Shown: piece by piece, positions 1 through 64,000 of the stretch
How positions within the stretch are numbered: position 1 is the stretch's first letter
Layout of the letters: every line of letters begins with the position of its first letter
Sequence record: OQ992562.1
Strand: one strand, 5' to 3'
Length of the DNA stretch: 64,000 nucleotides
Notes under the pieces: model-generated
The model's input: only the letters and a program-made list of their open reading frames with translations
What the model was told of the DNA's origin: nothing
Database searches by the model: none
Position numbers and translations under genes: made by a program

Positions 1-2
1 AG

Positions 3-356
3 TTCCCAATGCATATTGCAGGTGGTGACGTTCAGCCACCGGACATTGAATACGGGTCTGACTCACAATTAGAGATTGTTGATTTTGCTTTTAGAATGGC
101 TATCTTGAAATTTTTACATCTAGATGACATGCCCCTTTTCTTAGATGAATTTAGCAGGACTTTTGATGAACAACATCGAGCCAATGCTATTCCATTCATT
201 AACAGGTTAATTGAAAATGGCATTGTTAATCAAGTGTTCTTCATCAGCCACTTTGAATCAACACACGGTGCATTTAACCAAGCTGAATTTATTGTACTTG
301 ATCCAGCTAATATTAGTACTCCAGAAGTATTTAATAAAAATCTAGTATTAAAATAA
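3..356 (+). CDS. sbcC: SbcC/Rad50-like ATPase, C-terminal fragment (gene begins upstream of window)
   Basis: Degenerate ABC signature GSDSQ, Walker B LFLDE, D-loop SRTFD and H-loop ISHF; frame open back to the window edge. Confidence 0.85.
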   Translation, partial: FPMHIAGGDVQPPDIEYGSDSQLEIVDFAFRMAILKFLHLDDMPLFLDEFSRTFDEQHRANAIPFINRLIENGIVNQVFFISHFESTHGAFNQAEFIVLDPANISTPEVFNKNLVLK

Positions 357-371
357 TTATAAGCAACATAA

Positions 372-392
372 GCCCTCCCGCAATGGGAGGGC
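372..392. terminator. Bidirectional hairpin between convergent genes
   Basis: GCCCTCCC-GCAAT-GGGAGGGC, between the sbcC stop and the stop of the 399-575 ORF. Confidence 0.75.
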
Positions 393-398
393 ATTATA

Positions 399-575
399 TT
401 AGTAACTATCTTTATAAGTGCTATTAAGTGAAACACTTTCAAAACTCTTTTTATTTTTATCAGCCTCAACAAAGTCTTTACCAACTGATTGTGGTACACC
501 AACTTTCTTAGCAAACTTCTTATCATTGGCTACAGCAGCCATGAAGTTATGTTGTTTTTTACTTTTACTAGGCAT
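399..575 (-). CDS. Small basic protein, 58 aa (not in ORF track)
   Basis: Manual translation MPSKSKKQHNFMAAVANDKKFAKKVGVPQSVGKDFVEADKNKKSFESVSLNSTYKDSY; GAGG upstream of ATG; ends at the bidirectional hairpin. Confidence 0.8.
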   Translation of the reverse strand: MPSKSKKQHNFMAAVANDKKFAKKVGVPQSVGKDFVEADKNKKSFESVSLNSTYKDSY

Positions 576-624
576 CGTATATTCCTCTAAGTTTTCACAA
601 CTACACTAAAAAATAATTAAGATA

Positions 625-632
625 TATATTAC
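625..632 (+). promoter_or_regulatory. phiKZ-type early promoter (TATATTAC)
   Basis: ACACTAAAAAATAATTAAGATATATATTAC upstream of ORF 667; matches the known phiKZ early motif. Confidence 0.75.
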
Positions 633-666
633 TACTATGCATACAATATCTTAAGAGGTTAATGAC

Positions 667-1062
667 ATGTTTAATCAACAATATAATCCAAATAGTTCAG
701 CTAAGGTAATGGAGACATTACATGCCTGTGCTAAACTTATTAAGGAAATGTTTTATTATAATGATCAATATGTTCAAGTAGAATCGGCTTATACAGATGA
801 TCCAATCCAAGCATCCATTGAAACAGTAAATGATGGGTATTACAGATTAGTTATTCAAGACACCACACCAGATAGTACGTGGCCAGTGTGGGCAGTTGTT
901 TTTATCAGACAACGTGGTGGAGATATTAAGTGTCTCCATATTATCAATCGTATTACTGGAGTATCTGCAAATATAGATACGCAATTCAACTGCGATTCTT
1001 TTTACTCTGTTATTGATTTACTATTAGATCATTATCGAGTATTAACTTCGATGGAATACTGA
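667..1062 (+). CDS. Hypothetical early protein, 131 aa
   Basis: GAGG RBS; flanked by early promoter and terminator. Confidence 0.8.
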   Translation: MFNQQYNPNSSAKVMETLHACAKLIKEMFYYNDQYVQVESAYTDDPIQASIETVNDGYYRLVIQDTTPDSTWPVWAVVFIRQRGGDIKCLHIINRITGVSANIDTQFNCDSFYSVIDLLLDHYRVLTSMEY

Positions 1063-1072
1063 TATACATATT

Positions 1073-1094
1073 ACCCTCTCCTTCGGGAGGGGGT
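1073..1094 (+). terminator. Intrinsic terminator, UUCG loop
   Basis: ACCCTCTCC-TTCG-GGAGGGGGT followed by TTATAT. Confidence 0.8.
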
Positions 1095-1140
1095 TTATAT
1101 CGCATTAATTTTTTTATTACACTAAAAAAAGTTTAAGATC

Positions 1141-1148
1141 TATATTAC
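1141..1148 (+). promoter_or_regulatory. phiKZ-type early promoter (TATATTAC)
   Basis: ACACTAAAAAAAGTTTAAGATCTATATTAC, very similar to the 603-632 element. Confidence 0.8.
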
Positions 1149-1204
1149 AGACATGTATCTATATTGGATACTTATTAAAACTTAATGATTAGGAAAAATA
1201 GAAA

Positions 1205-1411
1205 ATGAAAGTACTAAAGATCGCAGCTGCAATTATCTCAACTGGTGCCCTCGCTGTTGCCGCTATTAATCTATATAAGGCCGTTTCTAAATCAACCGTT
1301 ATTGATGACACCGTAGCTGATGATGATACGGTACTAGACAGTGAAGTAGATATTCTAACTGATGAGCTAGATAAAATCGATATTGATGATAGTGCTCAAC
1401 AAGTCGATTAA
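1205..1411 (+). CDS. Small membrane-anchored acidic protein, 68 aa
   Basis: Hydrophobic N-terminal helix, Asp-rich tail, AGGA RBS. Confidence 0.8.
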   Translation: MKVLKIAAAIISTGALAVAAINLYKAVSKSTVIDDTVADDDTVLDSEVDILTDELDKIDIDDSAQQVD

Positions 1412-1429
1412 ATAATAGGGTTATCGCTA

Positions 1430-1858
1430 ATGGCGGCATTCACTTTAGCAAACTTAATGGGTGAGCTAAAGAAGAGTTCCGTCATTGACTTATTCAACGA
1501 TGGAAAGGTCAAGGCAGAACTCTATCCAGCTCATATGACATATATGGGTAGTGTGGTTGACTTACATCGTGTAGGCGATACATTCAGCTTCTATGTTGCA
1601 GATGGACATGGAGGCGTCACACGCTATCCATGTAGTAATCAGATTCTTGAATCGATAACATTAGAACCAGATGTTTATTATAAGTTAACTGGTAAAAAAG
1701 TTATTGAGAAAAGAATTGAATTACCAGCTGTTACAGTACCAATTGAAGAACCCGCTAAGCGCATGCCGCTGGAAACAATCACATCAGTTGCTGTTATTGG
1801 CGGGTTTATTTTGTACGTTGGTACACGGTTTTATAAAGCATGTAAAAAATTAAAATAA
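1430..1858 (+). CDS. Hypothetical protein with C-terminal TM helix, 142 aa
   Basis: ITSVAVIGGFILYVG followed by a basic tail. Confidence 0.8.
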   Translation: MAAFTLANLMGELKKSSVIDLFNDGKVKAELYPAHMTYMGSVVDLHRVGDTFSFYVADGHGGVTRYPCSNQILESITLEPDVYYKLTGKKVIEKRIELPAVTVPIEEPAKRMPLETITSVAVIGGFILYVGTRFYKACKKLK

Positions 1859-1865
1859 TACGGTC

Positions 1866-2564
1866 ATGCAGTATACTTTAGGTACAATAACCCTAGAGGA
1901 AACTGCAATGGCCGTATTAGACCGTCAATTTAATATTCGTTTAAATGGTGCTGATTTAGATAAACAAAAGCGAATTATTAAAGAAATTTATACCAGGATT
2001 GCAAATGTGAATAACACAGTAATCAATGGTACTACTGTAAGACTGATTTTATTTGTTAAAGCTAATGGCCAAGTGGCTACTGGAAGCGATGCTATTAAAC
2101 TAATCAACGATGCAGAAACTAATCTACAGGCGTGGGTTCTTTCTAATCGCTTTATCTTTAAATGGATGTTTAGCCATGCTAGTGATTTTGGTGCAATCTC
2201 TTCCAATTTTGAAGAAGTTTCACCAGGTGTTTATGATTGGAGTAAACGCCGTAGCTTTAATAAAGAATTTGATGATGAGCTAGCTAAAGCAAAAGAACGA
2301 AAACTAATTCGTCAAAATAAACCTACTCTATTTAAAACTATTAAGAAAGTAGGTAAAGCTGCATATGAAACTATTTCAGATAACTCAACTGCAATCGTAA
2401 GTTTAACTGCTATTGGACTATTAGCTCTTAAAGTAACATCTGATCATAATCAAGTTATTAACCAAATGAATGTTATTAAGAAATCAATTGGTAATATTGA
2501 GCTACCACCTGTTGAAGTAATCGTAAATACAGTTGGTGATGTATTAGATATCGATTTGTATTAA
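1866..2564 (+). CDS. Hypothetical protein with hydrophobic segment, 232 aa
   Basis: Operon spacing; TAIVSLTAIGLLAL segment. Confidence 0.8.
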   Translation: MQYTLGTITLEETAMAVLDRQFNIRLNGADLDKQKRIIKEIYTRIANVNNTVINGTTVRLILFVKANGQVATGSDAIKLINDAETNLQAWVLSNRFIFKWMFSHASDFGAISSNFEEVSPGVYDWSKRRSFNKEFDDELAKAKERKLIRQNKPTLFKTIKKVGKAAYETISDNSTAIVSLTAIGLLALKVTSDHNQVINQMNVIKKSIGNIELPPVEVIVNTVGDVLDIDLY

Positions 2565-2573
2565 GTGCATAAC

Positions 2574-2594
2574 GCCCTCCCATTACGGGAGGGC
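2574..2594. terminator. Bidirectional hairpin between convergent genes
   Basis: GCCCTCCC-ATTAC-GGGAGGGC. Confidence 0.75.
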
Positions 2595-2609
2595 TATATG
2601 TCGTTAATA

Positions 2610-3125
2610 TCAATCGTTTTCTAATTCTTTTTCTCGTGCAGCATCCATCCGCTCCATAAATGCATTGGATTCCTCCATGATGATACCGATTTCAGTTTCA
2701 CCTTCTTCAATAGTGTAATTCTCAAATTCCTCATCAGGAATATCTGGAATCTCACGTGGTGTTGCAGGGACATCATTCGGATCACGTATTAATGGATTAC
2801 GGTTCATTTGCATCTTAACGAATTCAGCAAAGCCTTCAGCAAGTTCACGGTTAGAGCGTGCACCCTCAGAATCAACTTGAATACGACGGTTAGCAATTGT
2901 TGTCTTATCCATTGAATCTGTTAATTTAAGAATCATATCAACTGATTCTTTATCAGTAGGTACTTTACCAGTTGTATTTTCTAATACAGCTTTTAGTACT
3001 TTCTCTTTAACTGATTGTGTATACCGTATCTGCTGCTCATATTCTAGATCAGCATATACCTTTTCTTCTGTAGTTGATGATTTCTTTTCTAAAGGCTCAT
3101 CAGATAAATCTGCACCATGGAACAT
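2610..3125 (-). CDS. Hypothetical acidic protein, 171 aa
   Basis: GAGGA RBS; ends at the bidirectional hairpin. Confidence 0.8.
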   Translation of the reverse strand: MFHGADLSDEPLEKKSSTTEEKVYADLEYEQQIRYTQSVKEKVLKAVLENTTGKVPTDKESVDMILKLTDSMDKTTIANRRIQVDSEGARSNRELAEGFAEFVKMQMNRNPLIRDPNDVPATPREIPDIPDEEFENYTIEEGETEIGIIMEESNAFMERMDAAREKELEND

Positions 3126-3204
3126 TTTATTATCCTCTAATTAGTAATAGTAATACCTAACATACTTACCATATGCTAAGTATCTGAAAAATAGGTCCTA
3201 TATC

Positions 3205-3729
3205 ATGTTTAAGAAACTTATTCAATATTTCCGGGGCTTCCAAAAGGAAGTTGGTAAAGAACAACTTCTAACTGAATTAGAACGGATAGATAAAGATATT
3301 ATTTCAGGTGAAGAACGATTAAAAGCTATTAATAATTTCTGGCAATTAATTAATCTGGATGAATTAAAAACTCTGACCATCAGGAAGATGATAGGTGTTC
3401 CTGTCTATCTAAGACATTACAGTATTGGTTATTTATTAGATGCTCTAACTAGGTTAAATGATCATATTGCAAATGAAGATGATCTAAAGATTAGTGAAAT
3501 GTGTCGTACTGAGTTTATCGACAGGAAATCAATTGACCTTGATGAATATTTTATAAACAGTAATGATAGTTTTATTGATGTATGTAAATCTATTGAAACT
3601 ATGCGTGACTTAATTTGGCAACAAACTGAATATCTTGAACAGATTAACCATCAAGCATATCAGCGCCAGATGGATAGAATGTACTATGATATTATTGAAC
3701 TATCAAGAGCAATTATTAAGTTACTATGA
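3205..3729 (+). CDS. Hypothetical protein, 174 aa
   Basis: Long ORF with AGGT upstream. Confidence 0.8.
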   Translation: MFKKLIQYFRGFQKEVGKEQLLTELERIDKDIISGEERLKAINNFWQLINLDELKTLTIRKMIGVPVYLRHYSIGYLLDALTRLNDHIANEDDLKISEMCRTEFIDRKSIDLDEYFINSNDSFIDVCKSIETMRDLIWQQTEYLEQINHQAYQRQMDRMYYDIIELSRAIIKLL

Positions 3730-3799
3730 GGTGCAGACTATACAAGTATAAATTAATATAAAGTGTGTTTATTATCAATTCACCGTAGGTGTAAAAAAG

Positions 3800-4561
3800 A
3801 TGGAATCTGTAAAAGACTTATTAAGCGATCCTCAAAAAGGATTAAGGCAGGCAGAAGGGGTTTTGTGTTATGTTTTCCGGGAAGTACTACTGTGGCGTAA
3901 TATGACACAGTTTGCTTGGGATAAACGTTTGAATGCATACTTTCAAAAACCACATAACAAGAATAACCCAGATAAAGGTAATCTTAATAAAGCACTTAAA
4001 GCTGATACAATGAGTTGGGATGGCTTTAAGAAAGCTATTGATTTCTTATCACCTGTTAAAGCAACATTAGAGGTACGTCTGATTTGGGGTACATCAAAAC
4101 CTGATTCAGTTTATACGATCAATATCGATCCAACTGAAGATGAGGTAACTTGCTCTGCAAATGATTTCCCCTATGAAGAATGTGAAATTTTTAAGAATCA
4201 AAAACCAGCTACAACTACAATGGCCCATCTGTATAGGCATATTCTCTGGAAAGAAGGAATTAACCAGGAGAAGTGGGATAAGCTATGGGAAGAGTTTTTA
4301 AATAATCCAGTCAACCTTGTAGGATTGGATAAAAAGAAACTTACCTCATTGGCTAATACACAAAGGCGTGGTTTACTATCGCCCAATATGTCTTGGAATA
4401 CATTAAGACGTGGATTCCTACTACTACGGCCTAAAGAGGAGAGATACACTCTTTCTCTACAATGGACTGATGATCCTAATCTTCGAGATAAACTAGAGGA
4501 CAGTGTGCATATTGTTCCTGTACCTGATCCTCATTGGGTGGAGCCTAATTCAAATGAATAA
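3800..4561 (+). CDS. Hypothetical protein, 253 aa, with two similar halves
   Basis: LYRHILW/VFREVLLW and MSWNTLRRG/MSWDGFKKA recur in both halves. Confidence 0.8.
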   Translation: MESVKDLLSDPQKGLRQAEGVLCYVFREVLLWRNMTQFAWDKRLNAYFQKPHNKNNPDKGNLNKALKADTMSWDGFKKAIDFLSPVKATLEVRLIWGTSKPDSVYTINIDPTEDEVTCSANDFPYEECEIFKNQKPATTTMAHLYRHILWKEGINQEKWDKLWEEFLNNPVNLVGLDKKKLTSLANTQRRGLLSPNMSWNTLRRGFLLLRPKEERYTLSLQWTDDPNLRDKLEDSVHIVPVPDPHWVEPNSNE

Positions 4562-4994
4562 TCCAGAAACCCCATGGGTACAAAATAATTATCCTGTAGA
4601 TAGCATCATTGTAGATCAGAGCGGTAATACACCGCTCCCTGATCTATTTCAGTTTAATGGAAAAGAGAAGAAGACCACACTTGATAATGAGAATTTCTTT
4701 TCATTCAAAGGTCTTCGGATGTATCTCATCACTGGTAAAAAAGAAAAGGCTTTTCTTCAACCAGAGGTTAATTCCCATTATAAATTAGACTATGGTTTAA
4801 AGTATCAATACGTAGATGGACTTACCAATATCCTTCGTGATACCCTATTATTAAATCTTAATAGTCGACCATTCGTTTTATTTAAAGCAAAAAGTTTTGG
4901 TCCATTAGTTTTATCAGGAGCAAACCTAACCATTCAAGAAAAAGAATGGTTTGAAATTGTTTGTGATGTTATTAAATCAATCAAACAGAGATAA
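4554..4994 (+). CDS. Hypothetical protein (~146 aa)
   Basis: ATG at 4554 overlapping the upstream stop is more likely than the track start. Confidence 0.75.
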   Translation: MNNPETPWVQNNYPVDSIIVDQSGNTPLPDLFQFNGKEKKTTLDNENFFSFKGLRMYLITGKKEKAFLQPEVNSHYKLDYGLKYQYVDGLTNILRDTLLLNLNSRPFVLFKAKSFGPLVLSGANLTIQEKEWFEIVCDVIKSIKQR

Positions 4995-4998
4995 CTTA

Positions 4999-5925
4999 AT
5001 GCATACTGAACATAGCCTTAAAATCAGTAAAAAGATTAACTTCCTTGTGCAAGTAGAAGCACGTATTAATGAACTATATCAGCAAAGACAAAATATGTCA
5101 ATTGATCAATTCTCAAAAGAATTTTTCAATGAATCACCTGATGTAGTTAAACAAGCTATCACTGAGCTATATACAACATATCCATTCCAAGATGAAACTA
5201 ATCCAAAACGGCAAAACCTTCGTTTAGCTATATTTATCCACGATAATGATGTTAGTTGGATTAGTTCAATTCTAGGCGTAGATGAATTTAATAATGTTTT
5301 AAGGCACGCAGATATTTTTTATAATTATGTTAGTAGTTGCGAGACTGTTGTTCAGCGTAATTATTATGCGTCTTTACCAGATTACCGTGGCTACATGTAT
5401 GCTATCTATGAAGAGGCATTCAACCGCGTTGCCCCACTAGTCAATAAGTATTTAGATATTGATGCACATGACAGTGTTTCATTTTTAGAAACACCCCATG
5501 TTCTACCAAAAAAGAGTGTATCTATTAAAGATATTATTGATCCATTTGGTCCATATAAACCTAATTACTGTATTAGTGATATTTATAGTGCACAAGCTAC
5601 ACAAGTAACAGAAAATACATATATCGCAGTTAATACATTTATCCGTACTGAGGTATATGAAAGACTATGTGCTGAAGGCGATACTGTAGATAAGATTGTT
5701 ATTTCAGATAAACAAAGTATTATTAATGATGAGGATTATATTAAACTAGTCCAAGATAAGATTAATGCATTCCATAAAGAAATGGTAGATAATGATTTTA
5801 TACTTTATGCGCCGTTTAATATGTCCAGGTTAATTTATGTAATGAAGGCTAAATATCCGATTAAAGTTACTATTAGTTGTAAGGGATTCAAGCATATTGG
5901 AAAATTTATTGCTTATAAAAAATAG
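4999..5925 (+). CDS. Hypothetical protein (~308 aa)
   Basis: Long ORF; ATG at 4999 follows the upstream stop. Confidence 0.75.
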   Translation: MHTEHSLKISKKINFLVQVEARINELYQQRQNMSIDQFSKEFFNESPDVVKQAITELYTTYPFQDETNPKRQNLRLAIFIHDNDVSWISSILGVDEFNNVLRHADIFYNYVSSCETVVQRNYYASLPDYRGYMYAIYEEAFNRVAPLVNKYLDIDAHDSVSFLETPHVLPKKSVSIKDIIDPFGPYKPNYCISDIYSAQATQVTENTYIAVNTFIRTEVYERLCAEGDTVDKIVISDKQSIINDEDYIKLVQDKINAFHKEMVDNDFILYAPFNMSRLIYVMKAKYPIKVTISCKGFKHIGKFIAYKK

Positions 5926-5935
5926 TAGTTTTTAA

Positions 5936-7072
<1,137 letters not shown>

Positions 7073-7080
7073 CAGCATAA

Positions 7081-7101
7081 GCCCTCCCATTACGGGAGGG
7101 C
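7081..7101. terminator. Bidirectional hairpin between convergent genes
   Basis: GCCCTCCC-ATTAC-GGGAGGGC. Confidence 0.75.
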
Positions 7102-7121
7102 ATTATGTCTTTTTTTTATTT

Positions 7122-7934
7122 TTAACGCATGAAGCCAGGGCGCCTATGTTTAACTGGTGAAATATCCCAGCCAAGACTTTTCGCTAGATCTGTCACATTG
7201 GTGATATCAGAACATTCAAAACCCATGTTAATTTGACGTTCACGTTCACGCTGTACCTGATATAGAGTATCAGGCGTGATAACCATTAATTGATCTTCAT
7301 AGTTCTCTAATGCAGGGGAATTCCATTTATTAGCACCGTAAATACCACCTTCCCCAACCATATCCCAAGTTGAAATCTCACGGGTATATTTGATACCGCG
7401 CATAGGATCATCTTGAGTTATTGACCTTACCGAGCAATAAGTATTCTGAGAAGGATTGGTAATAGATGCTTCGAAGTACTTACCAAAAGGACCGTATGGT
7501 TTGCATTTGCCAAGTACTAGTTTAATAGGAAGACCTTTCTCATCTGTAGAATCAACCAGAATAAGTTCCTTAATATGCGCACACACACGATCATCATCGA
7601 TTTGACGAATTCGCATTAGGTACTCATGTTCATTCATCCGTGTGCCATCTTTACGATAGGGTTCAGGGTGTTTGTATTCCATGAATAGAACACCCTTTTT
7701 AACACGGCGCATTAAAGGTGAGTCTGGATTAAACATAGATACGCCGGATGCCATTTCATAGAACATACCAGCTGAATTTCGGGTACCATAAGCTCCTAGT
7801 GGAGTTAGATAGTAACCATCCGCATCAGGTACTAATACACCTTTTTTATTAGTACCGGCTAACATATCACTGCCGATAACTACTTGGTTATTAGTACGCT
7901 GTTGCAAACCAGAAAAATTAGAATATGGTTGCAT
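7122..7934 (-). CDS. Prohead (morphogenetic) serine protease, phiKZ gp175-like
   Basis: 270 aa; His89 (EYKHP), Ser168 (CSVRS) and ALE at 208-210, which leaves a 60-aa C-terminal piece as expected for autocleavage. Confidence 0.85.
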   Translation of the reverse strand: MQPYSNFSGLQQRTNNQVVIGSDMLAGTNKKGVLVPDADGYYLTPLGAYGTRNSAGMFYEMASGVSMFNPDSPLMRRVKKGVLFMEYKHPEPYRKDGTRMNEHEYLMRIRQIDDDRVCAHIKELILVDSTDEKGLPIKLVLGKCKPYGPFGKYFEASITNPSQNTYCSVRSITQDDPMRGIKYTREISTWDMVGEGGIYGANKWNSPALENYEDQLMVITPDTLYQVQRERERQINMGFECSDITNVTDLAKSLGWDISPVKHRRPGFMR

Positions 7935-7945
7935 AACGCAACTCC

Positions 7946-8674
7946 TTAGGTCCTGAGGAGTTCTTCAATAAGCTCTACTGACTCAGATGGGTTAACAAGT
8001 GCTGATGTGATACCTTGATCAAAATAAGCCCCATTGAGTTTTGATGTTGTGTCTGAAGTATTCCAGATAACTGAACGGAATGGTACGTCGACTGGTGGAT
8101 TATCCACGATATCACTGTGTCTAGTTAACACATGTCGATATAGTTGTGATATATCATCCGAGGCACGCTGAGTGGTTGAAATAATAAGTTGTAATGTAGG
8201 CCATCCACCAAGGTTAACACCAGCGTGTAAATTAGCTGTCTCAAATAATTTGGCTTTGTCATAATAGTTAATATACCAAGGGAAGTTTCCTTTGTTAATT
8301 AACTCATCATAGACATAGTAAGTTAATGTATCATTAACAACTAAGTAAGTATTCTGGAAAATCTTACTACCTTTATCAAAATGAAATTCTAGATAAACTT
8401 CACCATTGATGTGGACGCGTTCAGTAGAGATTGGATTTATCCGCATCATTGCAATGGTATTATTTACTGCGTAATATTCATCATTAAAAATAATAGGAAA
8501 TATACCAATAGTGAATACTTCACTACCAATAACAGCTAGATGTCTTCCTGTAAATCTTTCTGGAATCTGTATTTTACATGGGGCATTAGTTACTACTGAA
8601 TTATCTTCTAAATCAGTTAGATGACTGTGGACCCGTTCTGGATCCCGTCGAAGAGAACGTACGTCCATTATCAT
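7946..8674 (-). CDS. Conserved virion-associated protein (gp176-like)
   Basis: 242 aa; position in the protease-RNAP operon. Confidence 0.65.
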   Translation of the reverse strand: MIMDVRSLRRDPERVHSHLTDLEDNSVVTNAPCKIQIPERFTGRHLAVIGSEVFTIGIFPIIFNDEYYAVNNTIAMMRINPISTERVHINGEVYLEFHFDKGSKIFQNTYLVVNDTLTYYVYDELINKGNFPWYINYYDKAKLFETANLHAGVNLGGWPTLQLIISTTQRASDDISQLYRHVLTRHSDIVDNPPVDVPFRSVIWNTSDTTSKLNGAYFDQGITSALVNPSESVELIEELLRT

Positions 8675-8821
8675 GTCCTAATTGTTCATTTATGTAAAGA
8701 TTAAAATACTTAATCAAAATCATGCACCTTTAAATATTCGCTGTATTACTCCGGTATCCTTCCAAATACCGGAGTTTATCATCGATTGCATGTTTTAATG
8801 ATTATTAACCATTAAGATAAT

Positions 8822-10381
8822 TTAATTAGAAACTTCTTCTTCGATTTCAACATCATCTAAAGTTTCAGTGCTATCATCTTCTACAGTTTCAATAACTTCT
8901 TTTACTGGTAGTTTTGCATAAGGATCAACAACACCAGTGAACCGCTCAACTTTAATCTGTTGAGACAGCCATGCTGCCATTAGTGAAATTAGTGATTGTG
9001 TATTGAGTTCACGTAGAGTGGCCTCAGGATACATTTGACTAAATTCATCAACTGCTAGCAGATATTGCCAGTAAACATTTTCTGTAAAGAATGTTTTACA
9101 GATAAGTTTACCAAAGGTGATATAAGGATTCTTAAGATCTTCAGTCGTCATCGTACTCATTGCTTCTTTAATACGATATTCGAGTTCATTAACATGGCGA
9201 TCTTTAAGTTCAGTATTAATGACACCATCCATAAATGATTCATGAATGTCATTGCGTAGTTTACGTAAACCTTTATCCATAGCCGATTGTTTAATCAGCG
9301 GATATACTGATAGCCAACGTTGAATAAACTGTTCTGAGTTATTAAGAATCTGTTCTAGGTAAATGTTATTACTACCTGCTACAGCTGCACCAAGGATAGC
9401 TTGGATGTCACCACCGGCTAATTCAAATTGAGGTGCAACATCACCATTAATGATTACTTTGCAACGAGAATTAGCAACTACATTATTAGCTTCTGAGGCT
9501 AGGATGAGTAGACCTGCATCACGATCAGCTTGACGACGTTCATAAGCACGCTTGAGATAGAATCCAAACATCTCATGTAGTTTACGAATAGTTAGTGACC
9601 ATGTTTCTAGGTCAACATCACTCTCGCCAATAACTTCAACCGGGTTATCGATGTAGTGACCGCAAATCATGTAAGCCAGAGCTAGTGAATCAACAGTGAA
9701 TGGGAAGGACCTACCCACAACATATTCAAGTTCACCTGGAATGAGAAGACGACCATCATTGAAGATAGAATTCCACACACCTTCAATAACAGCGGCACTA
9801 TTAGGAATAGATAGTAGCCATTCTTCAACTTCAGTTTGATCTAGATGCGGATTACCCATTGACACTAACCGAATAATTTCATTAGCATCAATTGATTCTA
9901 GAATAAAGGTACGATACTCAGGTAGCGGCTGTAAATTATTGTATCGTGTACTAACGTGTGCAGTTAAGCGGGGATCACTATGAACTGCATTATAGTGGTA
10001 GAATGTAGCGCTTACATCTGGTTGACAACTAATGCTTTGACGCTCATTAAAAACACGTACCATATATTCAATTGCAGGGCAAATAACATTCTGCGTATTG
10101 AATTGGATCTTTTGTAATGATGAGCAGACATGTGCAATCAGAGCTTCTTGCTCTTCTTCTACACTAACAGGTTGCTCTTGGTTAGCTTCCTCGAAGAACT
10201 CTTCTACAGATGCTTCCAGCTCTTCAGAGAGGGCAACTTTATTAGAGTTGCCATCTACACTGAAACCATCTGCAAAGACCGCAAGGGGATATGTTTCATT
10301 AGGGATAACTAGAACAAGGTTATCCTCAGTTAGACTACGTGCTGAGCCAACAATCGCAGCTTGGGTTTCTTTACAGAACAT
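8822..10381 (-). CDS. Conserved virion-associated protein (gp177-like)
   Basis: 519 aa; acidic N-terminal segment with S/A-x-E motifs; synteny. Confidence 0.65.
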   Translation of the reverse strand: MFCKETQAAIVGSARSLTEDNLVLVIPNETYPLAVFADGFSVDGNSNKVALSEELEASVEEFFEEANQEQPVSVEEEQEALIAHVCSSLQKIQFNTQNVICPAIEYMVRVFNERQSISCQPDVSATFYHYNAVHSDPRLTAHVSTRYNNLQPLPEYRTFILESIDANEIIRLVSMGNPHLDQTEVEEWLLSIPNSAAVIEGVWNSIFNDGRLLIPGELEYVVGRSFPFTVDSLALAYMICGHYIDNPVEVIGESDVDLETWSLTIRKLHEMFGFYLKRAYERRQADRDAGLLILASEANNVVANSRCKVIINGDVAPQFELAGGDIQAILGAAVAGSNNIYLEQILNNSEQFIQRWLSVYPLIKQSAMDKGLRKLRNDIHESFMDGVINTELKDRHVNELEYRIKEAMSTMTTEDLKNPYITFGKLICKTFFTENVYWQYLLAVDEFSQMYPEATLRELNTQSLISLMAAWLSQQIKVERFTGVVDPYAKLPVKEVIETVEDDSTETLDDVEIEEEVSN

Positions 10382-10392
10382 TTTAACACTCC

Positions 10393-10590
10393 TTAGATAT
10401 TGAGGTTCTTCATTAAGCGAGCGTTTAAAGCTGCTGCAATATCAGCCTCAGTTAAAAACTCCCCATTCAGAGATGGGGAGCTGGTGGTGCCACCAAGCGA
10501 TTGTAGAATTGCTTGAGTACCTAGTTTAACAGCAGCATGAAGAACAGCAATGTTCTGACCATGTGCTACATTATTACTTAGCTTTTGCAT
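10393..10590 (-). CDS. Small protein, 65 aa
   Basis: GAGGA RBS; start overlaps the end of rpoB. Confidence 0.7.
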   Translation of the reverse strand: MQKLSNNVAHGQNIAVLHAAVKLGTQAILQSLGGTTSSPSLNGEFLTEADIAAALNARLMKNLNI

Positions 10591-13500
10591 TAGTGTTTCC
10601 TCTATATACAGCTACAAGATGTTTTCCAGCTGCCCACAAGATACCAGTTGTTGTAGCAATGATTTTAGGAGATAGAACCATTCGTTCTTCTACCGATGTA
10701 TTACCGAATAGTAGATCAATATTACGGCCATCTTCAGTTTCATTACGTCCAGTCATTACACGGGAGAATACCGTTTTCATCTGGTTAGCTACTACGCCTT
10801 TATCTCCAACACCACATGGGATATCATGATCGATATACACTCGAATAATCATGTGGTCATATTCTAAGGCTCGTCCTTTCACTCGATAGTTAGCATCTAC
10901 TTGTCCAGTGAAAGTAGGTTCTTTCAATGATTTAGCTCGTTCAGCGCGTTGTTTATCTGACGTATTAGCTAATGCTTGTAAACTTGGTGTCATATCGTCT
11001 ATTTCACCATGATAGAAGCATTCAATCTTTGATACTGTACCTACGAGCTTAGCACGTGGCGAATATGCTGATAGTTTGCGTAATGTCTCAATAGATGCCT
11101 CGTCATATAGTGAGTGAGCAGCTGTTTCAGGATCTTCAATTATACATAGAATTGAATTTAAGTCGACATGATCCCCAACTTTCACCATATCTCGAATAGT
11201 CTGATCAAACCTAACATCGATATTCTTGATTGCAGTTGTTTGAGTATTTAACCTTTTAGCTAGGTCTTCAGAAATAACTGAACCGTCTTCTAAAGTGTCA
11301 AGGTTATCATCAAATGCTACAACAGCCATACAACCGGCTTTCCATAATACTTGCCCAGGCGTATACCTATCTTCAGAGAAATAACGTTTGTTATATGTGA
11401 TAGTATCTCCACGTTTAAACTTATCACCTTTCTTTAATGAGGTAACAAGAATGTGTGGATAGTTAACACCAGCTGCTGTGCCATGAACTGTACCTAATTG
11501 ATATCCAAATACATTACCATCGGCATATTTAACTTGGATACCATATTCATCAATAGCTACAACCTCACCATCTTGTTCTGCTGCTACAGCAAAGATAGAA
11601 CTAGTCCTTTGGGCTATGATTTGTTCATAGCCTGTACGAACTGGTGTAACTGTATACCCATCAGCATAAATACCTTGCTGCTGCTGAATTGAGATAAAGT
11701 TAATTCGCTTAGGGTCATCATGTTCGGTTGCAACACCAAGCAGTGCACTAGTTGAGAGTAGTCTAGCTGGCCCATCTGTCTTTGGATCAAACATACGCGT
11801 AACACCACGCATGTTTACAAAGTTAGCATCAGGTACTAAGTAAGCAATAACACCAACGTCACCTGAGTCCACAGTTGATTCACTAACCACACCAACATCC
11901 GCTTCACCGTAAATACGTGTACGTGCAACCATTGAAGTTGGACCGCGTCCACCATCTCCACGATAAGTCATCGCTTCTTGTTCACGGATATTTGCAATGG
12001 GGTTAGAATCTTCAATAGTGGCTACTGTCGGATCTTGTACAATCTTGCGCCAGATCACGTGTGGATCTAACTCGACAGTTTGCACTGACCCACCATTACG
12101 CATATTAAATACACGTACCGCTCTATTGAGTTCATTAAAAATAGCCCCTGCCATGCGCTCATAACCACGATAGCGCATATATGCACCATCTACTTCTGCT
12201 GGACTCCAGTCGTTCGTTAATAACTCGACAGACCGATAAAGCAATCCTTCAAAAGTAGTTGGTTCACCCATCTCCTTGAGTAGACCCTCAGTGATTGGAT
12301 CGACCCATGCTGAGAAGAGTGTATCAATATCACGTGTAAATCTATTACTTAATCCAGCTTCTTCAAGAACCCTGAAGTAAACATCTCGTTTATTGAAATC
12401 ATAAACAGAATAACGCCGCAGTGATTTATGATAACGTTTGAGTCCACTTAATACAAGCATTGCTTTATAATCAGCTCGATCAAATACTAGGATCTCATCA
12501 GCGAACGCTAATGTATAATCCGTACTATTGACAACAATCCTGGTACCACGCTGATGACGCTGATAATTAACATTCAACTTCTTAAGTAGATTGTTTAAGC
12601 CATGGTGATATGCTAAAATGAAACCTAATGGTAGCTCTTTACCACCAATTGACATTAGAATAGCTTCTAACGGCGCTTTGGTTAGATCTAAGCCAAGTAT
12701 ATCTGTAATGGTACCAATAGGTTCTAGCTCATTACCTGTTTTCATGTAAAAGATGGAATTCTTATCTAACAAGATAGCATCAGTGCCATTGAACCCCACC
12801 ATTATCAAATCATCAGTTTCATAATCTTCGATATGTAATCCTTGTTTTGCAAAGAATTCATTACGATCTTTGAAATTAAAATAGAACACATTACGGTGAT
12901 TATGGAAGCCTTTAAAAGCTGTTCCTAAAGTAGTGTACACCCTTGGTAGAACATAGTTGGATTGATCTAATTCAGCATAGGTAACTGAATGTACAGACAT
13001 ATCACTTCCATCTAATGCACGGTTGGTAATCGCTCTGATTAACCAATTATCAAAGTTGTTTTCAGCACGTTCAGATCTGGTCACAAAGGTCTTATTATAA
13101 TAAGAGGTCAATGCAACTTTACGTGGATTAACTTTACGAATTGGAATATCAGCACGTTGTAAACGTTGGCGATATGTTACCCCATTAGACATGAACCTAC
13201 CGTCATTATCAATGACAGGGATACGGAACATTACTTGTGAACTTCTACCACGAATAGGCTTTAATGTAACTTTGTGGATTTGGTAATGGTTACCAGAATC
13301 GCGTACAGTTTCAATTTTGTAATTAGTTACTGATACGCCTTGTTTCTGAACAGATAACACACTGTTTAAAATATCTTTCTTTAATAAGACCTTGTTGTAT
13401 TTGCGTTGGATGGCTTTTAACTTACTACCCAACATTGATTTATCAACAATGGTTGGCTTATCTTCAAAAGTGGTGTCTTCTGGAATCTTAAGATCATCTG

Positions 13501-14929
13501 GATGATATTCCATCGCCTCAGCGATCGTCATAGGTTCTACTGATTCATCATTAGGATCGGTAAATGGATCAGGTAGACGACGATACATAATCGAATCTTC
13601 TTGAGCTTGCTCGAATGTATTCGCAGAAATCATATTCACGCGATACATGTCGTATGCTTTAGCTCTAATGGCATCGATTAGTTTATCTTCTTCATCAACT
13701 TCAGTATTGATGAATAACTCATCTTCTGGTACATCTGTTACAATGAGTTCCTTCTCTTCTTTAATTTGGCGAGAAGGTGAAGATTCCAGTGGATCTTTTT
13801 CAATGATAAGCTTTGTTACCTCAAGATCACTTTCTGGTGGTGGGGTATATGTTACCTCAATTGCGCCAATATCAATTAAGTTAGTTAAGTTGGTTGGGTC
13901 AAATTGAACATCATCAATAACATCAACTTCAGTTACTTCTTCTTCAACGTTATTAGACTCAACATCCTCAACCTCTTCTGCTTCACCTTCTTCATAACTA
14001 ACCGGAGTTTCTTCATCAACAATAATATCTTCATTAAAGATAGGCGTATCTTCTTTAATTAATGAAGTATTACCTTGGTTATATTCAACCATCGCTGATA
14101 CTAGTGAAATAAGGCGCCTAGCTATTTGCTGGGTATCATAACCTTTATCATCTTTAATTTCTGGATCACGACGCCATTGATCAAGCATCCCTAAGTTAAT
14201 AACAAAGAATGAACTTTGTACACGGAATAAAAGATTAATGTTACCGTAATACTTAGCATCGATGACATTCATGAAAGAACTTTCACGATCATCAGAAACC
14301 CAGCGAACTAAATCAAATATATTTAGAATATCAGGTGTATTGAATTGATTAGCTAGATCTTGAGTTAAACCCCCTCGTAGTTTATTAAAAGAAGAAGGAG
14401 GTGGAACTAACTCAGGTAAGTGTACATCAATGAACTGGTTCCAACCAGGAAAACGTTCACATGCAGCCGCTACGCCACTCCAGAATGTACGCATGTCATT
14501 TGACCAACGGAACCATGTAGCTTTATAAGAAGCCATATAATTCCATTGAGGGTTAATTAAATTATAATTCATTACCAGAATGTTCTGGTTTGATAATTTA
14601 AAACCGGTATCACTGCGTAAAGGTTTAAAGAAACGGTTCTGGCGGCGAAACTCTTGAATCATTGTTGCTGGGATATTTGAAGTCCTACGTGGATTACCTT
14701 CAAATGTAAGCATATCAGTAACATGCTCAATATATACTTTACCTTGATGTTTGGAGAATAATGGGTCTGTTTGACTAGGACCCATTACTGCATTATTACC
14801 ATCGAAGAACTGATAAATGGATTCGAAAGGTAGATCAAGTTTATTTAGAGCATGCAACTTAGGTGACTGAAGTTTAGCATATTCGCGTACACTATAATTT
14901 TTCAGAAACTGTGTAATATTTAAGCGCAT
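10574..14929 (-). CDS. rpoB: Virion RNA polymerase beta subunit (gp178-like)
   Basis: 1451 aa; beta motifs SESTVDSGDVG, FISIQQQQ, EDGSVISEDL and GDKGVVANQMKTV. Confidence 0.92.
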   Translation of the reverse strand: MRLNITQFLKNYSVREYAKLQSPKLHALNKLDLPFESIYQFFDGNNAVMGPSQTDPLFSKHQGKVYIEHVTDMLTFEGNPRRTSNIPATMIQEFRRQNRFFKPLRSDTGFKLSNQNILVMNYNLINPQWNYMASYKATWFRWSNDMRTFWSGVAAACERFPGWNQFIDVHLPELVPPPSSFNKLRGGLTQDLANQFNTPDILNIFDLVRWVSDDRESSFMNVIDAKYYGNINLLFRVQSSFFVINLGMLDQWRRDPEIKDDKGYDTQQIARRLISLVSAMVEYNQGNTSLIKEDTPIFNEDIIVDEETPVSYEEGEAEEVEDVESNNVEEEVTEVDVIDDVQFDPTNLTNLIDIGAIEVTYTPPPESDLEVTKLIIEKDPLESSPSRQIKEEKELIVTDVPEDELFINTEVDEEDKLIDAIRAKAYDMYRVNMISANTFEQAQEDSIMYRRLPDPFTDPNDESVEPMTIAEAMEYHPDDLKIPEDTTFEDKPTIVDKSMLGSKLKAIQRKYNKVLLKKDILNSVLSVQKQGVSVTNYKIETVRDSGNHYQIHKVTLKPIRGRSSQVMFRIPVIDNDGRFMSNGVTYRQRLQRADIPIRKVNPRKVALTSYYNKTFVTRSERAENNFDNWLIRAITNRALDGSDMSVHSVTYAELDQSNYVLPRVYTTLGTAFKGFHNHRNVFYFNFKDRNEFFAKQGLHIEDYETDDLIMVGFNGTDAILLDKNSIFYMKTGNELEPIGTITDILGLDLTKAPLEAILMSIGGKELPLGFILAYHHGLNNLLKKLNVNYQRHQRGTRIVVNSTDYTLAFADEILVFDRADYKAMLVLSGLKRYHKSLRRYSVYDFNKRDVYFRVLEEAGLSNRFTRDIDTLFSAWVDPITEGLLKEMGEPTTFEGLLYRSVELLTNDWSPAEVDGAYMRYRGYERMAGAIFNELNRAVRVFNMRNGGSVQTVELDPHVIWRKIVQDPTVATIEDSNPIANIREQEAMTYRGDGGRGPTSMVARTRIYGEADVGVVSESTVDSGDVGVIAYLVPDANFVNMRGVTRMFDPKTDGPARLLSTSALLGVATEHDDPKRINFISIQQQQGIYADGYTVTPVRTGYEQIIAQRTSSIFAVAAEQDGEVVAIDEYGIQVKYADGNVFGYQLGTVHGTAAGVNYPHILVTSLKKGDKFKRGDTITYNKRYFSEDRYTPGQVLWKAGCMAVVAFDDNLDTLEDGSVISEDLAKRLNTQTTAIKNIDVRFDQTIRDMVKVGDHVDLNSILCIIEDPETAAHSLYDEASIETLRKLSAYSPRAKLVGTVSKIECFYHGEIDDMTPSLQALANTSDKQRAERAKSLKEPTFTGQVDANYRVKGRALEYDHMIIRVYIDHDIPCGVGDKGVVANQMKTVFSRVMTGRNETEDGRNIDLLFGNTSVEERMVLSPKIIATTTGILWAAGKHLVAVYRGNTNAKAK

Positions 14930-14931
14930 GA

Positions 14932-15117
14932 TTAATCCCTTTGTTTGGGTTCCCCAGTCATGTACCGAAGAGTTAAATTGAGTGTATGGATACCAACACT
15001 AAATGCCAGTCGACCATCGGCATGTATATATGCAATACGTTTCTTAAAGAAAGCATCTGTTTCAGCGATAGCTTCCTCTGAATAAACTGCGTTAAATGAT
15101 ACAGTGTCTCCATCAAA
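14932..15117 (-). CDS. rpoC: Virion RNA polymerase beta' N-terminal subunit, exon 2 (61 aa)
   Basis: Reads FDGDTVSFNAVYSEEAIAETDAFFKKRIAYIHADGRLAFSVGIHTLNLTLRYMTGEPKQRD*, completing GAD-FDGD; stop lies 2 nt before the rpoB ATG. Confidence 0.92.
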   Translation of the reverse strand, partial: FDGDTVSFNAVYSEEAIAETDAFFKKRIAYIHADGRLAFSVGIHTLNLTLRYMTGEPKQRD

Positions 15118-15431
15118 CGTTATGTTCAGTATCAGTCGTTAATTGATACCCGCACCATTACGTGCAGCTCTAGCTCTCGCTAGAAGACCAGACTATATCT
15201 TCACCTACAGCATCATCTGTTTAGGTGCTCTCCATTTCGGATCACTTGATCCTACGGGGCGCAACCCCCTAGTCGTTGAACGTTCCACATATTACAGTTA
15301 AGTAACTTAGCGGCTTCGCTGCTGATTGTCTCTACCTAATCATTTTCAAACATTCGCACTTACTGTTTCCAGTTATGCTGTAGTTGATTAGTTTAACGAG
15401 AGTTTCCAGCAATTAGAAGAGTAAAACATAT

Positions 15432-16505
15432 TCATTTCGGAATATGTGGACTTATGTATTTTACTGCATAATTTCTAAAAATACAACCATGTTCAGATTT
15501 CCTTAGATGATAACCTAAGCAACCTGGTGTGACATTGAAAAACTCGGCGGCTTCCTTCAGTGAGTTTTTTATTAATACAGCTTCAGATTCTAATGATTCA
15601 ATATGAATTCTACGATGGGTTTCCACATACATGAGATTATCATTATTCCATGGTGTATCATCATCTTCGTATTTAAACTGTAATGACTGATTGTAAACAA
15701 GATTACTATTTTTAGTTAAACGTAATCTTAAAGTTTCACCATCTATACCAATTTCTCGGGCGCATTGTTCTATGCTGTAATAACGAGTTATATTGGTAGT
15801 TATAAGGTCTCTGACCAAAACTGCTTTGGAATTATGAAGTCCATTGATGTGCGCATGTTCGCAATTTCTTTTACGAGTAGCCCATTCAAGGTTTGTTAAA
15901 TCATTACAATCTTTAATTGTATTTAAATGATTCACATCAAGTGAATCAACATTACCTGGATATTTTAAAAAAGCTAGACTAAGAAGACGGTGCATTCCTA
16001 CAATTGTACGTTTACCTACATCCGGCTGAACACCATACATCAGATAACCATCTTCATTCATGTATGGTGAAAGATGATTACTGCTAACAGTACTAAGTAC
16101 TTGTCCAGCGCTATTAATCATGTATCTACTGTATCCGGGAATATAACAGTATTCTTTTATTAATGGATGGGTAAGTTCGCCTTCAGGACATGCCCAAATA
16201 AAATTAGTTAGGCGATGATTACTTTTATTACCGTCTTTGTAAATAACGCGTAGTTTATGTAGTAACCGCATTGGTAATATGCAGTTTCTATACGTAACAC
16301 CTAATACAACAGATAGTGCCAAACCGTCAAACCATTCACCTGTTGTATGTTCAGGAAAAAGATGTTCGCCTTCATCACTAACCATTGTGGTCAGTACGCG
16401 TTTACTTATACTTTCTCTAGCTATACCACTACAGCTGATTTCATACATGCCACCAGTGTGTGGTATCTTTTTAAATCCTGGATTTTCAATGAATTTTTTT
16501 AACAT
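15432..16505 (-). CDS. Intron-encoded HNH homing endonuclease (NUMOD4-HNH type, gp179-like)
   Basis: MHRLL...VNHLNTIKDCNDLTNLEW HNH motif preceded by a NUMOD4-like segment; lies inside the intron. Confidence 0.88.
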   Translation of the reverse strand: MLKKFIENPGFKKIPHTGGMYEISCSGIARESISKRVLTTMVSDEGEHLFPEHTTGEWFDGLALSVVLGVTYRNCILPMRLLHKLRVIYKDGNKSNHRLTNFIWACPEGELTHPLIKEYCYIPGYSRYMINSAGQVLSTVSSNHLSPYMNEDGYLMYGVQPDVGKRTIVGMHRLLSLAFLKYPGNVDSLDVNHLNTIKDCNDLTNLEWATRKRNCEHAHINGLHNSKAVLVRDLITTNITRYYSIEQCAREIGIDGETLRLRLTKNSNLVYNQSLQFKYEDDDTPWNNDNLMYVETHRRIHIESLESEAVLIKNSLKEAAEFFNVTPGCLGYHLRKSEHGCIFRNYAVKYISPHIPK

Positions 16506-16509
16506 GGTT

Positions 16510-16538
16510 GTTATCCTATTTATTTCCTATAGGATAAC
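16510..16538 (-). promoter_or_regulatory. Hairpin sequestering the RBS of the intron endonuclease
   Basis: Perfect 10-bp stem GTTATCCTAT/ATAGGATAAC; the 3' arm holds AGGA 8 nt before the ATG. Confidence 0.65.
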
Positions 16539-16560
16539 TAGATATACAGTATTACAATTA

Positions 16561-18030
16561 ATCCGCCCCCAATGGCGCGAGAATAGAAGGAGAGATGGAT
16601 ACTGAGTCATGCCACTGGGCTGGTTTATTTAATTCAAACACAGGGAATTCTAAGGCTGGTTCCAACGTATCATCACGTTCCCATTGATCATTTAACGGAT
16701 AACGTAATTCACCCACTACGGTTGTTTTAACATACATCTTACAGGGGATAGAGCTATTGTAGTTTTCTACAGGATATCGTGTAACAAACGCTGAGTTTGT
16801 TCGCCACATACTTAATCCACTAAGGTAAACTAATTCGGCATAAGTAATAGGTCTAACAAATTTCTTATTTAGATTAGTAGGTAACTCATCGATGTTGCGG
16901 AATATTTTAAAATTCTGTTTATCATCAACGTAAATAAGGGCTAGATAATGATCAGCAATTTCAATTGCACGTGAACGTTTTTCAATGACATCTAACTCAT
17001 TGATGATTTGTTCTTGCCCTTCAGGAGTTCCCCATAGATCCATATCTTCGTTAGAGATATCAACCCATTCTAAACGTAGTGTTTTCTTATTGATGAGCTG
17101 TACAGTGTTAGTAACTGTATCAAACACTTCACCAACTACACCTTGCCTTAGTGCAAAGATTGTACGTGGTGCAACAGAACGAGCTGCTTGATGTAAGCCA
17201 ACTACAGCATCTTTGAATGTTGGTCGATTAGGTGAATCAAGATCAGCCGCATTAGTATCTAGCGAACTAATGACGTTACGGGTACCATTGGCAATACGAC
17301 GGGATGCCCATTTAGATTGGATATAACCTCGTTTACTACCTGCTAATAACCTTTCATAATGTTCATAAATAGCTAATACTGTATTTTGCATCGCTACTCG
17401 TTTGCGATCATAGATACTCAAGTCATCGTTTGGTCCAAAACTGTCAGGTACACCAAACGACTGATTTAATAGATATCTATAATGTTCATTGACCTCATCC
17501 ATCTCAACACGATTATTCTCATCAATCTCTGCATCACGATAAGCAGCAGGTGTTACAATCATGTCTTTAAAAATACAGTTATCTTTATATTTTTCGATTA
17601 ATTGTAACCTTGATAGCCGAATCCCTGACTTAGTGGTCCCAAAGTCAATTCGTTTCCAGTTATCAAAAAAGAATGTATAACCAGTTTTACCAGTTAGTTC
17701 ATCAGCGCGGATAAAATCTTTAATAGATTCATCAAATACTGCAAATGCCTTACCAAGAATAATTTCTTCATAGAAAGCTTTTAATTTAATTAAGTTTCGA
17801 TATACAACTGGATGGATAAGTTCTAAACCTAAATGGATATATCCAAATAAACTCTCACGATCAGTTGATCCAACTCTTCCAAAAATGGAAACAGAGAACA
17901 AACCATCTTCATGAAAGTTACCACCTAAACCTTCAAATATCTCATGACTCTTTACTTGACCTAAGAACTTTAATTGTTCTTTAGTAGGAATAAGTAAAGA
18001 AATATTAAAAGGAACTAATGCCTTCTTCAT
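16561..18030 (-). CDS. rpoC: Virion RNA polymerase beta' N-terminal subunit, exon 1 (gp180-like); spliced product 551 aa
   Basis: FGYIHL, SRRIANGTRNVIS and VTRYPV motifs; ends at PLGAD, the first half of the catalytic motif. Confidence 0.92.
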
Positions 18031-18093
18031 TTTCTATTTTCCTATTTTGGTAATACTAAGTTAAACAACGATATGATACTTTACTAATCGTCA

Positions 18094-26869
<8,776 letters not shown>

Positions 26870-26927
26870 ATACTTGGAATAGTTATTTATTGTAACCATT
26901 CTTAAACCAATGTAATAGGTAATTAAC

Positions 26928-27233
26928 ATGTCTCTACTTAAAAAGATCGGTCTAGCTTTAATTGGATCAGAAGGACGTAAGGAAGTTTTTGAACAAGAAT
27001 TAACTAAACTATCAAATTCTAATGCAGTTATTGATCAAATGGTGATTAATTTACTGGGTAGTAAGAAGAAGTTAGATGACTTCCTAATTAAAGCTGAAGA
27101 AATTGATAATAAGAAACTAGGCTTCATTAAAAATCGAGCCGAACTTATTAAACTAGTCAAATCTAAATATTCACAAGACCCTCGGGTTGCCGATGTAGTA
27201 GTGTCACTTTACATTGGTGGTTTCATTTATTGA
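26928..27233 (+). CDS. Hypothetical protein, 101 aa
   Basis: AGGT RBS. Confidence 0.75.
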   Translation: MSLLKKIGLALIGSEGRKEVFEQELTKLSNSNAVIDQMVINLLGSKKKLDDFLIKAEEIDNKKLGFIKNRAELIKLVKSKYSQDPRVADVVVSLYIGGFIY

Positions 27234-27240
27234 GGTAAGT

Positions 27241-27933
27241 ATGTCTAAACCTAATCTTGAGTGGTTAGCTTCCTTAGAAAGTAAAGAAGCTAAGAGTACA
27301 GTAGATTCTTCCGATATGGATAATGATCAAAAGGAAGGTAGCGATAAGTCTCAACAAGATGAAGCTACTGAACCTGAGAAGAAAATTACTGCAACTGATG
27401 TACAAATTGCAATTGAAGAATATGCGCGTATCCGTGCATTAACCACTACTAAAGATCTTCCAACTGACCCTGAACCAGGTGATACTTATCATGTAAATGG
27501 GGTAGATTGGATTTATCAAGAAGATGGTGGATGGGTAACTATGCAAGGTATTTATGGCCATGAACATTTTGATGAAAATGGTCTAAATATTGAAGCAAGT
27601 GGCATTGACCAGAAATCAGGTGCAACTAAACGTTATGTGGTAACTGGTTATAATGCTCAGACTAACCCAGCTGCTATGCCTGGTGATAATCTGACTGAAT
27701 GTGTTATCCTAATGCAGAATGGACTTGTTCCAGAAGTTGGTGTAAATGGCCTAACTGCTGACTGTCTACTTAAAATCGTTAAAGATTTATTTGAAGGTTA
27801 TCAAGCAGGCCCATTTGCATGTGAAGAGAATCAGGTAGTGATTAATTCAATGGACCGTGCTCTTAGTGCAATTCATCAACGCCTCGTAAGACGTAAAGAA
27901 CAAGGTACTGAAGGTACCTATAGTGGTAATTGA
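27241..27933 (+). CDS. tad1: Tad1-like cyclic-nucleotide sponge with ~110-aa N-terminal extension
   Basis: C-terminal MQNG..GVNG..LLKIVKD..YQAGPFACEEN..R..RR..GTEGT matches the recalled Tad1 family pattern; GAGGT RBS before ATG 27241. Confidence 0.7.
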   Translation: MSKPNLEWLASLESKEAKSTVDSSDMDNDQKEGSDKSQQDEATEPEKKITATDVQIAIEEYARIRALTTTKDLPTDPEPGDTYHVNGVDWIYQEDGGWVTMQGIYGHEHFDENGLNIEASGIDQKSGATKRYVVTGYNAQTNPAAMPGDNLTECVILMQNGLVPEVGVNGLTADCLLKIVKDLFEGYQAGPFACEENQVVINSMDRALSAIHQRLVRRKEQGTEGTYSGN

Positions 27934-27940
27934 CATAAAT

Positions 27941-27958
27941 GCCTCCCTTCGGGGAGGC
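27941..27958 (+). terminator. Intrinsic terminator, UUCG loop
   Basis: GCCTCCC-TTCG-GGGAGGC followed by TTTATTT. Confidence 0.85.
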
Positions 27959-27988
27959 TTTATTTCGTATTAAAAAAAATTTGAGATT

Positions 27989-27996
27989 TATATTAC
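27989..27996 (+). promoter_or_regulatory. phiKZ-type early promoter (TATATTAC)
   Basis: A-tract then TTTGAGATTTATATTAC, upstream of ORF 28042. Confidence 0.8.
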
Positions 27997-28041
27997 TAGT
28001 GTGTAATTAGGAAACCATCTATCTAGTAAAGAGGAATCACA

Positions 28042-28596
28042 ATGAGCGTTGTAATTTTCACTGCCAGACCTATTGGTTATAAAGTTCCTGGCGCTAATTC
28101 CACTGTAAATAAGTTTGCACTAAATACAGCTAATGCACCTAGTGTATATAGTTCTTCACCAGGATCACCAATTACTGCTCAGGAGAGTAGTTGTATCTAT
28201 ACACTCACTTCAAATCATGAGTTAATCGCTGGGGACACCGATAAAGATAACTCCCTAATGAGTTTCAAACTAGTGCTTGCGTATAATAACGATACAGCTA
28301 ATTATCTAATTAGTACGCAGGTTATTGATAGTATCGATAAACTAAAAGGAGTGGAAATTATTAGTGAACTCAGTTTCAGTGTAATTGATACTGGTGCACA
28401 TATGATCCGTAGAGTGAATTCGATCGGTGTATGTGAGGCTGTCGCCGCTCGATGGTCTCCAGTTGCAATTGAACACGTGGCTAAAGCAACCGAGCGTGAG
28501 CACCCTGGTACTCCCATCGGTGATGCTCGTGAGATGATCGACTCTGGTGAAGACCTGGGTGACGTATGTACTTCATATATCAAATCGAGTAACTAG
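28042..28596 (+). CDS. Hypothetical early protein, 184 aa
   Basis: GAGGA RBS; first gene after the early promoter. Confidence 0.8.
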   Translation: MSVVIFTARPIGYKVPGANSTVNKFALNTANAPSVYSSSPGSPITAQESSCIYTLTSNHELIAGDTDKDNSLMSFKLVLAYNNDTANYLISTQVIDSIDKLKGVEIISELSFSVIDTGAHMIRRVNSIGVCEAVAARWSPVAIEHVAKATEREHPGTPIGDAREMIDSGEDLGDVCTSYIKSSN

Positions 28597-28597
28597 C

Positions 28598-28840
28598 ATG
28601 GTAGATAAAGACAAAACAATGGTAGATTTGATTAAGTCAGCGCAAGAACTGACTTCACATCTTGGCCCACTGAATAAAGTATTAACTACCATTAATCTAA
28701 TTGGTATGCCAGATGCTTTAAAAGAAGTAGTTAAACTCCCCGATGTAAAATGTGTTGTATATAAACGACCATTAACTGATAATCTAATTAAGGTTGTCTT
28801 TAATGATGGTAGTTGCTTTGTGATAAAAGATGTAAATTAA
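28598..28840 (+). CDS. Hypothetical protein (~80 aa)
   Basis: ATG directly after the upstream stop. Confidence 0.7.
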   Translation: MVDKDKTMVDLIKSAQELTSHLGPLNKVLTTINLIGMPDALKEVVKLPDVKCVVYKRPLTDNLIKVVFNDGSCFVIKDVN

Positions 28841-28870
28841 ACCACCACCGTAAATAGAGAGAGTACTAAA

Positions 28871-29275
28871 ATGTCCATCGAAACCACCAAGAAGTTTATC
28901 GAAACCCACAACCTAAATGAAAAAGTAAGCATGTCTGATGCCGGGGTATTTGAGATCCCTGACGGTCTATTTGAAGAAGTTGTTCTTCAACCAGCAGGCG
29001 TTACTGCCGAGCAGTATGCGCAGGTACATGAAGGTGCAGGTCAACTAGCAGCGGCTGTAAGTTATGTATTTGCTGAAAAAGCCGCACCGTACATGAAAGA
29101 AAATGAAAGCATTGCTGAGCTTGGTTATTCTTATAATGCAGGCGGTGCAACTGTTTCTGGTATCATTGATCGCAGTGGTGCTCTTGTAACAGTTGTAGAT
29201 ACCAAATATAAGAGTAGCGCTATGACTGACGTTGTTGAAAGTGTAGCCAGCTTCTTTGAAGATGTCAATAGCTAA
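28871..29275 (+). CDS. Hypothetical acidic protein, 134 aa
   Basis: GAGAG RBS; followed by a terminator. Confidence 0.8.
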   Translation: MSIETTKKFIETHNLNEKVSMSDAGVFEIPDGLFEEVVLQPAGVTAEQYAQVHEGAGQLAAAVSYVFAEKAAPYMKENESIAELGYSYNAGGATVSGIIDRSGALVTVVDTKYKSSAMTDVVESVASFFEDVNS

Positions 29276-29302
29276 TATATACTAGCTATTTCAATATAAT
29301 AA

Positions 29303-29329
29303 GATCAGTGGGTGCATTGCCCACTGGTC
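29303..29329 (+). terminator. Intrinsic terminator
   Basis: GATCAGTGGG-N7-CCCACTGGTC followed by ATTTTTT. Confidence 0.8.
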
Positions 29330-29395
29330 ATTTTTTATATTAAAAAAGTTTAATGGCTAAATAGTACATTTTAATAATTTAAGGAACTGAGTATT

Positions 29396-29725
29396 ATGGC
29401 GGATCAGAATTTATTTAAAGAAGTTCATGGTGATAATAAAAAATCACATTCTGACAATATCAAATATAATCTAGTTATTGCAATTGTACAAACTGCCCGT
29501 CAAAAAGCCATTTCTCAAAAAGTATTGATTGATGATGTTTTCACTAAACTAGGCATCTCTGATGAACTTAGTGAGAATATTAAAATGTTTAATTTACCAG
29601 CTTTAAGCATTGATGTATTAGTTGATGTTCTATATAGCTTAGGTTATAGAGCTTCATTAGAATTATCGCAACAAGATTTAGAAGATAATGTTGAAGCAGT
29701 AATTAAACTTAAGATGAGGGATTAG
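29396..29725 (+). CDS. Degenerate XRE-family HTH protein (HigA2/HTH_37-like)
   Basis: C-terminal LSIDVLVDVLYSLGYRASLEL resembles the XRE terminal helix-strand. Confidence 0.45.
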   Translation: MADQNLFKEVHGDNKKSHSDNIKYNLVIAIVQTARQKAISQKVLIDDVFTKLGISDELSENIKMFNLPALSIDVLVDVLYSLGYRASLELSQQDLEDNVEAVIKLKMRD

Positions 29726-29727
29726 TA

Positions 29728-30786
29728 ATGAATGGTTTATTTGTATGTATCGAAGGAACTGAAGGTGTTGGTAAAACAACTGTTACAAAGATGGTTGTTG
29801 AGGAACTACGTAAGCGCAATTACGATGTAGTAGCAATGCGTGAACCAGGTGGTACAGCTACATCGGAAAAGATTCGACAAATGTTAATTTGGCCAGAATT
29901 TAAAGATGAAGTTCGTCCGCCAGAATTCGATGTATTGATGCATAGTGCAGGTAGGATGCTTAATGTAGAAAACATTATTCGACCTGCTTTAAAAGATGAT
30001 AAAATCGTTATCACTGAACGTTTCATTGCATCTACTTATGCTCTTAATGTAGTACCTTTTGAAGAAACTAATCCATACCTATCAAAACTATTTATGGATA
30101 TTCTTCAAGGAACACTACATTCTATTCCAGAACCGGCTACTTTCTTTTTAACTGCTCCTGAAGAAGTTCGTAAAAAACGAATTGAAATGCGCGACCGAGG
30201 TCTTGACTATTATGAGTCTAAGGGTTCCAGTTACTTTAATAAAGTAGATGAAGGTTATGGACGCTTAATTAATCAACCTAGTTCAATTGTTGTAGATACC
30301 AATCGCGATCTAGACATCATTGTTAATGAGATTGTTGAATCAATTATTTTCCTGCGTGATAAACAGAAAAATAAACAATCATCATTTGATGAACAACTAG
30401 CTAAAACTACAACTAGTGATCAGTTTGATGATAGTGTAAGTTCTGAAATACCATGGAATGATGAACAGCAAGAAGATACTGTCGCAACAACCGATGACAC
30501 TATTAATTTTGATCTAGATGCTGAAATCAGTAAGTATCTTGATGAAAATATTATCCCTCAGTTATTCGAAGGTGATGATCGTTTCCTTGCATCTGGTAAG
30601 GTTGTGGCACAGAAGTACTGCCAACGAGTTTACGATCAGCTACCTGATAGTGAAAAGCACAAGATGTTCTTAGGTTCAAATAAAGAACGTCTAAATCAAC
30701 AAATTCATAGTTTACTTTACTATGGACATCAATTAGATGCATTCATTGCGGAAAATGATCTAATTGGTAAAACACTCTGGAAATAA
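29728..30786 (+). CDS. tmk: Thymidylate kinase with ~140-aa C-terminal extension
   Basis: P-loop IEGTEGVGKTT, REPGG and ITERFIAS. Confidence 0.92.
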   Translation: MNGLFVCIEGTEGVGKTTVTKMVVEELRKRNYDVVAMREPGGTATSEKIRQMLIWPEFKDEVRPPEFDVLMHSAGRMLNVENIIRPALKDDKIVITERFIASTYALNVVPFEETNPYLSKLFMDILQGTLHSIPEPATFFLTAPEEVRKKRIEMRDRGLDYYESKGSSYFNKVDEGYGRLINQPSSIVVDTNRDLDIIVNEIVESIIFLRDKQKNKQSSFDEQLAKTTTSDQFDDSVSSEIPWNDEQQEDTVATTDDTINFDLDAEISKYLDENIIPQLFEGDDRFLASGKVVAQKYCQRVYDQLPDSEKHKMFLGSNKERLNQQIHSLLYYGHQLDAFIAENDLIGKTLWK

Positions 30787-30823
30787 AATTAATTTATTAC
30801 TTCGTAACTGGTGAAGAAATTAA

Positions 30824-31075
30824 ATGAGCACTACCCTGACTCTGAAAGAATCTAAATATATTCCTGCAACTGAGCTTGATAATCTAGAAGCTTATATTGG
30901 TCGCACTTTTTTAGTTGAGCGAAATGGCGTATCAACTGCACATAAGCTAATTAAACTATCTCGACGTGATGTTTATCTCGGTTATCCAGATGGTAGGGAA
31001 GATTCATTTACATTGTCTATTAATAAGTTTCGGAAGTTCTATAAGCTAGCTCCATCTAGTCGCGATAAAAAATAA
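30824..31075 (+). CDS. Hypothetical protein, 83 aa
   Basis: ORF between tmk and a hairpin. Confidence 0.75.
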   Translation: MSTTLTLKESKYIPATELDNLEAYIGRTFLVERNGVSTAHKLIKLSRRDVYLGYPDGREDSFTLSINKFRKFYKLAPSSRDKK

Positions 31076-31088
31076 AACACGATATAAT

Positions 31089-31111
31089 AGAGTCCCCATT
31101 ACGGGGACTCT
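31089..31111 (+). terminator. Hairpin terminator
   Basis: AGAGTCCCC-ATTAC-GGGGACTCT followed by TCTTT. Confidence 0.75.
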
Positions 31112-31144
31112 TCTTTATAATTTTTTTGTTAAAAGGTATATCAA

Positions 31145-31585
31145 ATGTTTAATAGAATTGTTAGGGCTTTTCATATCGTTGATAAAGACCAATCTAAACA
31201 TGGTGAACTAGATTTACCACAATGGCCAGCCTATGTATCGGTTACTCCTAAAATTATCGACATTAGGGATAAAGAATTTAATTATCATGGTTTTATGTCA
31301 CGTATCAATGCCCCTTTAAAAGTTATAAAACCAGATGAATATATTAAAGCTAGGTATACTTTATGTTCACACTTTATTTATCAGCATGAAGGTGATAATG
31401 ACCCAGTCGATGCACCTGGCTTTAGTATTGACATTGAATACAGACTAGTTACTCAAAATACTAAAACGTGGTATTTAGATATCAACATCATCACTGATAA
31501 ATCAATTAGTTACAATATTGAAAGTATTCTAAATGCGGAATTCATGTGTCAATGTCCATTTAATCTTTATATAAACGGTAAATAA
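31145..31585 (+). CDS. Hypothetical protein, 146 aa
   Basis: AAGGT RBS. Confidence 0.75.
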   Translation: MFNRIVRAFHIVDKDQSKHGELDLPQWPAYVSVTPKIIDIRDKEFNYHGFMSRINAPLKVIKPDEYIKARYTLCSHFIYQHEGDNDPVDAPGFSIDIEYRLVTQNTKTWYLDINIITDKSISYNIESILNAEFMCQCPFNLYINGK

Positions 31586-31612
31586 CTAATCATTTATAAT
31601 AGAGGAAAGAGT

Positions 31613-32404
31613 ATGTTTAAATCCTTGAACTTTAACTATACTACTCAACCTTCTACAGAAGGTATCTGTTTGTACATCGGCCATGGTGATGTTGGACTAC
31701 TTGAGGGTAACAAATCTTCAACTGGTATTGCTGATAAATTAGAACAATGCCCTTATTACTTACATGTTACTGTTGGTAAATCAAACACAGCTAACCAATT
31801 GACCATCACTGGTTATACTAATAATCAACCTAACCTCCGTAGTTGGCATGGTCAAGAAGCTATGGACATTCTTCTGAATAATATCAACATTGATAACAAT
31901 GTGGTACAACGAGAACTCAACTTTAAAGTACTCATTGAATCAGTTGAGCGTAAAGATCCGCGTGTTATTATACTAATGGCACTAGGTGCACTTCCATCTC
32001 AAGATTACCCTGGTCATTTTAATGATTTAACATCCGATAAGCAACTATTCAAACGGGAAGGCACTTTCATTGATTATAATGAAAAAGAATATAGTGATAC
32101 ATGCAATACCATTACACGCAAATTATTAAACCTGTGTGGTTGTGGTCATCCAGAAGCAGAATTGCAGTATATTGATGATGTATTGGATATATATCGCCAA
32201 GGGTGGAATATTTCTAAACGTAATGAATGTGATAAGAAATATGGATTTGGTCCGACTACATTCATGCTACATTATTTAGATAGTCTTGGATTTGCCGAGC
32301 ATGGCACGGGTGCAGCTGGTTGGCTACTCGATGAAGGCGCATGGGTAAGTGTATTAGTAAAATTAGCAATTAAGGAAACCGAGGGTGGATGCACTGATGT
32401 TTAA
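31613..32404 (+). CDS. Hypothetical two-domain protein, 263 aa
   Basis: C-terminal CGCG..PE...LD..G..EHG...GW module. Confidence 0.75.
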   Translation: MFKSLNFNYTTQPSTEGICLYIGHGDVGLLEGNKSSTGIADKLEQCPYYLHVTVGKSNTANQLTITGYTNNQPNLRSWHGQEAMDILLNNINIDNNVVQRELNFKVLIESVERKDPRVIILMALGALPSQDYPGHFNDLTSDKQLFKREGTFIDYNEKEYSDTCNTITRKLLNLCGCGHPEAELQYIDDVLDIYRQGWNISKRNECDKKYGFGPTTFMLHYLDSLGFAEHGTGAAGWLLDEGAWVSVLVKLAIKETEGGCTDV

Positions 32405-33122
32405 ATTATCGATGCGTATATTCTGTGCAGTATTTCTGATTAGTATTGGCATGTATACTAAAGCTAGTGTTAATTACGAACCACTTGCTTTTTATGGAGT
32501 ACCATTATTCTACTCTAATCATACTCCGCGAATTGCTCCATGTAATTTCAATAAGCAATCCAAACTGGGTAGTTGCGGTTGGACCAGTTATCCAGAAAAT
32601 TCAATAATATTGGTGGTTCACCCTAGTGATCCAACTAAACAACTACCTGTTGAATACTCGATGTACCAGGAGGTTATCTGTGAGGATGATCAGTGCTATA
32701 CATCCGATTATCATGAACCATATGGACATCTATTGGGATTTAAAGGAACTACTTATTGGTCAGTACCAACTGGATACTATTTACTAAATGGACCTAATGG
32801 GGTACATGGTGTCAAATTTGGCAATGGTCCCTTAAAAGACACTTATCCTATTCGTGATGTATACATGGTAAATAATGATAGAGTGATTGATGGTGAGTAT
32901 CTTACACTACAAAATACTAGGGGCTTTTATAATGTAGTGTGTAGTCAACTTACACAAATGTGTAAATACTTTGGTAAAGAATATACTTTACTAGAACTCA
33001 TTCAAATTATCCCATTTGTAAAGACCACCACTTGCGATGAATTCCTTTGTTACATCAATAATGATAAAGGTAAGGTTGCAGGCATCAATCCAAAACGAAA
33101 GGATATTTACGAGGGGCTGTAA
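32397..33122 (+). CDS. Predicted secreted Cys-paired protein (~241 aa)
   Basis: Signal-peptide-like N-terminus; eight Cys in four close pairs. Confidence 0.7.
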   Translation: MFKLSMRIFCAVFLISIGMYTKASVNYEPLAFYGVPLFYSNHTPRIAPCNFNKQSKLGSCGWTSYPENSIILVVHPSDPTKQLPVEYSMYQEVICEDDQCYTSDYHEPYGHLLGFKGTTYWSVPTGYYLLNGPNGVHGVKFGNGPLKDTYPIRDVYMVNNDRVIDGEYLTLQNTRGFYNVVCSQLTQMCKYFGKEYTLLELIQIIPFVKTTTCDEFLCYINNDKGKVAGINPKRKDIYEGL

Positions 33123-33484
33123 TGAACATTACCAATATAAAGCTCATCCAAACTATGGATGCTGTATTAGAGGAACTCACGAAATATCACGATAACCTCA
33201 AGCCTTGTGTAGGTATTAAAATAGAGGTTTCACCATGTGACGCTAAGTGTATACTCTTATCTGAGGATATGGTTCGTAAGGTAGTTATTGAGATCAATGT
33301 AGTTAAACCACTGAATATGCGTGTAACCTATCTCTTTGATGAGAAGATGGTTACTAAGATCAACAAATATAATTCACATTACTACACTGAATTAGCCAAA
33401 CAAATAAATACGTTCTTTTCGGATACAAGTATCCCAACACGCACATTCGATTACCATGGATTCTTTGATTATCTTGGATTCTAA
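33122..33484 (+). CDS. Hypothetical protein, 120 aa
   Basis: TAATG coupling. Confidence 0.75.
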   Translation: MNITNIKLIQTMDAVLEELTKYHDNLKPCVGIKIEVSPCDAKCILLSEDMVRKVVIEINVVKPLNMRVTYLFDEKMVTKINKYNSHYYTELAKQINTFFSDTSIPTRTFDYHGFFDYLGF

Positions 33485-33496
33485 AAGGAGATTATA

Positions 33497-33853
33497 ATGG
33501 GTTCTCTAACTCTTGAAACAGGGCGACAGATTGAGCATCATTTGCTGAATGCAATTAGCATTCATATTAATGCATCCCGGATTGACGCTACATTGCGTGA
33601 AACAGTTAATGTCATCGATAACCCTGTAACAAAACGATCTATTGCATATGTGGTTGAGAGAGGCAAGGATATCCGCATTGCAGTTTATGATACCAGCAAT
33701 GATCATCTTGGCATGATATCTCATATTGAGTCTGGTGATAGTGAATTTAAAGTTCTTAATATGGCACAGGCTGTTCGGATAACCAAATTCTCATTGAATC
33801 AATTTGATGAGGCAGCAATATGTGCAGTAAGCTGGCTTGCCGGAAATCCATAA
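33497..33853 (+). CDS. Hypothetical protein, 118 aa
   Basis: AGGAG RBS. Confidence 0.8.
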   Translation: MGSLTLETGRQIEHHLLNAISIHINASRIDATLRETVNVIDNPVTKRSIAYVVERGKDIRIAVYDTSNDHLGMISHIESGDSEFKVLNMAQAVRITKFSLNQFDEAAICAVSWLAGNP

Positions 33854-33890
33854 TACATCATTGATTAAAGTACCACTACAGCTTAATATT

Positions 33891-33946
33891 CAATCTCAGT
33901 CTAAACACTGATCCAATTAGGCTGAGATTGAAGACTACTGGGTCAG
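33891..33946 (+). other. Predicted H-type RNA pseudoknot in intergenic region
   Basis: 14-bp stem 33891-33904/33917-33930; loop CTGATCCA pairs with TGGGTCAG at 33939-33946. Confidence 0.5.
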
Positions 33947-34008
33947 CTCATTATTGCCTACTTCTAATTTGATATAGGTAAATTATAAATACAAAGTCAG
34001 GTAATGTC

Positions 34009-34383
34009 ATGGATTCATTAAAAATACAAAATATTCTCTTATGCAATAAAGCATTCAAGGCGATTGTTGAGCATCCACTTCAGATTAAATCTAATAGATC
34101 TACTAGTATTCAAGTATTAAATAATGAGTTGAATTATGGGTTGACTTATATCTTTCATGATACCGACTCTACTCGTACAGTTAAATTAACAGTACGTTAC
34201 GGTAATGTAGTAATCTCATTAGTGGATAGTAATAATAGATTAGAAAAAGAATTTACCTTTGATAATGAAGCTAACTATCAATTAATGGGTAAAATAGTTT
34301 ATTGTTATTTACGTAAAAATAAAGATGATTATTATCGTGGATTAAGTGATAGTGGTTATCTACAATGGTTAGGGATAACTTAA
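34009..34383 (+). CDS. Hypothetical protein, 124 aa
   Basis: AGGT RBS. Confidence 0.75.
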   Translation: MDSLKIQNILLCNKAFKAIVEHPLQIKSNRSTSIQVLNNELNYGLTYIFHDTDSTRTVKLTVRYGNVVISLVDSNNRLEKEFTFDNEANYQLMGKIVYCYLRKNKDDYYRGLSDSGYLQWLGIT

Positions 34384-34384
34384 T

Positions 34385-34747
34385 ATGATATTTAATAAAA
34401 TCACTCGATCTATAAAAAGAAGGCGATGTAATAAGTCTGAATTAATTGAAATTAATGAACTTATCTTAAAAGCAGCTCGTCGTCAAAACTATGATTTATG
34501 TCATCTGATTAGTTATCTTGGTGATGGTAATGATCCAGTAGTTATTGATATTTTAAAGAAAGAATATTCTGAAATATATGCCTATTATAAATCTGTATTT
34601 GACCCTGCTGATTTTGGTAAGAATTATAAAAATAAATTACATAATGATTTATTAGAGGCTATGACCAAAATAGATAAATTTAAAGAATTATGTGAAAAAC
34701 ATAATATCGACTATTCACACATTGTTGAAGATGAAATACCTTTCTAG
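34385..34747 (+). CDS. Hypothetical protein, 120 aa
   Basis: Operon spacing. Confidence 0.7.
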   Translation: MIFNKITRSIKRRRCNKSELIEINELILKAARRQNYDLCHLISYLGDGNDPVVIDILKKEYSEIYAYYKSVFDPADFGKNYKNKLHNDLLEAMTKIDKFKELCEKHNIDYSHIVEDEIPF

Positions 34748-34758
34748 GCGGAAATAAA

Positions 34759-35121
34759 ATGGAATTAATCAGTGTCAACTCAATGGCATTATTCTTTGGT
34801 TTAATTGTAGCGCACTTCATCTTTGATTTTTCATTGCAAAATGATTTCATTGCAAAGGCTAAAAATCATACTACTGAACTAGGTTCACTATATTGGAAAT
34901 GGGTATTACCTGCACACAGCTTCATGCATGGTGGCGCAGTTTATTTCATTACTGGTTCATTAGTTTTAGGACTTATTGAAACAATTTCTCACTGCATTAT
35001 TGATTATTTAAAATGTGATAATAAAATTACATTTAATCAAGATCAGTGGTTACACATTGGTTTTAAACTAATGTATACTTATCTAATTGTTTACGAAGTA
35101 CCTTTCGTAATGTATGGATAA
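34759..35121 (+). CDS. DUF3307-like membrane protein
   Basis: HFIFDF.LQ, H..MH, H..ID..K and DQWLH motifs within TM helices. Confidence 0.8.
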   Translation: MELISVNSMALFFGLIVAHFIFDFSLQNDFIAKAKNHTTELGSLYWKWVLPAHSFMHGGAVYFITGSLVLGLIETISHCIIDYLKCDNKITFNQDQWLHIGFKLMYTYLIVYEVPFVMYG

Positions 35122-35132
35122 AGTTATATATT

Positions 35133-35154
35133 ACCCTCTCCTTCGGGAGAGGGT
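35133..35154 (+). terminator. Intrinsic terminator, UUCG loop
   Basis: ACCCTCTCC-TTCG-GGAGAGGGT followed by TTTAT. Confidence 0.85.
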
Positions 35155-35262
35155 TTTATGTTTAATATTTTTTTTGTTAAGTTTTATTACCCAATCTGAT
35201 AGGACTATAATGGAGTTTAGTCTTGTGGAAGTTTATAAAACCCTATTGGGAAGAGAACTACA

Positions 35263-35751
35263 ATGGTTATTACACATCAAACTGTAGACCAGATAGATAC
35301 ACAAGTTAGTTTAGGTTTACCTATTGGCTACTATGGTGCTAATGATGATTTATCTACACTAATTAGGACGATTGGTGATTGGAATATCAGACCTATTGAA
35401 GAACGTAGGACACCAGGTACAGGCTACATTGTAGCTGTCCCATCGAATACTCGTACACGAGTGATTTACACTGCTGGTCGCAAAAGATGGCTAGAAGCAT
35501 TAGATTTTAGCCCCGAATTAGCCGAGAAGTATATTCGTGCTTGTAGTGCAATAAAACGATGCTGGGACCACGATGTCGCAACCTTTGTCCTAACACATAA
35601 TAAAATTAGCGACGAATTACTTAAAGAATTGATGAGTGTTGAGAATCCTAAAGCTGTACTCAATCACTATAAAATTCCTGTAAAGATTTCTAGAAATAGA
35701 ATAATTGCAGCTTGTCAAATAATCTTCAATATTCGTGGACTAAAAGTCTAA
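35263..35751 (+). CDS. Hypothetical protein, 162 aa
   Basis: Long ORF followed by a hairpin. Confidence 0.75.
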   Translation: MVITHQTVDQIDTQVSLGLPIGYYGANDDLSTLIRTIGDWNIRPIEERRTPGTGYIVAVPSNTRTRVIYTAGRKRWLEALDFSPELAEKYIRACSAIKRCWDHDVATFVLTHNKISDELLKELMSVENPKAVLNHYKIPVKISRNRIIAACQIIFNIRGLKV

Positions 35752-35762
35752 TACTTTTATAG

Positions 35763-35785
35763 GAGAGAACCATGATGGTTCTCTC
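35763..35785 (+). terminator. Intrinsic terminator
   Basis: GAGAGAACCAT-G-ATGGTTCTCTC followed by TTTTT. Confidence 0.75.
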
Positions 35786-35841
35786 TTTTTGACGTAAGTG
35801 CATTATTGTTATGATAAGACTTTCGTACAAGGAAAACTACT

Positions 35842-36273
35842 ATGTTACTTTTTGTTGATACAGAATTTGATACGCCTACTGGTACTCTTATTTCACTTGG
35901 TATTGTTAGTGAAGATCGACGTTGTGAATTCTACGAAGTTCTACCATATGACAATATTGAAGATGAATGGGTTAAAGAAAACGTTATTCCTATTCTTCAA
36001 AAAGAACCAATCTCTTTAGAAGAATTCCATGATAGACTAGCCAAGTTTCTTGGTCAGTTTGCTCGATTACATTTTATAGCTAATCATGTTAACGATATGG
36101 TTTACACTGGTAAAGCTATGGATATGGGTAAAGGTAAACAAGTTGTTGAGTTACCAACTATATTTGAATTAAATCATGAGCTAAGTGGAAAAGGTTCTAA
36201 AATGCTTCACAACGCACTATTTGATGCTCGTGCAACTCTAGATGACTGGGAGCGTTTAAATGGTGTGAACTAA
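35842..36273 (+). CDS. DEDDh 3'-5' exonuclease (DUF5051/Rv2179c-like)
   Basis: FVDTEF, ISLGIV, WVKENVIP and HNALFDAR motifs. Confidence 0.85.
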   Translation: MLLFVDTEFDTPTGTLISLGIVSEDRRCEFYEVLPYDNIEDEWVKENVIPILQKEPISLEEFHDRLAKFLGQFARLHFIANHVNDMVYTGKAMDMGKGKQVVELPTIFELNHELSGKGSKMLHNALFDARATLDDWERLNGVN

Positions 36274-36292
36274 CCTTTTTGGGATAGCCATC

Positions 36293-36952
36293 ATGACTAA
36301 CACCTTTGAGAAGATGTCAGGCGACAAATATAGAAAAAGTCGTCCAGAAATCGTACTGCGTTTGCTGATCGCAACCAGTTTTCCTCAATCCGTTTTAGCC
36401 GATTTGACTTTTGATATTACTAAGCAAGTTGGTATTACTGATAACGATGAATTAGAGAAGATTGCTAATGACATGCGTGATGTTGAACGTAAGTTTGACA
36501 TGACTGATTTCGTTAGATGTATTGATCTACGTCGTAATGGTAATGACGTAAATATAACTGTTAATTGTTGGGATTTTGATCCACGTGCTAAAACTATCGA
36601 GGATCGTGCGGAGAACCATGAATTCCTGGCAAACAGTAATATTACCTTACATTCACCAGAAGCAGATTTTAATGATCCACGTGAACTGGCTAGTAAATTA
36701 GTTGGACTATTTTTTCGTAGCAAGATAGGTCAAAAGCCATCAGCTAGTAATTTTACTAAGGGATGGAAAATTCTTAGTAAACCAATTAGTAAATCTAAAA
36801 ATACAGGTGATATAGAATCAATCGATCTAGTTGATGCTATTGAACTAGTAGCTCAGAGTTTAGCTAAACGTAGGTTTAACATTAAAATTACCACAAGCGC
36901 TATTTTATTACTTGATCAGAAAAGACGGTTATTTAATATAACGCGTGGTTAA
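36293..36952 (+). CDS. Hypothetical protein, 219 aa
   Basis: Long ORF ending at the bidirectional hairpin. Confidence 0.75.
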   Translation: MTNTFEKMSGDKYRKSRPEIVLRLLIATSFPQSVLADLTFDITKQVGITDNDELEKIANDMRDVERKFDMTDFVRCIDLRRNGNDVNITVNCWDFDPRAKTIEDRAENHEFLANSNITLHSPEADFNDPRELASKLVGLFFRSKIGQKPSASNFTKGWKILSKPISKSKNTGDIESIDLVDAIELVAQSLAKRRFNIKITTSAILLLDQKRRLFNITRG

Positions 36953-36963
36953 AACAACATAAT

Positions 36964-36984
36964 GCCCTCCCATTGCGGGAGGGC
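36964..36984. terminator. Bidirectional hairpin between convergent genes
   Basis: GCCCTCCC-ATTGC-GGGAGGGC. Confidence 0.75.
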
Positions 36985-36992
36985 TTATGCCG

Positions 36993-38942
36993 TTAAACTT
37001 TTACAAGTTTATCATTTTCTATTTTCCAATTAGCATGGAAAGAAATTGGTTGACCAGTGGTCTCATCAAGAATGTCACCAGTCTTTAACCTATTTTTAAT
37101 AGCTCGGTTATTTCCAAAGAATGGAACTAGTTTAGCTACTGTTACATCAGCTAATCCTGGATCTTTCATTACATACCAGCCAGGTGTTGAAGCCAGTTCA
37201 TCATACTGGACAACTTTAGAAGTATCTGCAAAGATAACAATATCACCATGTCGTCCGTTCTGGACACGTTGTGATAGTTTACCCCATGTGGAGTTATTAT
37301 CATAAACATATACATTAGCTGTATTTAATGTCTCACCAAGGAATGTACGGCGTAATGCAGTCAATACTATTGGTTTTATATTAATGTTATTCTTATATGC
37401 ATTCGCTACACGATACATATACTTGGTCATGCTAAGATTAATATATTCATAAATTTTAGCTTTACTTATCCCTTTATAATCATCCCATGCCATTGTACCT
37501 ATAAGGGATGCTTCATTATAAAGAGAAGCAGGTTTTGAACTAAGTACCACTTGATGCTGCATTGTGTAAGTATAAGGTACACGTACGTTAATACGTATCT
37601 GATCATTATCATGGATTAAAAGAGTTGATCCATGAGTTATCAGATCCCACTGAGTAATGCCCTGACTAAATAAGAATGATCCAACTAAATAGCCATTTAT
37701 TTGAATATCGCCTAGATAATCCTGATGGTCAGTACCATTTGAGTAACCTAGATTAAGATCAAAATAACGCTTAGCTGTTAGTATCTGAGTAGTATCAATA
37801 GCTTGGCCATTATCACGTGCAACAAAGATACCATCATCTACACCAACTTGGAATCTAAATGAAATAGCATACGGTTTATTAGGATTTTCAGATGTCGTAC
37901 AAAGAAAATTGTAAATGTACTCGCCAGTATGATCGAAGGTAAATTCAGGAATATCTTCTTTGTTATACGCTGGGAAAGTAACAAGCTTAATCTCACTTTC
38001 ACTTGAATCACCTTTGATAACAAAGTCAGTTACTTGACCATTACCAATAGATTTATTCATACCTGTAAACAAACCAGATGATGCAGCTTTTGGTGACCAG
38101 CTTAGCATCTGATTTACAGTATATTGAACATCTGACCTATCAACAACACCAGAGAAATAAGAACCAAAATTAAAGGCTAGTCTATTAGCGGTAAATGCAA
38201 AACTACCATTATTTTCTTTAGCATCTTCAATATTAGTGTAATCTCTTGAAGCAGAATCAGTTATAACAAAGATACCATTACCCGATTTACGCCAAGTAGC
38301 TAGATTATCAATAGTCGCCTGACTCACTCTTTCAGGAGTTAATGCACCAGTATTATGATCTTTAGTAGAGAATAGAATACATGCATAATACTTATTAAGA
38401 TCTGTTAAAGTAAGGTCTACTGTGCCACCCATCATTTCTGGGTAATAAACATCATAGGTAGAATCTTGTACACGAGCAGCCGTATCTAGTATCTTTTTAA
38501 AACCATTACCTGACGTATTGAGGACTGAATAAGGTTCACTAGGATTACTATCTGTGATTACTAAGAATTTCTTTCCAGTTGATTCGTACTTACTACCATT
38601 CCTAATAAACCCAATAGCATTATAAAAATATCTTACCCATCCCCATAGATCTTGAGGGTTTGTTGTATTAGCCGGAATTTGGTAAGTATCATAGTTTAAA
38701 TTATAGAATTTTGGAAAACTACAATCATAAAGAACATTACCAGTGCCATCTTGCACAACAGCAATAAATGGACTACCACCTGTTGCAGGGTCACCATCAT
38801 AAGCAATGTATTCAGAGAGCACCGGAGGTAACTCCGGGCTCACTGTATAATACACCTTCTGAATATCTGAACTAAAGTTAAATTTAACTTTAGAGTTTAG
38901 TGCCACAGGACCCGGCACTTGCGACGGGACAATAGAAGGCAT
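36993..38942 (-). CDS. Probable virion structural protein (gp201-like), 649 aa
   Basis: AGGAG RBS; Gly/Asn/Tyr-rich; co-transcribed with the virion helicase. Confidence 0.6.
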   Translation of the reverse strand: MPSIVPSQVPGPVALNSKVKFNFSSDIQKVYYTVSPELPPVLSEYIAYDGDPATGGSPFIAVVQDGTGNVLYDCSFPKFYNLNYDTYQIPANTTNPQDLWGWVRYFYNAIGFIRNGSKYESTGKKFLVITDSNPSEPYSVLNTSGNGFKKILDTAARVQDSTYDVYYPEMMGGTVDLTLTDLNKYYACILFSTKDHNTGALTPERVSQATIDNLATWRKSGNGIFVITDSASRDYTNIEDAKENNGSFAFTANRLAFNFGSYFSGVVDRSDVQYTVNQMLSWSPKAASSGLFTGMNKSIGNGQVTDFVIKGDSSESEIKLVTFPAYNKEDIPEFTFDHTGEYIYNFLCTTSENPNKPYAISFRFQVGVDDGIFVARDNGQAIDTTQILTAKRYFDLNLGYSNGTDHQDYLGDIQINGYLVGSFLFSQGITQWDLITHGSTLLIHDNDQIRINVRVPYTYTMQHQVVLSSKPASLYNEASLIGTMAWDDYKGISKAKIYEYINLSMTKYMYRVANAYKNNINIKPIVLTALRRTFLGETLNTANVYVYDNNSTWGKLSQRVQNGRHGDIVIFADTSKVVQYDELASTPGWYVMKDPGLADVTVAKLVPFFGNNRAIKNRLKTGDILDETTGQPISFHANWKIENDKLVKV

Positions 38943-38952
38943 TTCTCACTCC

Positions 38953-39423
38953 TTACGGGGTATACACGGGAATATCAGCCGTCTTAATAGGTGAGTCAAC
39001 TCGAATATAATAAGTGATTGGTACAGACAGGCTATACCCACGGATATTTAAAATCCCTGTAGATGAATCGAGATCCCAACCAATACTAGCAGAAGCGCTA
39101 ATAAGCTTACCACTAGTAGGACTAGTAGTTTCAGGGTCGATAATCTTGAGATCAACGATGGATGTAGCCAGAGTATAATCACCCATAGAAGTAATAACTT
39201 TGGAAAGATCATAAGTAACTATATCTCCTGGGTTTAATGTACCAGTTTGAAATAGAATTGGTTTTAAACCAGTACTAGGACCTGGACCAGGGCCACCACC
39301 AGATTCTAGGATGGTTGTTACTTTGTCAACCCACCTTAAAATCGCATTATACATTTCTTCACTGGTGGCTTCAGGCCCAAGAATAAGATCTTCACCAGTA
39401 TTAGATGAATGTGGATCAGACAT
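38953..39423 (-). CDS. Probable virion structural protein (gp202-like), 156 aa
   Basis: AGGAG RBS; GGGPGPGP linker before a beta-rich domain. Confidence 0.6.
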   Translation of the reverse strand: MSDPHSSNTGEDLILGPEATSEEMYNAILRWVDKVTTILESGGGPGPGPSTGLKPILFQTGTLNPGDIVTYDLSKVITSMGDYTLATSIVDLKIIDPETTSPTSGKLISASASIGWDLDSSTGILNIRGYSLSVPITYYIRVDSPIKTADIPVYTP

Positions 39424-39434
39424 TTCTGTCTCCT

Positions 39435-41546
39435 TTAAAACCGCATATATGCGGGCTGATATGGTTTATACATACGTGTATCAAAGTCATTAAAATCAAT
39501 TGCGATATCATACTTCTCAAATGATTCTTTTAGCATCTGATAAATGATTTTATTTTCATCAAAATTATTATTTTTATCAACATAACTTTCTAATGACTCT
39601 GTGATCTCAAATGGAGATTTAATACCCATAATAGCTTCAACCATTGCCTGACTCCATTTTAGAATGTCATCTGACCTTGTTGAGATATTCGGTTCATCTT
39701 CTGTATCGAGAGTACATTGATATACGACTGTTTGTGAATCCTGACCTTTACGGTAAATTCGAGCAATAGCTTGTTCTAGAATGTAATGCCTAAACGGTGA
39801 ATTAATTGTCACCATAGTATCAGCCATCGTCATACGGACCGCTGTTGAAAGGGAAGCATATGTAGCTACCAATGGATTTAATTTAGGGTCTTTCTCAAAT
39901 CTACTGATTATTTGAGGTAAATTGTCATTGGTTTTACCATACACCACCGCCGGATGCATACCTAATTTATTGGTGTACTTATCAACAGTATCAACAACCT
40001 CAACAAACGATGTAAATGCAATCGTTTTCTTCATAGTTGATTCAGTGATACCAACCCAGTCAATATACGGTACCATGTCCACATGGCACTGAATGCGTTT
40101 AGCACCTAAAACCCTTCCCAAACATTCACCTTGTATCTTTAGCATAACGTATTTTATAACTGATTTAATATCTCTAAAAGCAGCTATTTCATTACGAGGT
40201 AAAGTTGGCTCTATAAACATTTTTTCATATTGGTTAGATTCTTTAATTTCTTCACCAATGTATCGCGGGTCTTGATTCTTCTGAATTATTTTAATCAAAT
40301 TCTTATAGCGAGCGAAACCATCTTTCTGCGCCTGGGTCTTAAGAGAGTTCTCGTGTATCGCCATTAGTTTAGCCCAATACTTCTCATCTTCTGGTCGGCG
40401 CGCAGCATAGAACTTTACACGTTCTCTAATAAAAGCTTCACAATCACGTTTAATGGCATTAAGAGTATACTGTGATCCATTTGGTATCTTGATACGATAC
40501 GCTTTTATCCTCGGTGGTAAAACCTCAGTATCTTTCTTTTCAATGACGTACGCAATTAACCCAAAGCGATGTTGGACAATATCTAATCCTTTCTGTGTCT
40601 CTTTTCCAAATGCTTTCTTAAAACGTTCTTCAACCTCATTGGTGAAGAGATCGTCTAATACTCTTAATGCACTTACTAATTCAGAACCAAGTGCTTTAAC
40701 AGGGGTACCTGACGCTAATAATCTGTTATTAGAGTTAGACATAAAACATATTTGCTGGAACTTAAGAGATTGTGCAGAATTAGGATCGTTCATATTGTGT
40801 GATTCATCCAGAATCACCGTAATGTTCTTACCTTTGAATATACCGCTTCTTAATAGATCAATTATTTTATCTTGCGCCTGGTAATGGGATATAAGTATTC
40901 TTTGACCGTTGTAGGCTTTATCATCAATGGTCGACCATACTTTTTGTCTTTCCTTATACATCTCAATAATAGATGGCTTCCATATTAGATCAATAGACTT
41001 CTTTTCACAAACAACTATAATGATATCCGACTCAACCATTTCAGCAATAGCCATCGTCATGAATGTCTTACCAGTACCAGGTTTACCTGCAACAATATCA
41101 CCACGTAAACCATACTGGTCAATTCGATAATTATAATTTTCAAAATAAGCTTTTTGAGACTCATCTGGTGTAAATGTCAATTTGTCTAACATCTTGAAAT
41201 TGAGTCTACCTGGTACAGAGTTGGTATCTACAGGACGAGTATTTTTTAACCAGGTATATTGAAGCATTGCTTCACGGATGGCATTAACAGTTTTAATAGA
41301 GATGTATCTACTTCTATAATTCTTTACTGCTTCTAGCATGTAATATATTTCAGGAGCAAAGAATTTATAAAATGAAATACTACGACGACTAACCGTGTTA
41401 AATAACTGCGTAGCTAATTTAGTGGTTCGCCAATACTTGTTAATATCTCTAATGAATGCAGCACCATCAAAACCACTGATGATAATTTCTTGATCAGTTT
41501 CAGTAATTGATAGCGAGCCCATTAGCTTCCTAAATGAGTCTATCAT
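39435..41546 (-). CDS. SF2 (SNF2/DEAD-like) helicase, gp203-like
   Basis: GKPGTGKT, ILDESH, ASGTP and QAIARIYRKGQ. Confidence 0.9.
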   Translation of the reverse strand: MIDSFRKLMGSLSITETDQEIIISGFDGAAFIRDINKYWRTTKLATQLFNTVSRRSISFYKFFAPEIYYMLEAVKNYRSRYISIKTVNAIREAMLQYTWLKNTRPVDTNSVPGRLNFKMLDKLTFTPDESQKAYFENYNYRIDQYGLRGDIVAGKPGTGKTFMTMAIAEMVESDIIIVVCEKKSIDLIWKPSIIEMYKERQKVWSTIDDKAYNGQRILISHYQAQDKIIDLLRSGIFKGKNITVILDESHNMNDPNSAQSLKFQQICFMSNSNNRLLASGTPVKALGSELVSALRVLDDLFTNEVEERFKKAFGKETQKGLDIVQHRFGLIAYVIEKKDTEVLPPRIKAYRIKIPNGSQYTLNAIKRDCEAFIRERVKFYAARRPEDEKYWAKLMAIHENSLKTQAQKDGFARYKNLIKIIQKNQDPRYIGEEIKESNQYEKMFIEPTLPRNEIAAFRDIKSVIKYVMLKIQGECLGRVLGAKRIQCHVDMVPYIDWVGITESTMKKTIAFTSFVEVVDTVDKYTNKLGMHPAVVYGKTNDNLPQIISRFEKDPKLNPLVATYASLSTAVRMTMADTMVTINSPFRHYILEQAIARIYRKGQDSQTVVYQCTLDTEDEPNISTRSDDILKWSQAMVEAIMGIKSPFEITESLESYVDKNNNFDENKIIYQMLKESFEKYDIAIDFNDFDTRMYKPYQPAYMRF

Positions 41547-41632
41547 TGCATTTTTCCTTAAGGGGTATGTAAATATAACTCTAAGTCATAAGATTAGCTA
41601 ACGAATAAAAATACGCACAGTGCAATGATATA

Positions 41633-41776
41633 GAGCAAGGCAGTTTGCGTAAAACGCACTGCACTTTAAGGGGGTGATCCAGTCGTAAATAAACCGGGGT
41701 ACTAAAGTATCGTCAGGAACGACACGAACCCCAACTACGGTGCCTTGCTACTCACCGACCTCTAGATAGGGGTCGG
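41633..41776 (+). ncRNA. Candidate structured non-coding RNA
   Basis: About 51% GC (hand count over 41631-41780), no ORF, nested stems, followed by a terminator. Confidence 0.6.
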
Positions 41777-41788
41777 ACCTATTACATT

Positions 41789-41813
41789 AAAGGAGCCCAC
41801 CAGGGGCTCCTTT
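41789..41813 (+). terminator. Intrinsic terminator after the candidate ncRNA
   Basis: AAAGGAGCCC...GGGCTCCTTT. Confidence 0.75.
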
Positions 41814-41842
41814 ATGCCATTCATTATAAATTAATTTAAATC

Positions 41843-41850
41843 TATATTAC
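41843..41850 (+). promoter_or_regulatory. phiKZ-type early promoter (TATATTAC)
   Basis: TTTAAATCTATATTAC upstream of ORF 41897. Confidence 0.75.
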
Positions 41851-41896
41851 AGGATTACCATAAAGATATTTATCCTTTTATAATGAGGAAAAGATT

Positions 41897-42292
41897 ATGT
41901 CCGATATTAATAGCACCAATGTAACAGATGAATTAGTACCTTATTTTCCATCGGCGGATGCCATTACTAGTTCTACTATTAGGGATGAAGTAATTCCTAA
42001 TATTTTGTTATTCTACAAGAATGCTTTTAGTGACTTCCAACACGTTAGTAATATCACAGGTACTAACCAGATTGCATCAGGTTATTTACCAGGTGTAGGT
42101 TATTATTTCGAGTATAGTGTTACCGGTAATGCTAATCTTATTCCACCTGAAGCAATTAAAGTATTACGTAATGTAATCACTAAAAATGGATATAAAGATG
42201 ACATTACCATCACACCAAAAGGTTTTGGCCTAATCAATTGGTTCATTGTAAGAGTATACGTAGATGAGCAAATTAAGAAGACTACTCAATAA
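41897..42292 (+). CDS. Hypothetical early protein, 131 aa
   Basis: GAGGA RBS. Confidence 0.8.
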   Translation: MSDINSTNVTDELVPYFPSADAITSSTIRDEVIPNILLFYKNAFSDFQHVSNITGTNQIASGYLPGVGYYFEYSVTGNANLIPPEAIKVLRNVITKNGYKDDITITPKGFGLINWFIVRVYVDEQIKKTTQ

Positions 42293-42440
42293 AGAATTAG
42301 AAAAAGAGTTAGTTAAAAAACTAGATTTTCTAGAACGTGATTTTAGAGCTATAAAAGAAGTTATCAAAACTGGAAAATATCCTGATCCTGTTAATCCGAA
42401 TCGCAGACAAAGTGATTATGATTTATCTTTTAATAATTAA
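42264..42440 (+). CDS. Small basic helical protein, 58 aa (not in ORF track)
   Basis: Manual translation MSKLRRLLNKELEKELVKKLDFLERDFRAIKEVIKTGKYPDPVNPNRRQSDYDLSFNN; fills the gap between neighbouring genes. Confidence 0.65.
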   Translation: MSKLRRLLNKELEKELVKKLDFLERDFRAIKEVIKTGKYPDPVNPNRRQSDYDLSFNN

Positions 42441-42456
42441 CCTATAAGAGGATGCT

Positions 42457-42858
42457 ATGGAAATCACATTTCCATCTGTAAAAGAAGTAATGACAACTGA
42501 TCCAGCATTTATTGATTTGGTTCTGAAAAGTAAATTACTTACTATCCGTAAAGCAATGATTGATGTTATTCGAAACATTGAGAATACATCACTAGCATCT
42601 AGTAGGCTTGTTAAACAGAAAAGCTATCCATATCAAACTACTTTCGAACTTGTATTTAACCCAAAGGTTTTTAAATGGTTTGATAAAACAGATGCTATCA
42701 ATATTAAAAATATTCTTCATGCTGAAGTAGTTAACCAGGATTGGGAGAGTATTGATATTTCTTATAATGGTAGGGATATACATGGTTTTGAAAAAGTGAC
42801 TATTGTATTAACTCCTATGAAAGATGAAGCTATTAAATATGATCTTTCAAAAGCATGA
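42457..42858 (+). CDS. Hypothetical protein, 133 aa
   Basis: GAGGA RBS. Confidence 0.8.
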   Translation: MEITFPSVKEVMTTDPAFIDLVLKSKLLTIRKAMIDVIRNIENTSLASSRLVKQKSYPYQTTFELVFNPKVFKWFDKTDAINIKNILHAEVVNQDWESIDISYNGRDIHGFEKVTIVLTPMKDEAIKYDLSKA

Positions 42859-42874
42859 ATTAAGATAACATATA

Positions 42875-42896
42875 CCCTCCCCTTTATTGGGGAGGG
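42875..42896 (+). terminator. Hairpin terminator
   Basis: CCCTCCC...GGGAGGG stem. Confidence 0.7.
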
Positions 42897-43100
42897 ATTA
42901 TTTACTCATATGTTTAATAGAATAAGGACTCTACCTTGGAATAATGCTAATGTTCTTCACCAGAGAAAAGAGATATATAGATAGACGTATTACACATTAT
43001 CAGGTTGAGTAGTAAATTAAAACAACCAATAATACGTTATTCAATATTGAAATAGTTGTTATAAAACATTTATATTAATCTAATACAGGAAATAAAGAAA

Positions 43101-43811
43101 ATGGGTGATTATGTATATTTAGAAACTCAAGCTAAAGTAAATAATGAATGGATTGGTATCGAAGATATTGAACTAACACAGAATTATGATCTTTATGCAT
43201 ATCTACTTGATATTCGCAATTATTGGGATGTAAAACCATTTGCTTACCATAATGGTGTTCCTGATGATCTGAAAAAGAAACCAGAATGGTGGAGTAGTTA
43301 TGATGATGATCCACGCTGTGATGCATGGATTAGTGGTGAAGCTATTCTAAAAGGTATGAGTGAGCTTAAACCAGTTACTAAAACAGTATATATGAGTCTA
43401 TATACTTATATGTCCTGGGATCGTATGTCAGAACCAGATTGCTATTCACGGTATAGCCCACGTCTTGTAACAGATGAACCAAAAATTAATAAAATCTCTC
43501 AAAAACAATTACAGTATTATAAGAATTTAACTGAAAGTTTTTATTCTCTAAACCTTAAAGCTAATTATGATTGGAAGGTTATCGACGGTCGGTTACAACG
43601 AGTCGGGCCTAAATGTGGTAAGAATCACCTACGTAATCTACGTCGAGTATCGCGTTATCTATCTTTCTGCAATGTTCCTAATGAACCTATCAAAGTAACT
43701 TATACACTCACGGCTGATCAACAGCGAAAAGAATTTAAACCTTTTATTTATCAAGTCCGAAATGCCGTTCTTAAGTACGGTGATATCCGTCTTCTAATGA
43801 GGGTTAGATAA
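43101..43811 (+). CDS. Hypothetical protein, 236 aa
   Basis: AGGA RBS; NY.L...L..IRN...KP.....G.PDD motif. Confidence 0.8.
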   Translation: MGDYVYLETQAKVNNEWIGIEDIELTQNYDLYAYLLDIRNYWDVKPFAYHNGVPDDLKKKPEWWSSYDDDPRCDAWISGEAILKGMSELKPVTKTVYMSLYTYMSWDRMSEPDCYSRYSPRLVTDEPKINKISQKQLQYYKNLTESFYSLNLKANYDWKVIDGRLQRVGPKCGKNHLRNLRRVSRYLSFCNVPNEPIKVTYTLTADQQRKEFKPFIYQVRNAVLKYGDIRLLMRVR

Positions 43812-44464
43812 TGGCAATGACAGCTATTGTCGGTAGTCGCTATGCCCCTACATGGGCCCTAGAATTGATGATACGCGCAGGAAGAACATTTGTTGATCTA
43901 GGTATAGGTATTTCATCAGGCGATGCATATGGATCAGATAGAGCTGGTTGGTATGGTGCAATTCAGTCTGATAAATGGGATACAGTAGAAAGTCGTATTT
44001 ACATTATTCGAAATGGATTTCTTGGAAGACGAATTGAGAATCTAGCGTGGTTTCATGATGCCTCCGTATATACTGATACCATTCCCACAGCTATGGCAAT
44101 GGCCTGTGCAGCTCGGGGAAGTTTCAATGGTTTAGGTAGAACAGGTATTGAACTACATACTCGTAATGTATTTCAAATTCATGGCCATACTTTACGTGAA
44201 CCTGTTTCAACTATTATTGCATACGGTGAACAAAAGACACCAACCTCTGTAATTAGTGGTGGTACTAATACAGCGTGGCAGTTGGCATTAGATGCAAATG
44301 TGCCAACTATGTATAACCTATACTGGTCCGATGATGTAAAGAGACTAGAAGAATGGTTAAATAAAAATGAATCTGATGAGCCATATATGCCAATTGATTG
44401 GTCTGAAATCTTAGATCCTAGAGATAGCCGTCTACCTGAATTGATGGATGAATATAATAATTAA
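43811..44464 (+). CDS. SLOG/DprA-like nucleotide-binding protein
   Basis: AIVGSR, SSGDAYGSD, HTRN and GGTNTA motifs. Confidence 0.7.
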   Translation: MAMTAIVGSRYAPTWALELMIRAGRTFVDLGIGISSGDAYGSDRAGWYGAIQSDKWDTVESRIYIIRNGFLGRRIENLAWFHDASVYTDTIPTAMAMACAARGSFNGLGRTGIELHTRNVFQIHGHTLREPVSTIIAYGEQKTPTSVISGGTNTAWQLALDANVPTMYNLYWSDDVKRLEEWLNKNESDEPYMPIDWSEILDPRDSRLPELMDEYNN

Positions 44465-44498
44465 TTTTCTCAAATGAATTAGTTATAATAGCCAAAAT

Positions 44499-44524
44499 AA
44501 ACCCTCCTCTTAGTAGGAGGGTTT
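44499..44524 (+). terminator. Intrinsic terminator
   Basis: AAACCCTCCT-N6-AGGAGGGTTT. Confidence 0.75.
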
Positions 44525-44567
44525 ATATCGTCTCAAATTAGATTATCAATTAGAAAAGGAACATCAA

Positions 44568-45668
44568 ATGAATTATCGTAATAGCAAACTTACGTTAGTC
44601 CAGCAGAAGTGGATTGATCGTTTTATCTCCATTGCTATGGAGGTTGATAATGGCCGTGCAATTTCCAATGCATATCGCTATACTCTTAATGAACAGGGAA
44701 TTAGTTCAGATAGTGAAGATCTACGTATTCACTATCCTTTTGGAGTTGATAGAAAAGAATTCATCAAAGAACAAATTTACAAACTATGTGATGAAGTTAT
44801 AAGCCCTTTAAATCTGAAAGCATTCAGAATTAGTGGTGGTTTTGCATTACTAGATGATGAAGGAATCATTGGTTTCCTAATGAATGGAATGGAAGGTACC
44901 ACTAGTCAGAACTTTAGATTATACTCCAATGAAGAACTGATCAAAGTATTTAAATTACGTTTTGAAGAAGTATTTGATCAGACTCGTCCACCTAGTATTA
45001 AAAGAATTCGGGTTAACTATCAAAATAATGAACTATATAGCTTTAGTGAAGTTATTTCTGTTCGTAACTACAATCCAAATATGATGGAAATGTATCCATT
45101 CCTAGATCGATCTCCAGCTGAAATCTGGACTGAATTCGCTGCATCTGAATCTAATGTTCTACTATTGATTGGTCCTCCTGGTACTGGTAAGTCTAATTAT
45201 ATCAATGAGATTATTCGGGCTCGTGGTTATAATGATCGTAATGTGTATCTAGCTGATCAAGATGATGTACTTGGCCACGCCGGTTTGACTAATTTTATTC
45301 GTGGTGTTGAGGATAATTCACTCATTATTACAGAAGACTCTGATAAAATGGTGGCTAAACGTGTAGATGGTAATAGTAATATGTCAGGGCTATTAAATGC
45401 TACAGCTGGTCTAGTATCTACTAAGACCAAGATTATCATTTCTACTAATCTTCCGACTCTTCGTGATGTTGATGAAGCTTTAGTTCGACCTGGCCGTGCT
45501 TTCGATATTCTTACCTTCAAAACACTTACTGCTGAACAAGCGAATGCAGCTCGTTTAGCTAATGGTCTAGATCCAGTTGAGTTTGTCGGTAATAATCTTA
45601 CTTTAGCTGAAGCATTGAATACTAGTTCTTGCAGTAGCCCACGCAAAGCAAGTCGTGTAGGTTTCTAA
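44568..45668 (+). CDS. AAA+ ATPase
   Basis: Walker A GPPGTGKS, Walker B IITEDSD, sensor ISTN, arginine finger DEALVRPGR. Confidence 0.9.
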   Translation: MNYRNSKLTLVQQKWIDRFISIAMEVDNGRAISNAYRYTLNEQGISSDSEDLRIHYPFGVDRKEFIKEQIYKLCDEVISPLNLKAFRISGGFALLDDEGIIGFLMNGMEGTTSQNFRLYSNEELIKVFKLRFEEVFDQTRPPSIKRIRVNYQNNELYSFSEVISVRNYNPNMMEMYPFLDRSPAEIWTEFAASESNVLLLIGPPGTGKSNYINEIIRARGYNDRNVYLADQDDVLGHAGLTNFIRGVEDNSLIITEDSDKMVAKRVDGNSNMSGLLNATAGLVSTKTKIIISTNLPTLRDVDEALVRPGRAFDILTFKTLTAEQANAARLANGLDPVEFVGNNLTLAEALNTSSCSSPRKASRVGF

Positions 45669-45775
45669 GGAAAAGTAAGCTGCTTTTAAACTAGCGAAGA
45701 AACATGAATTCCAACGTGTTATTTATAATCCTGATGACCTTAAAGTAAAGCATTATTTCACATACGGAGATCAGC

Positions 45776-46378
45776 ATGCAGCGCAATAATGACCCGCAGC
45801 AAGTAATCATGTCGATTGAGATGTACAATAGCCTACTGGCTATGGCTAATGATTCACCTCATTACACGACAAAACTTATCCAACGTCACGTGCGAAAGAT
45901 GAATCCTTTTTTACAACCTGCACATCTAAAGAATGTCAGAACTAAGGAAGCTATTCGGTCCCAACGTATTCGTGAAGCTCGGACTTTCTTCGAAGCCAAT
46001 CATAGAAAAATTCTGTACGCAAAGGTTGATATGGGTAACTGTAAAAAAGGAGATGATCCGGTTTACTTCCCATGCATATCTGAACGTATTGCCAAGAATA
46101 GACAACTAATCCAAGTTCGTCATGCCAATGAAGTTGGTTATGGACGGTGCATCCGGTTGGTAGAGGCTAAATATCTCACAACCATTATTCCTGATGGATA
46201 TATCCAAGGAACTGGGCCGTATAAAAAATATCTTGTTAAAGAGAATGGTCCTTACGATATCCGTGAACAAGAAGAAAAACGTAAACAAGCTTTTTCGAGT
46301 GAGATAGCTAAGAAGTTTGAGTTCAAACATGATTCTTACGATATGGATAATCTCAAAAAGAATTATTATACACAATGA
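45776..46378 (+). CDS. Hypothetical basic protein, 200 aa
   Basis: GGAG RBS. Confidence 0.8.
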   Translation: MQRNNDPQQVIMSIEMYNSLLAMANDSPHYTTKLIQRHVRKMNPFLQPAHLKNVRTKEAIRSQRIREARTFFEANHRKILYAKVDMGNCKKGDDPVYFPCISERIAKNRQLIQVRHANEVGYGRCIRLVEAKYLTTIIPDGYIQGTGPYKKYLVKENGPYDIREQEEKRKQAFSSEIAKKFEFKHDSYDMDNLKKNYYTQ

Positions 46379-46469
46379 GATTAGTATAAATGGACATTAG
46401 TTTATCTCCAGTATGAGTATTCCAACTTCTTAAATATTACTAAAGAGCAGACTATGAATATATCAGTGT

Positions 46470-46838
46470 TTGCTCTTTGGAGGTAATTACTCTGGAGCAT
46501 CTAATATGTGTGCAATTCCTGTAATACCTGTATCAAATGACATCACTGTTATTAAGCCAGGTGATACAGTTTGGTCAACAGGTGTTCTCGGTATGAAAGC
46601 ATCCTGTGAGCATCCACCAGCGCTATTCTGTATACGGGGTGATGAACTTGAAGTTCTAGAAATTAGCCCTCCCACGGAATATGAGAAAAAAGCAATGTAT
46701 AAGTGCCGCTTAAAAAGAGGCACTGGTCATTTCTGGATTTATCGTAGTGGGTTTACTAAAACAAAGCCATTTAATCACAATATGACTGGTTATGAGTTTT
46801 GGGATGGTGAGAAAATTAGAGAATATGGTGGGTATTAG
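46470..46838 (+). CDS. Hypothetical protein (~110-122 aa)
   Basis: ORF; true start uncertain. Confidence 0.7.
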   Translation: MLFGGNYSGASNMCAIPVIPVSNDITVIKPGDTVWSTGVLGMKASCEHPPALFCIRGDELEVLEISPPTEYEKKAMYKCRLKRGTGHFWIYRSGFTKTKPFNHNMTGYEFWDGEKIREYGGY

Positions 46839-46849
46839 AGTAAAAGAAA

Positions 46850-46975
46850 ATGACTAGCGAAAATAATAAATCAGACATACAACATGAACAAGAAGAACCA
46901 CCCATATTCAAGATGCTTTTTCTAAGTGCAGTTATAGGTGGATCATTATGGGAAATAATTAGACAGTGGTTTTAG
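46850..46975 (+). CDS. Small membrane protein, 41 aa (not in ORF track)
   Basis: MTSENNKSDIQHEQEEPPIFKMLFLSAVIGGSLWEIIRQWF. Confidence 0.55.
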   Translation: MTSENNKSDIQHEQEEPPIFKMLFLSAVIGGSLWEIIRQWF

Positions 46976-47009
46976 CCACTGTCTTTATAATGTATTTTGA
47001 GTTATAAAA

Positions 47010-47174
47010 ATGTCCATAGAAAAAGCCTATTCCAATTTAATAGCTTCAATTAAAACAGTTAGAAAACATTTTCCTAAATTAATTCAAGAGAAGAATTTAG
47101 ATGAGGAATTACGACGGGAGTTTACGACTCCTATTCAATTCGACCCGACTAAGAAATCGGGAAACTCCTTTTGA
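47010..47174 (+). CDS. Small protein, 54 aa (not in ORF track); possibly frameshift-linked to the next ORF
   Basis: MSIEKAYSNL...KKSGNSF; ends TCC TTT TGA. Confidence 0.55.
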   Translation: MSIEKAYSNLIASIKTVRKHFPKLIQEKNLDEELRREFTTPIQFDPTKKSGNSF

Positions 47175-47358
47175 TAACGAACAGTCAGAAATGGATAAGT
47201 TAAAACCAATCGATGACTTTTGGAAAACTAAAACAATTAAACCATCAGATGCTTATTTAGAAAGAAAGAATGAGCAACTAAAGATGATTAATCCGCATAA
47301 AGTTTATAATCCATTCAATGAAAAAGATACGGTATTAAAACCTATTTCTAAATTATAA
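47101..47358 (+). CDS. Hypothetical protein (start uncertain)
   Basis: Overlaps the previous ORF in the +1 frame. Confidence 0.55.
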   Translation: MRNYDGSLRLLFNSTRLRNRETPFDNEQSEMDKLKPIDDFWKTKTIKPSDAYLERKNEQLKMINPHKVYNPFNEKDTVLKPISKL

Positions 47359-47370
47359 AAAGGATTTACT

Positions 47371-47790
47371 ATGAAACAAGATCATCAATTCTGGCATGAT
47401 AAACCATTTTCAGAAAATGAAGTTAGGAAGAAACTTGGCGGATCGTCATTATCCAAACTAAGTACAGAACAGATTTTAGAAGAGTGGCGAACAGAACATA
47501 TTGAACGTAATACTCCTTTAAGTAAAAGGCTATATGACATTCGTAATAAAGCCATCAATGATTACTCACTTACTGATAATCAACAAGTTAATAATTTGTT
47601 GCAATGTGCAGTGGATCAAGTCTTAGCAGATGTGATCATTATGTTAGATGGTTCAGTGCCACATAAGCAATTTCAAATTTCTGAATATGAAATTGAAATG
47701 GACAGTAAGGAATTATCGATTAAAGAACATACTCGTCCAATAACTGAAGATCTACTAAAAAATTATTTTGAATTGGTGAATGGCAAATGA
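47371..47790 (+). CDS. Hypothetical protein, 139 aa
   Basis: AAGGA RBS. Confidence 0.8.
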   Translation: MKQDHQFWHDKPFSENEVRKKLGGSSLSKLSTEQILEEWRTEHIERNTPLSKRLYDIRNKAINDYSLTDNQQVNNLLQCAVDQVLADVIIMLDGSVPHKQFQISEYEIEMDSKELSIKEHTRPITEDLLKNYFELVNGK

Positions 47791-48131
47791 CTGAACGTAT
47801 TCATTACTCAGATCGTAAGTTACCGCTGTGTTTTAAAGGTGTTTATGACATTCCAGTTGTAACCATCGAAAACTATTGTAAGTGGTATGGTCTTAATATT
47901 GTCTATCCAGATGGGCGTGTTGAATGGGTTGACACTGATTTACTTGCTGAAATAGAACGGGAAAGCAAGTTCGCAGTAATGGGTGATCACAACTATCATC
48001 CAATTCTGCTGGACAAAGTAGCTGAGAAGATTGGCGGGGCGGCATGTGATGTTGCACGTGAGTTGATGACTGGCCGTTGGGTACTAGAGGTTATGGACGG
48101 TGAAATCCCTGGTCAAGAAAAATTCTGTTAA
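47787..48131 (+). CDS. Hypothetical protein, 114 aa
   Basis: ATGA overlap. Confidence 0.8.
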   Translation: MTERIHYSDRKLPLCFKGVYDIPVVTIENYCKWYGLNIVYPDGRVEWVDTDLLAEIERESKFAVMGDHNYHPILLDKVAEKIGGAACDVARELMTGRWVLEVMDGEIPGQEKFC

Positions 48132-48144
48132 ATGGATGATTAAA

Positions 48145-48684
48145 ATGGGTATTGATGTTTTCCCTGTAGTTACCAAACGTTCCACACGTTCTTCAGATGG
48201 TGCACGTGTACTTAAATTCATTGACATGCATACATGCGAGGCTCTTAACTTTAGCCGTTGCTATTATCTTTGGGATTGGTTAACCGATAATAATGAGTAT
48301 ACCAACCGATTCTGTCGACCGACTCTTAAAGGCTGTGGATTTGGTACACTCGTCAGTGATGACTCGCATCCAGTATGGAACAACTTTGAAGGTCGCCTTT
48401 CACAAATTGTCAATTCCAAACAGGACAATCTAACACCGTACGCCTATTATAGTGAAGATGGTTGGTACCCACTTACAATGATCTTCAATATGGAAGACCT
48501 CTGGAACTTCGATTATGATCAGAAGCCAACGATGTTCGATCAAGATGTTAATGGTGAAGTCATTTCGGAAAAAACCTATCGCCAGCTATTTTTGAGCAAT
48601 GGTGTGGATGATGGTTATTTCAAGTTCCTGGAAGAAACTAAAAAGATGGAGTGTGTTCACTTCATCGCCCGATTCTGGGGATGA
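48145..48684 (+). CDS. Hypothetical protein (~179 aa)
   Basis: Likely start MGIDV. Confidence 0.75.
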   Translation: MGIDVFPVVTKRSTRSSDGARVLKFIDMHTCEALNFSRCYYLWDWLTDNNEYTNRFCRPTLKGCGFGTLVSDDSHPVWNNFEGRLSQIVNSKQDNLTPYAYYSEDGWYPLTMIFNMEDLWNFDYDQKPTMFDQDVNGEVISEKTYRQLFLSNGVDDGYFKFLEETKKMECVHFIARFWG

Positions 48685-48707
48685 TTACTTAACAGGAAAA
48701 GTTAAAA

Positions 48708-49277
48708 ATGGCTATTCTATCTGATAAAACAATCACTGACTTATCTAAAGGTCGTGAACCAATGATTACGGATTTCATTGGTCACCAGGTCCGTGAAAAA
48801 GATGGTAAAAAGATTATTAGTTATGGGCTTAGTTCATATGGGTACGATGTAAGGCTAGCCCGTAATTTTAAGATCTTTTCTAATGTAACAAGTGCAGTTA
48901 TTGACCCATTAGACCCTAGTGATGGATTCTTAGTAGATTGGACTGGTGATTATTGTATTATTCCACCTAACAGTTATATTCTTGGTCATACTGTAGAATC
49001 GTTTAATATTCCAGATGATGTCCTAGCTATTTGCACAGGTAAATCAACCTATGCACGACTAGGTGCAATTGTTAATGTCACTCCTATTGAACCAGGTTTC
49101 AAAGGACAAGTCGTTATTGAGATTGCAAACTGCACTACACTACCTCTAAAAATTTATGCTGATATGGGTATTGCTCAGTTTATGTTCTTTAGAGGTGATG
49201 CCCCATGTGAAGTTAGTTATGCAAAACGTAATGGTAAATATCAAAATCAAATTGGTATCACAACAGCGAGACTTTAA
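48708..49277 (+). CDS. dcd: dCTP deaminase
   Basis: ISYGLSSYGYDVRL, GKSTYAR, VTPIEPGFKG and Y....GKYQ.Q.GIT. Confidence 0.95.
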   Translation: MAILSDKTITDLSKGREPMITDFIGHQVREKDGKKIISYGLSSYGYDVRLARNFKIFSNVTSAVIDPLDPSDGFLVDWTGDYCIIPPNSYILGHTVESFNIPDDVLAICTGKSTYARLGAIVNVTPIEPGFKGQVVIEIANCTTLPLKIYADMGIAQFMFFRGDAPCEVSYAKRNGKYQNQIGITTARL

Positions 49278-49279
49278 TA

Positions 49280-49516
49280 ATGCTTAGTCCTAACCAAGAA
49301 AAGTTTGTCAGTCGGCTAACTGAAATTACAAAGGCATCTGATTCAGAACTTTGTGCAGTTAATGATACAATCTCATTTGATATTTCAACTGATAACATGC
49401 ATGCTGAATTCTTTAATTTGGTTGCTGAACTGCATTTTAAGATTGTTCATATGTTTCCAATTAACCAATATAACACTCGTTATCGGGTTGTTATTCATGA
49501 ACCATTCTATCTATGA
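49280..49516 (+). CDS. Hypothetical protein, 78 aa
   Basis: Directly follows dcd. Confidence 0.7.
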   Translation: MLSPNQEKFVSRLTEITKASDSELCAVNDTISFDISTDNMHAEFFNLVAELHFKIVHMFPINQYNTRYRVVIHEPFYL

Positions 49517-49606
49517 TTGACCAACATAGTGGTTTATACATTCAAAGCATTTTAAACAGTATATCACAAATGTGATATAATCAACATATATAGGAGATTC
49601 TAATAC

Positions 49607-49879
49607 ATGTCACGCAATACTATTTCTTCCTGGAGTGAACTTGGTTCAATGCTGGGTGTACAGCCGAAGCCGGTTCAGAAGAAACAGAAAAATCGAGCTA
49701 AAAAGAATCATGAAGCTGCGGTTCGTAAAAATTCTAGGGAAACCTTTATGGACATTGCTGCAAAACAAACTAAATCAAGTCCTAACTTCCGTAAGAACAA
49801 ACAAAAAGATGTTCGTCATTGCAGTGTATGTGATAATATTAAACTAAAAGAAAATAGCCAAAATGGAAGCTCTATTTAG
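49607..49879 (+). CDS. Small highly basic protein with CxxC, 90 aa
   Basis: AGGAG RBS; Lys/Arg-rich; HCSVC. Confidence 0.75.
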   Translation: MSRNTISSWSELGSMLGVQPKPVQKKQKNRAKKNHEAAVRKNSRETFMDIAAKQTKSSPNFRKNKQKDVRHCSVCDNIKLKENSQNGSSI

Positions 49880-50024
49880 GTACCATGGTATTACCGTTGA
49901 TATTAACCATAAGTTGAAACCTAATGCTAAGACAAAATTAACTCGTGCGGAAATTAACCGATTACAAATACAATATGATAAGCTTTTAGCTGAACGCGAA
50001 GAAGCTTTAAAAGCAATTCCTTAA
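49863..50024 (+). CDS. Small protein, 53 aa (not in ORF track)
   Basis: MEALFRYHGITVDINHKLKPNAKTKLTRAEINRLQIQYDKLLAEREEALKAIP. Confidence 0.6.
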   Translation: MEALFRYHGITVDINHKLKPNAKTKLTRAEINRLQIQYDKLLAEREEALKAIP

Positions 50025-50043
50025 ATTATTGAGGATTTATAAA

Positions 50044-50259
50044 ATGTTCAAGCGCGTTATGAGATATATTCGTGTTTTGAAATTAATTGTTATTTTCTAT
50101 GTTAGGCGACAACTGGGTTTACACGATTATTGTACACGAAAAAATACAATTGCATTAGATCGTGAAAATAATAAACGTGTTCAAATAAATGCTATTTCTC
50201 GTAAAGTCGAAGAAGCATTATTTAAAGTTGAACTAGCTGCGATAATGAGTAAGCGGTAA
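50044..50259 (+). CDS. Small basic protein (~71 aa)
   Basis: GAGGA RBS before ATG 50044. Confidence 0.75.
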   Translation: MFKRVMRYIRVLKLIVIFYVRRQLGLHDYCTRKNTIALDRENNKRVQINAISRKVEEALFKVELAAIMSKR

Positions 50260-50270
50260 TGTTGTCATAA

Positions 50271-50292
50271 AGCCCTCCCTTCGGGGAGGGCT
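50271..50292 (+). terminator. Intrinsic terminator, UUCG loop
   Basis: AGCCCTCCC-TTCG-GGGAGGGCT. Confidence 0.8.
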
Positions 50293-50317
50293 ATTGCACT
50301 AAATTTTATTTGAGATC

Positions 50318-50325
50318 TACATTAT
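50318..50325 (+). promoter_or_regulatory. Variant early promoter (TACATTAT)
   Basis: TTTGAGATCTACATTAT keeps the upstream AGATC context of the TATATTAC promoters and follows a terminator. Confidence 0.45.
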
Positions 50326-50369
50326 AGATTAGCATATACTAATGGAAACATCTACATGAGGTAATTATC

Positions 50370-50669
50370 GTGAACGAAGCTATTATTTCACTGGACCGCA
50401 GAGGAGCCCATCATTTAGGATCTCGCGGTTATCCAATTAGATCAATTGGAGATGTTACAGTATTTGATTTGAATCATAATCAACTATATCCCAAAATCCA
50501 TTCTCTTAAAGATCAAAATCATGATGGATGGCACTCCATTAGTGTTGATGATGAAAATGGAGTAACAGCATATACGTTTGTTTTGAATATGGATCTTAAT
50601 CTAGGATGGCTAAGACCTAAGCAGCCTAATGTTGGTGGTGGATATATCAAAATCAAATTTGAACAATAA
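50370..50669 (+). CDS. Hypothetical protein, 99 aa
   Basis: GAGGT RBS, GTG start. Confidence 0.75.
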   Translation: MNEAIISLDRRGAHHLGSRGYPIRSIGDVTVFDLNHNQLYPKIHSLKDQNHDGWHSISVDDENGVTAYTFVLNMDLNLGWLRPKQPNVGGGYIKIKFEQ

Positions 50670-50687
50670 GCGGTGTGTACACCGCTT
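50668..50687 (+). terminator. Intrinsic terminator
   Basis: AAGCGGTGT..ACACCGCTT followed by TTATT. Confidence 0.65.
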
Positions 50688-50718
50688 TTATTCCGTGTTT
50701 ATACTCAAAAGGTAATTT

Positions 50719-51852
50719 ATGATTATGTTTAAGTACTTAAAAAATGTTATTGATATTTTTAACAAACCAAAAAAGGTAGATACATTAGAACAAAAGATAG
50801 CTAATCTAAATGATAAATACATCAGAGAAAATGTAGATGTTGATCAAATTGATATTCTGTCAGGTTATTTCACAGGAATGCTATCTGGGAAATTACATGA
50901 TCGAAGTTTAGTATGGGGTTATTATACCAAAGAAACTAAGACATGGATGATTTATTTTGTTGAACAAAATTTTGATTCATTCATGTATAAAGTAACTAAT
51001 AATTCATTAGATATTATTAATCTAACTGATATAGAAGATCTTAAATTATTCTATTTCTCTAATGAACAATACATACCTGTAAATACACCAATCAATAGTG
51101 ATCTAAATGTGGCTGTAATTTTCACATCAAAACCACTCACTAAGGATTTCATTGATCCATCTTTAATAGATCAAGTTAAATCAGTTAATAGTAATTACAA
51201 GATTGTGATGGGTGGGTTATCTAATAATTCCAAATTTGATAGTAACCCAATAACTCTAATTGTAGAGTCTTATGAAGCAGATGGTGATATCGTCGTAGTT
51301 GAACTAACTAATGGTACAACTGTGGCCATCAATAGAAAACTACTTAATATGTTTATGTATCAGTCAAGAATAGTTGATACATGTAATAACTCAAAAGTGC
51401 TTATAGATTTCAATGGACGGCTAAAGTTCACACCTATGGAGAATCATTTAGGTGGTATAAATAGTGCAATGCATTATTGGTCAAGTAATGGAATTATCAA
51501 AATTAGGTGTGACTATAGTATCATATTAGATCTAGATAAGTTTCCAGAGATTGCTAATCATATTGGAAACTGGATACATATTGAAGCTAAGACAATTGCA
51601 AAAGTAATTGACTCGGTTGTGGTACCATACTTAACAAATGGGGAGCTTAGTACGCTCATTGTTGATTTAGATAATATCGATATTCAGTATCGTGGTTTAA
51701 CATTATCTGGTAATATCAGCTTGCGTGATCGTTTAGATAAATGCAAAATCAAACTGATAAATCCATCAACTGATCCATATGAGATACCTAGTCTAAATGG
51801 TAAACGTGATGTCCATGGTTTTTATAGAGTAGATGGAAGTTTATTAAAATGA
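50719..51852 (+). CDS. Hypothetical protein, 377 aa
   Basis: AAGGT RBS; long ORF. Confidence 0.8.
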   Translation: MIMFKYLKNVIDIFNKPKKVDTLEQKIANLNDKYIRENVDVDQIDILSGYFTGMLSGKLHDRSLVWGYYTKETKTWMIYFVEQNFDSFMYKVTNNSLDIINLTDIEDLKLFYFSNEQYIPVNTPINSDLNVAVIFTSKPLTKDFIDPSLIDQVKSVNSNYKIVMGGLSNNSKFDSNPITLIVESYEADGDIVVVELTNGTTVAINRKLLNMFMYQSRIVDTCNNSKVLIDFNGRLKFTPMENHLGGINSAMHYWSSNGIIKIRCDYSIILDLDKFPEIANHIGNWIHIEAKTIAKVIDSVVVPYLTNGELSTLIVDLDNIDIQYRGLTLSGNISLRDRLDKCKIKLINPSTDPYEIPSLNGKRDVHGFYRVDGSLLK

Positions 51853-52319
51853 TTAAATTAGTGATTAGTCTTTTTTATAAAATAGTTAATGAAAAGATGT
51901 CTCCCACATATAAGAAATTAGTTACATTAGATAGAAATGGATACATTTTCAATAATAAACAAGATCTGTATTCGATTAATCTTTCACTCTATCTTGAACT
52001 CATTCATTCAGTGACGAATGACTATATTGTTCAAGAAATTATAATGTGTCTAAGTTCTAAGCCACAAGCAGTGAAAGAACTATTCCTTGAAGACCTAAGT
52101 ACTAATAATCAACTACATTATTCATTGTTAGCTTGTAAAATAATGAATGAGAGGAAAATCATTAATAAGAATATTAATAAAGCGTGTGCTAAAAATATGG
52201 CTACTTTTTTAAAGGGTTATTTCCCAAGAGACTACTTCACTTGGTATAGTTGTCTCTATTTAGCCCTATCGGCTAAAAATAAAGCTGAGAATAACAAAGT
52301 ATCTGTTATTAATGAGTAA
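51849..52319 (+). CDS. Hypothetical protein, 156 aa
   Basis: ATGA overlap. Confidence 0.75.
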   Translation: MIKLVISLFYKIVNEKMSPTYKKLVTLDRNGYIFNNKQDLYSINLSLYLELIHSVTNDYIVQEIIMCLSSKPQAVKELFLEDLSTNNQLHYSLLACKIMNERKIINKNINKACAKNMATFLKGYFPRDYFTWYSCLYLALSAKNKAENNKVSVINE

Positions 52320-52421
52320 ATACAATACTATGTAGTAGTATTTCTATTACGTACCTTTCGAGGCATATACTCCATGACTTATGTTGTGGGGTATATGTGT
52401 TATAATGTTTAAGAGGTTAAA

Positions 52422-52769
52422 ATGCAAAAGCAACTAAATTCTGATGATCTAGATGTTCTTGACTCCTTTAATGCAGCATGGGAAATTGTTAAGGAAGAAC
52501 ATACTGATCTATTCTCACGTATAGCAATGATGGCTATTAATAAGTTAACTGATGATGATATCTCAGTCAATGATACTAAAGTAAGTATTCAGCAAGTAGT
52601 TAATTTCCATGAGAGAATTCGAGATATCATTCCTAGCTCTGAGATTGTTAATCTTACGATTGTTAAAACTATCTTAGGTGAAATGAATGGTTGGTTAGAA
52701 TTTGATGAACTTAATGAAGAACTATTTACAGCATTAGGTAAAGCTTATAGCACTGTTAACTTTAATTGA
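52422..52769 (+). CDS. Hypothetical acidic protein, 115 aa
   Basis: GAGGT RBS. Confidence 0.8.
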   Translation: MQKQLNSDDLDVLDSFNAAWEIVKEEHTDLFSRIAMMAINKLTDDDISVNDTKVSIQQVVNFHERIRDIIPSSEIVNLTIVKTILGEMNGWLEFDELNEELFTALGKAYSTVNFN

Positions 52770-52797
52770 TCATTAATATGAAAATTAAAACAATATA

Positions 52798-52817
52798 AGT
52801 GAGGCATGTGCCTCACT
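52798..52817 (+). terminator. Hairpin, possible terminator
   Basis: AGTGAGGC-ATGT-GCCTCACT; no U-tract. Confidence 0.45.
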
Positions 52818-52837
52818 ACATAGTAGAGGACTAACAC

Positions 52838-53170
52838 ATGCAGATTCAATTAGATCCATTAATGGTTTACCATGGTAGCACTAGATCTTTATTTAATGAA
52901 GATTCTAGTTTAAATGTTGTTGATGTAAGGGGCATTCAATTAAATGCTGAAGGGATAGCTGATAACAAAAATTACTATTTTGATTATGGACGTAAGAAAG
53001 ATGATGATGGTGAAATACTCACTATTTACGTACATGATCGAAATGTAGCTAAAGATTTTATTGTACTGTACGTTGAATTCCATTTAGGCACACATAAATT
53101 TCATACGTATGTACATCCACAATATCGGCATAAATTTCCAGTATTAGTACTGGAGTTATTATTCGTTTAA
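52838..53170 (+). CDS. Hypothetical protein, 110 aa
   Basis: GAGGA RBS. Confidence 0.8.
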   Translation: MQIQLDPLMVYHGSTRSLFNEDSSLNVVDVRGIQLNAEGIADNKNYYFDYGRKKDDDGEILTIYVHDRNVAKDFIVLYVEFHLGTHKFHTYVHPQYRHKFPVLVLELLFV

Positions 53171-53175
53171 TATTA

Positions 53176-53198
53176 AGGGACTCTTAATGAGAGTCCCT
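53176..53198 (+). terminator. Intrinsic terminator
   Basis: AGGGACTCT-TAATG-AGAGTCCCT followed by ATTTATTTT. Confidence 0.75.
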
Positions 53199-53358
53199 AT
53201 TTATTTTGCATAAGTGCATGTATGAAAAAGAAAGCATTTATTGAAACTAACCTAAAATATTCAAATACCAAATATAACAAAGCGATCGTCTGTAATGAAA
53301 TAAAATTCAAACAGTACTAAACATACTAACCCTATGAATTAAAACGCATGGTGGTTGT

Positions 53359-53757
53359 ATGAAAATCTATGGTTCTTCTTTTCATGAAGTCACACTAGAA
53401 TATGGAAAACCCTTTATACGCAATGGGGTTTTAAAACATTTACCTGATCTAGGTACACCAGACTTAGGATGGACTGATTTTAATATCCTTGAAATTATTC
53501 CAGGACCAGGTTATATCGATAAGAATACTCTAAACTTTTATAAAGAAAGAGATTGCTTATTTCCAGCAATCGTCAGGTTTACTGTATTTGAAGAAGAGCG
53601 TAATCGTATTATATCAACAATTAATGTTGATCTGGCGAAAAAGGAATTAGAGTGGAATAAGACTGATCGTTTTTGGGAAATCGAAAACTTTGCAATTAGA
53701 TTCCAATTAACTCAAAATCCTTATTCAGTTTTATGGGCATCCAATGGATCACTATAG
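53359..53757 (+). CDS. Hypothetical protein, 132 aa
   Basis: GGTGG RBS. Confidence 0.75.
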   Translation: MKIYGSSFHEVTLEYGKPFIRNGVLKHLPDLGTPDLGWTDFNILEIIPGPGYIDKNTLNFYKERDCLFPAIVRFTVFEEERNRIISTINVDLAKKELEWNKTDRFWEIENFAIRFQLTQNPYSVLWASNGSL

Positions 53758-54178
53758 GTGTCATATGCTTACAATGGTTCCGTTATACCCTGGTGTGAGA
53801 GGATATCTTGAAGACTCGGTATTTTCAAAGAATGGGATTAATGATATTGGTTATCATAAATGGCTATCCCCTAAACGAGTGGTAGGTCCAGATGGACTAA
53901 TCATTAGTGAGGTAAAGATAACTCCACGTATAGCCAGAATGGAAGGCGAAGTAATTCTTAAAGTATGGGATAAATGGCGAAGAGCCCAGCCTAAGCTAGT
54001 TGCTACTGTGTATATTGATCCTAAAGATAATTCATACAGGGTAGAAGTAGAGCCTTTTTATGCATGTCGTCGGATATTACTTGAAGTGGATTTATGGGCT
54101 CAAGTAATACCTGGTGACCGTGCACCATTTGTAAATGACTCTGTAGATGGTACATGGGCATCAAGAGATATTATTTAA
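53744..54178 (+). CDS. Hypothetical protein, 144 aa
   Basis: Overlapping operon ORF. Confidence 0.75.
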   Translation: MDHYRCHMLTMVPLYPGVRGYLEDSVFSKNGINDIGYHKWLSPKRVVGPDGLIISEVKITPRIARMEGEVILKVWDKWRRAQPKLVATVYIDPKDNSYRVEVEPFYACRRILLEVDLWAQVIPGDRAPFVNDSVDGTWASRDII

Positions 54179-54477
54179 TGCTTATACCAATTAAACTTCG
54201 TAAGACATTTAAAAGACTGGGCAAAAGACATTCTAAAAGAGTGTTGGCTGCCCAGTCATCTTTTCTGCCGTTTGGTGAATTAACGTTGAGGAAGCAAAGA
54301 ATGCCTAAGAAAAATAAAGAATATATTCTTGATGTTATTGATACTAATACTAAAGAACTACAGGCACAGATTAATACGTTAAGTGAACTTGTATGTGAAC
54401 AACAGAAACAAATTAGTTTATTAAACAGAACACTAGTTGAGTTACAAGATAATTTGAAAAAAAAAGATAGGGATTAA
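54178..54477 (+). CDS. Hypothetical protein with C-terminal coiled coil (~99 aa)
   Basis: TAATG coupling; heptad-like C-terminus. Confidence 0.7.
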   Translation: MLIPIKLRKTFKRLGKRHSKRVLAAQSSFLPFGELTLRKQRMPKKNKEYILDVIDTNTKELQAQINTLSELVCEQQKQISLLNRTLVELQDNLKKKDRD

Positions 54478-54479
54478 AA

Positions 54480-54809
54480 ATGAATGTAGTTGATGAGTAC
54501 CTACTTTTGACCTTATTCTGGATAGTTGTTTTATTTTCATTTATCCATGTATCGCAACGTTATAAACGAATTAAAGAAAAACGAAGAGTTGATTTTCTAG
54601 TTAAAAGAGAATTAGTATATAATTATTTCAAAGTAACAGATCCTTCTGAATTAACTAATGATTCTATAGAAAGTATTATACTTAAATTAATTGGTGATAA
54701 TTATAGAAAATTAACAGATATGCAGAAATTAGTAATTAGGGCAGCAGCAGGTCGTGGTTATATGTATAACCCTAACAGACCAATTGGCAAACATTTGAAA
54801 TATATGTGA
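54480..54809 (+). CDS. Membrane protein, 109 aa
   Basis: N-terminal TM helix. Confidence 0.75.
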   Translation: MNVVDEYLLLTLFWIVVLFSFIHVSQRYKRIKEKRRVDFLVKRELVYNYFKVTDPSELTNDSIESIILKLIGDNYRKLTDMQKLVIRAAAGRGYMYNPNRPIGKHLKYM

Positions 54810-54818
54810 GTTATAAAA

Positions 54819-55334
54819 ATGTCAGAAAACCGCCCGTTATATATAGCTGCTATTAAAAAAGATCTTTTAAAAACAACAGGTTTGTATAAACCTTATAATG
54901 ATTCACCAATAGCTGTGGTTAGTAATGAAACCAGTAAGTGGCATGTAATGCTAAATATATTACGACATGGTTGGGAATGGATTGAAATACCTGAAGGTGA
55001 GATTAAACAACCGGAAAGTTACCATGACTATGTTATTCTAGCATTAACCACTGTATTAACTGATACTTTAGATTATAAAAATGATCCAAACTCTGATAAA
55101 TATATCAAGCAAATAATCTGTACTGATATAGCACTAAAAGTTGAATATGATAAATTAATCAATGTGCTAGAGACAAGTAACGAGTTAGATTTAGCTGATG
55201 AATACACCTTTACTAAACAAGGTAATCTCAGAGGATATTTCCATTATGATGAGTATTATGGTTTAGATGTACTGGCATGTGCATCTTATGTGATCTGTTC
55301 ACATATCGAACTAACACCTAGAAATGTTAAATAA
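54819..55334 (+). CDS. Hypothetical protein, 171 aa
   Basis: Operon ORF. Confidence 0.75.
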   Translation: MSENRPLYIAAIKKDLLKTTGLYKPYNDSPIAVVSNETSKWHVMLNILRHGWEWIEIPEGEIKQPESYHDYVILALTTVLTDTLDYKNDPNSDKYIKQIICTDIALKVEYDKLINVLETSNELDLADEYTFTKQGNLRGYFHYDEYYGLDVLACASYVICSHIELTPRNVK

Positions 55335-55346
55335 TAGGAACTACTG

Positions 55347-55946
55347 ATGAAAAAACGTACCGCTTATATCGATCGTGCTAAATTCCGAGATTTTCTAGCC
55401 GAGAAAAAAATTAGCGTAAGTAGCCGACAGTGGATTGAAAAGAGCCACCCAGATCATAAAGAATATTACAAGGCAATCCTAGATTACGTCGTATCTAATG
55501 TAAAATTCAAAGAAGAACGTTATATTGAAAAGGCAAATGAGGTTATTATTAATGGGTGTATTCGATATCATCTACCCATTCACGCTCAACGTGCACTAAC
55601 TGTAGTTGAAGAAGAATTCATTAATAATGCTAGTCTTCAATTTACTTATCTGAATGATAATGATACTAATATTGCCAATATTAACTTTGAAGAAGTTCTT
55701 GATGCACAAGTAACTGAGAATGAAACTGAACTAAGACAAAGTTGGGAATATGTCAATTGTGATATCAACCCATCAGAATACTTTATTGATGTTGTTGATG
55801 TACCAGAAGAACTAATTCTTCGTCTATCTGTATTCCGTTTTGTACACAGTATCAAGAAACTGGAAGTAAAGGATAAGTTAGATCTTGCCGATGTTGTAGG
55901 TAAAGATCTAGTTATTGAAGATGGTAACGTTAAGGTTGTAGAATGA
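55347..55946 (+). CDS. Hypothetical protein, 199 aa
   Basis: AGGA RBS. Confidence 0.8.
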   Translation: MKKRTAYIDRAKFRDFLAEKKISVSSRQWIEKSHPDHKEYYKAILDYVVSNVKFKEERYIEKANEVIINGCIRYHLPIHAQRALTVVEEEFINNASLQFTYLNDNDTNIANINFEEVLDAQVTENETELRQSWEYVNCDINPSEYFIDVVDVPEELILRLSVFRFVHSIKKLEVKDKLDLADVVGKDLVIEDGNVKVVE

Positions 55947-56023
55947 TTTAAGGCTATTTTAGTAGCTTTATATTCTGATCTTAGCAACCTAGGTACAACG
56001 TGATGCAATGTTTAACACACGTA

Positions 56024-56368
56024 ATGAAGTTAGTGGCCGTATTAAGTACGTTGTTATACGTATCAAACCCACTAGCTGCATCGTTGGTAGTTGACGAGAA
56101 TTACTGTAATGGTGTTGCACTTATAGCACATGCCACAGCAGAAGCACGTCAGCGTAAAACACCCATTTTACAATGGGAAGAAAACCTACGATCCCTAAAA
56201 GGGTACGGCGTGAAGAACAAAGATAACGTTCTTTACAATGTTCTCCCAGCAGCAATTAAAGAGGTGCACGTTGTGTATTCACGTAGACAAAGCCCACGTG
56301 ATGCATACGTTACATCATTTAAAACCTGTATGGATAACAACTACGGTAAAGCTGTGGTTGTAAAATAA
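56024..56368 (+). CDS. Predicted secreted protein (~114 aa)
   Basis: Signal-like MKLVAVLSTLLYVSNPLAA; two Cys. Confidence 0.7.
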   Translation: MKLVAVLSTLLYVSNPLAASLVVDENYCNGVALIAHATAEARQRKTPILQWEENLRSLKGYGVKNKDNVLYNVLPAAIKEVHVVYSRRQSPRDAYVTSFKTCMDNNYGKAVVVK

Positions 56369-56370
56369 AT

Positions 56371-56390
56371 ACCAGCCCTTCGGGGCTGGT
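56371..56390 (+). terminator. Intrinsic terminator, UUCG loop
   Basis: ACCAGCCC-TTCG-GGGCTGGT followed by TTATTT. Confidence 0.85.
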
Positions 56391-56424
56391 TTATTTCATC
56401 TAGATGAGAATCTGTGGGTTGCAA

Positions 56425-56721
56425 ATGTATAAAGTATTTGTTATATCAATGATAACACTAACGGCTATATCAACATGTGTAACTTTCATTATTAATATAA
56501 AAAATCATTATATTCACTGGATGGGTGTTTATAAGGTTAGATATGTATTAGATAAAATGCCCAATGGCATAAGTTATTTTTTCTATCAAAATGCTGTCCA
56601 AGACATTATAGATAAAGAATCATCTAAAATAACAAATCAACATATTTTTACATCTTTTATTTACGATATCAACTCATTGATTATATTAAAATGTAATAAT
56701 AGGGAAACAGCAAATGAATGA
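56425..56721 (+). CDS. Membrane protein (~98 aa)
   Basis: N-terminal TM helix. Confidence 0.7.
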   Translation: MYKVFVISMITLTAISTCVTFIINIKNHYIHWMGVYKVRYVLDKMPNGISYFFYQNAVQDIIDKESSKITNQHIFTSFIYDINSLIILKCNNRETANE

Positions 56722-57004
56722 TATCATGACAGTAATTATAGGTATTTTGTTTCTGATTATAATGATGGCTTTAATTAACTGGGGTTATTATGCCATCAAA
56801 CACACGATAAAGTGTAACAGGCTTTATAAAGAAGCACTATCAATTATTGACAATATGAGTGATGGTTTATCTGAATACCAGTATACAGTAGCTATTGGAC
56901 GTTTACGTAAAAAGGCATACTCTATCGACCATTTAACTGCTGTTAAAATGTTTGAAGCATTAGACTTAGTTATTAAAGATAAGTCAAGAAAGAAAAATAA
57001 ATAA
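56714..57004 (+). CDS. Membrane protein, 96 aa
   Basis: N-terminal TM helix. Confidence 0.75.
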   Translation: MNDIMTVIIGILFLIIMMALINWGYYAIKHTIKCNRLYKEALSIIDNMSDGLSEYQYTVAIGRLRKKAYSIDHLTAVKMFEALDLVIKDKSRKKNK

Positions 57005-57012
57005 GCATAAAT

Positions 57013-57034
57013 AGGAGAGCTATTTAGCTCTCCT
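57013..57034 (+). terminator. Intrinsic terminator
   Basis: AGGAGAGCT..AGCTCTCCT followed by TTATT. Confidence 0.75.
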
Positions 57035-57061
57035 TTATTGCATTAAATTTTTTTTGAAATC

Positions 57062-57069
57062 TATATTAC
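57062..57069 (+). promoter_or_regulatory. phiKZ-type early promoter (TATATTAC)
   Basis: TTTTGAAATCTATATTAC after a terminator. Confidence 0.75.
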
Positions 57070-57105
57070 ATATTTGGTCAAGTCATATCAAAATAGGTAG
57101 TTATA

Positions 57106-57279
57106 ATGCTAGCATTACATTCACTACTATTATTAGTTATAGTGATTTGTTATATAATTCATAAGTGGTTGTGGTATACTTTCAATATGTTTAAACTAAA
57201 AGACATTATTAAAAATAAAGACAATTTAACTAATGATGAACTATTAAAATTACTCATTGATAAAATAAAGGCAACCTAA
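57106..57279 (+). CDS. Small membrane protein, 57 aa (not in ORF track)
   Basis: MLALHSLLLLVIVICYIIHKWLWY...; AGGT RBS; TAATG coupling to the next gene. Confidence 0.75.
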   Translation: MLALHSLLLLVIVICYIIHKWLWYTFNMFKLKDIIKNKDNLTNDELLKLLIDKIKAT

Positions 57280-57746
57280 TGTATCCATTCTTTACAGGTA
57301 ATGAGAAAGTTACTGTAGATGTTCTTGATGATAAACATAATCTACATAGAAGTTGGACTGATTATAAACATCCCATCACGACGCGTGTGGACGGTAAACT
57401 AACCAATGTGTGGTATAAAGTTGAACCACCGATGAGTGCTAAGGATATTGAAAATAACTTTACAATTGACAAAGATAAAGTTAAATTATCTAATCGTTTG
57501 CACCAAGCTTTAGATGCAACGTTGATTAAAAATGAATTAGAAGAGTTTAACAAATTAATTGATCTATGCGTAAAACATGTTAATTCAGTTAGTATTCATC
57601 TAGGTCTTACTATTTGGAAATTAGCAGATACTGTAAAATATGAAAAAGCAGATTTAAAGAAACTATTTAATGCACATTATACCAAATCTACTGAACTTGT
57701 AAAAGAAAAGAATATAGTGCCCTCAGTAGAAGATATCTTCCTATAA
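57279..57746 (+). CDS. Hypothetical protein, 155 aa
   Basis: Coupled start. Confidence 0.8.
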   Translation: MYPFFTGNEKVTVDVLDDKHNLHRSWTDYKHPITTRVDGKLTNVWYKVEPPMSAKDIENNFTIDKDKVKLSNRLHQALDATLIKNELEEFNKLIDLCVKHVNSVSIHLGLTIWKLADTVKYEKADLKKLFNAHYTKSTELVKEKNIVPSVEDIFL

Positions 57747-57768
57747 TTTATTTAAAGGTAATACAAAT

Positions 57769-58677
57769 ATGCTAAAGGTAAAATCATTACTCACTGGCCA
57801 TATTCTTCGAGCTACCTATGATTGGTTTCTTGAGAATAACTTCAGAGATATTCTAATTGTAGCACATACTCAATTAGTACCTGATTTATCTGAGGTAGCT
57901 CTAAAGCATGCGAAAGAAGATCACACTATCACTTTCAATATCCATCCACGCTGTGCAAAGAATTTTTATATCAGTGACGAATATATCTCTTTCAATGTAA
58001 CAGTAAATGGAGTTGGGGTCAGTATTAAACTTCCTCTTTATGCAGTATTGGGTGTAGTTACACCTATTGATGATAATTCTAACGCATTCTTTGAAATGCC
58101 ACTAGTAGATAGATATCTCAATGCAGATACTATTCGTGCAACATTAGAAGGAACTGTTAATAATGTAGTTGACAAAAACCCAGTATTAACTACCGTAGGT
58201 AATGTCACTGAGGTTAATTTTAAAAATAAAGCCGATACCACTAATGGTAAGTTAGTTGTAAGGAATACATCTGAGAATGAGCATGATCAGATGATTGAAA
58301 GCGCCATTAACAGAGTAACTGAATTTAGTAATCCAGAATTAGATGCACATATTAGAGTAGCGGTAACTGTAATTAAACAGAATGCACCAGAATTAATTAT
58401 GGATTGGTGTGAGCGGGTTATTAATTGTACACGTAATGAAAACTATCAGGATAACATCAATGTACTTATGATGGAACTCCTCAGTTACCCTATTTCAAAT
58501 GTGGTTAGTGAATCAACTGTGGACTCGGGTGATAATACATCTAATTCATTTGACAATGATGTAAATAAGATGGTTGAGGATTTCAATAATTCTTCCAATT
58601 CGCAGGTTATTATTAATAAACCTTCTCGTCCTACCGGTACACCAAAACTCACTGTTATTAAAGGTGGTAAGAAATGA
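57769..58677 (+). CDS. sspB: SspB-like ClpXP protease adaptor
   Basis: LRATYDWFLEN, ITFNI and ISFN...G....I.LP..AVLG match SspB; C-terminal RPTGTPKLTVIK resembles the ClpX-binding tail. Confidence 0.75.
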   Translation: MLKVKSLLTGHILRATYDWFLENNFRDILIVAHTQLVPDLSEVALKHAKEDHTITFNIHPRCAKNFYISDEYISFNVTVNGVGVSIKLPLYAVLGVVTPIDDNSNAFFEMPLVDRYLNADTIRATLEGTVNNVVDKNPVLTTVGNVTEVNFKNKADTTNGKLVVRNTSENEHDQMIESAINRVTEFSNPELDAHIRVAVTVIKQNAPELIMDWCERVINCTRNENYQDNINVLMMELLSYPISNVVSESTVDSGDNTSNSFDNDVNKMVEDFNNSSNSQVIINKPSRPTGTPKLTVIKGGKK

Positions 58678-58931
58678 ATGCAACTTTAGCAATTCTTTTT
58701 AGTAGTATCAGTATCGCTGGTTATCAAGCCAATGGTGCATCGCAGTCAACCGCTGAGTTCTCTGACATGGCTACTTGTTTTAGCGCGATTGAGCGCATTC
58801 AAAAACTAGCTAAAGCAAGTGCTATTCGTAATAATGTAGAGACTGTAAAAATCAGTGATGGTGTTCTATTACGTTATTTTTCTTCTAGTACTAGTAAAGT
58901 AGAACATACTCTAATCTGTGTAAATAAATAG
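58674..58931 (+). CDS. Small protein with hydrophobic N-terminus, 85 aa
   Basis: ATGA overlap. Confidence 0.75.
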   Translation: MNATLAILFSSISIAGYQANGASQSTAEFSDMATCFSAIERIQKLAKASAIRNNVETVKISDGVLLRYFSSSTSKVEHTLICVNK

Positions 58932-58939
58932 GTACGGAT

Positions 58940-59647
58940 ATGTCTGAGAAAATGTATTTATCTTTTTCTGGAATTGGACACAATGACGTAATCAAACAAG
59001 ATCTTAATGGATTCGTTCCAATGGATGTATCAACTATTGATAATGAAGTGGCTGATCGATTATTTTATACTCCATTCAATAGTTCTGAACCAGGTACCTC
59101 ATTACCTAATGTTGCTAATGTGGTATTCAAGGTATTACCTATCCATATCGAGGATAACACTATCTGTGTTTTAGATAGTTGTTCTAGTACCGAATACTCA
59201 TTGAATGACTTAGTTGATACCAGTGTCTCATCATTAGAAACATATGGTCCATTAATAGATTTACGTAGTAGTGATCCAATTGAGACATATGCTAATCAGG
59301 CAGTGTATACTTGGTTAAATAAGAATATCTGTGATATCGAATTTGAAGTACATGGCGGGCTGCAAGTGCAACTAACTGCTGACCAAGTGCGTTCCAATGT
59401 TAATGCATTTGTAGCAGGTATTGATCTTGACATCGACGATAAATTGATGGTATATGTGGTGATTAAAATCAATGATCGTTTATACGATGCTTGGTCTAGT
59501 CAACATGTGGTGGAACCATTAACAATGTATCATGTGCAAGGTGGTCATGAGCCTATTGTCTATAGTGAGACCCATATTGAAAATAGCCTATTGCGATATG
59601 CTAAAGAGAAAGGTTGGGCTGAAATTTTGACTCGTATTGGTCTGTAA
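58940..59647 (+). CDS. Hypothetical acidic protein, 235 aa
   Basis: AGGT RBS. Confidence 0.8.
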   Translation: MSEKMYLSFSGIGHNDVIKQDLNGFVPMDVSTIDNEVADRLFYTPFNSSEPGTSLPNVANVVFKVLPIHIEDNTICVLDSCSSTEYSLNDLVDTSVSSLETYGPLIDLRSSDPIETYANQAVYTWLNKNICDIEFEVHGGLQVQLTADQVRSNVNAFVAGIDLDIDDKLMVYVVIKINDRLYDAWSSQHVVEPLTMYHVQGGHEPIVYSETHIENSLLRYAKEKGWAEILTRIGL

Positions 59648-59711
59648 TAAAAATACTTCTTATAGACTAATAATATAGGTAAGATACTAGCCGATTGGTT
59701 AGTTGCGCTTA

Positions 59712-59731
59712 GGGAGTCCTTCGGGACTCCC
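59712..59731 (+). terminator. Hairpin terminator, UUCG loop
   Basis: GGGAGTCC-TTCG-GGACTCCC; weak U-tract. Confidence 0.65.
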
Positions 59732-59752
59732 GTATATCGTCTAGGAGGTTTT

Positions 59753-60046
59753 ATGTATACAGTTACACTTGAACAAGTAGGACACCGTATACCGTCTAGT
59801 TTAAGTGCTTTTGTAATTAGACCGTTTGAAAATACCATTACGCATAATGATACGTCTTATTACTTGATCATGGGTAAAGATGATTTCGATAACATGCACA
59901 TGGAATGGCGAGATGTAGCTGTAGTTGATAGTCAAGCCGTTATAGTTGCTACATACACTCCATCGAAAAACTCATTTAATCTTGTAAAAAATGAATTAGG
60001 TATTCCAGTTAATATCAAATACAAACGGATAGAGGTTGATCTATGA
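59753..60046 (+). CDS. Hypothetical protein, 97 aa
   Basis: AGGAGG RBS. Confidence 0.8.
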   Translation: MYTVTLEQVGHRIPSSLSAFVIRPFENTITHNDTSYYLIMGKDDFDNMHMEWRDVAVVDSQAVIVATYTPSKNSFNLVKNELGIPVNIKYKRIEVDL

Positions 60047-60073
60047 TTACCAGTAAGGTTAGAGGAATGAAGT

Positions 60074-60274
60074 ATGGATCGTCTTGATGAAAGAATCGCA
60101 TTCAGTGTAAAGTCGTACAAAATTTTCAATGCTCTCTCCCATGGCCGAGTTCGGGCATTGATTATTAACTTTAAAGATGGTAAGGGTACGATCGTATCTA
60201 TTAGTGATGATCGCCGCCATGATAAACATCTCTGGTTCAACTGTGGACTAGTAGACAATCCGAGGATCAAGTAA
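60074..60274 (+). CDS. Hypothetical protein, 66 aa
   Basis: GAGGA upstream; TAATG coupling to thyA. Confidence 0.7.
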   Translation: MDRLDERIAFSVKSYKIFNALSHGRVRALIINFKDGKGTIVSISDDRRHDKHLWFNCGLVDNPRIK

Positions 60275-61740
60275 TGGAACAATATCTTAATTCAATCCGT
60301 TTAGTTAAAGAACACGGTGTACATAAAGGTGACCGTACTGGTACTGGTACTCAGAGCATGTTTGGTCAACAAGAACGTTATAGTCTGCGTAATAATCGGC
60401 TACCAGTTGTAACCACCAAGAAGATTCATCTAGCTTCTGTAATTCATGAATTGTTCTGGATGCTGTCAGGTGATACTAAGGTGGATTACCTGATCGCTAA
60501 TGGTGTACGCATCTGGAACGAGTGGGTTAAACCTGAAACCGCAGTATATGAGCCGATGACCGATGAGGCCGTTCTTAAAGCAGTAACTGCCCTCATTGGT
60601 GCCCCATTCGTAATGTACTTACATTGTATGAACGATGACTCTACTCCATTCATTGAGACTGTAGCGGAATTCGAGTCGGGTATGACTCCAGAGACTATTC
60701 AGGCCTTCTGGGATGAATATCCAGTTAACCGTGAGGAAATCCAATACATCATTGGAGTTAGCGTAACGTCGTGGAATAGGCTCGCTACTGAAGGGTTCGA
60801 TGAAGCCAAAAATCCTGAAGGTATTCGTGCTGAATATAACAAGCGACTGTATCGTGCTTTGATGCATAAAGAACCAGAGCGTCTGGTCGGCGGCGATCTA
60901 GGTGCTGTTTACGGTAAGACATGGCGTAATCTTGAAGACACTCGTGTAATCCCTAAATATGAGTGGTTTGATTATGAGAAGCGTGGTTTTGACTTCGTGG
61001 CGGATATCCCAGGTACAACCATGGAAACCGATAGATGCGTGGTTACTCGACGTATCGACCAAATCCAAGACATCATCGATCAACTTCGCACCAACCCGGA
61101 TTCTCGTCGGATCATTGTTTGTGCATGGGCGCCACATCTTATTGATGAGCAGGCACTCCCACCTTGCCACGCATTTATTCAGTTCTGGACCCGTGAACTG
61201 ACCGTAGATGAACGAGTGCAAGCTCTAGACCAAACCCAGTTCGAAGCTGATGCTTATCATGATAAGATTAGTGGTGAGATTACTCGTGGTCAACCTCCAT
61301 TCGATAGTGCTGAGCAGGTTAAAGCACTTCTGCGTGTCTGTCGTGGTTATGAAAAGGCTACAGATGAAGCAGTAGTAGAATGGCTGGATCAACATGGTGC
61401 TCCGAAACGAGCCATCAGTTGTCAACTCTATCAAAGATCTTGTGATACTTTCTTAGGAAAACCCTTTAACATCACGTTCTATAGTCTGCTGACTCACATG
61501 TTAGCTAACCAAATGAATATGATTGCTGAAGAGTTTATCTGGACTGGTGGTGATGTACATATTTACTCTAACCACCAAGAACAAACTGATCTTCAATTAA
61601 CTCGTGAACCGAAGGTTCAACCTATCATCCGCTTTAAAGAAGAAGCTATTGGTAAAGATATTCGGGAAATTGGTGTAGATGATTTTGTTATCGAGAACTA
61701 TGAATATCATCCACACATTGCTGGTAAAGTTGCTGTTTAA
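60274..61740 (+). CDS. thyA: Thymidylate synthase with three large insertions
   Basis: GDRTGTGT, ELFWMLSG, IWNEW, GAVYG, DSRR, ALPPCH, YQRSCD, PFNI, GDVHIYSNH. Confidence 0.95.
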   Translation: MEQYLNSIRLVKEHGVHKGDRTGTGTQSMFGQQERYSLRNNRLPVVTTKKIHLASVIHELFWMLSGDTKVDYLIANGVRIWNEWVKPETAVYEPMTDEAVLKAVTALIGAPFVMYLHCMNDDSTPFIETVAEFESGMTPETIQAFWDEYPVNREEIQYIIGVSVTSWNRLATEGFDEAKNPEGIRAEYNKRLYRALMHKEPERLVGGDLGAVYGKTWRNLEDTRVIPKYEWFDYEKRGFDFVADIPGTTMETDRCVVTRRIDQIQDIIDQLRTNPDSRRIIVCAWAPHLIDEQALPPCHAFIQFWTRELTVDERVQALDQTQFEADAYHDKISGEITRGQPPFDSAEQVKALLRVCRGYEKATDEAVVEWLDQHGAPKRAISCQLYQRSCDTFLGKPFNITFYSLLTHMLANQMNMIAEEFIWTGGDVHIYSNHQEQTDLQLTREPKVQPIIRFKEEAIGKDIREIGVDDFVIENYEYHPHIAGKVAV

Positions 61741-61747
61741 CATAAAC

Positions 61748-61765
61748 GCCTCCCTTCGGGGAGGT
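61748..61765 (+). terminator. Intrinsic terminator, UUCG loop
   Basis: GCCTCCC-TTCG-GGGAGGT followed by TTTATTTT. Confidence 0.85.
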
Positions 61766-61793
61766 TTTATTTTCCTTTGGAGGTATACTTCTT

Positions 61794-62201
61794 ATGAACA
61801 ATATCGAACTTAAACATCAGCTTGAACTCGCCGTAGAACTGATGGGTGTAGACCCTGCTCCACTTAAAATCGGTATCGCTGGTGATCTAGTTGATACTGC
61901 AACACGATGCGGTATTTTCAATGGGAAAGATCCAGGTAGAGAATTCAGTATCGGTCTTGGAATTGTTAGCCGAAAGCAATGGCTTGAACTCACTGATGAT
62001 TCCCTGATTCTCAATAAACCAAATAAAGATCCGGTTGTCATTCCCTATGATGCTATCTACGAGTTGAACATTCCTCTGGAATATAGTGAACAAGCAGAAA
62101 AAGAAGGTTGGATGTATTACAACCTTCTCGGGGAATCGATATTCATGTATTTGGATACCGGTAAAGAAGAGAAACTTCAACTAGCTAAGGTAGAAGCCTG
62201 A
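61794..62201 (+). CDS. Hypothetical protein, 135 aa
   Basis: GGAGGT RBS. Confidence 0.8.
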   Translation: MNNIELKHQLELAVELMGVDPAPLKIGIAGDLVDTATRCGIFNGKDPGREFSIGLGIVSRKQWLELTDDSLILNKPNKDPVVIPYDAIYELNIPLEYSEQAEKEGWMYYNLLGESIFMYLDTGKEEKLQLAKVEA

Positions 62202-63022
62202 TGGATCCACGTCACCCAGTTAGCGATGAAATGCGCGCAACGGTAAACGCTGAACTTGACCGAATTGAGAGGAGGTACGGTGTAAAGATTATTTACGCTT
62301 GTGAGTCTGGTAGTCGTGGTTGGGGTTTCGCTTCTACTAATAGTGATTATGATGTTCGCTTCATTTACGTTAATCATCCTAACCATTATATTCGTGTAGA
62401 CAATGAAGGTCGCGATACTATCGAAGAGATGGTATCGAAGGAATTGGATTTGGCTGGTTGGAATATCACCAAGACGCTTCAGTTGGCTTACAAGTCTAAC
62501 CCCACTCTCCTGGAATGGCTAAACTCCCCAATCGTTTACCGTAAGGTTGATTGTGACTACAAGTTAATCCGTGACGCTGCACTAAAGCACTTCATCCCTG
62601 TATCGAGTTACATGCATTATATCTCGATGGCCAAACAAAACAAAATGCGTTGGTTGTCAGATGGGAAGGTTCGGATGAAGAAATACTTCTATTCATTGCG
62701 TCCTCTCCTTGCAGCATTGTGGGTTGAGACTAGCCATGAACATCCGCCCATGGTTTTCCATGAACTATTACCTATCCTGTCAGATCCTATCTTGTATAAA
62801 CGTATCCAAGAATTAGTTAACGCTAAGGTAGGTTCTACTGAACAGGATCTGATTGATCATTGTCCAATACTAGATCATTTCATTGATTCCCATCTGGCTA
62901 AAAAGAAACCCGACTTCGGTGAATATGAACGTCCGGATATCTACAAGCTCAGTGAACTTGCTTGGCGTATCGTTGAACAGTATAAGTTCGACACATTTGC
63001 GCGACCACAGGACACCAGATGA
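62201..63022 (+). CDS. Nucleotidyltransferase (YcgL/RlaP-like, Pol-beta superfamily)
   Basis: ESGSRGWGFAS..SDYDVRFIY, NP.LLEW and KKYFY.LRP. Confidence 0.85.
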   Translation: MDPRHPVSDEMRATVNAELDRIERRYGVKIIYACESGSRGWGFASTNSDYDVRFIYVNHPNHYIRVDNEGRDTIEEMVSKELDLAGWNITKTLQLAYKSNPTLLEWLNSPIVYRKVDCDYKLIRDAALKHFIPVSSYMHYISMAKQNKMRWLSDGKVRMKKYFYSLRPLLAALWVETSHEHPPMVFHELLPILSDPILYKRIQELVNAKVGSTEQDLIDHCPILDHFIDSHLAKKKPDFGEYERPDIYKLSELAWRIVEQYKFDTFARPQDTR

Positions 63023-63082
63023 AGAAAATATTAGTCAATAAAGAAAAAAGTCTAATACCATCTTATTAAAAGGAAATATACC

Positions 63083-63577
63083 ATGTTATTTAAAAAAGAA
63101 GTATGTATTGAGAATATTCTAGTACTAGAAAAACTATACATAGTTACTAATCGTAAGAATAATATCTATCCTAATCCAGAGGTAACTTATAAAGATATTA
63201 AGAATTTTACCAAAACCTATGGTAAAATTCCAATGGACTTCTTAGGTCCATTATTACATGAGATTGTTGAACGGGAAGATTATATTCTAAAAGAAAAAGA
63301 AGCTCAAGAATACATTGATAAAATGCCTATTATTGTAGAACACGATAATAGCCGTATTGTTAATGAATACACTATTTTGAATTATATTATTCCAGTTACT
63401 ACTCATCCTAATCTTAATAATCGACCATATACCATCAATCTTTATAAGTATGTCGACTGCCTAGAAAATACTACCAAAGCATTAAAACATTTTAGATGGA
63501 CGAATAATAAAGATTATAATTTCTTAAAGACGGTGCATGCCCGTTTACTAGATATTCATGATATCATGGAAAGTTAA
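63083..63577 (+). CDS. Hypothetical protein, 164 aa
   Basis: AAGGA RBS. Confidence 0.75.
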   Translation: MLFKKEVCIENILVLEKLYIVTNRKNNIYPNPEVTYKDIKNFTKTYGKIPMDFLGPLLHEIVEREDYILKEKEAQEYIDKMPIIVEHDNSRIVNEYTILNYIIPVTTHPNLNNRPYTINLYKYVDCLENTTKALKHFRWTNNKDYNFLKTVHARLLDIHDIMES

Positions 63578-63621
63578 TATGTTAAAAACATATTCATCTA
63601 ATATACTCCATTACATACGTT

Positions 63622-63646
63622 ACCCTACTCCATATCGGGGTAGGGG
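63622..63646 (+). terminator. Hairpin, possible terminator
   Basis: ACCCTACTCC-N5-GGGGTAGGGG with G-U pairs. Confidence 0.55.
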
Positions 63647-63666
63647 TGTTAATGTGGAGTATAAAA

Positions 63667-63960
63667 ATGTCAAGCAACAAACTAGCTGCACAACTCAATC
63701 ATCATCACAATACTCGTATAGTTAATTATTATGTCTCACTAGCCGAAAGTCGTTATGGAGACACCAATCCTTCAGCAAAAGCTAAAGGTAAATGGCGCAA
63801 ACATAATCCATTTAATTGTGGTAGGTCTCGTTGTATGCTATGTGGTAATCCCCGTAAGCGTTGGAATAGACTTACTCTTAATGAGATTAAAATTAATATT
63901 TCATTAAAAGAACAATTAACTGAAATTAGTAGAGACATTGCTGAGCTAAATGAGGATTGA
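63667..63960 (+). CDS. Small basic protein with Cys motif (~97 aa)
   Basis: GGAG RBS; CGRSRCMLCGNPRK. Confidence 0.75.
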   Translation: MSSNKLAAQLNHHHNTRIVNYYVSLAESRYGDTNPSAKAKGKWRKHNPFNCGRSRCMLCGNPRKRWNRLTLNEIKINISLKEQLTEISRDIAELNED

Positions 63961-64000
63961 ACAATGCATGAAGAATACGAAGCAATTTAATAGTTTAGAT

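Follow-up and report, generated by a model that had tools for sequence, protein, structure and literature searches.

The window analyzed here, a 64,000-nucleotide stretch of sequence record OQ992562.1, is 99.8 to 100% identical to phiKZ-like phages, and its first position corresponds approximately to position 171229 of phiKZ. Around the locus of interest (positions 26900 to 28100), DNA identity is 100% to Pseudomonas phage PhiPizzaParty and 99.8% to phiKZ itself. The ATG-initiated open reading frame of 230 codons plus stop found there is a real gene, gp184 or PHIKZ184 (Table 1): at 230/230 positions its product has the same residue as chain I, "gp184," of the phiKZ capsid cryo-EM entry PDB 8Y6V, and the gene carries the label "structural protein" in NC_004629. 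The antisense strand of the locus offers nothing beyond open reading frames of 42 to 43 codons. On the coding strand, a Shine-Dalgarno-like element precedes the start codon, and a terminator-like hairpin closes the gp181-gp184 run, one of three terminator-like sites in a region where 0.6 would be expected.

An earlier note on this DNA, made from the letters alone, had placed the gene at the end of a tail-gene run and ahead of a terminator. This holds only loosely: gp184 follows the tail-associated gp181 and its neighbors through gp183 and has the hairpin 3′ of it, but gp184 is itself a head protein. The prohead protease on which that note had relied is likewise encoded in the window, as gp175, together with gp178 and gp180, both virion RNA polymerase subunits. 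A scan of the window for tRNA genes returned none, and the idea that the ~120-aa open reading frames gp193 to gp197 form a clear paralog array was dropped, their identities being only 21 to 26% with many gaps.

Table 1. Features of the gp184 locus and related genes, in window coordinates
Feature	Position	Strand	Description
gp175, head maturation protease	7122..7934	-	NC_004629 annotation; MEROPS S80 type enzyme (PMC5694885)
gp181 (2241 aa, tail-associated lysin), gp182 (664 aa) and gp183 (101 aa)	18094..27233	+	syntenic block 5′ of gp184
Shine-Dalgarno-like GAGG	27232..27235	+	5 nt 5′ of the gp184 ATG; direct sequence reading
gp184 (PHIKZ184), complete CDS	27241..27933	+	230 aa + stop; precursor of virion-packaged Tad1
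Acidic, predicted-disordered leader	27241..27417	+	residues 1-59; pI 4.29
β "wedge" module	27430..27561	+	residues 64-107; homologous to standalone Psa21 and RVTF4 proteins
G106-H107-E108, S/A/G-x-E type	27556..27564	+	exactly at the wedge/Tad1 junction; putative gp175 release site
Tad1 domain	27565..27930	+	residues 109-230; three-stranded antiparallel sheet and two long helices; calculated 13.2 kDa
Terminator-like GC-rich hairpin	27941..27958, T-rich tail to 27968	+	7 bp stem, 4 nt loop; ends the gp181-gp184 run

The C-Terminal Tad1 Domain

Residues 109-230 of gp184 constitute a Tad1 domain, and the likeness is far above chance. With gp184 as the single query, phmmer matched the PDB chains of CmTad1 and CbTad1 at E-values of 2e-6 to 4e-6, while a profile built from 20 homologs reached the Tad1 PDB chains at 3.7e-12 to 6.8e-11 and covered residues 6-123 of the 125-aa chain. 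A tblastn search against phage genomes arrived at the founding SBSphiJ7 "Tad1" as well as at one "anti-thoeris viral protein." The AF2 model of residues 109-230, computed from a 70-sequence alignment, has a pLDDT of 94.6 and a pTM of 0.83, with strands at domain positions 8-14, 21-27 and 45-50 and helices at 65-81 and 87-112; it was used instead of an earlier full-length model, which was poor (pLDDT 55.8; TM ~0.44 to Tad1, rmsd ~16). When this domain model was submitted to Foldseek, the top 20 matches were all Tad1 (TM 0.78/0.77, probability 1.00, E 2.5e-8), and the next one followed at E 0.07. The HMM and Foldseek comparisons are those by which the earlier note had suggested that its Tad1 homology be checked, and phmmer, profile, fold and the pocket residues described below all agree on it.

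Family libraries were less responsive. Searched with full-length gp184 and with both halves, Pfam-A gave no significant family, and PF24729 (Acb2_Tad1_hairpin), though present in the library, went unmatched; homologs of gp184 carry a precomputed weak match to it. An NCBIfam scan of gp184 likewise returned no family, and a word-indexed protein search with the C-terminal domain alone recovered merely two proteins.

Ligand-Binding Residues

Pockets were mapped through a HMMER alignment of gp184 with the Tad1 chains, with residue roles taken from the Li et al. preprint. The CbTad1 pocket for gcADPR and cyclic dinucleotides reported there comprises F82, N92, R109 and R113, which correspond to Y187, N197, R214 and R218 of gp184. 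This constellation is widely kept: across 70 gp184-like proteins and short Tad1 relatives, the aromatic residue is found in 67/70, the asparagine and the first arginine in 70/70 each, and the second arginine in 68/70. The cyclic-trinucleotide pocket and hexamer contact, in turn, involve R90/T97 in CbTad1 and R88/T95 in CmTad1 (Li et al. preprint), as opposed to E195/N202 at the equivalent positions of gp184, and R or T occurs there in 0/20 gp184-like proteins. It is important to note that such a pair marks the characterized Tad1 members and not all homologs, R being present in 6 and T in 5 of 50 short Tad1 relatives.

Judged from this alignment, gp184 appears to have kept the gcADPR/dinucleotide pocket and to lack a CbTad1-type cA3 site, so that, given E195/N202, parts of the published Tad1 mechanism may not apply to it. 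In the context of cA3-signaling CBASS, a sensitive phiKZ mutant is rescued by Acb2 despite its native gp184 (10.1101/2025.11.23.690004), which fits a gp184 without the trinucleotide site. That study and a review (PMC13282480) credit gcADPR binding and Thoeris protection by phiKZ Tad1 to Li et al. 2024, and both an anti-Thoeris and an anti-CBASS function of gp184 are reported in the literature.

An Acidic Leader and a Capsid-Retained Wedge

Ahead of the Tad1 domain, residues 1-108 are acidic (pI 4.30; 24 D/E vs. 10 K/R), as the earlier note had remarked, and residues 1-69 are predicted to be disordered, with pLDDT below 50. The strings quoted in that note are all present at the residues it gave: SLE at 11-13, ATE at 42-44, AIE at 57-59, the LPTDPEPGDTYHVNGVDWIY module at 73-92, and the C-terminal block. 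Between leader and Tad1 domain lies the β module that we call the wedge, within which residues 82-100 form three short strands in the full-length AF2 model. Only 34 residues are modeled in 8y6v_I; against these, the full-length model aligns with 100% identity and a TM of 0.82, whereas the 109-230 model found no match to 8y6v_I in Foldseek, and the ordered capsid piece thus lies in the N-terminal half. On the strength of these models, the β module is the sole candidate for that capsid-bound piece.

[quoted passage not shown] Most of the chain is absent from the published model, and the modeled part is described as "shorter than the product of proteolytic cleavage" (PMC11297242). The same paper, citing Thomas 2012, further lists gp184 as a gp175 substrate whose cleavage site had previously been verified (PMC11297242), and an S-x-E cleavage site is documented for gp86 (PMC5694885). 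The chain I identity, the inner-surface location and the status as gp175 substrate together bear out the expectation that the protein is packaged and processed. The proposal that its N terminus serves as a propeptide survives in part: gp184 is indeed cut by gp175, but the N-terminal region is not simply disposable, as the β module is retained in the capsid.

Protease-Type Motifs and the Modular Orthologs

Motifs of the S/A/G-x-E type in residues 1-108 of gp184 end at E13, E16, E44, E59 and E108. Their number was set aside as evidence in itself, since five motifs compare with 2.4 ± 1.3 in shuffled sequences and 6% of the shuffles reach five, which is not significant. Conservation among 20 homologs differs from site to site: E13 is kept in 18/20, E58/59 in 20/20, E104-108 in 15/20, and ATE 42-44 in only 3/20. 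The kept leader motifs are therefore E13 (S-L-E, in a W-x-x-S/G-x-E context) and E59 (A-I-E), the N-terminal W..S/G-x-E being common to gp184, 201phi2-1 gp280 and Psa21 gp249. Among the sites that the earlier note had listed, those at E13 and E59 hold up and ATE 42-44 does not, and G106-H107-E108 had been missed altogether. For release of the sponge, the latter is the best-placed motif, over SLE, ATE and AIE.

Further evidence on the junction comes from phiKZ-like jumbo phages, where the slot between the gp181-gp183 homologs and thymidylate kinase is filled by proteins of three architectures. Leader, wedge and Tad1 occur together in the phiKZ group and two metagenomic relatives (219-230 aa); leader and Tad1 are found without the wedge in 201phi2-1 gp280, in the phiPA3 type and in many metagenomic proteins (190-207 aa); and leader and wedge stand alone in Psa21 gp249 and its RVTF4 counterpart (91-92 aa). 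The gene order is as in phiKZ in 201phi2-1, Psa21, RVTF4, Viktualia and two metagenomic contigs, and synteny is confirmed by the 66% identity between Psa21 gp247 and gp182. Where phiKZ reads GIYGH|E, the wedge-only protein of Psa21 ends in ..GLYGH and that of RVTF4 one residue further (..GLYGHV). This modular pattern supports a domain boundary, and by inference a release site, at residue 108. A cut after E108 would free the sponge from the wedge as a 122-aa, 13.2-kDa product, similar in size to the short Tad1 relatives (median 135 aa).

The wedge-free proteins, 201phi2-1 gp280 and the phiPA3 gp217 type (PHROG 23843), resemble gp184 in their syntenic position, acidic leader and N-terminal motif (theirs being W..G-L-E); they have G-D-E directly before a Tad1 domain that is 55-60% identical to that of gp184, and detection of gp280 by mass spectrometry is noted in GenBank. 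Unlike gp184, they do without the wedge, and any head anchoring must therefore differ.

Virion Delivery and Alternative Explanations

Both the Tad1 homology and the virion delivery of gp184 are already known and in print. The delivery route, which the earlier note had offered as its speculative part, has been observed directly: FLAG-tagged gp184 is injected, as seen by western blot in translation-blocked cells (PMC10449902). The whole model moreover appears under the name Tad1, with citation of Li et al., Nature 2024, in both 10.1101/2025.11.23.690004 and the review PMC13282480. According to the former, gp93 and gp184 have their N-termini wedged in the capsid, and the head protease frees their C-termini, which are then injected in the next round; the same work names orf184 tad1 and reports that transposon insertions in it are tolerated and that the insertion mutants compete normally (10.1101/2025.11.23.690004). 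Tad1 is also the sole anti-defense gene detected in phiKZ by AntiDefenseFinder (PMC11724313). The guess that the homology might already be known for phiKZ was thus correct, the protein being named Tad1 in all three of these sources, while the 2023 Li et al. preprint does not yet mention phiKZ.

We propose, with a probability of about 0.85, that gp184 is a precursor made of leader, wedge and Tad1 domain that is packaged, cut by gp175 and injected as a sponge. [quoted passage not shown] There, the pocket formed by Y187, N197, R214 and R218 would sequester TIR-made gcADPR, and by inference cyclic dinucleotides too, such that Thoeris and some CBASS signaling would be blunted ahead of phage gene expression. 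A point against this model is that phiKZ contents enter an early-infection vesicle, out of which the sponge would have to reach cytoplasmic signals.

The main rival, which we consider unlikely, is a cut upstream of the wedge only, for example after E59, with a 171-aa wedge-Tad1 protein leaving through dissociation of the wedge at ejection. Such a cut would make use of the best-kept motif, A/S-x-E at E58/59, and a flexibly tethered Tad1 would fit the large portions missing from the capsid model and a modeled part smaller than the cleavage product (PMC11297242). However, mature capsids filled with DNA show an ordered wedge (PMC11297242), the head protease is reported to liberate the C-termini (10.1101/2025.11.23.690004), and the boundary itself bears a kept G-x-E at which the wedge-only orthologs end; the 201phi2-1-type proteins, which have no wedge to be freed from, still carry G-x-E directly before the domain.

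A possibly small number of packaged copies invites a further reading, in which the sponge does most of its work late in the infection that produces it, as freshly synthesized protein that is unprocessed or cytoplasmic, and the virion-borne copies are too few to matter in the next cell. With five vertex-binding complexes per vertex (PMC11297242), we estimate at most 60 copies if each holds one gp184, and in most phages canonical Tad1 has no extension and is cytoplasmic, as reflected in the median length of the short relatives. Injection of gp184 has nonetheless been demonstrated directly (PMC10449902), and the preservation of both the N-terminal targeting part and the protease-type boundary across phiKZ-like genera argues for selection on delivery; we hold a mainly late-acting sponge to be improbable, and late activity as such would be compatible with the main model. 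Even harder to maintain, to the point of being nearly dismissed, is a role as vertex cement protein alone, with a Tad1-like fold that is inert or vestigial and serves no immune evasion. Membership in the 8Y6V vertex-binding complex (PMC11297242) and the GenBank label would be in keeping with it, but transposon insertions are tolerated and the mutants compete normally (10.1101/2025.11.23.690004), the ligand-pocket residues are kept across the 70 relatives (67/70 to 70/70), the 34 ordered capsid residues all lie outside the Tad1 domain, and the reported anti-Thoeris and anti-CBASS function contradicts it outright.

Returning to the packaged precursor that is cut by gp175 and injected as a sponge, delivery at the protein level would neutralize signaling immunity such as Thoeris and CBASS as soon as infection begins, a principle that bears on the host range of jumbo phages and on phage-bacterium arms races. 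The case of gp184 is already experimentally established and reviewed, and its rediscovery brings no new biology; the value of the present analysis lies in checking that raw sequence suffices to recognize a Tad1 domain and a head protein processed by a protease. Modest additions that can assist in mapping how sponges are loaded are the 106-108 motif, the wedge-only orthologs, the apparent loss of the trinucleotide pair, and the capsid-fragment and cyclophilin fusions described below.

Relation to Known Systems

T4 IPI* is an anti-defense protein that an N-terminal sequence directs into the prohead and that the prohead protease trims; injected together with the DNA, it acts before phage gene expression, blocking a restriction enzyme via protein-protein binding. 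gp184 differs from it in being a small-molecule sponge and in that part of its targeting region remains structural in the capsid. The T4 prohead protease, gp21, is a relative of gp175 (PMC5694885). Other phiKZ proteins of the inner body or ejection type, gp93 among them, share with gp184 an N-terminal part on the inner wall, gp175 cleavage of the S/A/G-x-E type and C-terminal injection; unlike gp93, gp184 is much smaller, falls outside the PF12699 paralog family and carries cargo with a defined anti-defense function.

Canonical Tad1 proteins (SBSphiJ7; CbTad1, 7UAV/7UAW/8SMD; CmTad1, 8KBB) have the same fold (TM 0.78) and the same size as the predicted mature gp184 domain, together with the aromatic/N/R/R pocket that in CbTad1 binds gcADPR and cyclic dinucleotides. 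In contrast to them, gp184 starts out as a 230-aa precursor whose N terminus targets the head; it belongs to the virion and is delivered in protein form. Acb2 is, like gp184, a phage cyclic-nucleotide sponge, and Pfam PF24729 joins the helical hairpins of Acb2 and Tad1; the sequence and structure searches returned no direct sequence or fold match between Acb2 and gp184.

Tad1 Fusions Beyond the phiKZ Group

A HMMER scan with the family profile returned 4410 clusters at E ≤ 1e-3, 1684 of them at E ≤ 1e-10. Among the best 150 clusters, about 40% have Tad1 at the extreme C terminus, after an N-terminal extension of ~60 to 490 residues. Seven of 54 extended relatives start with a fragment of a phiKZ-type major capsid protein (PF25620, profile positions ~142-280; PHROG 3231) and one with a domain of the N4 gp49/Sf6 gp66 family. 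Together with the three architectures in one syntenic slot, these capsid-fragment-Tad1 fusions elsewhere suggest that Tad1 could be a portable C-terminal cargo repeatedly joined to head-associated modules, and that protein-level delivery of sponges could be common and not a phiKZ oddity, a generalization that we put forward as tentative and rather unlikely. A general rule by which N-extended Tad1 proteins would have their domain boundary marked by a protease-type motif was dropped, as this is the case in 16/48 versus 15.3 expected, with no enrichment; this outcome outside the gp184-like group counts against the portable-cargo reading.

A capsid fragment fused to Tad1 might co-assemble with the capsid lattice or mimic it. 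One such fusion is encoded by an intact 376-aa open reading frame on a 254-kb viral contig, where residues 17-97 resemble residues 262-332 of gp120 and residues 266-373 match Tad1 (E 4.5e-12). A cyclophilin takes the place of the capsid fragment in gp131 of the Burkholderia jumbo phage FLC9, which is a cyclophilin-Tad1 fusion.

Divergence and domain contexts of the jumbo-phage Tad1

At residues 195 and 202, within its Tad1 domain (window 27565-27930), gp184 carries Glu and Asn in place of the Arg/Thr pair with which the characterised CbTad1 and CmTad1 bind cyclic trinucleotides and maintain their hexamer. Because that pair is missing from all gp184-like proteins compared (20 of 20), jumbo-phage Tad1s may not sequester cA3 by the known mode.

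The domain is absent from two syntenic counterparts, from Psa21 and RVTF4, which are 91-92 aa long: the former ends exactly where the Tad1 domain starts in phiKZ and the latter one residue further, and tblastn at E <= 1e-3 found no Tad1 domain in the rest of either genome.

Tad1 is found C-terminal to other modules. In 7 of the 54 N-extended relatives it follows a fragment of a phiKZ-type major capsid protein. Proteins of this architecture, including the tabulated example and the proteins P0048, P0081, P0102, P0103 and P0114, are 346-591 aa long. The fragment corresponds to about positions 142-280 of Pfam PF25620 and resembles residues 262-332 of gp120. A 179-aa capsid-fragment protein stands alone in Xanthomonas phage RTH11 (L012:3046-3585). 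In FLC9 gp131 the partner, at residues 3-162, is a peptidyl-prolyl isomerase domain of the cyclophilin type (PF00160, E 2.5e-44); the C-terminal Tad1 domain shares 58% identity with its counterpart in a metagenomic relative.

Coordinates of gp184-related and neighbouring features (L handles denote stretches of other phage or viral genomes)
Feature	Location	Strand	Source	Remarks
Psa21 gp249	L003:2357-2632		Psa21	syntenic with gp184; leader and beta wedge only
gp184 counterpart	L005:2357-2635		RVTF4	syntenic; leader and beta wedge only
Cyclophilin-Tad1 fusion, gp131	L009:4404-5420		Burkholderia phage FLC9	338 aa
Capsid-fragment-Tad1 fusion	L013:6001-7131		IMGVR_UViG_3300047320_000285	source contig 253.7 kb
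Short Tad1 homologue, orf166	L014:1582-1962		Bacillus phage Bc431v3	
gp193-gp197	window 33122-35121	+	window	five successive ORFs, 118-124 aa

Annotation of Tad1 homologues

Pfam hmmscan gave no match of gp184 (window 27241-27930) to PF24729 (Acb2_Tad1_hairpin) even at E <= 10, with the model present in the library used; its homologues have weak precomputed matches. The gp184 Tad1 would escape Pfam-based annotation. Short homologues in Bc431v3 and several Bastille-like Bacillus phages (tblastn matches H58, H61, H69, H70, H72 and H75) are labelled 'putative structural protein', a label assigned to Bc431v3 orf166, according to its record, by similarity.

Elsewhere in the window, gp193-gp197 are at most a possible paralogue array, sharing only 21-26% identity, with numerous gaps, in a quick alignment.

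Follow-up and report, generated by a model that had tools for sequence, protein, structure and literature searches.

A conserved small mRNA of 165 nt has been described in the Bradyrhizobiaceae. It is enriched in the ribosome fraction, carries an extended Shine–Dalgarno (SD) sequence of 17 nt and encodes a peptide of 14 aa (PMC5711450). In Haloferax, a fragment of Val-tRNA binds the 30S subunit and competes with mRNA (PMC5711459, PMC11009984); the second of these reports, according to its abstract, places the binding at the decoding site. In the Bacteroidia, the 3′ tail of 16S rRNA is occluded by bS21, bS18 and bS6 (PMC9976891).

Short RNAs have been reported for Pseudomonas phage phiKZ from ONT-cappable-seq and Grad-seq. 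Those that have been named derive from the 5′UTRs of PHIKZ221, PHIKZ302 and gp40 and from the 3′UTR of PHIKZ298, and include an sRNA upstream of gp182 that is conserved between 201phi2-1 and phiKZ (PMC10914365, PMC8545117, PMC11512511). The ncRNAs found in phiKZ by Grad-seq are the 3′UTR of PHIKZ298 and the 5′UTR of gp40. A single sRNA of 75 nt was predicted by Wicke et al., and northern blotting did not confirm it. Neither a function nor complementarity to 16S rRNA is reported for the named RNAs in the literature searched, and the reviews up to 2026 (two, from 2025–26) state that phiKZ expresses ncRNAs without assigning them a function. Ribosome targeting in phiKZ has so far been tied to proteins only, for example PhiKZ014 (PMC10914614). 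The literature searched contained no paper linking a phiKZ RNA to the anti-Shine–Dalgarno (anti-SD) sequence, and no report of a virus that uses RNA against the anti-SD site of 16S rRNA. Described here is an abundant phiKZ RNA that carries a long, conserved complement to that site.

The locus and its transcript

The sequence analysed, referred to below as the window, is a stretch of 64,000 nt from record OQ992562.1. It represents phiKZ: positions 41400–42000 are 100% identical to positions 212621–213221 of AF399011, and AF399011 coordinates are obtained by adding 171221 to the window position. The RNA gene is situated between PHIKZ203 (39435–41546, minus strand), which encodes an SNF2/DarB-like helicase, and PHIKZ204 (from 41897, plus strand), the gene on its 3′ side. 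RefSeq has no annotation in the gap between these genes, and no ORF of at least 30 aa was found there (41547–41896). The G+C content is 0.46–0.49 over 41600–41800, in comparison with 0.29–0.36 in the flanks. The ORF-free, G+C-rich island described in a first-pass annotation of this DNA was thus confirmed.

The plus strand of the region is predicted to fold at –71.4 kcal/mol (z = –4.9), and none of 200 shuffled sequences folded as well. A nearly equal score was obtained for the minus strand (z = –4.6), and the strand was therefore not assignable from folding alone. Rfam, searched over the whole window at the gathering threshold, gave a group I intron elsewhere as its sole match. That catalytic intron lies at 15168–15489 on the minus strand and matches the full length of its model (RF00028, 93.4 bits, E = 1e–22). 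With the threshold relaxed to E ≤ 10 for 41500–41900, the best scores were at most 16 bits, with E values of at least 3.7. There was no Rfam match to RsmY/Z, CrcZ or 6S RNA from the locus, and ARAGORN detected neither a tRNA nor a tmRNA. In the first-pass annotation, no match to tRNA, SRP RNA or the common ribozyme cores had been seen by eye, and a check with Infernal had been suggested.

Logan contigs of four public RNA runs were mapped on positions 40800–42600. It is apparent from these contigs that the gap is transcribed into a discrete RNA, the major form of which is 150 nt long and lies on the plus strand (41632..41781, corresponding to 212853–213002 of AF399011). In the nanopore cDNA run X12, depths of 1513, 5842 and 4975 were observed in the three bins spanning 41593–41775, against 77–174 in the bins to the left and 13–20 from 41837 rightwards. 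In the public libraries the RNA is approximately 40–250 times deeper than neighbouring sequence, a ratio to be read as approximate, contig depth being a rough measure and cappable-seq favouring short RNAs. A stand-alone plus-strand phage RNA of about 150–200 nt, possibly already present in phiKZ RNA-seq data, had been proposed from the letters of the sequence; both expectations proved correct, in that a transcript with its own start and end is seen in public libraries.

The 5′ end was placed at A41632. The nanopore strand-switch primer abuts this position in three contigs, one of which reads primer-GGG-AGAGC. A41632 falls inside the conserved promoter/start motif AATGATATAG (41624..41633, plus strand), and a TATG at 41566, which had been put forward as a late-promoter core, is accordingly not the promoter of the RNA. 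At the other end, poly(A) follows 41781 in run X12 and the Illumina adapter follows 41781 in run X4. The mapped terminus, ...GGUCGGACCUA, is 5 nt past a 9-bp hairpin (41755–41776). With the primer on the left and poly(A) on the right, the transcript is assigned to the plus strand; the neighbouring helicase transcript displays the mirror-image pattern. A minus-strand mimic of the 16S 3′ end was considered as a candidate and ruled out, as the primer/poly(A) orientation and the terminators all point in the plus direction.

A second terminator (41789..41816, plus strand; stem AAAGGAGCCC/GGGGCUCCUUU with TTTATG) is conserved in relatives and conforms to the terminator motif published for phiKZ, in which TTAT comes after a stem (PMC10914365). 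The depth in run X12 is 203 in the bin 41776–41836, and a separate contig in run X9 (41609–41818) indicates that some transcripts extend to this terminator. The element that had been recognized as the RNA’s own terminator is therefore a canonical one of the phiKZ type, but the major 3′ end precedes it, at 41781, after the 41755–41776 hairpin. A start inside a TATG-like motif and a stem-plus-TTAT terminator are the marks of a phiKZ phage-polymerase unit; promoters of the TATG class, reportedly described by Ceyssens et al. in 2014, are said to be used by the non-virion phage polymerase. Both are seen at this locus, with the 5′ end lying in TATAG: transcription starts from a phage promoter of the TATAG/TATG type, and the RNA reaches very high levels.

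The PHIKZ203 helicase transcript, on the minus strand, starts at 41587 within cTTATGa. In the nanopore run it is accompanied by a short minus-strand species of 181 nt (41407–41587), with poly(A) at 41407, approximately 140 nt into the PHIKZ203 coding sequence. Its depth is 138, versus 77 for the remainder of the gene, and it could represent premature termination or a stable 5′ fragment.

Distribution and genomic context

Homologues were gathered with a covariance model (R1) in addition to BLAST and pattern scans. In total, 19 distinct homologues, one copy per genome, were identified in phiKZ-like Pseudomonas jumbo phages and metagenomic contigs. The isolates are phiKZ, PS119XW, PhiPA3, 201phi2-1, Phabio, Psa21, D6 and Noxifer; these eight, together with two IMG/VR contigs, constitute the first 10 members referred to below. 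Nine more distinct members derive from IMG/VR and metagenomes, with some of the contigs 170–290 kb in length. An identical start motif, AATGATATAG, is shared by phiKZ, PS119XW, PhiPA3 and Phabio; every other member has TATAG or TATG at this place (TATG in the L341 clade and Noxifer). Every member bears a terminator of the phiKZ type.

Searches of other chimalliviruses with R1 recovered no member from phages infecting Xanthomonas, Ralstonia, Erwinia, Serratia, Klebsiella, Vibrio or Aeromonas, nor from the Escherichia coli phage Goslar or an EL-like phage; a filters-off run on the stretches retrieved, mostly helicase-flanking loci, gave the same outcome. The 11-mer GGRGGTGATCC occurs three times in 12 chimallivirus genomes from other hosts, about the number expected by chance, and Goslar and Deimos-Minion are for that reason not counted as members. 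Also excluded were weak matches in OBP (E = 0.26), L438/L456 and L481/L519, which carry ORFs or lack the fold. A first scan of viral sequences with AATGATATAG...GGCAG was too loose and yielded mostly chance matches. The helicase protein, used as a query against IMG/VR, retrieved no related loci.

Two of the candidates left out have features of their own. In Goslar (L391/L392; NC_048170, ~87200–87412, minus strand), a gap of 213 nt between gp077 and gp076 contains UAGGAGGUGAUCC, which can pair with the 16S tail over 13 nt. The gap also has a hairpin capped by GUGA and a terminator of the phiKZ type with CTTTATG. Model R1 does not recognize this gap, and chance would produce about one 11-mer of this kind in every few genomes. 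The element may be an analogue or a coincidence. The related metagenome contigs L481 (216–301, minus strand) and L519 (615–704, minus strand) carry AAGGAGGTGATCCA directly before a TTG and an ORF of 11 codons, followed by a classical U-tailed terminator. The L481/L519 element is a different small transcript with an extended SD, outside the RNA family.

The position of the RNA gene relative to its neighbours varies. It lies approximately 75–715 nt from the helicase start in 8 of 10 genomes and does not adjoin the helicase in the other two. Its orientation relative to the helicase is inverted in PhiPA3, where the helicase is the next gene after the RNA, and in PS119XW the RNA is antisense to both neighbours. 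No homologue of gp204 was found within ~1.5 kb of the RNA in the nine relatives checked, and the downstream gene differs among phages. Since both the downstream gene and the orientation vary, the RNA constitutes its own transcription unit and is not the leader of one gene. Nor do these arrangements favour the suggestion, made at first reading, that it regulates the divergent helicase operon.

Additional features of these neighbourhoods were observed. In PhiPA3 (L003/L379, 1501–1745), the RNA gene is co-directional with the helicase, between gp200 and gp203 homologues, and the helicase promoter motif AATCTTATGAC is retained after the RNA terminator; in seven other genomes the two genes diverge. 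At 41843–41850 of the window, beyond the RNA terminator, there is an TATATTAC that resembles an early promoter, and it recurs at this place in Psa21, D6, Phabio and a 307-kb IMG/VR contig. This recurrence indicates that the RNA gene is located at a conserved boundary between transcription units. Homologues of the PHIKZ203 helicase are annotated as SNF2/DEAD-like helicase, DarB-like antirestriction protein, or virion-associated or structural protein. They occur in 206 phage records from many host genera, a far wider spread than that of the RNA.

Secondary structure

Comparison of the homologues supports, by covariation, a three-way junction composed of P1, P2, and a helix P3 that encloses P4. 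In an alignment of the 19 sequences to the covariance model, 93% of the cells are paired and compensatory changes are present in 11 of the 17 pairs. None of 500 shuffles reached the observed value, and 3′ partners that had been slid out of register were 27–44% paired. An alignment of this kind is fitted to the model and hence biased toward the structure. An alignment made with MAFFT from sequence only misplaces P1 and P3, and RNAalifold then finds only P4 and a trivial 3-bp hairpin; for this reason the covariance-model alignment was used together with helices verified by script. In the first 10 sequences, every helix that the script identified is complementary throughout and occupies a constant position.

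P1 is formed by AGCAAGG (41634..41640) and the strand at 41743–41749. Its inner pairs, AAGG/CCUU, are invariant or nearly so in the 19 sequences, and its outer pairs covary. P2 (41641..41661) consists of CAG/CUG, which is 100% paired, and the extension UGCGU-AAA-ACGCA. The extension is variable, or absent in the L341 clade, and in Psa21, D6 and Noxifer other G+C-rich hairpins stand in place of this one. P3 pairs GGGGU (41696..41700) with ACCCC (41728..41732) and displays compensatory changes in all five pairs, with approximately 14 different helices distinguishable by eye among the 19 sequences. In the first 10 there are nine different helices, 100% paired within sequences as against 46% across sequences; P3 encloses 26–30 nt in all of them, with a 2-nt bulge added in Psa21. 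P4 (41710..41722, UCGU-CAGGA-ACGA) lies inside P3 and pairs 41710–41713 with 41719–41722. All four of its pairs covary, and its loop is of the GNRA type (GGGA, GAGA, GUGA or GCGA) in most relatives. The phiKZ loop (41714–41718) is the 5-nt CAGGA in place of such a tetraloop; it resembles a single RsmA/CsrA site and is not conserved. P5, the 9-bp hairpin at 41755..41776, has a counterpart at the same position in 8 of 10 relatives.

The helices listed in the first-pass annotation fared differently. All of the segments are present in the single-sequence minimum free energy (MFE) structure, and the closing stem (as P1, 41634–41640 with 41743–41749) and the hairpin at 41646–41658 are conserved, but the inner helices are not. 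GGGGT (41671–41675)/ACCCC, GTCGT/ACGAC and GGTAC/GTATC occur in the phiKZ MFE structure and have no counterpart in relatives, and the GGGGT at 41671–41675 belongs instead to the invariant strand considered in the next section. The second GGGGT, at 41696, had been mentioned as an alternative, and it is this one that pairs with ACCCC, a pairing supported by the covariation in P3. The conservation of structure in relatives that had been named as a check was observed across the 19 homologues.

Complementarity to the 3′ end of 16S rRNA

The junction strand J2/3 (UAAGGGGGUGAUCCAGUCGUA, 41667..41687, plus strand) contains the sole long block that is invariant in the 19 members, AGG-R-GGUGAUCCA (41669–41681). 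This block lies outside every consensus helix, and the sequences of P3 and P4 change wholly among members. In phiKZ, J2/3 can form 21 contiguous pairs (three of them G·U) with positions 1522–1542 of 16S rRNA. Contiguous complementarity of 14–21 bp, counting Watson–Crick and G·U pairs, is found in all 19 members (16S 1522/28–1540/42). The target comprises the anti-SD tail (1530–1542) and, beyond it, part of the helix 45 3′ strand. Where J2/3 varies, pairing is kept by G·U: A or G stands opposite U1537, and C or U opposite G1525 and G1526. Such variation fits an RNA of the plus strand only, because the opposite strand would give C–A mismatches. The perfect 14-mer match occurs once in the 64-kb window.

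The 16S reference was the P. putida copy (L177). An exact scan of genomes with the 41-nt Pseudomonas 16S 3′ end gave P. putida, P. fluorescens and many others among the matches listed, and the known hosts are all Pseudomonas, with one shared 16S tail. The 3′ end in P. aeruginosa is presumably the same sequence as that in P. putida.

The predicted energy of the J2/3 duplex is –28.4 kcal/mol with a 16-nt 16S tail and –37.2 kcal/mol with a 21-nt tail. For 67 phiKZ gene starts compared with the 16S tail, the mean was –6.0 and the best –11.4 kcal/mol, with Watson–Crick runs of 3–7 nt; about half of the phiKZ gene starts examined have a GGAG-type motif, indicative of SD use. In partition functions for single sequences, the invariant core is only modestly more often unpaired (probability 0.39–0.59) than the RNA as a whole (0.34–0.44), and opening it is predicted to cost 3.6–7.6 kcal/mol.

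A second, independent segment of the RNA, comprising J3/1 (AACUACGGUG) and the P1 3′ strand CCUUGCU (together 41733..41749, plus strand) with a few additional bases, was used in a duplex scan against 16S rRNA. The best of the 503 windows was ~1486–1515, immediately upstream of the J2/3 target; this site was the top-ranking one in 8 of 10 homologues and took second place in another. When the whole RNA was paired with the last 45 nt of 16S rRNA, predicted energies lay between –47 and –60 kcal/mol, with z from –4 to –9 relative to shuffled sequences, and the pairing was bipartite in 7 of 10 homologues, with P3/P4 looped out. Judged by sequence, the RNA looks like an antisense copy of the last ~45–50 nt of 16S rRNA in which the tip of helix 45 has been replaced by P3/P4. 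This likeness may record the origin of the RNA, its mode of action, or both. In the mature 30S subunit, positions 1522–1529 and 1501–1514 are base-paired or buried.

Discussion

The reading favoured here, which is given an even chance of being correct, is that the RNA acts in trans as a stand-alone ncRNA that would bind and mask the 3′ end of host 16S rRNA. The retention of a long complement while the remainder of the RNA diverges is the pattern expected of a trans-acting RNA antisense to 16S rRNA, a class that is proposed here and not an established family. That 16S rRNA is the partner, and what binding would do to translation, are inferences. The RNA would use J2/3 to dock on the free 16S 3′ tail of 30S or 70S particles, and would be held there much more firmly than the ribosome-binding site of any mRNA. 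Once bound it would mask the anti-SD, and SD-dependent initiation on the bound ribosomes would be blocked or re-programmed; parking of ribosomes is a further possible consequence. Alternatively, the duplex might shield the 16S 3′ end from 3′ exonucleases. The mRNAs of nucleus-forming jumbo phages exit the phage nucleus and are preferentially translated by host ribosomes. Because phiKZ mRNAs use SD sequences, a global anti-SD mask would affect phage translation too, unless it were timed or sub-stoichiometric.

In an extended form of this proposal, the RNA would invade the 3′ minor domain of 16S rRNA in bipartite fashion. J2/3 would use the free anti-SD tail as a toehold and reach from there to the helix 45 3′ strand. 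The 5′ strand of helix 45, together with the end of helix 44 (~1495–1514), would then be captured by J3/1 and the P1 3′ strand, and the P3/P4 domain would replace the dimethyl-adenosine loop. Host small subunits would thereby be unfolded or their maturation blocked, or the 16S 3′ end would be locked against 3′ exonucleases. With the inner 16S positions paired or buried, mature ribosomes may not permit both parts of this pairing to form in full; complete invasion is for that reason ranked below masking of the tail, and is considered improbable. If it did occur, a viral RNA would remodel rRNA, beyond occupying a binding site.

The invariance of J2/3 might instead reflect the binding of a protein, from the phage or from the host, or a tertiary contact in a structural or scaffold RNA, with the likeness to an SD incidental or a relic of capture. 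The inner P1 pairs AAGG/CCUU are invariant as well, which suggests sequence-specific recognition beyond pairing, the conserved GNRA loop of P4 suggests a compact tertiary fold, and phiKZ mRNAs themselves need the anti-SD. The resemblance to 16S rRNA could in part be a relic of the capture of an antisense 16S fragment, an origin with which the bipartite antisense likeness agrees. Against this stand the 13 invariant bases and the behaviour of the 3–8 flanking positions, which vary only in ways that keep the 16S pairing by G·U wobble; variation of this kind is predicted by RNA–RNA pairing and not by protein recognition. A relic, moreover, would be expected to decay in lineages in which P2, P3 and P4 have changed completely. 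Recognition by a protein or a structural role is accordingly thought rather unlikely, though less so than the readings that follow.

The RNA could also be mRNA-like, its SD-like core serving as a strong ribosome-binding or standby site for a tiny ORF, or the whole as a leader or attenuator of PHIKZ204. It lies upstream of that gene on the same strand with some read-through, many short phiKZ RNAs were classed as 5′UTR-derived by Putzeys et al., and the Bradyrhizobiaceae provide a precedent for a small mRNA with a 17-nt SD (PMC5711450). In none of the 19 members, however, does an AUG, GUG or UUG follow the core at a distance of 5–10 nt; the only in-frame GUG overlaps the core itself, no ORF is conserved, and the phiKZ gap has no ORF of at least 30 aa. 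Two terminators and the early-promoter-like TATATTAC separate the RNA from PHIKZ204, and the changes of position, orientation and downstream gene among phages, including the nine relatives without a nearby gp204 homologue, are not those of a cis leader, riboswitch or attenuator. A role of this type is judged very unlikely. Somewhat less credence still is given to a sponge for RsmA/RsmN or Hfq, of the sort put forward in the first-pass annotation, or to a decoy for a defence nuclease. The RNA is abundant and structured, and a likeness to single RsmA sites exists in the CAGGA loop of phiKZ P4 and in the GGGA loop that some relatives carry. The RNAs that titrate Rsm/Csr proteins present repeated GGA loops, whereas here there is at most one. 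In many members the P4 loop is GAGA, GUGA or GCGA, and in 12 of 19 the invariant block has GGGGG and lacks a GGA. As to Hfq, the second terminator is followed by UUUAUG and not by a U-run, and a simple terminator scan for the U-rich 3′ tail of Hfq-dependent sRNAs returned 0 sites; Rfam, as noted above, gave no match to RsmY/Z, CrcZ or 6S RNA.

The RNA is a candidate for RNA-mediated control of host ribosomes by nucleus-forming jumbo phages, one that is testable by standard assays. It is also a compact natural anti-SD binder, by prediction, and a potential tool.

Among phage RNAs, it is comparable to the named short RNAs of phiKZ in being short, abundant, bounded by a terminator and conserved in relatives, but none of those lies between genes 203 and 204. 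It may be one of the 17 unnamed, 5′UTR-derived candidates in Table S7 of Putzeys et al. With decoy and sponge RNAs such as RsmY/Z, CrcZ and 6S RNA it shares abundance and structure, and like them it would titrate a component of the expression machinery; those RNAs bind proteins via repeated motifs or promoter mimicry, whereas the phiKZ RNA has a single RNA–RNA antisense site.

The small mRNA of the Bradyrhizobiaceae, too, is perfectly complementary to the 16S 3′ tail over a long stretch. The phage-encoded RNA differs from it in that a start codon and a conserved ORF are absent, the complement is placed in the junction of a covarying three-way fold and enters helix 45, and a second segment matches 16S ~1486–1515. 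The Val-tRNA fragment of Haloferax is likewise a small ncRNA proposed to bind the small subunit and hinder mRNA loading; it is processed from a tRNA of the cell, however, and according to the abstract cited above its site is the decoding site and not a long complement to the anti-SD tail, whereas the phiKZ RNA is the product of a dedicated phage gene with a long antisense match to the anti-SD. The occlusion described in the Bacteroidia has the same target and the same predicted outcome, an anti-SD that is unavailable for SD pairing. There it is constitutive and brought about by the host’s own ribosomal proteins; in phiKZ it would be imposed by a virus, in the form of an RNA duplex.
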